A stretch of DNA of 23,451 nucleotides, the filler included, from an uncultured virus (IMG/VR IMGVR_UViG_2049941000_000079) (Duplodnaviria; Heunggongvirae; Uroviricota; Caudoviricetes). It is 7 parts of one record of this genome, joined end to end, with 100 filler letters (N's around TTAATTAATTAA, not from the genome) between each part and the next. Parts side by side here need not be neighbours in the genome. Positions count along the whole stretch, not along the records: positions 1 to 2,244 come from IMGVR_UViG_2049941000_000079; 6 more parts are not named here. One strand, written 5' to 3'. The translations under genes were made by a program, and so were the position numbers. Below are positions 1-23,451 of the stretch, in pieces. Position 1 is the stretch's first letter; every line of letters starts with the position of its first letter. The notes under the pieces are model-generated. The model made no database searches, was not told where the DNA came from, and worked only from the letters and a program-made list of their open reading frames with translations.

Positions 1-402
1 AGTAGCAAGCCTGTAATCTATAAAGAGAAAAGATATGAAAGCGTTATTGATTTTGCTAATGAAGTAGGTATCTCTATTAGAACAGCTTGCGAGTGGTTAA
101 AAAGAGGTTTTAACCCACAAGGAATACCTTGCAGATACGAAAATGATACAAAGGAATTTAACTTTGTCAACCGACACAAAGCACGAAATGAAGCAAAAGC
201 AAAGACCGTAATTGTTAATGATGTAGAGTATAAGAATTGTGATGAAGCAAGTAAAATGCTTAATATTCCAAAAAGTACACTCTATTCATACTTACAAGGT
301 AAAAGACATAGTACAAAATATATATGTAGATATGGCAATCAGCAGCCAAGCCTTACGAAATCCGATAACAGTAGTAAGGAAGGTTCAACGACTAATGGGT
401 GA
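1..402 (+). CDS. Intron-encoded homing endonuclease, C-terminal part with two NUMOD1-like HTH repeats (GIY-YIG or HNH catalytic domain outside window)
   Basis: Frame 1 open from base 1 to TGA 400-402, not in the ORF track: SSKPVIYKEKRYESVIDFANEVGISIRTACEWLKRG...KTVIVNDVEYKNCDEASKMLNIPKSTLYSYLQGKR...GNQQPS...EGSTTNG*. The tail reads through intron elements Q and R. Confidence 0.85.
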   Translation, partial: SSKPVIYKEKRYESVIDFANEVGISIRTACEWLKRGFNPQGIPCRYENDTKEFNFVNRHKARNEAKAKTVIVNDVEYKNCDEASKMLNIPKSTLYSYLQGKRHSTKYICRYGNQQPSLTKSDNSSKEGSTTNG

Positions 403-530
403 GGACGGAAACCAATAAACCCGACACGAGTTCCCGACCCCTACTCTAATAGAGAGGGTGAAGATATAGTCTGAACTTACGATGAAAACGTAAGATGTAT
501 AGGATAAAGAGCCTATACGATAACATAATG
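1..530 (+). ncRNA. Group I self-splicing intron, 3' part (5' end outside window), IA-like
   Basis: Core elements in canonical order: Q AATCAGCAGCC 337-347; P6a CCTTAC 351-356/GTAAGG 374-379; R GGTTCAACGACTA 382-394; P8 hairpin ~438-459; S AAGATATAGTCT 461-472 (P7 = GACTA 390-394/TAGTC 467-471); P9 CTTACG 476-481/CGTAAG 489-494; P9.1 GTATAGG 497-503/CCTATAC 512-518; terminal G at 530, followed by a start-less open frame. Confidence 0.93.
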
Positions 531-928
531 GCTGTGACAATCGGTCAAATATTGCAGACCTCAAGTACACGGTCGCAACGGAAAATTGCGCAGATCGTAC
601 AGCGGCATATCAGAACACACAGGCGATCATCGAAGCAGGAAACAGAAACAGTCAGGCAATCCTTGACAAACTCTGTCAGCTTGAACTCGACAATGTTAAG
701 CAGGATAACGCGAACCTTCGCACACAGCTTAATATGGCGAACCTTGCGGCAAGTCAGACGGCACAGACAGCGGAGCTTCGTACTGCAAACGCAACACAGT
801 TAAACAACCTCGTATCAGAACTTCGCGCTTGTCCTATCCCGGCACAGCCCGTGTATGGGTCACAGCCGATCTTCACTTGCGGCGGTAACAACGGTTGCGG
901 ATGTAGCGGAAACGCTTTCTATAACTGA
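531..928 (+). CDS. 3' exon of a conserved Cys-rich coiled-coil phage protein of unknown function
   Basis: In-frame TAA at 521-523, then (C)CDNRSNIADLKYTVATENCADRTAAYQNTQAIIEAGNRNSQAILDKLCQLE...CPIPAQPVYG...GCGCSGNAFYN*. No ATG until 734. Track ORF 734..928 is only its tail. Confidence 0.85.
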
Positions 929-944
929 ATAAGGGGGTATTGCT

Positions 945-1400
945 ATGGCACAGTATGTAACGACAAATGACGTTTTGGTGGCCTTAAACAACACCATTCC
1001 GTTCAATCACGTTTCTATCCCTTGCAATACGGGTAATGTGATACCCATTGCATCAGGGGTTCTTACTATCAAAGGCAATACTCGTAACCGTTTTGCAAGA
1101 TACCGTGTAACATTGCAGGGTAACATAGCCGTTCCCGAAGGTGGGGATGTCACACCGATTGCTTTAGGCATTGCCATCAACGGGGCGGTTATCCCCGAAA
1201 GTGTAGCAATATTCACCCCGGCGGCGGCAGAAGAGTACGGACACATCAACACAGAAGCAGTTATAACTATCCCTTGCGGATGTTGTGCTTCGGTATCGGC
1301 TGTCTATGTTGACGGCACAGAAGATGATCCGGCAACCACACCTACACCGTCAATCACGGTAAGACGTGAAGCGTCAATAACGGTTGAGAGAATAGCATAG
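945..1400 (+). CDS. Hypothetical beta-rich protein, possibly BclA-C/C1q-like sandwich
   Basis: 151 aa; RBS AAGGGGGT upstream; alternating hydrophobic strands and an IPCGCC motif. The fold is inference. Confidence 0.85.
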   Translation: MAQYVTTNDVLVALNNTIPFNHVSIPCNTGNVIPIASGVLTIKGNTRNRFARYRVTLQGNIAVPEGGDVTPIALGIAINGAVIPESVAIFTPAAAEEYGHINTEAVITIPCGCCASVSAVYVDGTEDDPATTPTPSITVRREASITVERIA

Positions 1401-1414
1401 AAAGGAGAACAAGG

Positions 1415-1843
1415 ATGCACAGATTACAGATGTATGAAAATCTCCATGATATGCTTGAACAGGAGATTTCAAAGATTCAGAGCAAAGGGGAACTTGATCC
1501 GCAGAGTTTGGATAACCTTGATAAACTCATGCGTACCGTCAAAAACACGGACAAGTGTATTGATCGTGAAAGTGGCGGTCAGTCATACGGCAACCGTATG
1601 AGTTACGGACGGTATGATATGATGCCTATGGAGTCATACGGTATGAGCATGGGAAGAGATAGTGACGGCAGATATAGCCGCGACAACTTTCGTGATTCTT
1701 CGTTTCGAGGGGGATCGTATGGGCAATCCTACGAATACAGTAGGGATAACGCGCCGATAATGCAGAGACTTGAATCCATGATGAACGAAGCACGGAATGA
1801 CAGCGAACGTCAGGCTATCAAAGATTTTGTGAATAGGATGTAA
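1415..1843 (+). CDS. Hypothetical protein: helical ends flanking a Ser/Tyr/Gly/Arg low-complexity linker (RDSDGRYSR)
   Basis: 142 aa; RBS GAAAGGAG; last gene before a terminator hairpin. Confidence 0.85.
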   Translation: MHRLQMYENLHDMLEQEISKIQSKGELDPQSLDNLDKLMRTVKNTDKCIDRESGGQSYGNRMSYGRYDMMPMESYGMSMGRDSDGRYSRDNFRDSSFRGGSYGQSYEYSRDNAPIMQRLESMMNEARNDSERQAIKDFVNRM

Positions 1844-1846
1844 AAC

Positions 1847-1872
1847 AAAGGGCGGCAGAAATGCCGTCCTTT
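1847..1872 (+). terminator. Probable intrinsic terminator
   Basis: AAAGGGCGGCA-GAAA-TGCCGTCCTTT hairpin (GNRA loop) just after the stop at 1843; short U tract. Confidence 0.7.
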
Positions 1873-1904
1873 CCCTTGACAACATTTGAACAATTTGGTA
1901 TGAG

Positions 1905-2012
1905 AAGTCCATGTTGGTGTTCCCTTCAAATGACACCAACGCACGTAACCCCCTTGTTGAGAGCCGCAATCGTGACCCCTAAAAAAGAGAGCCACGTTGC
2001 GGTTCTTTTTTT
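1905..2012 (+). ncRNA. Candidate ~105-nt small RNA
   Basis: TTGACA 1876-1881, 17-bp spacer, imperfect -10 TATGAG 1899-1904; hairpin GTTGGTGT 1913-1920/ACACCAAC 1933-1940; terminal hairpin AGAGCCGCAATCGTG/CACGTTGCGGTTCT followed by a T run to 2012. Confidence 0.5.
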
Positions 2013-2020
2013 ACCACAGC

Positions 2021-2042
2021 ACTAGTGCCATACTAGAGCCAT
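2021..2042 (+). repeat. Tandem 11-bp direct repeat, candidate integrase arm-type sites
   Basis: ACTAGTGCCAT 2021-2031 and ACTAGAGCCAT 2032-2042 in non-coding DNA. Confidence 0.55.
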
Positions 2043-2142
2043 ATACCCTTCAAACCCGCATAAATACGGCATTTACCACCTTGATTACAAATACGCACAA
2101 ACCCCCAAAACACGCAGTTTTGCGGTTTTATNNNNNNNNNNT

Positions 2143-2244
2143 ATAAAAGCCGCTTGCAATGAATTAAATGTTTGTTGGGATGTTATTGCTAATTGGTGCA
2201 AAAAAGGGATAAATCCTTACGGGGCGAAATGTCGTTACAAAGAT
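2143..2244 (+). CDS. Fragment of a second homing-endonuclease HTH repeat or allele
   Basis: IKAACNELNVCWDVIANWCKKGINPYGAKCRYKD aligns with VIDFANEVGISIRTACEWLKRGFNPQGIPCRYEN in ORF 1..402; bounded by Ns. Confidence 0.7.
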
Positions 2245-2288
2245 NNNNNNNNNNNNNNNNNNNNNNNNNNNNNNNNNNNNNNNNNNNN

Positions 2289-2300
2289 TTAATTAATTAA
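2289..2300. other. Artificial six-frame-stop contig linker TTAATTAATTAA in N runs (also 5922-5933, 13774-13785, 20852-20863, 22643-22654, 23090-23101)
   Basis: Identical 12-mer flanked by N runs six times. Confidence 0.97.
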
Positions 2301-2405
2301 NNNNNNNNNNNNNNNNNNNNNNNNNNNNNNNNNNNNNNNNNNNNTATATCGACACAACTATCAAGATAAACTTTAATGATTTGAAAAGAAAATTTATTTT
2401 AGGGG

Positions 2406-2448
2406 TTGACACACAACCTTCAAAGTGGTAAGGTACACAATGAAGGTT
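2406..2448 (+). promoter_or_regulatory. Early lytic sigmaA promoter with overlapping operator-like repeats
   Basis: TTGACA 2406-2411, 17 bp, TG-n-TAAGGT 2429-2434; AACCTTCA 2415-2422 is inverted to TGAAGGTT 2441-2448; lies upstream of the Cro-like gene. Confidence 0.7.
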
Positions 2449-2477
2449 ACAAAATGTAGTGTACGAAGGAGCAAGAA

Positions 2478-2714
2478 ATGACTTTTAGATACAACAAGTT
2501 GAGAGGACGCATAGTCGAAATATTTGGATCACAAAAGGCTTTTGCTGATGCAATCGGCATTTCAGAATCAACAGTAGCATCCAAATTATCAGGTCGGTTA
2601 AAGTTTTCGCAAGACGAAGTTCTTACATGGGCAAATGCTCTTAAAATTCTCAAAGAAGATATAGGTTTATATTTTTTTGACACCGAACCTTCAAACGACG
2701 AAGGGAAAGAATGA
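2478..2714 (+). CDS. DUF739-family Cro-like HTH regulator
   Basis: MTFRYNKLRGRIVEIFGSQKAFADAIGISE signature; RBS GAAGGAG. Confidence 0.88.
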   Translation: MTFRYNKLRGRIVEIFGSQKAFADAIGISESTVASKLSGRLKFSQDEVLTWANALKILKEDIGLYFFDTEPSNDEGKE

Positions 2715-2727
2715 AGGAGATCACGGC

Positions 2728-3420
2728 ATGAACGAATTGTTAAAAGTCAACGCAGAGAATCAGACAGTATCGGCAAGGGAATTACATAAGGCGTTAGAGA
2801 TAGAAAAACGCTTTAGTGCATGGTTTGAAGCAAACTCACAGGGCTTTGTAGAAGGAGAAGATTTTACAAGCGTACTTTCAGGTACGGTTGTAAACAACGG
2901 GGCATACAGGGAATTAACAGACTACGCTTGTTCAATAGATATGGCAAAGCATATCTGCCTTATGAGCCGGACAGAAAAGGGTAAACAGTGCAGACAGTAC
3001 CTTATAGACCTTGAAAAAGCATGGAACACCCCGGAGCAGGTTTTTGCAAGAGCCTTAAAAATGGCTGATGAAACCATTAACAGACTTAAAGCGGATATGG
3101 AACATATGAAGCCGAAGGTGGAGTTCTTTGATGCGGTAACTGACAGCAAGGACGCAATCTCAATGGCTGATGTAGCAAAGGTACTTAACTTTGGTAAGGG
3201 TCGGAACACTCTGTTTAAGATACTCCGCAAAGAGAAAATCCTTATGAAAGATAACAGACCTTATCAGGAATACATTGATCGTGGTTTGTTTAGGGTTGTC
3301 GAACAGAAGTTTGACAAAGGTTACGGAGAAGTCGGTATCAACATCAAGACGTTGGTGTTTCAGAAGGGTGTTGACTACATCCGCAGGATTCTTGAAAAGA
3401 ACGGATATTACGATGAGTGA
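2728..3420 (+). CDS. Phage antirepressor (AntA/AntB N-terminal plus KilAC C-terminal domain)
   Basis: VSARELHKALE...FSAWF...MAKHICLMSRTEKGKQCRQYLIDLEKAWN; PKVEFFDAV...GRNTLFKILR...PYQEYIDRGLF. Start moved to ATG 2728 (RBS AAGGAG). Confidence 0.92.
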   Translation: MNELLKVNAENQTVSARELHKALEIEKRFSAWFEANSQGFVEGEDFTSVLSGTVVNNGAYRELTDYACSIDMAKHICLMSRTEKGKQCRQYLIDLEKAWNTPEQVFARALKMADETINRLKADMEHMKPKVEFFDAVTDSKDAISMADVAKVLNFGKGRNTLFKILRKEKILMKDNRPYQEYIDRGLFRVVEQKFDKGYGEVGINIKTLVFQKGVDYIRRILEKNGYYDE

Positions 3421-3589
3421 ACCAAGACGGATCACAATAAAAGAAGCGGCTGAATACTTGGAAATGCCCGAACAAGGGGTTAGGGAGCATATCAAGAAAG
3501 GATATTTCGGAAGCTTTTACGGAAAGAAAGGCCATAGAGTCTACTACGTAACGGATGAACAAGTACGCAAGTTTAAGAAGGGGAACTAG
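3413..3589 (+). CDS. Excisionase-like HTH DNA-binding protein
   Basis: MSEPRRITIKEAAEYLEMPEQGVREHIKKG; 58 aa; overlaps the antirepressor stop. Confidence 0.75.
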   Translation: MSEPRRITIKEAAEYLEMPEQGVREHIKKGYFGSFYGKKGHRVYYVTDEQVRKFKKGN

Positions 3590-3592
3590 GGG

Positions 3593-3754
3593 ATGAAGAA
3601 GATACTTAATGCAGTTTACGGAATTGGAGTTTGCATATCTTTCTTGGCACTTGCCGGGTTAGCGGAAGCGATCACGGGGCGCGGAGATCAGAACATATCA
3701 ATAGCACTTCTGATAGTTGGTTTTCTTCTTTGTCTGTTTGGGTACATCAAATGA
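3593..3754 (+). CDS. Small two-TM membrane protein (53 aa)
   Basis: MKKILNAVYGIGVCISFLALAGLAEAITGRGDQNISIALLIVGFLLCLFGYIK*; ATGA overlap with the next gene; below the ORF-track cutoff. Confidence 0.75.
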   Translation: MKKILNAVYGIGVCISFLALAGLAEAITGRGDQNISIALLIVGFLLCLFGYIK

Positions 3755-4002
3755 AGATAGAACCGATAGTAAACTACGCACTTCGGGATAGAGTGCTTGA
3801 AATCAAAGCAAGAGCAGAGAATCAGGAAACAGTTTTAGAGGTAGTAGGACTAACTGATTTATGGACTAAAGCTCTTGCGATGGATGATGAGGAATTGATT
3901 GTTTGCACATTGGCGGCATTACACAGATGTCCTGATATGGTGTTTGCGGCAATGGCAAGTGATAGAGCGGAGTTAATGAGGAAGGGGAAAAACGATGATT
4001 AA
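3751..4002 (+). CDS. Hypothetical protein
   Basis: Coupled ATG at 3751 within track ORF 3631..4002. Confidence 0.7.
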   Translation: MKIEPIVNYALRDRVLEIKARAENQETVLEVVGLTDLWTKALAMDDEELIVCTLAALHRCPDMVFAAMASDRAELMRKGKNDD

Positions 4003-4186
4003 CATGAGAGACAACACGGAAGTAAAGGACTTTATTGACGCAAAGATTGGTTACATTTCAAAGGAACTTGATAGCGACCGGGAACAGATACATGATCCGA
4101 TTTTGAGTCAGCAAGCAAGAGGCAGGGTAGTCCGGGGCGAATGGGCATTAAAGGTTCTGAATGAGATAAAGGATATGCTTATATGA
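3995..4186 (+). CDS. Hypothetical protein
   Basis: 63 aa; overlaps both neighbours; purine-rich RBS. Confidence 0.7.
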   Translation: MINMRDNTEVKDFIDAKIGYISKELDSDREQIHDPILSQQARGRVVRGEWALKVLNEIKDMLI

Positions 4187-4325
4187 AATGTCCGTATTGC
4201 AAAAAGGATAATAACCGAGTCAATGGTGAACGCAAGGATCAATGGAAGCCGGAGAACGTAAGGATTCGTTATCGGAAGTGTCTGTCTTGCGGCAGGAACT
4301 TCAAGACTACGGAAGAATATTCCAA
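4183..4325 (+). CDS. NrdR-N-like zinc-ribbon protein (cut by gap)
   Basis: MKCPYC...RIRYRKCLSCGRNFKTTE resembles the NrdR N-terminal CPxC..RRRRECxxCxxRFTTxE motif. Confidence 0.7.
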
Positions 4326-4349
4326 NNNNNNNNNNGGGGAAGTGGAACT

Positions 4350-4511
4350 ATGGAAAAATTCAATGAACTGCTGAAATTCTACGAGCAGAATGAGGACTTC
4401 AAGGATTACGTTGACAAATGCGTAAAGACATACGGCAAAGACGTTGATTTTATGCTCCGTACACCGATTGCCTATGAATACTACAAACAGTTGATAGGAA
4501 AGAAGGACTAG
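4350..4511 (+). CDS. Hypothetical protein
   Basis: MEKFNELLKFYEQNEDFKDYVDKC...; RBS-like GGGGAAGTGG upstream. Confidence 0.7.
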   Translation: MEKFNELLKFYEQNEDFKDYVDKCVKTYGKDVDFMLRTPIAYEYYKQLIGKKD

Positions 4512-4513
4512 CA

Positions 4514-4729
4514 ATGGACGCATACGATAAGTGGAAGCTTTCAAATGCTGATGATGAGTGTAGGACAAGCAAGTTGAAGTGTTGTGAATGTATGGAAAGC
4601 ATTTACCCGGACGAGGCCTATTACGACATTGACGGTGACTTATATTGCGAACTACACGCAAAAGAGTGGTTGGATAGTCATAAAAAAACCGCATCATACG
4701 AGGAATGTTACGAGAATGGCCTTTACTAA
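4514..4729 (+). CDS. Hypothetical Cys-rich, probably Zn-binding protein
   Basis: KCCECMESIYPDEAYYDIDGDLYCELH. Confidence 0.75.
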   Translation: MDAYDKWKLSNADDECRTSKLKCCECMESIYPDEAYYDIDGDLYCELHAKEWLDSHKKTASYEECYENGLY

Positions 4730-4931
4730 TTCATCACTTAACGGATGTTGCCGAGATTGTAAAGACAGATACCCTGCTTGTCACGATCATTGTGAAATCT
4801 ATCAAGATGCACTTGCTGAATGGTTAGAACAGAAAAGACGTATCAAGGCAGAAAAACGCAAGGAATCTGAAATGCGAGAATACAACATCAATCAAGTCAA
4901 ACGCATGAAAACGATAAGACGAACTAATTAG
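4716..4931 (+). CDS. Hypothetical Cys/His protein
   Basis: CCRDCKDRYPACHDHCEIY; RBS GAGG; start at 4716 within the track ORF. Confidence 0.7.
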   Translation: MAFTNSSLNGCCRDCKDRYPACHDHCEIYQDALAEWLEQKRRIKAEKRKESEMREYNINQVKRMKTIRRTN

Positions 4932-5004
4932 TGTTCTTCTTTATATAACTTCCATAAATAAGCTGTGCTATCTGGCTATACGGGCAGGGAAAGGATTATA
5001 TCAC

Positions 5005-5104
5005 ATGGCGAAAAATGAAGTAGCGGTAAAGGAAAAGGGTATCACATCATATTTGGCAATTCCAGAAGTCAGGGAAAGCATAATCAATGCAATAGGCAAG
5101 GATC
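5005..5104 (+). CDS. RecT-family recombinase, N-terminal piece (continues at 5978)
   Basis: MAKNEVAVKEKGITSYLAIPEVRESIINAIGKD is a typical RecT N-terminus; RBS GAAAGG. Confidence 0.7.
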
Positions 5105-5114
5105 NNNNNNNNNN

Positions 5115-5444
5115 TGTAGGGGATGAAGGAGAACTTGAAAAGTATAAAGCGGATCATCCCGAAATGTTTGTCACAAGGGGAGAACGCAAGGGTGAACTTC
5201 AATCAAAGTATCTTGTGGCAGATACCATGATCGAGCGGTGCAAGAAAGACGCACTTTTCATGGATTCCTTATCAGGGGAACATCAGGCAATCCTTGTGTG
5301 CATGATGTTCGGAGTACCGTTCAAGTGTAAGATCGACAGCCTTGTAAGAGGTAAAGCCATTGTTGATCTTAAAACCACAAGGGAAATGCACAAACAATTC
5401 TATATTCAGGACTTCGGACACGTTGACTTCATAAGTTACTACGG
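5115..5444 (+). CDS. PD-(D/E)XK exonuclease (ExoVIII/DUF3799-like), piece 3 of 4
   Basis: KCKIDSL...IVDLKTT catalytic motifs; joins 7895 and 6889 without a frame break. Confidence 0.85.
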
Positions 5445-5552
5445 NNNNNNNNNNCGACTACCGATTGATAACGGGGATGTCACGGACGATCACGAACAAC
5501 ATGAGGATTGATCCTGCATTTTGCGACAAATATGTGAAGGGAAATAAAGAGT

Positions 5553-5877
5553 ATGACGCTCACGAATGGAGAAACAACAGTTTCAAACTTGAAAGACTCT
5601 ACAACCAAAAAAGTATTCATTCGAGGTCGGTTTTACGGGGATAAGACGTTACCGAGTCTAAACAATTATCTTGCTGAAATCGGCAGAAACCCAAAAGCCG
5701 GGGGCAAGATGAAGAATGATTGCAAGTGGATATGTATAGCGGCAATCAGGAAGTGTCTTAAAGGTTGGAAAGTCACGAATCCACCTATCGTCTTACACTA
5801 CAAGTTTTACGAACCTAAAGATCACAAAGGTCACAGACGCGATTACATGAATATCTTTGCTATGGCTGATAAAAGTT
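5553..5877 (+). CDS. RusA-like Holliday junction resolvase (3' truncated)
   Basis: LPSLNNY...LHYKFYEP...RRDYMNIFAMADK resembles the phage RusA family. Confidence 0.7.
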
Positions 5878-5977
5878 NNNNNNNNNNNNNNNNNNNNNNN
5901 NNNNNNNNNNNNNNNNNNNNNTTAATTAATTAANNNNNNNNNNNNNNNNNNNNNNNNNNNNNNNNNNNNNNNNNNNN

Positions 5978-6783
5978 TTGATTCGTTTGTATCAGACGTA
6001 GTAGCGTGTGTGCAGAATAATACAGACCTTGCCGCTTGTACGAACAAGTCTATTTTTTCAGCGGCTTTATTGAGCAAATCAATCAATCTACCACTTACAC
6101 CACAGTTGGGATATTGCTATCTCGTTCCATATAACAACAAGAAAAATGAAAACGGAAAGACCGTTTATGTCAAAGAAGCGACCTTTCAAATGGGGTGGAA
6201 AGGATATGTGCAACTTGCCCTTCGGTCAAATTATTACCGCAGGTTAATAGCAACCGATGTCAGGAAGGGTGAAATCGTCAATTACGACCCTTTTAATGAT
6301 GCGTATGCTATTCAGCCGTGTGCCTTTGAGAAAAGACTTGAAAAAGATGCAAAAGGAAAATACATGATTCCCGTTGTTGGCTATTACGCAAAGTTTGAAA
6401 TGGTCAATGGCTTTGTTAAGGAAGCTTTTATGTCACATGAAGATATGCTGACTTTCGCAAAGACATATTCAAAAGCATATCGGAGTGACATTGATAAACA
6501 CACATCTTATTCATTCTGGACTACAAAGTTTGAAGATATGGCAAAAAAGACTATGATCCGTCAGTTGCTCGGTAAATGGGGATTGCTTACACGCGAACTT
6601 GAACTTGCTTATCTGCATGATATGGCAATAGAGAATGAGGATGGAACACTTGACTACATTGATAACAAGCCGGATGATTCAGAACCCGTTGTAAATCCTT
6701 TTAAGGGAGAAACAGTTGAAGATGTCGAAGTGGTAGATATTCCCGAAGACATAGCGGCACAGGCAGACGAGGTATTCAAATGA
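5978..6783 (+). CDS. recT: RecT-family single-strand annealing protein, main body
   Basis: DSFVSDVVACVQNN...LPLTPQLGYCYLVPY...FQMGWKGYVQLALRS...WTTKFEDMAKKTMIRQLLGKWG. Confidence 0.92.
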
Positions 6784-6878
6784 TATACGAATCAGACGAA
6801 ATCAAGGCACTTGTAAAGAAGGGTGAGCTACCACAGATCACCGAAGAAAACTACCATGATAGGGAAATAGATAAAGCC
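6780..6878 (+). CDS. PD-(D/E)XK exonuclease, piece 1 of 4 (N-terminus)
   Basis: ATGA overlap with recT; MIYESDEIKALVKKGELPQITEENYHDREIDKA. Confidence 0.8.
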
Positions 6879-6888
6879 NNNNNNNNNN

Positions 6889-7192
6889 CTATCCGTTCCA
6901 ATTAGCCTTTTATCGGGAAGCGGTCAAGATTCTGTTTGATGAAACACTACCTTGCTTCATTGCCCCGGTATCAAAGTCTGAATACCCTGAAATCAAACTT
7001 GTTCACATTGATGATGTTTCACTCTTTGAGAGTTTGACGGAAATAAAGAATAGTCTTGAGAACGGATCAATAGTTGAAGTATGGAAAGGCAACATTGAGC
7101 CTATCAGATGTAACAAGCCGGAGTGCCATTACTGCATGGCAACGGAAGTTCTGACAGAACCTATTAACTACAAAGACTTAATTATGATGTGA
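6889..7192 (+). CDS. PD-(D/E)XK exonuclease, piece 4 of 4 (C-terminus)
   Basis: YPFQLAFYREAV (QxxxY motif)...EPIRCNKPECHYC...NYKDLIMM*. Confidence 0.85.
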
Positions 7193-7196
7193 GCCT

Positions 7197-7553
7197 ATGA
7201 AGAAAAGCAAAGTCACAAAATACAATCAATATTCGGCATTTTCGGGTAAACCTGCTGAATGTCAGCATCATTGTATATGGGGATCGTATCACAAGTTGGC
7301 AGATGAGGACGGATTGCTTATCGGACTTACAAACGCAGAACACAACATGAGTTCCAAAGGCACGATCGATCAGATACATGGTAATCCGGCGGCAGAACAT
7401 TTATCAAGAATGTTAGGACAAGCTATCTGGGAGCGTAACTACTTGATAAAGCAATTAGGACTTCCGTTTGAGAGTGAAGAAGAAACATTCGATAGGGTGT
7501 CGGATGAGTGCCGAGAAGCTTTCCGCAAAAGGTATCAAATCAGTTTCCTTTAG
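7197..7553 (+). CDS. HNH/Ref-like phage protein
   Basis: HHCIWG...LADEDGLLIGLTNAEHNM...IHGN...FRKRY pattern; follows the recombination genes. Confidence 0.6.
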   Translation: MKKSKVTKYNQYSAFSGKPAECQHHCIWGSYHKLADEDGLLIGLTNAEHNMSSKGTIDQIHGNPAAEHLSRMLGQAIWERNYLIKQLGLPFESEEETFDRVSDECREAFRKRYQISFL

Positions 7554-7696
7554 TAACTAGGCCGTAGGCCATAACAAGTGCTTGGTACTGTATCACAAAC
7601 AACCAAAAGCCGTACAACGCATAACAAATCTCGGCGGGTCGAAGGGCATCTTAAAAAAGGAAGTGGAAGATGTGAGATTTGTAGAAAGGGGGAGAA

Positions 7697-7736
7697 ATGG
7701 TAAAGGTAGGTGAAAAGTGCAAGGACTGCAAGTTTT
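7697..7736 (+). CDS. Start of a small Cys-rich protein (probably continues at 5455)
   Basis: RBS GAAAGGGGGAG; MVKVGEKCKDCKF; the segment from 5456 reads DYRLITGMSRT...FCDKYVKG. Confidence 0.5.
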
Positions 7737-7746
7737 NNNNNNNNNN

Positions 7747-7895
7747 TACATGAGTTTTCATACATGGGCGGCATTTCACGGCACGTTGGGTGTTCCTGCT
7801 TGTGAAGCAAAAGCAACAGCCGAACTTAACGGAGAATTTGAAGAAGATAAGACAAGTGATGCTTTTATTCTCGGTGGTTATGTAGATGCGGCACT
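7747..7895 (+). CDS. PD-(D/E)XK exonuclease, piece 2 of 4
   Basis: YMSFHTW...CEAKATAEL...AFILGGYVDAAL; in-frame joins to 6878 and 5115. Confidence 0.8.
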
Positions 7896-8883
7896 NNNNN
7901 NNNNNNNNNNNNNNNNNNNNNNNNNNNNNNNNNNNNNNNNNNNNNNNNNNNNNNNNNNNNNNNNNNNNNNNNNNNNNNNNNNNNNNNNNNNNNNNNNNNN
8001 NNNNNNNNNNNNNNNNNNNNNNNNNNNNNNNNNNNNNNNNNNNNNNNNNNNNNNNNNNNNNNNNNNNNNNNNNNNNNNNNNNNNNNNNNNNNNNNNNNNN
8101 NNNNNNNNNNNNNNNNNNNNNNNNNNNNNNNNNNNNNNNNNNNNNNNNNNNNNNNNNNNNNNNNNNNNNNNNNNNNNNNNNNNNNNNNNNNNNNNNNNNN
8201 NNNNNNNNNNNNNNNNNNNNNNNNNNNNNNNNNNNNNNNNNNNNNNNNNNNNNNNNNNNNNNNNNNNNNNNNNNNNNNNNNNNNNNNNNNNNNNNNNNNN
8301 NNNNNNNNNNNNNNNNNNNNNNNNNNNNNNNNNNNNNNNNNNNNNNNNNNNNNNNNNNNNNNNNNNNNNNNNNNNNNNNNNNNNNNNNNNNNNNNNNNNN
8401 NNNNNNNNNNNNNNNNNNNNNNNNNNNNNNNNNNNNNNNNNNNNNNNNNNNNNNNNNNNNNNNNNNNNNNNNNNNNNNNNNNNNNNNNNNNNNNNNNNNN
8501 NNNNNNNNNNNNNNNNNNNNNNNNNNNNNNNNNNNNNNNNNNNNNNNNNNNNNNNNNNNNNNNNNNNNNNNNNNNNNNNNNNNNNNNNNNNNNNNNNNNN
8601 NNNNNNNNNNNNNNNNNNNNNNNNNNNNNNNNNNNNNNNNNNNNNNNNNNNNNNNNNNNNNNNNNNNNNNNNNNNNNNNNNNNNNNNNNNNNNNNNNNNN
8701 NNNNNNNNNNNNNNNNNNNNNNNNNNNNNNNNNNNNNNNNNNNNNNNNNNNNNNNNNNNNNNNNNNNNNNNNNNNNNNNNNNNNNNNNNNNNNNNNNNNN
8801 NNNNNNNNNNNNNNNNNNNNNNNNNNNNNNNNNNAAAGATTCTGTGATTACCAGAACAAGAAGGTGTTAGAGAGGTTAAATAA

Positions 8884-9393
8884 ATGAAATTAGATGTAAT
8901 CAAACAAGGGAATAGCGTAGATGTCTTAAAAACCTTCCCTGATGAAAGTATAGATTGTTGTATAACTTCACCGCCGTACTACGGATTGCGTGATTATGGT
9001 ATGGAAGATCAGATCGGTCTTGAAGAAACACCCGAAGCATACATACAAAGACTTGTTGACGTATTCCATGAAGTCAAAAGAGTGCTAAAAAAAGACGGTA
9101 CTTTGTGGGTAAACATTGGAGATACTTACAACGGTTCAAAACAAGGTAACACGGAGATATATAAGCACAAGACGGTTGCTGAAAATAGCAATTGCAAAAA
9201 GGAAAAATGGAGCGGTGCAAAGACAAAAGACCTTATCGGTATTCCTTGGATGTTAGCATTTGCTTTAAGGTCAGACGGTTGGTACTTACGGCAAGACATT
9301 ATATGGCATAAGCCTAACCCGATGCCGGAGAGCGTTACCGATAGATGTACGAAGTCACATGAATATATTTTTCTGTTATCAACAAATCTCGGC
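8884..9393 (+). CDS. N4-C/N6-A DNA methyltransferase (beta class), N-terminal part
   Basis: CITSPPYYGLRDY motif IV; LRQDIIWHKPNPMPESVTDRCTKSHEYIFLLS. Confidence 0.92.
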
Positions 9394-9403
9394 NNNNNNN
9401 NNN

Positions 9404-9544
9404 CGCGTTGCCGGAACAATGTATCTTCCCAGAAGGATATGTGATCTCGAAGAAAGAGGTTACAAGTTTGAAAGACGGTGGGTTAAAGTTCCGAACGCAG
9501 ACGGTAAGAAGATTAAGGTTATTCAGTATAGGTTGGTTAAGTAA
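9404..9544 (+). CDS. Winged HTH (HTH_39-like) protein, C-terminal part
   Basis: LPRRICDLEERGYKFERRWVKVPNADGKKIKVIQYRL; TAATG coupling to the initiator gene. Confidence 0.65.
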   Translation, partial: RVAGTMYLPRRICDLEERGYKFERRWVKVPNADGKKIKVIQYRLVK

Positions 9545-10413
9545 TGGCAGAACGCAGGATGTTTGCAAAGTCAATAGTGTTAAGTGATGTATTTCTTGAT
9601 ATGCCAATGTCGGCAAGGTGTCTGTACTTCACATTAGGGATGTTGGCTGATGATGACGGTTTTGTAGGCAATCCGAAATCAATCATGCGTCAATGTGGAG
9701 CAAGTCAGGATGATATGTTAATCCTTCTCCAAAAACGTTACATACTCGGTTTTGAATCCGGGGTTATCGTTATCAAACATTGGCGCATGAATAACTACTT
9801 ACGGAACGATAGACATCAAGAAACAACTTACCTTGAAGAAAAGGAACTTCTAACCATTGACAATAAAGGTGCATACACCGAAAAGGACGGAAATAAGGCA
9901 CTTATAGAAATTGGTATACCAAGTGGCAACCAAGTGGCAACCGAGTATGGGTATACCGAGGATAGGTTAGGTAAGGATAGTATAGGTAATAAAGATATAT
10001 TGTCGGGAAATCCCGACAGCGAATCTGTAAAAGAGATCATTGACTATCTAAATTCTGCCATAGGAACAAGATACACAACACGGAGTAAGTCTACAAACGC
10101 AAAGATAAAGGCAAGGATAAAAGAAGGACATACCATTGATGATTTTAAGACTGTGATTGATAACAAATCCGCTCAATGGAAAGACAATGCAAAAATGAGA
10201 ACTTATCTTCGACCTGAAACTCTTTTTGCCGCCGAACACTTTGAAAGTTATTTGAACGAAGGAAACATAAATGGATCAGGAAATAAAGTCATTAGTCGAA
10301 CAGATGAAGAACAGCGTAACGCAGAAATCGACAGATACCTTGAATCAGACGAATACCGAAACGGAGAAGACGATATGCCCTTTGTGCCGGGGTACGGGGT
10401 GGGTGTTCACTGA
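9544..10413 (+). CDS. Phage replication initiator (replisome-organiser N-terminus plus conserved phage C-terminal domain)
   Basis: MAERRMFAKSIVLSDVFLDMPMSARCLYFTLGMLADDDGFV; YLRPETLF...FESYLN. Confidence 0.9.
   Translation: MAERRMFAKSIVLSDVFLDMPMSARCLYFTLGMLADDDGFVGNPKSIMRQCGASQDDMLILLQKRYILGFESGVIVIKHWRMNNYLRNDRHQETTYLEEKELLTIDNKGAYTEKDGNKALIEIGIPSGNQVATEYGYTEDRLGKDSIGNKDILSGNPDSESVKEIIDYLNSAIGTRYTTRSKSTNAKIKARIKEGHTIDDFKTVIDNKSAQWKDNAKMRTYLRPETLFAAEHFESYLNEGNINGSGNKVISRTDEEQRNAEIDRYLESDEYRNGEDDMPFVPGYGVGVH
9913..9957 (+). repeat. Iteron cluster, probable replication origin within the initiator gene
   Basis: ACCAAGTGGCA twice (9918-9939) plus degenerate ACCGAGTATGG, bracketed by GGTATACC palindromes at 9913-9920 and 9950-9957. 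Confidence 0.7.
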
Positions 10414-11092
10414 CTATAACACAGTAAAAGAGTGCGAGTGCGGAATCCGTCAACGTGAGATACAAGAGAGCCGATTGAGGTTTGCGAGTATTCCTGAAAC
10501 ATACAAGGATGTCACGCTGAAAGATATAAAGACAAAGTTCTACACGAAGCAGGAAAGCAAGGATTTGATTAAGGCGGCCGGAGAGTTCATAAGTTGGTAC
10601 TTGGAAAACCTTGATAAGAAGATCGAAGAAGGGAAAGGCATTTACCTTTGGAGTGAGGTTAAAGGATCAGGCAAGACGATGTTGGCGGCGGCACTTGCGA
10701 ACGAACTGATAAACAAGCATAAGCGATTTGTGAAGTTCGCAACCTCTTTAGACATTCTCGATGAGATAAGGGCAACATATGACCCGCACAATGAGGAAAC
10801 CGAAAGCAAACTACTTGATGATTTGGCAAGAGCAGACTTTTTGATTATTGACGATTTCGGAACAGAGCGCGTCACCGATTGGGTGGGTGAGAAGTTTTAT
10901 CAAATCATCAACGGCAGATATATAAACAAAAAGGTCACGTTCTTTACAAGCAACTATGACTTAAAGACGTTGAAGTACGATGATCGGATCACGAATCGGA
11001 TGAGAGAGCGGTCATACATAATTCACTTCCCGGAAGAGAGTGTAAGGGAGTTTAAGGCAAGAGTTGAGAACAACCCCACAGAATTAACGTAG
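10271..11092 (+). CDS. DnaC/IstB-like AAA+ helicase loader
   Basis: CPLCRGTGW...ECEC Zn motif, Walker A GSGKT, Walker B LIIDDFG, FFTSN, DRITNRM. Confidence 0.92.
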   Translation: MDQEIKSLVEQMKNSVTQKSTDTLNQTNTETEKTICPLCRGTGWVFTDYNTVKECECGIRQREIQESRLRFASIPETYKDVTLKDIKTKFYTKQESKDLIKAAGEFISWYLENLDKKIEEGKGIYLWSEVKGSGKTMLAAALANELINKHKRFVKFATSLDILDEIRATYDPHNEETESKLLDDLARADFLIIDDFGTERVTDWVGEKFYQIINGRYINKKVTFFTSNYDLKTLKYDDRITNRMRERSYIIHFPEESVREFKARVENNPTELT

Positions 11093-11171
11093 ACCTATCA
11101 AAATTCAAGTTTTAGGGTGTTAGGCATACAACGTATAGGGTAAGACAAAAAAACGTCTATATGGAGCAAAT

Positions 11172-11531
11172 ATGAGAGCAGAGAAGAACATCGAGATTAG
11201 GAACGGCAAATACGTTTTGTATATGTTTGACAGATATAAGGGAACGTACAACACGCTTGAAGAAGCAAGGAAACAGCGTGAAAGCATAAGAAGTACACAT
11301 AAAAAGATAAATAAACGGAGAGTAGCAAGCCTTGAAGGGTTTACGGAGCGGTTAAATCAGGCAATATGGGATAGCAATAAAGACATATCGCTGATATGCA
11401 AGCAAAGTCAGATATCCCGGACAAACCTATATGACTATCGCAATGGGATTCTGCCAAAGATAGATAACTTGGCGAGATTAGCTTTAACCCTGAATGTAAG
11501 TGCTGATTGGCTACTAGGAATCAAAAAATGA
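11172..11531 (+). CDS. AP2-like plus XRE-family HTH DNA-binding protein
   Basis: N-terminal YKGTYNTLEEARKQRE; C-terminal ISRTNLYDYRNGILPKIDNLARLALTLNVSADWLLG. Confidence 0.8.
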   Translation: MRAEKNIEIRNGKYVLYMFDRYKGTYNTLEEARKQRESIRSTHKKINKRRVASLEGFTERLNQAIWDSNKDISLICKQSQISRTNLYDYRNGILPKIDNLARLALTLNVSADWLLGIKK

Positions 11532-11764
11532 CAGAGCAGGAAAGAGCGGCGATAGAAAATTCCATACCGAGAAAACCTATCGTTCATGAATTAGGTGGTG
11601 GATACTACTACACTTGTCCGTGGATGTCCTGCGGAAACACAGTTCATAAGTGGGATCGGTATTGCAGTAAATGTGGTCAGCGTCTTTTGTTTGAGAAAGA
11701 TGATGAGCAACGGGATGTATATATCGTCAAGGACGGAGAAGCGAGGAAGTTTATCTATGGATGA
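11528..11764 (+). CDS. Zinc-ribbon hypothetical protein
   Basis: ATGA coupled; IPRKP...CPWMSC...YCSKCGQRL. Confidence 0.75.
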   Translation: MTEQERAAIENSIPRKPIVHELGGGYYYTCPWMSCGNTVHKWDRYCSKCGQRLLFEKDDEQRDVYIVKDGEARKFIYG

Positions 11765-11915
11765 AGAAGAAAAGGTGTGCGGAACGTGTAAGTGGAATCA
11801 GTTTGATCGGATGTGCAACGAGTTTGTATGTGACAACCCGGATAGTGAAGGTTACGGATGCCAGACGATGTATAGCGATTGTTGTGAGGAAGGATGGGAA
11901 AGTAAGAATGAGTGA
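11757..11915 (+). CDS. Small Cys-rich hypothetical protein
   Basis: MDEEEKVCGTCKW...VCDNPDSEGYG...SDCCEEGW; RBS GAGG. Confidence 0.7.
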   Translation: MDEEEKVCGTCKWNQFDRMCNEFVCDNPDSEGYGCQTMYSDCCEEGWESKNE

Positions 11916-12099
11916 AGAACTGATTGAAGCAAAGATAAACACAAGCGAAGCAAGGATAGGCAGGATCAAGGCAATTATATCCGTTGCTGATGATACCGTG
12001 GAACGTGCGAAAACACACGGAGATAAGTTAAGCGTGGATATGGCAAAAAGCGTGGCATACGATCACATTAAGCGGATCATGGAAGAGGTAGAAGAATGA
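11908..12099 (+). CDS. Hypothetical protein
   Basis: MSEELIEAKINTSEAR...; overlaps both neighbours. Confidence 0.7.
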   Translation: MSEELIEAKINTSEARIGRIKAIISVADDTVERAKTHGDKLSVDMAKSVAYDHIKRIMEEVEE

Positions 12100-12290
12100 G
12101 AGTAAACGGACTTATAGCAGAAGTAAATAATATGCCACATCCGATTATGCAACCGGGGTTCTTGGTGGTAAGACGTGACGATCACAATGCTTCACTTTGG
12201 TATTACGGATTCTACAACAAGATTGAACAGGCATACGAAGCGGCAATGGAGATTGGTAACGGAATAGTGTTAGAGGTAAGCGAGGAATGA
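12096..12290 (+). CDS. Hypothetical protein
   Basis: ATGA coupled; LWYYGFY motif; RBS GAGGT. Confidence 0.75.
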   Translation: MRVNGLIAEVNNMPHPIMQPGFLVVRRDDHNASLWYYGFYNKIEQAYEAAMEIGNGIVLEVSEE

Positions 12291-12631
12291 GCAGTTTTCT
12301 TGACAAATATAAAAAAGGTAATCCCGTATTCCTGATTTACTACTACAAGGGAGAAATTAAGGTAAAAGAAGGGTATGTAAAAACTTTAGATGATCTTCCG
12401 TTTCCGGCAAGAAGCTTTTACCCGAAGGACGAAAACAAATGGCATACGGGTGTTCCTGATGGGTTTGGATTTGTCAACAGCAAAGGCAAGATACTTGTTA
12501 AGCATAAAGAGGATATACCAAAGGCAAAGCAGATGATCCGAGATTACTATACAGCAAAGATTGACGAAGTTAAGGATAAAGCCGTTGCGTCCTTAATGAA
12601 CATCCAGAAGATGATTAAAAGTGAGGTATAG
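12287..12631 (+). CDS. Hypothetical protein
   Basis: 114 aa; ATGA coupled. Confidence 0.75.
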   Translation: MSSFLDKYKKGNPVFLIYYYKGEIKVKEGYVKTLDDLPFPARSFYPKDENKWHTGVPDGFGFVNSKGKILVKHKEDIPKAKQMIRDYYTAKIDEVKDKAVASLMNIQKMIKSEV

Positions 12632-12632
12632 C

Positions 12633-12782
12633 ATGAGTTACATAAGTGATTGGTTACACAGTGATCAGAAAGAAGAAGATTATAGAGATTATTGCAATGC
12701 GGCGGCAAGGGAGAACGCCAGAGATCGGTGGGAACGTGAACATGAATTTGACGATTACGAGGATTACGAGGACGAAGAATGA
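12633..12782 (+). CDS. Small acidic protein (49 aa)
   Basis: RBS GAGGT; MSYISDWLHSDQKEEDYRDYCNAAARENARDRWEREHEFDDYEDYEDEE*. Confidence 0.7.
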   Translation: MSYISDWLHSDQKEEDYRDYCNAAARENARDRWEREHEFDDYEDYEDEE

Positions 12783-12997
12783 ACGGACAGTTAAGCCTAT
12801 TTGACTACGCAGATGATGTGCAAGGATATCACTATTGCTGTCAGTGCGAGAAAGCAAAATACAAGGAACGTACCCGGAGTGGTATTGATGTTTGGTTTTG
12901 CGGAGAAATGAGAGCTTTTATCAACGTACACACTACGGATTGGATATGCAAACAAGGAAGGGGCAGAAGTCTTTTTGAAAGGAATACAAGCAAATGA
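12779..12997 (+). CDS. Cys-rich hypothetical protein
   Basis: MNGQLSLFD...YCCQCEK; ATGA coupled. Confidence 0.75.
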   Translation: MNGQLSLFDYADDVQGYHYCCQCEKAKYKERTRSGIDVWFCGEMRAFINVHTTDWICKQGRGRSLFERNTSK

Positions 12998-13158
12998 ACT
13001 CTGATGTTGAGAAAATCAAAGAAGAAATGTGCGATCACTACTGCGCTATGCCTGAATGTTACTTGCAGAAGTACAAAGACCCAGACGAAGCACATGAGGT
13101 TATGGTTAACGAGTGTTGCGCGAAATGTCCGTTAGAGAGGTTGAAAGGGGATAACTGA
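12994..13158 (+). CDS. Small Cys-rich hypothetical protein (54 aa)
   Basis: MNSDVEKIKEEMCDHYCAMP...ECCAKCPLERL; RBS GAAAGG. Confidence 0.7.
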   Translation: MNSDVEKIKEEMCDHYCAMPECYLQKYKDPDEAHEVMVNECCAKCPLERLKGDN

Positions 13159-13159
13159 T

Positions 13160-13729
13160 ATGTACGATGATTTTTACGATGATTCTTTTGAATTTGAACA
13201 GCAGATTGCCGAGTGGAAAGACACTCTAAAGAAAGCGGTAAGANNNNNNNNNNGTTGCGTGATATTAAAGAGAATTGGGATCAAAAGGTTGCTGAATTAA
13301 AAGAAGAAAAATATAAACTTTTGATGGCAACCCGTGAAGCCGAGATTAAAGCAAAAAAAGAGCGATTAAGAGGATTGCTTGAATCCTTCACCAAAATAGC
13401 ATGGGGTTACAAGATCAATTATGAGTACATACATGAAAAATGCGATAAGTGTGATGCTAAAGGCTATATACACTACAAAAGTCCACAAGGACACGATGTA
13501 AAAGAAGAATGTGATTGCAGAAAACGTGTAGCTATTTATAGTCCGCAGGAAGCTGAAATTGTCGAGTTTGATGATTATAGAGGAAAGATAAAACCGACAT
13601 TTGAATATGCGCGTAGCAATAATCTCGACGATTATGACAGCTATAAGAAAACAACAAGGGTATATAACGGAGAAGACTTTGATGAAATAGATAACTATTA
13701 CGGAATGGTTTTCTTTGATAAGGATGATT
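13160..13729 (+). CDS. Hypothetical coiled-coil/Zn protein (gap at 13244-13253, 3' truncated)
   Basis: MYDDFYDDSFEFEQQIAEWKDTLK then LRDIKENW...KCDKCD...EECDC. Confidence 0.7.
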
Positions 13730-13829
13730 NNNNNNNNNNNNNNNNNNNNNNNNNNNNNNNNNNNNNNNNNNNNTTAATTAATTAANNNNNNNNNNNNNNN
13801 NNNNNNNNNNNNNNNNNNNNNNNNNNNNN

Positions 13830-14003
13830 ATTGATCCGTGTTGTGGGTCAGGAGCGACACTTCGAGCAGCAAGGGAATTGAATAGATCAGCTTTCGGATT
13901 TGAGATCGACAGAAATTTTTATGAACGGGCAAAGAATGAAATGTTGGTATTTCCGAAAGAAAACCAAATGGACATATTTGATTTTATAGAGAGGACAACA
14001 TGA
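13830..14003 (+). CDS. Second N4/N6 DNA methyltransferase, C-terminal fragment
   Basis: IDPCCGSGATLRAARELNRSAFGFEIDRNFYERAK (SAM-binding motifs I-II); not in the ORF track. Confidence 0.85.
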   Translation: MDPCCGSGATLRAARELNRSAFGFEIDRNFYERAKNEMLVFPKENQMDIFDFIERTT

Positions 14004-14148
14004 CAGACGGAGAGATATTAGAAACATTCAGAGAAAAATACCCAAAGTTAAGGGTGAAAGATTACAGACCGCTTGCACCTGAATTATTCACACATGATTT
14101 GGTAGGTATAACGATATGGTTGGAAAACGGGGATGTAATACAGTATTA
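14000..14148 (+). CDS. Hypothetical protein (allele of 22271..22450; truncated)
   Basis: MTDGEILETFREKYPKLRVKDYRP...ITIWLENGDVIQY. Confidence 0.75.
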
Positions 14149-14253
14149 NNNNNNNNNNGCGTTGTTATTACTGCGGAATTAAGAAGTATGATGATGCAAT
14201 CCTTTGCGAGAAGTGTGCGAAAGAGTTAGAGGAGAGGTTAAAGGAGAAGAAGA

Positions 14254-14817
14254 ATGACAAGAGAAGAAGCAAAAAGGCGAATTGAGATATGCCGAGATTT
14301 TTTAGCAAACAATTATTCCGATATGGGAGAACCGAACTTCACGGCATTTAATATGGCAATCAAGGCACTATCACAAGAGCCGTGTGATAATGCTATCAGC
14401 CGTTCAGATATGCTTGACGCTATCGGTCATGGTACAACATACACAAGTGAGGAATTGCAGAGGGTTATACAGAATTTACCGCCCGTTAATCCGCAACCAT
14501 TAGAGGGTTTTATAGACGGCATACACGCTATGGGTTATCGAGAAGGCTATAAGGACGCACAAAAGCAGAAGTCGGGGGAGTGGTTTATAGATGAGCGTCC
14601 CGAAAGCGATAGGGAAGTAATTTGCTCAAATTGTGACCAACCTATTTTCAAATATCATAAATTGGATTTTGATTATAGACCGAAGTATTGCCCTAATTGC
14701 GGTGCGAAGATGGAAAGTGAAACCGAAACATGGGATGGCTATCATGGACAGATAACCGCACCAAAGGGAACATTTAAGAAGATATATGAAGATGCAGAAA
14801 GTGAGGATAAGGAATGA
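14254..14817 (+). CDS. Mosaic hypothetical protein with zinc ribbon
   Basis: MTREEA...AIKALSQEPC...ICSNC...YCPNCGAKM...AESEDKE. Confidence 0.8.
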   Translation: MTREEAKRRIEICRDFLANNYSDMGEPNFTAFNMAIKALSQEPCDNAISRSDMLDAIGHGTTYTSEELQRVIQNLPPVNPQPLEGFIDGIHAMGYREGYKDAQKQKSGEWFIDERPESDREVICSNCDQPIFKYHKLDFDYRPKYCPNCGAKMESETETWDGYHGQITAPKGTFKKIYEDAESEDKE

Positions 14818-14883
14818 CAAACGAATACTATATGACAATGACAGTAGCAGACCTTAAAAAAGAGTTAGAGTGTNNNNNNNNNN

Positions 14884-15166
14884 TATCAACGGCAGATATA
14901 TAAACAAAAAGGTCACGTTCTTTACAAGCAATTATGACTTAAAGACGTTGAAGTACGATGATCGAATCACGAATCGGATGAGAGAGCGGNNNNNNNNNNT
15001 AGCCGAACTTAACGGAGAATTTGAAGAGGATAAGACAAGTGATGCTTTTATTCTCGGTGGTTATGTAGATGCGGCACTNNNNNNNNNNCCTTAAAACCAC
15101 AAGGGAAATGCACAAGCAATTCTATATTCAGGACTTCGGACACGTTGACTTCATAAGTTACTACGG
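14884..15166 (+). repeat. Three allelic duplicate fragments (DnaC-like ~10906-11011; exonuclease ~7817-7895 and ~5367-5444)
   Basis: Near-identical copies separated by 10-N spacers; internal differences are synonymous (AAC/AAT, CGG/CGA, GAA/GAG, AAA/AAG). Confidence 0.92.
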
Positions 15167-15177
15167 NNNNNNNNNNA

Positions 15178-15564
15178 TATTACTTTGATTATGAATCAAT
15201 AGAAGAAGCGGCCAATATTCAAAATGTATCAGATCATATTAAGTTTGGCGGGAATAAATACGGAGATAATGATTCTGAAAAATACGCTATATATAGCGGA
15301 AACGAATATAAACCGAAAACTAAAAATTGTAAATATGATGGTCAGCGTCCGAACACAATGCACTTAAATAGAGAAAAAGGACAACAAGATAAAGAATATC
15401 TTGTAAGAAGAAAACGTGATGTATGGAGCGTAAATGTTCAACCTACAAAAGAAGCACATTTTGCTACATTTCCTGAAAACCTTATTAAACCGTGTGTTTT
15501 AGCCGGATGTAGGCGGGGGGGGGTAATACTTGATCCCTTCTTTGGAAGTGGCACAACGGGGCGC
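15178..15564 (+). CDS. N4/N6 DNA methyltransferase, C-terminal part (probable continuation of 8884..9393)
   Basis: YYFDYESIEE...KRDVWSVN...AHFATFPENLIKPCVLAG...ILDPFFGSGTTG. Confidence 0.88.
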
Positions 15565-15574
15565 NNNNNNNNNN

Positions 15575-15790
15575 ACACAGTATTGGTTTGTGAATTGTGA
15601 GCCGAAAAACAACTTTCTCATGGAAGCATACACATACAATCACTTGGGAGAACATGACGCGATAAGGCGATTAAACAGCGATATGTACCCAAAGGAATGG
15701 GGCAACGTAAGTCAGAAGGTAGCACGGTCAATGATCCACCCGGACTACGCAAACAGATTTATAAGGCAGTATTTGATAGACACGAACTAA
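15575..15790 (+). CDS. C-terminal fragment of a phage protein, possibly cytosine-methyltransferase-like
   Basis: TQYWFVNCEPKNN...RSMIHPDYANRFIRQYL; family assignment from recall only. Confidence 0.5.
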   Translation, partial: TQYWFVNCEPKNNFLMEAYTYNHLGEHDAIRRLNSDMYPKEWGNVSQKVARSMIHPDYANRFIRQYLIDTN

Positions 15791-15808
15791 ATCAGACNNN
15801 NNNNNNNT

Positions 15809-16207
15809 ATGGCAAAGAAGACAGAAAATGAATTCGAATTGAAACAGGTTCAGGGGGTATGCAGATTCTGCGGTCAGTTTGTAGCACTTGAAGTCCCGCA
15901 GTCGTTCACCCAGGAAGACATCGATGAGGAAGCGATCAAGAAATGCAAGTGTCCAGAAGCGGAGAAGTACACAAGAACTCAGGAGAACATCGCAAACACG
16001 GAAGGAATGATCAAGAACTTCTTTGAGCACAGAACAGGCCTTGAGGTATTAAAAGATATGCTGCTCGGAGCGGTCAAGCCGCTCGCGGAAGGACAGATCA
16101 CGAAGATCACGATCGGACGCGGAGAATATACCGGAACAATGAAGCCGTCAAAGGAAGGAATCAAGCTCTCGCTGAAATACAGCACAGAAGACAGCGTGGA
16201 AAGCTGA
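15809..16207 (+). CDS. Hypothetical Zn-binding phage protein
   Basis: GVCRFCGQ...KCKCPEA; 132 aa. Confidence 0.8.
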   Translation: MAKKTENEFELKQVQGVCRFCGQFVALEVPQSFTQEDIDEEAIKKCKCPEAEKYTRTQENIANTEGMIKNFFEHRTGLEVLKDMLLGAVKPLAEGQITKITIGRGEYTGTMKPSKEGIKLSLKYSTEDSVES

Positions 16208-16221
16208 AAGGAGCGGGGAGC

Positions 16222-16362
16222 ATGAAAGCAAGCGAGTTATCAGATGAAGGGTTAGCGGCTGTTTTAAGGGCGATTGCGTTTACATCGAACTTGTTATCTG
16301 ATGAAAAGGAGTATGTCAACGAAGCAGCTGACAGACTTGAAGAAAGGGAAACGGAAGAATGA
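16222..16362 (+). CDS. Hypothetical 46-aa protein (allele at 20698..20807)
   Basis: MKASELSDEGLAAVLRAIAFTSNLLSDEKEYVNEAADRLE; the second copy differs mostly at synonymous sites. Confidence 0.8.
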   Translation: MKASELSDEGLAAVLRAIAFTSNLLSDEKEYVNEAADRLEERETEE

Positions 16363-17264
16363 ACGACATCGGGAAAAGAATCACAGACAAGCTTATAGAG
16401 ATATATGGATCCAAAGACTTCAAGATTGCATTTCTTCCGTACAAGCGCAGCATGTGGAACAGCATGGAGTCGGTATATGAAGAATGCAAGGCAGCGGGCG
16501 CAAAAGCCTATTTGGTGCCGATACCATATTTTGAGGTAAAAAACGGTGAAACTGTACGTCTTAAATGCGATAGACAATACTTTTCGGGAGCAAACAGGCT
16601 GTCATTCTTAGAAACAAATATATTTGACTTCGTTGTCATTCACTATCCATACGACGATCACAACAAGGTCACAAGGCTTCCAGAGCAGTTTTATATTCAG
16701 AATCTTCGCAAATACGGCAAGATTATATATATTCCATACTCATGCACGAATATGAGACAGCTCAGGATTCAGCCGGGGATCGCAAATATCGATTATGCTT
16801 TTCTCGGATCTGAAGCGGAAGCCGAAGCGTTCATCCGGGAGTGGAAAGAGTATGGAGTAGACTTCACAGGAAAAGTGTTCGGATTCGGATCTCCGAAGAT
16901 GGATGCAGCTCAAAAACTCTCCTCCGGATCTGCGACAGTCATCCTGAACTCGCTCGGACCGTTCCTGACAAATCCGTTCGGGAAGATGAAACAATATTCC
17001 GACATCATGCTAGAGGAAACAGCAAAGGACAAGGAAGTCATCTTCAGGCCGCATCCGCTGTTAAGGCAGACAATCGAGAGCATGAGACCGGACACGGAAA
17101 GAGAATATCTGTCACTGTTAAATTTTGCGGGACATGTAGGGGTTGAAGTGGACGAATCAGAGGATCTTGAAAAGACACTCGGAAGAGCTGACTATCTGAT
17201 AAGCGATCCGTCAAGCGTCTTGGAGATGTGGGCAAGCACAGGAAGGAGATATCAAGTCATATGA
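16359..17264 (+). CDS. GT-B-fold CDP-glycerol glycerophosphotransferase/glycosyltransferase-like protein
   Basis: FLPYKRSMWNSMESVY, IHYPYDDHNKVT, IYIPY, FGSPKMD, IFRPHPL and ADYLISDPSS match TagB/TagF-like GxPxxD, xxHP and DxLISDxSS motifs. Confidence 0.75.
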   Translation: MNDIGKRITDKLIEIYGSKDFKIAFLPYKRSMWNSMESVYEECKAAGAKAYLVPIPYFEVKNGETVRLKCDRQYFSGANRLSFLETNIFDFVVIHYPYDDHNKVTRLPEQFYIQNLRKYGKIIYIPYSCTNMRQLRIQPGIANIDYAFLGSEAEAEAFIREWKEYGVDFTGKVFGFGSPKMDAAQKLSSGSATVILNSLGPFLTNPFGKMKQYSDIMLEETAKDKEVIFRPHPLLRQTIESMRPDTEREYLSLLNFAGHVGVEVDESEDLEKTLGRADYLISDPSSVLEMWASTGRRYQVI

Positions 17265-17395
17265 GCATATTCCATGATGACAGACAATTCAGCGATGATG
17301 AAAGCGAATACATGGCATGGAAATCAGAGCTTGAAAGAGAATGCCGCAAGGATGATTATGAGCCTGAAAGAGACGAAGGGGAAGAAGATGAATGA
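17261..17395 (+). CDS. Small acidic protein (44 aa)
   Basis: ATGA coupled; RBS GGAAGGAG; MSIFHDDRQFSDDESEYMAWKSELERECRKDDYEPERDEGEEDE*. Confidence 0.65.
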   Translation: MSIFHDDRQFSDDESEYMAWKSELERECRKDDYEPERDEGEEDE

Positions 17396-17813
17396 GGGAC
17401 AGAAAAGAGCGGATAATTATTTAAGGGCGATCAAAGAAGACGAACATCGTCTCCGTGAACTACTTCGGCGGATAGAATTCCTAAAATACAGAGCAACAGG
17501 CGGCGGAGCGATCAGATATGACAAGGATCATGTCCAGACGACTCCGGAAGATATATTGTCGAAGTCAATGGCTGAAGCCGTAGATCTGGAGCATAGAGTC
17601 GAGAAGATCCGGGAAGATATAGAGGACAGATGGATAATATTCCACGATATCATCCAGAAGTGGAACGGAACCACAACTCACGCATATGTCTTGATGTTCA
17701 GTTATATGACACCGAGAACAGTGCGTGAAATCGCGCAGATAATAGACAAGTCAGATCGTCAGGTATACCGAATAAAGCTTGAAGCACTTGAACTGTTTTC
17801 GAATGAATTGTAG
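17388..17813 (+). CDS. RinA/ArpU-like late transcriptional activator
   Basis: ADNYLRAI...AIRYDKDHVQTTP...VREIAQIIDKSDRQVYRIKLEALELF (sigma-4-like HTH); last gene before the HNH. Start moved to 17388. Confidence 0.8.
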   Translation: MNEGQKRADNYLRAIKEDEHRLRELLRRIEFLKYRATGGGAIRYDKDHVQTTPEDILSKSMAEAVDLEHRVEKIREDIEDRWIIFHDIIQKWNGTTTHAYVLMFSYMTPRTVREIAQIIDKSDRQVYRIKLEALELFSNEL

Positions 17814-17831
17814 AAAATTAAAAAATAACAC

Positions 17832-17861
17832 TTGATGTCATACTACATGTAGTGGTATAGT
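17832..17861 (+). promoter_or_regulatory. Probable late promoter
   Basis: TTGATG...TG-G-TATAGT (17856-17861) with perfect palindrome ACTACATGTAGT 17842-17853, directly after the activator gene. Confidence 0.6.
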
Positions 17862-17906
17862 AAAGGCGCAAAGATGTGAAGATCATATAGCAAAAACTCC
17901 AAAACG

Positions 17907-17937
17907 AAAGGGATTCGCCAGGCGGCGGATCCTTTTT
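17907..17937 (+). terminator. Terminator-like hairpin in the late leader
   Basis: AAAGGGATTCGCC-AGGC-GGCGGATCCTTTTT. Confidence 0.65.
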
Positions 17938-17949
17938 GCGTTATGAATT

Positions 17950-18282
17950 ATGTCGATGAGAATAGACGCTCCGGAAGAGCAGAAGCGATTCTACAAGTCA
18001 AAAGCATGGCAGCGATGCCGCGCAGCTTATATCTCTTTTGTCGGTGGTTTATGTGAGAGATGTCTTGCAAGGGGATTCGTCGTTCCGGGATATATAGTTC
18101 ATCACAGGGAGTATATCGATGTGAACAACATCACGGATCCGAACGTCTTATTGTCTTTTGATAACTTGGAACTCTTATGTCAGAAGTGTCACAATCAAGA
18201 ACACTTCGAAGAGCACAAACGATACGCAATCAATGCGGACGGCTCTGTCTCGCTCATCCCCCCCGGTCACGGCTCAAAATAG
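17950..18282 (+). CDS. HNH endonuclease, packaging-associated (HK97 gp74-like)
   Basis: FYKSKAWQRCR...GLCERC...IVHH...DNLELLCQKCHNQEH. Confidence 0.9.
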   Translation: MSMRIDAPEEQKRFYKSKAWQRCRAAYISFVGGLCERCLARGFVVPGYIVHHREYIDVNNITDPNVLLSFDNLELLCQKCHNQEHFEEHKRYAINADGSVSLIPPGHGSK

Positions 18283-18310
18283 GGCCTTTTGGAGAAGGGG
18301 GTGTAGCTTG

Positions 18311-18775
18311 ATGGGGGACGATGTAGCCCCGACACTGATCAGCAGATATGAATCACAGACAGGAAACACACAGGATAAATTGAACGTCATGCAGAACGAA
18401 CAAAACACAGTGGTCAGAAGATTAACTCCTCTCGAATGCGAACGATTACAGGGATATCCGGACGGATGGACAGACATCGGAGAGTGGATAGACACTAAAG
18501 GAAAAAAACATAAGGACGCAGACAGTCCGAGATATAAAGCACTCGGAAATAGTATCGCCCTTCCGTTTTGGGAATGGATGGCGGGAAGAATGGTCAACCA
18601 ACTCAAAAAAGACGGAACAGAAAATCCGACAATGGCAAGCTTATTTGATGGAATCGGCGGCTTTCCGCTTGTGTTCAGCCGATGCGGATGTTCTCCGGTA
18701 TGGGCAAGCGAGATCGAGGAATTCCCGATCGCGGTAACAAAAAGACATTTTGATGAAAGGAGCGGACATGAATGA
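18311..18775 (+). CDS. C5-cytosine DNA methyltransferase portion with motif order IX-X-I-II-III
   Basis: RRLTPLECERLQGYPD (IX), YKALGNSIA (X), ASLFDGIGGF (I), WASEIEEFPIAVTKRHF (II-III); RBS-like AAGGGGGTG before ATG 18311. Confidence 0.85.
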   Translation: MGDDVAPTLISRYESQTGNTQDKLNVMQNEQNTVVRRLTPLECERLQGYPDGWTDIGEWIDTKGKKHKDADSPRYKALGNSIALPFWEWMAGRMVNQLKKDGTENPTMASLFDGIGGFPLVFSRCGCSPVWASEIEEFPIAVTKRHFDERSGHE

Positions 18776-19264
18776 AATAATGACATTCAACAACATGGAG
18801 TTCGGGAAGATCCGAACAATCGAGAAGGACGGAGAGCCTTGGTTCCTTGGAAGAGACATCACGGAAGCTCTGGGGTACCAAAACGGTAGTAGAGATATTG
18901 ACAGACACGTTGACCAAGAAGATATAACAACTGAACAGATCGTTCTGTCAGGTCAAAGAAGAGAAGTGATCCTCATCAACGAGAGCGGACTGTATTCTCT
19001 GATCATGGGCAGCAGGCTTCCAAATGCCAAGAAGTTCAAAAGATGGGTGACATCGGAAGTCCTTCCGCAGATCCGGAAGACGGGCGGCTATCATCTCCCG
19101 CAGACATATTCCGAAGCATTGAGAGCTCTCGCAGAAAAGGCGGAACAGAACGAAAAGCTTCTCGCGGATAATCAGCGTATGAGACCGAAAGAGATATTTG
19201 CTGATGCAGTAGCGGCAAGCAAGACATCGATCCTGATCGGAGAGCTTGCGAAGCTCATCACCCA
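18768..19264 (+). CDS. BRO-N plus KilAC antirepressor (3' truncated)
   Basis: FGKIRTI...EPWFLGRD...INESGLYSLI...AKKFKRWVTSEVLPQIRKTGGY...PKEIFADAV; RBS GAAAGGAG. Confidence 0.92.
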
Positions 19265-19274
19265 NNNNNNNNNN

Positions 19275-19465
19275 AATATTGGGTGCGTGATGATGGAGTA
19301 AAAATGTTCGGTCAATGGGTGATCGTGGCGGCGCATCCGAGTAAGACACGATACACATTTGTCGATACGTCACTAGGGCAGGGAATTATACTTGATTTTC
19401 ATACAACACCAAACACGGAGCTTTACGATATAGCTACTTCATGGGGGAAAGGTGGTAAAAAATGA
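19275..19465 (+). CDS. Hypothetical protein (5' end probably in gap)
   Basis: Open frame ending in ATGA overlap with the next gene. Confidence 0.55.
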
Positions 19466-19752
19466 GTGATTGGAAGGATTGCGAACACATATTTTCAAAT
19501 GGTACAGAGTTTGAAATCTTCTACGGTCAATGCTTGAAGTGTACTCGATTCCGTAACGAGAAGTGCCGGATATTGCAAAGAATCATTCAGGCGATGTGGG
19601 ATGAATCGAAATTCCCGTACAAGGACTTACAGGATCATGTGAAATATGGCGGTAAGCGGTGCAAATCGTTCACTACGGAAAAAACAAAAACAGAACGGCA
19701 TAAAAAACCCGTTCCCGGTCAGATCAGTATGTTTGAAGGAGAGAGAGCATGA
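19462..19752 (+). CDS. Hypothetical Cys-containing protein
   Basis: FSNGTEF...QCLKC...PGQISMF; coupled; RBS AAGGTGG. Confidence 0.8.
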   Translation: MSDWKDCEHIFSNGTEFEIFYGQCLKCTRFRNEKCRILQRIIQAMWDESKFPYKDLQDHVKYGGKRCKSFTTEKTKTERHKKPVPGQISMFEGERA

Positions 19753-20072
19753 AAGATTATAAACATATAGAACACATGAGAAACCTTAACGATAGCCTTA
19801 TATGGGAGCGCATGAAGCGTTGTTATGACTATGGCTATGAGGATGGACAGAAAGAAAAAAAACAGACCGAAGATGAGATCAAGGTCGGATATGAGGTATA
19901 CAACCTTGATCCAGAGAATAAGCGCATAGTAACTGCAATAGATGGAGATAAGGCTATTCAGTTGTGCAGTAATGGCAAATATACGGTAGACAACATAGAC
20001 ACACTTCATTGGACGGGCAGAGAAGATTTGAGGATAAAAAAAGTGTTGGAGAAGATTACAAATGAAGTATAA
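19749..20072 (+). CDS. Hypothetical protein
   Basis: 107 aa; ATGA coupled. Confidence 0.78.
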   Translation: MKDYKHIEHMRNLNDSLIWERMKRCYDYGYEDGQKEKKQTEDEIKVGYEVYNLDPENKRIVTAIDGDKAIQLCSNGKYTVDNIDTLHWTGREDLRIKKVLEKITNEV

Positions 20073-20253
20073 AGCCAAAGAGTGCCGATGTTGGGTTGAA
20101 TATCCGAACGAAGCTTATAAGAAACGTAACGGAGAATGGAAGTGCATAGATCAGTACAAGTGCATAATGCAGGGCGATTGGAAACATAAAACCCGGTGCG
20201 TACTGAAAGAAGGAGATAATGTTTTAGATAAGATGGGGGAAGTAGATGGTTAA
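20062..20253 (+). CDS. Hypothetical Cys-containing protein
   Basis: 63 aa; overlaps both neighbours. Confidence 0.7.
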   Translation: MKYKAKECRCWVEYPNEAYKKRNGEWKCIDQYKCIMQGDWKHKTRCVLKEGDNVLDKMGEVDG

Positions 20254-20437
20254 AATAACACAAAGTTTGGCACATTGGTTGTTTGAGAATGGATATGAGA
20301 AGGAAATGGCACTTATCTCATTCGGGCATGTTGAATTATTTACTTCGGATATGCAAAAAGAGTATTTGAAGTGGTGCGATACTGAAGATGGAAAACAGTA
20401 TTTAAAAGGTGGAATTTACTATACAGAGCCAAGTTGA
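20246..20437 (+). CDS. Hypothetical protein (homolog at 22708..22832)
   Basis: HWLFEN...FGHVELFTSDMQKEYLKW shared with the second copy. Confidence 0.78.
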   Translation: MVKITQSLAHWLFENGYEKEMALISFGHVELFTSDMQKEYLKWCDTEDGKQYLKGGIYYTEPS

Positions 20438-20451
20438 GAGGGGGATAAGGA

Positions 20452-20682
20452 ATGATAGAACAGTTATTAGGACATCCAATATACATAGCCACTAAAAAAA
20501 TACAGCGCAGAAAACACCGTAAGGCTCGTATAAACAAGAAATGGCAAAAGAGATACGGATATTATGAGTACAATATGATGCCGCATGGGGAAATCTATGT
20601 AATGGAAAGAAGTGGTGTGATTTGGATGACAGAAAAAACGTATAGAGAGTTATGGTTTAGACAAAAGGCGCATACAGAATGA
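20452..20682 (+). CDS. Hypothetical basic protein
   Basis: QRRKHRKARINKKWQKRYG motif. Confidence 0.78.
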   Translation: MIEQLLGHPIYIATKKIQRRKHRKARINKKWQKRYGYYEYNMMPHGEIYVMERSGVIWMTEKTYRELWFRQKAHTE

Positions 20683-20697
20683 AAGGGGGAAGGGAGT

Positions 20698-20807
20698 ATG
20701 AAAGCAAGCGAGTTATCAGATGAAGGGTTAGCGGCTATATTGAGAGCAATAGCGTTCACATCGAACTTGTTATCTGATGAAAAGGAATATGTCAACGAAG
20801 CGGCTGA
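20698..20807 (+). CDS. Allele of 16222..16362 (truncated)
   Basis: MKASELSDEGLAAILRAIAFTSNLLSDEKEYVNEAA. Confidence 0.78.
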
Positions 20808-21033
20808 NNNNNNNNNNNNNNNNNNNNNNNNNNNNNNNNNNNNNNNNNNNNTTAATTAATTAANNNNNNNNNNNNNNNNNNNNNNNNNNNNNNNNNNNNN
20901 NNNNNNNAGATCAAATTGACCCTGATAAAAAAGGGATTTATCACACATATACTTGCAGAAAATGTAAAGCAAGGATAAGTGTTTACGAACTAAATCAGAC
21001 CCAGAGAGAAGAACTGATAGAGAGAACTACAAC

Positions 21034-21966
21034 GTGAGAATCGGACTAATAGATGTAGATGGACATAATTATCCAAATTTACCGCTGATGAAGATAAGTG
21101 CGTACCACAAGTCGCAGGGAGATCACGTTGAATGGTATGAGCCGATGTTTTCAGGGCATATGGATAAGGTTTATATGAGTAAGGTTTTCTCGTTCACGCC
21201 GGACTACGAATATTTCATTGATGCAGACGAGATCATAAAAGGTGGTACGGGATATGCGATTTCTTTAGGGGGGGGGCGAGAGCATTACGATAAATCAAAG
21301 GATAAGCCGCTTCCTGATGAGGTAGAGCATATATACCCTGATTATTCGCTCTATCCTGAATACACGAAGGACACGGCATACGGATTCTTAACAAGGGGAT
21401 GTCCTAGAGGTTGCGGATTTTGTCATGTGGCGGCAAAGGAAGGTAAGTGTTCATATAAGGTAGCGGATTTATCGGAGTTTTGGCGAGGACAGAAGAACAT
21501 AGTGTTGTGTGATCCGAACATCTTGGCTTGTAAAGATCACATAGAGCTTCTTCAACAACTTGCGGATAGTAAGGCAACAGTAAACTTCAATCAAGGTTTA
21601 GACATCCGGCTGATAACAGATAAAAACCTTGAATTGCTGAAACAAATTAAGTTAGATCACATACATTTTGCGTTTGATCGGTGGCAAGACAAAGACATCA
21701 TTGAACCGAGATTACGGAAGTTCATAAAAGAAACCGGGTACAGCAGGGGCAAAGGAAGGGTATTAGTTTACATACTATGCAATTATGACACAACGATTGA
21801 ACAAGATATGTACCGCATACAGTTGTGTAGGGAGTTAAACATAAGTCCATACCCGATGATTTATGACAAGGAACACGCTGATCCGATATATCGAAAGATT
21901 CAGCGTTGGTGTAACAATATAGTGTTTTGGAGCGTACCGAGGTTTGAGGACTACGCATATAAGTGA
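21034..21966 (+). CDS. Radical SAM protein
   Basis: TRGCPRGCGFC (CxxxCxxC); N-terminal PNLPLMKIS...GGTG segment; FNQGLDIRL; GTG start. Confidence 0.9.
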   Translation: MRIGLIDVDGHNYPNLPLMKISAYHKSQGDHVEWYEPMFSGHMDKVYMSKVFSFTPDYEYFIDADEIIKGGTGYAISLGGGREHYDKSKDKPLPDEVEHIYPDYSLYPEYTKDTAYGFLTRGCPRGCGFCHVAAKEGKCSYKVADLSEFWRGQKNIVLCDPNILACKDHIELLQQLADSKATVNFNQGLDIRLITDKNLELLKQIKLDHIHFAFDRWQDKDIIEPRLRKFIKETGYSRGKGRVLVYILCNYDTTIEQDMYRIQLCRELNISPYPMIYDKEHADPIYRKIQRWCNNIVFWSVPRFEDYAYK

Positions 21967-21976
21967 GGACAACAAC

Positions 21977-22261
21977 ATGATATTCGGAATCAAGACAAAG
22001 AAAGACAAGCGAATAGAAGAATTAGAGCAGATGTTATATATGTCGTACTACAAGACACCCAGAATTATTAGTAGTGAGAAGAATATTATCAAACTTGCGA
22101 CAAAGACAATGTTCGTGACAAGTGATCCTATTGAGTACATAAAAAAGGACATCGCACGGAAAATGATAGATGAAATAGAACAGTACATACATTATGACGT
22201 TGAAGAAGGCGAACGAGATCATAAGGTATTAACGGGATATTTGCGGATTGTAAAAGATTGA
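21977..22261 (+). CDS. Hypothetical protein
   Basis: RBS GAGG; MIFGIKTKKDKRIEELE. Confidence 0.75.
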   Translation: MIFGIKTKKDKRIEELEQMLYMSYYKTPRIISSEKNIIKLATKTMFVTSDPIEYIKKDIARKMIDEIEQYIHYDVEEGERDHKVLTGYLRIVKD

Positions 22262-22270
22262 GAGGACAGC

Positions 22271-22450
22271 ATGACAAACGGAGAGATATTAAAGACATTC
22301 GGAGAGAAATACCCAAAGTTAAGGGTAAAAGATTATAGACCGCTTTGCCCGGAACTGTTCACACATGACTTGGTAGGTATAACGATATGGTTGGAAAACG
22401 GGGATGTAATACAGTATTACCCCAAAGAAGCGCAGGGAGATAAGGGATGA
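22271..22450 (+). CDS. Hypothetical 59-aa protein (allele of 14000)
   Basis: MTNGEILKTFGEKYPKLRVKDYRP...YYPKEAQGDKG*. Confidence 0.8.
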   Translation: MTNGEILKTFGEKYPKLRVKDYRPLCPELFTHDLVGITIWLENGDVIQYYPKEAQGDKG

Positions 22451-22598
22451 AAAATCGCGTACTAATGATATTGGCAACAGTAGTGTTAACCGCCGGACTA
22501 GGAAGGATTCAGTACGGAGATCACACGGAAACGTGGTACAACTTGCCTATGAATAGGTGCGTACAACGGGCGCAGGACATGGGGGATAGTGAAGGTTA
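22447..22598 (+). CDS. Secreted or membrane-anchored protein (truncated)
   Basis: Signal-peptide-like MKNRVLMILATVVLTAG; ATGA coupled. Confidence 0.65.
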
Positions 22599-22707
22599 NN
22601 NNNNNNNNNNNNNNNNNNNNNNNNNNNNNNNNNNNNNNNNNNTTAATTAATTAANNNNNNNNNNNNNNNNNNNNNNNNNNNNNNNNNNNNNNNNNNNNGG
22701 ATAAGGA

Positions 22708-22832
22708 ATGACTAAATTAACGTGTAGTCTTGAACATTGGTTGTTTGAAAATCATAAAGACAAGTTAGGTTTGATACTTTTTGGGCATGTTGAATTATTT
22801 ACTTCGGATATGCAAAAAGAGTATTTGAAGTG
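22708..22832 (+). CDS. Homolog of 20246..20437 (truncated)
   Basis: MTKLTCSLEHWLFENHKDKLGLILFGHVELFTSDMQKEYLK. Confidence 0.75.
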
Positions 22833-22842
22833 NNNNNNNNNN

Positions 22843-22898
22843 TCCGTCTCGATCATATACGGGATATTGTAAAGCTGTAAAGCTTCTTGCAATCTCAT
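22843..22898 (-). CDS. Start of a hypothetical gene downstream of the RHH-like gene
   Basis: RBS AAGGGGTG then MRLQEALQLYNIPYMIET, cut by gap. Confidence 0.5.
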
Positions 22899-22902
22899 AT
22901 AA

Positions 22903-23210
22903 TCACCCCTTTTTGTCAAGTTCCTTTTTCACTACATTATTTATGAAACTGTTAACGGATAGCCCCGTTGCTTTGATCCGTTCTTTAGTTCCCTTTGGTA
23001 GTGTAACACTTACTCGATCAAAACTTCCTTTTATATATTCGTTTTNNNNNNNNNNNNNNNNNNNNNNNNNNNNNNNNNNNNNNNNNNNNTTAATTAATTA
23101 ANNNNNNNNNNNNNNNNNNNNNNNNNNNNNNNNNNNNNNNNNNNNCTTTGGTATTGTTTTTTCTGCCGTTCGAGCGCGGCTAGTGCTTTTTTTTCTGTCT
23201 CTTTGTCCAT
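22903..23210 (-). CDS. Ribbon-helix-helix-like DNA-binding protein split by a linker
   Basis: 23210-23146 MDKETEKKALAALERQKKQYQ; 23043-22903 NEYIKGSFDRVSVTLPKGTKERIKATGLSVNSFINNVVKKELDKKG*. Confidence 0.7.
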
Positions 23211-23240
23211 GTTTAACACTTCCTTCCTATATGTAAAATA

Positions 23241-23329
23241 ATTGCATAAATATAGTTACACTATCATACTACACCCCCAAAAAAGAAAAATCAACATAAA
23301 TTATATTATTGTAGCATATTGCATAAATA
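23241..23329 (-). promoter_or_regulatory. Promoter of the RHH-like gene flanked by 12-bp direct repeats
   Basis: Minus strand TTGATT (23294-23289), 17 bp, TAGTAT (23271-23266); ATTGCATAAATA at 23241-23252 and 23318-23329. Confidence 0.6.
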
Positions 23330-23360
23330 CGGATAACTTGACTTGTGCANNNNNNNNNNA

Positions 23361-23451
23361 CCTGACAAGGCACAGTTCTTCTCACAGAAGTTCAATGTGA
23401 AATTACCGCAGAACATAAACACCGGGTACGATGCCGTACAGTTTATGCTTA
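23361..23451 (+). CDS. Fragment of a small Gln/Asn/Pro protein, possibly an upstream gene of the 531-1843 module
   Basis: PDKAQFFSQKFNVKLPQNINTGYDAVQFML; link to the module is from recall only. Confidence 0.4.

Follow-up and report, generated by a model that had tools for sequence, protein, structure and literature searches.

A probable IA-like mobile group I intron splits a cysteine codon of a conserved gene in temperate rumen phages

The question raised by this locus is whether a phage gene of the phrog_16490 family is interrupted by a group I intron of which only the 3′ part was captured. The DNA analysed, referred to here as the window, is a 23,451-nucleotide stretch (filler included) from an uncultured virus (IMG/VR IMGVR_UViG_2049941000_000079), and the features at issue occupy its first 928 positions. 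A preliminary description had reported a Q-P6-R-P8-S-P9-P9.1 core ending in G530; each of these elements was found at its reported place (Table 1). As set out below, window 1–530 is very probably the 3′ part of a mobile group I intron of about 1,292 nt and IA-like architecture, residing in the phrog_16490 gene of a temperate rumen siphophage.

Table 1. Predicted features of the intron, its reading frame and the flanking exon in the window
Feature	Positions	Strand	Basis
Endonuclease, last 133 codons and TGA (DNA-binding half)	1..402	+	67% identity to L126 endonuclease
P5a 3′ strand (325–331) and P5 3′ strand (334–335)	325..335	+	Pair with L202 5′ strands
Q element: P4 3′ strand (340–344), P6 5′ strand (346–347)	336..347	+	RF00028 consensus alignment
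P6a hairpin	351..379	+	6/6 pairs changed on both sides, 100% of cells paired
R element: P6 3′ strand (382–383), P7 5′ strand (390–394)	382..394	+	Invariant in 14/14 sequences
P7.1-type helix between P7 and P3′ (396–399/420–423)	396..423	+	4/4 pairs compensatory
P3 3′ strand	433..437	+	50/50 pairs with upstream strands
P8 hairpin	439..458	+	5/7 pairs compensatory, 85% of cells paired
S element, including P7 3′ strand (467–471)	460..472	+	Invariant; matches RF00028 consensus GAAGAUAUAGUC
P9 hairpin	477..493	+	4/5 pairs compensatory, 100% of cells paired
P9.1 hairpin	497..518	+	5/7 pairs compensatory, 100% of cells paired
3′ tail with terminal ωG530; 3′ splice site 530/531	519..530	+	Tail conserved in relatives
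Exon 2 of phrog_16490 gene: last two bases of split Cys codon, 131 codons, stop	531..928	+	phrog_16490 profile
Misplaced endonuclease ORF fragment	2142..2244	+	True place about 50 nt upstream of window position 1

Window 325–530 contains the 3′ strands of P5a, P5, P4 and P3 and complete P6, P6a, P7, P7.1, P8, P9 and P9.1 helices, with P7 formed by 390–394 and 467–471 and with P5a and P5 closing the loop that carries the endonuclease ORF. For the structure alignment, window 306–542 was combined with 13 relatives (14 sequences), and helices P6 to P9.1 were written by hand. The modelled helices were paired in 97.2% of 493 cells, and 24 of the 36 pairs showed changes on both sides. When the alignment was shuffled, the observed value was reached by 0 of 500 shuffles on four of five measures and by 2 of 500 on the fifth; when the partners were slid by 1–3 columns, pairing fell to 30–44%. 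RNAalifold independently recovered P6a, P7, P7.1, P8, P9 and P9.1. The lower paired fraction of P8 stems from ragged alignment of its loop, and because P7 and P6 are invariant, covariation is uninformative either way for these two helices. The long-range helices were counted by script in nine complete relatives and the pair formed by the window and L202, the contig that supplies its upstream half (10 sequences). Pairs were formed in 50/50 cases for P3, 50/50 for P4, 20/20 for P5 and 68/70 for P5a (188/190), with alternative pair types in each helix, among them UCGGG/CCCGA, UUCGG/CCGAA and CUGGG/CCCAG in P3 and a change from UGCUG/CAGCA to UACUG/CAGUA in P4. These counts indicate that the whole catalytic core covaries as RNA. 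At its 3′ end, the GAUAACA...UG tail runs straight into exon 2 in 14/14 aligned sequences, exon homology beginning at 531/533.

The predicted architecture is IA-like, the P7.1 helix between P7 and the P3 3′ strand being the extra-helix feature of subgroup IA; a short hairpin inside this region was read by eye and was left out of the counts. In the covariance-model check that the preliminary description had proposed, RF00028 matched window 203–493 in a 1-kb search (48.1 bits, E = 5.7e-11). The gathering score of this model is 50 bits, and a whole-window scan at the gathering threshold lists nothing because the window copy, 5′-truncated, falls 1.9 bits short, the 5′ half of the intron lying outside the window. 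The alignment to the model is good from the Q element onward, and between 203 and about 330 coding sequence has been forced into the model, with many non-pairs and no real structure. Apart from the truncation, the window copy has the P3–P9 core of RF00028 introns with their R element GUUCAACGACUA and S element GAAGAUAUAGUC, and a complete relative (L158) reaches 73 bits.

Downstream of G530 the sequence reads GC TGT GAC AAT CGG. The frame to which these bases belong has no stop between 524 and the TGA at 926–928. The ORF list gives only the ATG-started part, 734–928, in agreement with the earlier remark that a start-less frame had been missed. The encoded exon-2 protein matches the phrog_16490 profile over positions 140–283 of 286 (E = 1.5e-12), and its residues 1–131 are 81% identical to the continuous gene of an intron-less locus (L001), which itself matches positions 7–281 (E = 5.1e-28). 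For this 131-residue protein, 375 confirmed relatives were found in IMG/VR, and a large protein library yielded 472 clusters at 50% identity, mostly of proteins of 240–330 aa in which the match begins at residue 110–230 in most cases. The phrog_16490 family comprises at least 8,000 clusters at 90% identity, the few that carry names being called hypothetical, and the preliminary description's view of the target gene as widespread and conserved is borne out by these counts.

Homologous loci were compared in two sets, the best 80 viral loci of the 375 relatives and 48 loci from representative bacterial genomes and MAGs. Homologues span the site as single genes of about 250–330 aa. An upstream frame of 99–229 codons was present at 79 of the 80 viral loci, the exception (L011) having only 36 nt of upstream DNA, and the frame was continuous at 47 of the 48 genome loci, the upstream extensions in the two sets together spanning about 90–230 codons, so homologues do not start at the methionine of position 734. 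Intron-less alleles, which the preliminary description had suggested looking for, are abundant. Three consecutive cysteine codons run straight through the junction in 76 of the 80 viral loci, nearly all as CCC(D/E)NR, and in 41 of the 48 genome loci. Intron-like DNA at the junction was found in none of the 80 best viral loci; the one interrupted genome locus (L234, a MAG) carries the S motif 73 nt upstream, and its intron tail meets the exon as in the window. The intron is thus a rare insertion in a common gene, and CCC(D/E)NR marks the most constrained stretch of the phrog_16490 protein.

The missing 5′ half was supplied by L202, which was found by scanning JGI metagenome contigs with a protein pattern from the window ORF. 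Its last 57 nt are identical to window 1–57 (100%), and it provides 762 nt of intron upstream of the window, so that the composite intron measures 1,292 nt and the composite endonuclease 327 aa, the same size as that of L126. In P5a, GUCUAUG of L202 pairs with the allele-specific UGUAGAU of the window, and a match of this kind makes a good case that both halves come from a single allele. Direct overlap between L202 and the window is limited to the 57 identical nucleotides plus a 96-nt match (99%) to the misplaced endonuclease fragment. Besides the 5′ splice site, the guide GGCACU, P2 and the 5′ strands of P3, P4, P5 and P5a, L202 contains a GGAGG ribosome-binding site and the first 194 codons of the endonuclease. 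Exon 1 consists of 127 codons from Met 1540 plus T1921, ends in ...CAGCAGTGCT and matches the phrog_16490 profile over positions 2–129 (E = 5.9e-12). The recovered contig thus carries an in-frame 5′ exon ending in T, as had been predicted from the window.

The intron is placed between T, the first base of the second Cys codon in the conserved CCC(D/E)NR motif, and the GC that completes this codon; when the exon sequences are joined, one open frame that matches the intron-less alleles is restored. The preliminary description was right that T|GC would rebuild a cysteine codon on joining; its C-C-D-N-R motif has to be corrected, since the rebuilt sequence holds three cysteines (Q-Q-C-C-C-D-N-R) and not the two that are visible in the window. 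The last six bases of exon 1, AGUGCU, are complementary to the single guide GGCACU with a terminal U·G pair, and in 9/9 complete relatives the 5′ part of the intron holds exactly one 6-mer that fully complements the six closing bases of exon 1, again with a terminal U·G. Bases flanking the guide on its 5′ side can pair with the first four bases of exon 2 (GCUG/CAGU, GUUG/CAAU, GUGA/UCAU); P10 is nevertheless plausible rather than proven, because the spacing varies and L099 forms only 3 of the 4 pairs. Read past the splice site, the exon-1 frame stays open for 25 intron codons until a UAA in the P2 loop ends it; this holds for L126 and L202 alike.

From this arrangement we infer how splicing and homing would proceed. 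The pre-mRNA would fold, and an external guanosine would attack just 3′ of the U that ends exon 1 and is kept in place by P1. Exon 1, once released, would in turn attack just 3′ of G530 while P10 holds exon 2 (GCUG), and UGC would be rebuilt. The loop of P5a carries the 327-codon frame of a putative I-TevI-like endonuclease with a GGAGG ribosome-binding site of its own. A GIY-YIG domain is predicted at the N-terminus, NUMOD1/HTH repeats come after it, and the last approximately 25 codons are the same RNA as P5a′-P4′-P6-P6a-P7-P7.1. This enzyme would cut intron-less alleles near the CCC site, and repair would copy the intron in. Of two metatranscriptome runs, one (X15) covers only 655–1222 and the other (X16) gave pieces of 33–39 nt on conserved stretches; neither yielded a joint or a loose end at 530/531, and both are neutral on splicing.

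The endonuclease ORF of the window, which the preliminary description does not mention, is open from the first base, and its TGA (400–402) lies inside P7.1; from about 325 on, its codons double as ribozyme core. The ORF is 67% identical to residues 195–326 of the 327-aa L126 endonuclease. Against phrog_314, annotated 'homing endonuclease', E values were 3e-4 for the window ORF and 3.7e-18 for the L126 endonuclease. In Pfam, the window ORF gave HTH and NUMOD1 matches that were both sub-threshold. For NUMOD1 (PF07453, cut-off 22.8 bits), the window ORF scored 16.8 and L126 26.8 bits, and 4 of 8 family members had E ≤ 0.1. Because the GIY-YIG domain lies upstream of the window, it was scored on relatives: for PF01541 (GIY-YIG, cut-off 22.6), L147 reached 25.2 bits and L126 14 bits (E = 0.064), with 2/8 members at E ≤ 0.1, and the LEM-3 GIY-YIG model matched 3/8 members at E ≤ 0.1. 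The Pfam I-TevI_DNA-bd model gave weak matches (5/8 members at E ≤ 0.1, best 4.3e-4). All 7 full-length relatives begin with M(x)YYVYEW...IYVGKG and reach ...NQQPS; four run on to ...EGSTTN, and the other three terminate immediately ahead of the R element. Since it is the Q and R elements that are translated into these C-termini, the last approximately 25 codons of the ORF belong to the ribozyme core.

A single-sequence PDB search with the endonuclease retrieved no I-TevI and only terminal transferase matches at E of about 0.5, and a PDB profile search likewise retrieved no I-TevI, with I-HmuI at E = 0.25; engineered gp41 entries in the profile search were rejected as chance matches through GGSGG linkers. 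An endonuclease peptide pattern run against IMG/VR gave no confirmed relative among 34 candidate stretches. Taken as a sequence-based assignment, an I-TevI-like GIY-YIG/NUMOD enzyme is suggested, the catalytic domain being moderately supported. Upstream of the endonuclease start, a promoter-like TTTACT-17-TATAAT site is conserved in L202, L126 and L137; it is a hint only, because a scan finds 5 sites where shuffled sequence gives 4.0 ± 2.1.

When IMG/VR was scanned for DNA motifs of the window from the R to the S element (GUUCAACGACUA being the R element of the RF00028-type core), at least 119 stretches were recovered. L126 is 76% identical to window 79–543, and an exon-2 homologue follows directly 3′ of its intron; similar to it, among the matches listed, are L158, L159, L103, L137, L179, L191, L170 and L183. 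The protein of the intron-less locus L016 aligns with L126 in two blocks, residues 1–155 (92%, 1395–1856) and 157–278 (93%, 3153–3518), separated by about 1.3 kb. This break identifies residue 156 as the split Cys codon and places the L126 intron at 1858–3150 (1,293 nt). ORF-less copies also occur: a complete one of 364 nt in L158 (2791–3154), which is the copy scoring 73 bits with RF00028, and one of 279 nt in L155. ORF-bearing L126 scores 36.5 bits, full copies scoring low because a 1-kb ORF sits in the P5a loop.

Two insertion registers were distinguished. At six loci, exon AGUGCU is matched by guide GG(C/U)ACU, and this group, which includes the window, splits the Cys-2 codon after its first base. 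At three loci (L099, L147 and L155), exon GCUGCU is matched by guide GGCAGC, and the Cys-3 codon is split after its first base, 3 nt downstream. P3 differs between the two groups in a compensatory manner. The ORF-less derivatives (364 and 279 nt) and the one-codon-shifted sister lineage show what looks, from these comparisons, like a family evolving as a mobile element. We lean slightly towards a more specific reading, in which the family records a natural one-codon retargeting of a ribozyme-plus-endonuclease unit within a (UGY)3 repeat, with the P3 and P10 partners changed and the endonuclease C-terminus fixed in the core.

How far the joint between intron and exon can be trusted has to be judged against the make-up of the window, which is a stitched pseudomolecule with sixteen N10 gaps, one run of 939 N and seven linker joints (each 44 N, TTAATTAATTAA, 44 N). 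An assembly artefact at the junction would be in keeping with this make-up and with the endonuclease fragment at 2142–2244, which is out of place. That fragment, bordered by an N10 gap and a contig linker, ends the first piece of the window (1–2244), and 96 of its 103 nt (2142–2237) match L202 2539–2634 at 99%, with window position 1 corresponding to L202 2684. The joint, however, recurs in a metagenome contig (L201), in a contig of run X5 from a different study and in 13 related loci. L201 covers window 280–1882 at 90% identity and is identical to the window letter-for-letter in the 3′ part of the intron and across the joint, and the X5 contig spans window 1–640. Because it is bridged by these independent contigs, the joint is, on the assembled sequences, taken to be real DNA despite the stitching, and we regard an artefact as extremely improbable. 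A 1,347-nt contig of run X3, which probably comes from the source sample, agrees with window 1–526 without any difference and continues 821 nt further upstream. Loose ends at 551 and 554 (runs X5 and X3) read ...TGT TGC TGT GA(G/A) AAC... and are diverged intron-less alleles within those runs. A megablast search with window 1–3000 found no GenBank phage, the first 42 nt of the window had no match in IMG/VR, and a 36-mer from it had none in the JGI metagenomes.

With the joint accepted, the same DNA could still be read without any intron, as a free-standing endonuclease gene with a separate small gene, beginning at Met 734, downstream of it; ORF callers give only 734–928, and the window copy lies under the Rfam gathering score. 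This reading deserves almost no weight, since homologues cross the site as single genes, window 531–733 is conserved as protein in the alignment to L001, the RNA covaries, and exon 1 is present upstream in L202 and 9 relatives. A decayed relic that no longer splices, in a dead copy of the host gene, would fit the rarity of the intron (present at 1 of 48 genome loci and at none of the best 80 viral loci), a rarity that would suit a costly insertion as well, and splicing of the window intron is deduced rather than observed. Set against decay are the state of the window copy, in which every core helix is intact and the P5a 3′ strand finds compensatory partner bases in L202, and the open frames of both exons and of the entire 327-codon endonuclease. 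Near-identical copies in another study's run and in a separate metagenome contig, together with the presence of the same intron in a CheckV-complete 49.8-kb phage (G001), also speak against a relic, and we consider it unlikely. An intact mobile group I intron in the phrog_16490 gene remains the reading adopted here.

The setting of the intron is that of a temperate phage. The other genes of the window encode an anti-repressor (Ant), the recombinase RecT, an exonuclease, DnaD- and DnaC-like helicase loaders, DNA methyltransferases and an HNH endonuclease, and are the early region of such a phage. In G001, the record of L126, which has terminal repeats, the gene carrying the intron sits between the tail-module end and the integrase, flanked by phrog_3754, phrog_21718, phrog_22984 and phrog_20016, all families of unknown function. 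Some of the rumen temperate phages were binned with Selenomonadaceae.

The host protein had no match in Pfam or NCBIfam, and in the ESM Atlas it matched hypothetical viral clusters only. AlphaFold2, run with 89 sequences, returned a short hydrophobic helix (33–42), one 158-residue helix (71–228) and a Cys-rich tail (pTM 0.35); pLDDT was above 90 over approximately 140–225, and the CCC motif lies inside the long helix. Helix 33–42 is probably a membrane helix in this model. A spanin-like role, considered for the N-terminal membrane helix, the long helix and the diderm nature of some Selenomonadaceae hosts, was dropped, the next gene showing no lipoprotein signal by eye.

Group I introns that sit in phage genes and encode GIY-YIG enzymes form a classic class. 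The td intron of phage T4 is a group IA intron in a protein-coding gene and encodes I-TevI, a two-domain GIY-YIG endonuclease with a C-terminal HTH DNA-binding domain; translation of td exon 1 stops early in the intron. The window family shares with this system the combination of a phage intron of IA-like architecture, a putative GIY-YIG/HTH endonuclease and an early exon-1 stop within the intron, and differs from it in the target gene, in the loop that holds the ORF and in its repeated NUMOD1/HTH modules. The closest of the descriptions compared is the group IA intron in nrdF of the Bacillus cereus group, which has P6a, P7.1, P7.2 and P9.1 and encodes the GIY-YIG endonuclease I-BthII (PMC2248736). 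In the nrdF intron, too, the GIY-YIG ORF begins in a peripheral loop and extends across P7 and the R element, and variants of other strains have lost most of the endonuclease gene (PMC2248736). The nrdF ORF is described there as starting in the P6a loop, whereas that of the window family starts in the P5a loop and runs through P4′, P6 and P6a; the nrdF host gene is a ribonucleotide reductase gene on a bacterial chromosome (PMC2248736), whereas the gene interrupted here is a phage gene of unknown function.

Full-text searches on group I introns in combination with rumen phage, GIY-YIG prophage or Selenomonas found no description of this intron or its target. The novelty lies in the target gene, in a one-codon shift of register accompanied by a matching guide, and in how far ORF and core overlap. 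The window intron is nonetheless, for all its good support, an ordinary representative of an already known kind of mobile element, and no new class of biology is involved.

With this intron, the list of phage group I introns gains a target gene and a habitat, the temperate phages of the rumen, and its presence explains why gene callers split or miss the phrog_16490 gene. The two registers one codon apart, together with the ORF-less derivatives, form a compact natural series for the study of intron mobility. If the retargeting reading is correct, the CCC motif of an abundant coiled-coil membrane protein of rumen phages would be a recurrent homing hotspot, and the paired lineages would offer a ready system for following the joint shift of guide sequence and endonuclease specificity.

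The CCC motif, three Cys codons at the insertion site, hosts two sister intron lineages whose insertion sites lie one codon apart. The difference between their guides, the internal sequences that pair with the end of exon 1 in P1, fits the respective sites. In L131, L148 and the third-Cys lineage the P1 loop measures just ~11 nt; in some other alleles it is enlarged by additional hairpins. Reading through from exon 1 into the P1-loop stretch yields alike 25-residue tails (LKK...VGT...A*) in L126 and L158. Two loci carry ORF-less derivatives, and in L158 the P5a loop keeps a remnant of the ribosome-binding site and start of the endonuclease.

Features of the window and of loci with related introns
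Feature	Location	Details
Third-Cys-codon lineage	L099, L147, L155 (also L186, L169)	guide GGCAGC
Second-Cys-codon lineage	L126, L158, L159, L137, L131, L148	guide GG(C/U)ACU
Enlarged P1 loop	L126 1858-1920; L202 1922-1985; L159; L137	45-60 nt of additional hairpins
ORF-less intron derivative	L158 2791-3154	
ORF-less intron derivative	L155	279-nt intron
Gene directly 3′ of host gene	window 945-1400; relatives e.g. L126 3573-4052	phrog_20016, ~150 aa
103-nt island	window 2142-2244	between N10 gap and linker; codes for portion of intron endonuclease
Stretches with linkers or gaps	window 2132-2344, 5878-5977, 13730-13829, 20808-20907, 22599-22698, 23046-23145	
Single 939-N run	window 7896-8834	

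The window is a pseudomolecule in which contigs are linked via 44 N, TTAATTAATTAA and 44 N; it also contains sixteen 10-N scaffold gaps. The order of genes across the linkers need not be the true one. The 103-nt island matches 2539-2634 of L202, the contig that supplies exon 1 and the 5′ half of the intron, at 99%, and its true place lies some 50 nt 5′ of the window's first base, so this scaffold piece is misplaced.

In the window and in relatives, the phrog_20016 gene invariably comes after that of the host protein, and together they appear to form a fixed pair. On visual inspection, the phrog_20016 protein sequence may call to mind BclA/C1q-type domains. An HNH endonuclease, a DNA methyltransferase and a radical-SAM protein (phrog_9298 match, E 1e-101) are also encoded (window 17950-18279, 18158-18772 and 21034-21966), all within one phage early/accessory region.

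In L127, L188, L156/L093 and L190, introns share P9.1 and the GAUAACA tail, followed by unrelated exon sequences. Relatives of the intron therefore occupy other phage genes.

Follow-up and report, generated by a model that had tools for sequence, protein, structure and literature searches.

In the exosporium nap and F-ENA anchor of Bacillus, a jelly roll of the TNF/C1q type is found in BclA-CTD, F-BclA and ExsF/BxpB, the last of which pairs with a BclA or F-Anchor leader, and ExsF is described as binding a Pro-rich peptide in the cleft of its trimer (PMC12357932). Among virions, knob-on-stalk proteins such as the Sf6 tail needle knob, PRD1 P5, cyanophage tail fibres and the phi812 spike knob combine a TNF-like knob with a helical or fibrous stalk. 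Two kinds of nucleic acid element also bear on what follows, namely the group I introns of phages that carry homing endonucleases (T4 td / I-TevI type), and the dimerisation hairpins of retroviruses (HIV-1 DIS/SL1, ALV L3).

The locus described here belongs to an uncultured virus of the Caudoviricetes (IMGVR_UViG_2049941000_000079) from a bovine gut metagenome. What we call the window is the whole stretch of DNA that was analysed, 23,451 nucleotides of stitched assembly with 31 N runs and six linkers. Judged by comparison with relatives, three of its genes are the end (3′ half) of a conserved six- to eight-gene cassette of gut and rumen viruses, and the first of them is interrupted by an intron. 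Our literature searches found no description of this cassette, and the accessible part of the paper on Butyrivibrio phage Ceridwen, which carries it, is silent on the subject (PMC7372960). The features of the window are:

1-530, + strand: group I intron, 3′ part, lying within the gene 1 CCC motif, its terminal G probably at 530; RF00028 match at 203-493
1-402, + strand: end (C-terminal part) of an intron homing-endonuclease-like ORF with NUMOD-type DNA-binding repeats
531-928, + strand: gene 1 exon 2, the C-terminal half of a protein of about 250-300 aa with a predicted long helix, a Pro-rich segment and a Cys-Gly-Cys tail
945-1400, + strand: gene 2, 151 aa, a predicted stand-alone TNF/C1q-type jelly roll with a CGCC loop
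1415-1843, + strand: gene 3, 142 aa, helical-type ends flanking a Gly/Ser/Tyr/Arg/Met/Asp-rich core
1847-1872, + strand: 11-bp hairpin ending the cassette, a likely terminator (fold -18.1 kcal/mol; terminator scan)
23365-23451, + strand: piece of a Gln/Met-rich gene (78 aa) located ahead of gene 1 in relatives, placed by identity to L001 and L002

The original prediction had described three co-oriented frames with one terminator and strong RBSs. The frames and the single hairpin stand, but not the ribosome-binding sites: a strong SD lies ahead of gene 3, gene 2 is preceded by a G-run only, and gene 1 has no in-frame start or RBS within the window. ATGs at 495, 528 and 734 were considered as starts of gene 1 and rejected for want of an SD. 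Of the proposed Cys clusters, the tail of gene 1 has GCGC and gene 2 has CGCC, the CC arises only after splicing, and gene 3 has one Cys. The closing hairpin has a weak U-tail on the + strand and a better one on the - strand, and a consensus scan reports a terminator on the - strand only; an Rfam match to MicX at 1835-2012 (E 0.075) was discarded as a match to this terminator. The suspicion that the end of the window (23361-23451) holds a piece of a small upstream gene proved right, 23365-23451 being 91-92% identical to L001 6046-6132 and L002 6838-6924 within the Gln/Met-rich gene. A contig from the same sample covers 1-655 with zero differences from the window, and the intron-exon junction is therefore not a stitching artefact; the window is also colinear with L001 on either side of its first gaps. 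Short repeats between N runs, where 15001-15166 and the region of 5115-5444 and 6889-7193 share the same L001 coordinates, are a sign of assembly artefacts and lie outside the three-gene finding. On the 3′ side of the cassette the window encodes a Cro-like HTH protein (DUF739, 2478-2714) and an Ant antirepressor (2728-3420), likewise present in Ceridwen and L001.

The CCC motif of gene 1 is, as far as sequence comparison can tell, split by a group I intron, and predicted splicing rejoins it. The catalytic core is recognized by RF00028 at 203-493 (Rfam, E 1.4e-10) with 48.1 bits, slightly below the gathering score of 50, and the 5′ part of the intron is outside the window. Introns that are 83-86% identical occupy the same gene 1 codon in L165, L190 and L194; cutting them out behind the U of the second Cys codon re-forms CCC and gives open frames of 281, 289 and 264 aa, respectively, and other in-frame U sites in these loci likewise yield open frames. 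Four RNA runs contained no splice joint; the RNA contigs skip 1-480 and 1891-2100, and exon 1 is outside the window. The intron ORF of the window (1-402) shares 44% identity with the 323-aa ORF in the intron of L190 (E 3e-32), with weak matches below cut-off to NUMOD1 and the I-HmuI NUMOD and a match to phrog_314 (E 3e-4), and no relatives of it were found among viral contigs. From the N-terminus of the L190 protein we judged by eye that the endonuclease is probably of the GIY-YIG type. The intron is of the ordinary kind, sharing with other phage group I introns the RF00028 core, a nested endonuclease-like ORF and insertion after a U in a conserved codon; it differs in that its target is a gene without an assigned function. 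A scan with the intron 3′ end returned 120 loci, four of them within gene 1 and continuing in the same phase. At most of the 120 (L125-L243) the 3′ end lies elsewhere, in a different gene of human-gut phages, and about a dozen further targets were seen. A practical consequence is that the intron conceals gene 1 from gene callers. In other loci, endonuclease-like genes that stand free, or inserts several hundred bases long, are often found between cassette genes (L001 7333-7995, L030, L035 7518-8312, L038 4308-4859, L122 5006-5626, L044, L055 and L112), as if the block were itself a homing target.

The order of the cassette is conserved far beyond chance. In the viral loci found with gene 2, profile searches place gene 1 upstream of it in 34/34 and gene 3 next in 32; of 93 genome loci recovered through gene 1, 80 were kept, and these contain gene 2 in 69 cases, gene 3 in 64 and both in 62. 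Among the 11 genome loci without gene 2, three end within 400 bases and eight have a small ORF that is beta-rich by eye. These 114 loci (34 viral and 80 genome) bear out the claim that the gene set recurs as a block. The claim had placed the block near the lysis/integration end of Clostridia phages: in annotated phages it does follow the endolysin or holin, often ahead of integrase or repressor genes, but the limitation to Clostridia phages falls, gene 1 being found also in a Bacteroides phage, crAss-like phages and archaeal viruses. On its 5′ side gene 1 is accompanied by genes for a hydrophobic protein of about 90 aa, an HTH protein of about 70 aa (GerE/sigma-4-like or DnaA-C-like matches), a 126-aa protein with invariant Cys/His/Asp, a Gln/Pro-rich protein and a Gln/Met-rich protein of 66-78 aa. 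Across 80 human-gut Bacillota-type loci we counted the Gln/Pro gene in 78, the Gln/Met gene in 78, the peptidase-like gene in 70, the HTH gene in 41, gene 2 in 69 and gene 3 in 68. The upstream peptidase-like protein was compared with C39 / double-glycine leader peptidases, which have a papain-type Cys-His-Asp set and substrates with a GG-type leader: C17, H98, D109 and D112 are invariant in 13 sequences, with no Pfam or PDB sequence match, and a GG-like leader, by a pattern of our own, is present in 17/99 gene 1 proteins. Contigs about 96% identical to the window span the three genes in RNA libraries of three studies (one contig covers 551-1584), which is compatible with transcription of the cassette without showing it. 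In large rumen phages (L019, L021, L022, L023, L024, L033, gene 2 at 8001 or 1958, and G004) in-frame TAG occurs in otherwise intact cassette genes, a pattern that TAG recoding would explain; their gene 3 is of another type, and the palindromic hairpin is absent.

The AlphaFold2 model of gene 2 (pLDDT 88) is a ten-stranded TNF/C1q jelly roll. With it, Foldseek puts BclA-CTD (E 6.5e-8), ExsF/BxpB and F-BclA at the head of the list, and VIA gives Z scores of 16.5 for F-BclA, 16.3 for BclA, 15.0 for EDA and 14.3 for ExsFA; the alignments at Z 16.3-16.5 extend over the whole chain (125/151 residues, rmsd 1.9-2.0). The exosporium-like beta-sandwich that had been predicted is thus upheld, with BclA-CTD, F-BclA and ExsF as top or near-top fold matches. 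Nor did an ordinary tail or lysis protein emerge, as Pfam, PHROG and NCBIfam give only the unannotated phrog_16490 for gene 1 (exon 2, E 9e-13) and phrog_20016 for gene 2 (E 2e-23). Gene 2 shares the jelly roll of the exosporium proteins at Z 14-16.5 and 14-19% identity and, like ExsF, it stands alone and has a putative partner with a Pro-rich segment; on the strength of the model it may work like ExsF or the BclA head, yet it fails their family tests. Only 1/89 gene 2 members touched BclA_C (PF18573), at E 0.07 and not above cut-off; no NCBIfam family, the exosporium leader TIGR03720 included, matched three gene 1, two gene 2 and two gene 3 proteins at E 0.05; and collagen G-X-Y repeats are absent, the longest G-x-x run being 1 in all three window products. 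An atlas lead for gene 2 (0.90) went to a cluster with 38% BclA_C. The cassette departs from the nap not only in lacking these three signatures but also in its stalk, which would be a long helix with the Pro-rich segment at its C-terminal side, and in being viral and present also in viruses of non-sporulating hosts.

The same fold matches admit an explanation within the virion, in which genes 1 and 2 would form an accessory fibre or spike, a stalk whose knob, an adhesin or lectin, would bind mucus, feed particles or host cells, and the other genes would be assembly chaperones. TNF-like knobs on virion coiled coils are indeed among the matches (phi812 spike, cyanophage fibres, PRD1 P5, Sf6 needle knob), and in records of crAss-like phages gene 1, which lies between the holin and the virion genes, is labelled 'spike protein' or 'viral fiber', but these labels are depositor annotations and the fold scores are weaker (Z 9-13). 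In the described knob-on-stalk proteins, moreover, knob and stalk are not separate genes as they are here, and the cassette is located outside the tail module, in siphovirus-type genomes after the lysis genes, with low-complexity partners and a peptidase. The same gene 1 accompanies very different virion types, and gene 2 is about 70-93% identical between unrelated rumen phages, which we would not expect of a receptor-binding tip. Taken together, we regard a fibre or spike as rather unlikely.

Gene 1 itself is widespread, its profile matching 2,545 clusters (at 50% identity) at E 0.001 and 1,258 at E <= 1e-10. Exon 2 of the window shares 81% identity with the L002 protein (residues 126-256), whose full-length model has a disordered start, a hydrophobic helix at 31-40, a helix at 65-226 and a Pro/Cys tail. 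The model is essentially one long helix (pTM 0.30), and its atlas and BFVD matches were set aside as meaningless for such a shape; against BFVD none reached E <= 0.001, which also speaks against the fibre. Among 99 relatives CCC is found in 76, CC in 89 and the CGC tail in 89. A hydropathy peak above 2.1 over 11 residues occurs in 99/99, and only 40% reach 1.6 over 19 residues; the N-region is acidic in 99/99 and has no Lys or Arg in 87/99, which makes Sec export unlikely, and the hydrophobic tip is probably a short anchor or core rather than a signal peptide. Hydrophobic periodicity is 3.7-3.8, with no clean heptad. Lys amounts to 1.2% in genes 1 and 2, whereas gene 3 has 6.5% and neighbouring ORFs have a median of 5.0%; such a low content would fit a structural pair and is in keeping with a virion fibre, though low Lys is not rare, 24% of the ORFs above 140 aa in these loci also having less than 2%. 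PDB sequence searches with gene 1, gene 2 and the peptidase returned nothing useful, and matches to Baculo_PEP_C and to the pox A-type inclusion protein were dismissed as generic to coiled coils. In gene 3, 50/60 core residues are G, S, Y, R, M or D, and the family has 2.1 RG and 1.3 [GS]Y[GS] per 100 aa, compared with 0.35 and 0.08 in neighbours; Pfam, PHROG and NCBIfam gave no family match for it.

The distribution of gene 1 bears most directly on the proposal of a dedicated structure that possibly modifies host spores and goes with hosts that form them. Gene 1 is encoded by Bacteroides phage C3_41T2LP, which forms plaques on B. uniformis, by crAss-like phages, and by two viruses whose records assign Methanomassiliicoccales as host. 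Bacteroides and archaeal hosts form no endospores. A spore-specific role is consequently unlikely, and the gene is not restricted to spore-formers but spread across three host lineages, which points to a host-independent role. Gene 2 is found only with Bacillota-type cassettes. In 80 Bacteroidota-type loci it is present in none, and gene 1 is followed instead by a different 149-aa protein (75) and a 177-aa protein (80), with an RG/Tyr-rich protein in 66, DUF7841 in 79 and an HExxH-type protein in 42; HHalign of one sequence of this partner against the gene 2 profile gave a probability of 0.3%. In archaeal-type loci 9/10 gene 1 proteins lack the Cys tail and gene 2 is present in 0/10. Since partners differ or are missing in this way, the core consists of the gene 1 helix and tip, with the partner and peptidase exchangeable, and persistence of this core with swapped partners across host lineages argues against a role in spores only. 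Some Bacillota-type cassettes have gene 2 replaced by the other type of partner (L119 after gene 1; L036 6445-6822), so that the two are exchangeable inside one host phylum. Both cassette types are, as far as can be read from their sequences, accompanied by a peptidase-like gene, of Cys/His/Asp or HExxH type. As to frequency, phrog_16490 was present in 1/301 genomes in the class of G002, the one being the seed itself, and in 14/300 in the class of G001, about half of these weak N-terminal matches; host labels of metagenome bins were not relied on.

That the products join or modify the host's spore coat or exosporium, so that phage would be carried in or on spores, is in our estimation quite unlikely. 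The best fold matches of gene 2 are spore proteins and many genome loci carry Clostridia labels, and the N-terminal motif of gene 1 resembles chromosomal Gly/Cys/Tyr-rich Clostridia proteins of 36-48 aa; 12/13 of these score 18-40 bits against the gene 1 tip, above reversed and 20 shuffled versions, a resemblance that is partly circular because the set was found through phrog_16490. Against this stand, besides the Bacteroides and archaeal viruses, the lack of both exosporium-leader and collagen signatures and the result for strict sigK/E/G/F consensus motifs, present in 0/95 regions upstream of cassette genes, a search of low power in which sigA also scored 0; the same consensus gave 9 matches in 393 other regions. 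The tiny hydrophobic proteins themselves stand in tandem in L429 (5740-11180), L430 (6648-7253), L431 (6316-6595), L432 (6580-6712) and L433 (5432-5578), and one follows what looks like a germination operon; Pfam and NCBIfam hold no family for them, and a spore role for them is a guess.

We tentatively propose instead that the cassette makes a putative cysteine-locked stalk-and-knob matrix, built in the cell and disulfide-locked after lysis, which protects or clusters virions; the proposal is a possible one that may well turn out to be wrong. Within it, the cassette likely coats viruses rather than host spores. The genes would be expressed late, or from their own HTH regulator. Gene 1, trimmed beforehand by the cassette peptidase, would form an oligomeric coiled coil whose Gly/aromatic tip is rooted in the membrane or in a hydrophobic core of its own making, and trimers of gene 2 would grip its Pro-rich tail as ExsF grips the BclA/F-Anchor leader, with gene 3 and the Gln/Pro-rich proteins serving as cytoplasmic scaffolds. 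The cysteines, reduced in the anaerobic cell, would cross-link on meeting air and favour virion survival between animals. The putative contact between genes 1 and 2 is proposed because of the analogy to ExsF and its Pro-rich ligand and because tail and partner are lost together. In support of the matrix we count, from sequence comparison, the fixed order in 114 loci, the widespread Cys motifs, the nearness of gene 2 to exosporium TNF/C1q trimers and the apparent joint loss of the gene 1 Cys tail and gene 2 in archaeal viruses, and further the peptidase-like gene with both cassette types, the three host lineages and the presence in Ceridwen, seen only as lytic. Counted against it are that TNF/C1q folds are common in tail fibres and lectins, with the EDA model match within 1.5 Z of BclA; that the Bacteroidota-type partner has no detectable sequence likeness to gene 2; that low Lys is not rare and the gene 1 periodicity not a distinct heptad; and that many Bacillota-type UTRs do not have the palindromic hairpin described below, which shows no enrichment in the other two types either. 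The Cys clusters could also be metal ligands instead of disulfides. The baculovirus polyhedron envelope protein (PF04513) and occlusion matrices serve as a works-like comparison for the matrix only; faint Pfam matches to PF04513 in 3/99 gene 1 members (best E 0.004) are far below cut-off and no better than those to unrelated coiled-coil families, and membership is not claimed.

If the cassette were a moron-type operon, expressed in the lysogen or infected cell and reshaping the membrane from its inner side to exclude superinfecting phage, provide defence or control lysis, this would account for the location between lysis and integrase genes, the HTH gene, the hydrophobic tip without a signal peptide and the contigs of relatives in RNA libraries of three studies. 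It leaves the exosporium-like fold and the Cys clusters unexplained, and the RNA-library contigs show neither the timing nor the fact of transcription. The cassette is present, moreover, in crAss-like phages and in Ceridwen, which in the accessible part of its description is observed as lytic only (PMC7372960), and we hold such an operon to be rather doubtful.

Outside the window, Bacillota-type relatives including L001, L002, L165 and L190 have a hairpin in the 5′ UTR of gene 1, between the Gln/Met-rich gene and gene 1. A self-complementary apical hexamer is present in 38/157 predicted hairpins from 106 distinct UTRs, as against 27/1,098 and 26/1,106 in control regions upstream and downstream of other genes, and 20 shuffles of the UTRs gave a mean of 2.5 (maximum 5) such hairpins. 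The palindromic hairpins comprise 12 different hexamers, and on a gene 1 tree holding 34 of 37 carriers the hexamer changes 21 times and clusters no more than shuffled labels, which suggests that self-complementarity of the apex is retained while its sequence varies. A second set had 25/52 palindromic hairpins in 36 UTRs, with two hexamers only and 14 with one hairpin sequence; Bacteroidota-type UTRs, where starts are poorly called (2/36), and archaeal-type UTRs (1/11) are not enriched, and many Bacillota-type UTRs have a hairpin that lacks a palindrome. In a strand-neutral test, a GC-rich palindrome lies 30-95 bases upstream in 128/186 UTRs (80 not de-duplicated) compared with 157/1,060 controls. 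Within the arms, G-T oppositions exceed A-C (47 to 8, p 8e-8; control 35 and 22), a bias better explained by sense-strand RNA than by a DNA operator, and folding energy is lower on the sense strand in 46/60 hairpins; 18/60 are perfect inverted repeats without an open flank. MAFFT alignment of 18 UTRs recovered a second stem with double-sided changes at 5/5 pairs but not the palindromic hairpin, and by eye a third stem covers the SD in some loci. Rfam assigned no family to the element (10 loci at gathering, 6 at E 0.1), and a comparison of dimer energies was set aside as circular, the hairpins having been picked by their palindromes. The literature searches did not find the hairpin; five short motifs are absent from six supplements of PMC10690425, other supplements of which may list it.

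By analogy with retroviral kissing loops, we predict that two RNA copies pair through the hairpin. The element shares with HIV-1 DIS/SL1 and ALV L3 a GC-rich self-complementary apical hexamer, often purine-flanked, and GUGCAC (8/38) and GCGCGC (3/38) among the palindromic hairpins are two of the three common HIV-1 palindromes given in PMC5874298. Unlike those elements it lies in an internal UTR of a DNA-phage mRNA and uses at least 12 hexamers; we draw an analogy and claim no homology. The plain rival is a stabilising stem-loop: in Clostridium cellulolyticum intergenic stem-loops are reported to set operon stoichiometry (PMC4423207), and there too the hairpin lies between genes of a multi-subunit operon, but such a role requires no self-complementary loop. 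For the matrix, pairing of two mRNAs by the UTR hairpin would let nascent gene 1 chains meet more readily. Whatever the protein role, selection for loop self-complementarity in an mRNA hairpin of a bacterial virus would be unusual. The hairpin could also serve an intracellular RNA-protein condensate or a metal/redox sink, in which Cys binds Zn/Fe, gene 3 condenses on dimerised mRNA and nothing exits the cell; RG/Tyr-rich gene 3, the Gln/Pro-rich partners and the reducing state of the anaerobic cytoplasm agree with this. We consider it very unlikely, given that genes 1 and 2 are low in Lys with a fold typical of surface proteins, that the hydrophobic tip is unaccounted for and that family matches to metal-binding proteins were none.

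The broadest version of the matrix would have gut viruses of Bacillota, Bacteroidota and archaea share one morphogenetic system, an exosporium-like, air-hardened occlusion coat for virions that is seeded in Bacillota phages by kissing-loop mRNA dimers; in this full form we think it unlikely. The function of gene 1 would matter in any case, as its 1,258 clusters at 50% identity span three host lineages that share only the gut habitat, and a protective matrix, if true, would explain how phages of strict anaerobes survive between hosts. Two cultured phage-host pairs (those of Ceridwen and C3_41T2LP), both with non-pathogens, make the matrix reading testable.

Several neighbours of the cassette deserve mention in their own right. 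In 26 Bacteroidota-type and 5 archaeal-type loci a reverse transcriptase gene is found no more than 3 kb upstream of gene 1 (for example L121 2933-3967, L405 2260-3588 and L037 449-1471); some of these genes stand beside tail genes and are presumably DGR-like. In a Clostridium phage (L036 7403-7930) the last cassette gene encodes a 175-aa protein (phrog_17879) that is ferritin-like by eye, and in L277 a RAGATH-21 RNA (6003-6078, 93.5 bits) and a tRNA stand directly 3′ of the cassette.
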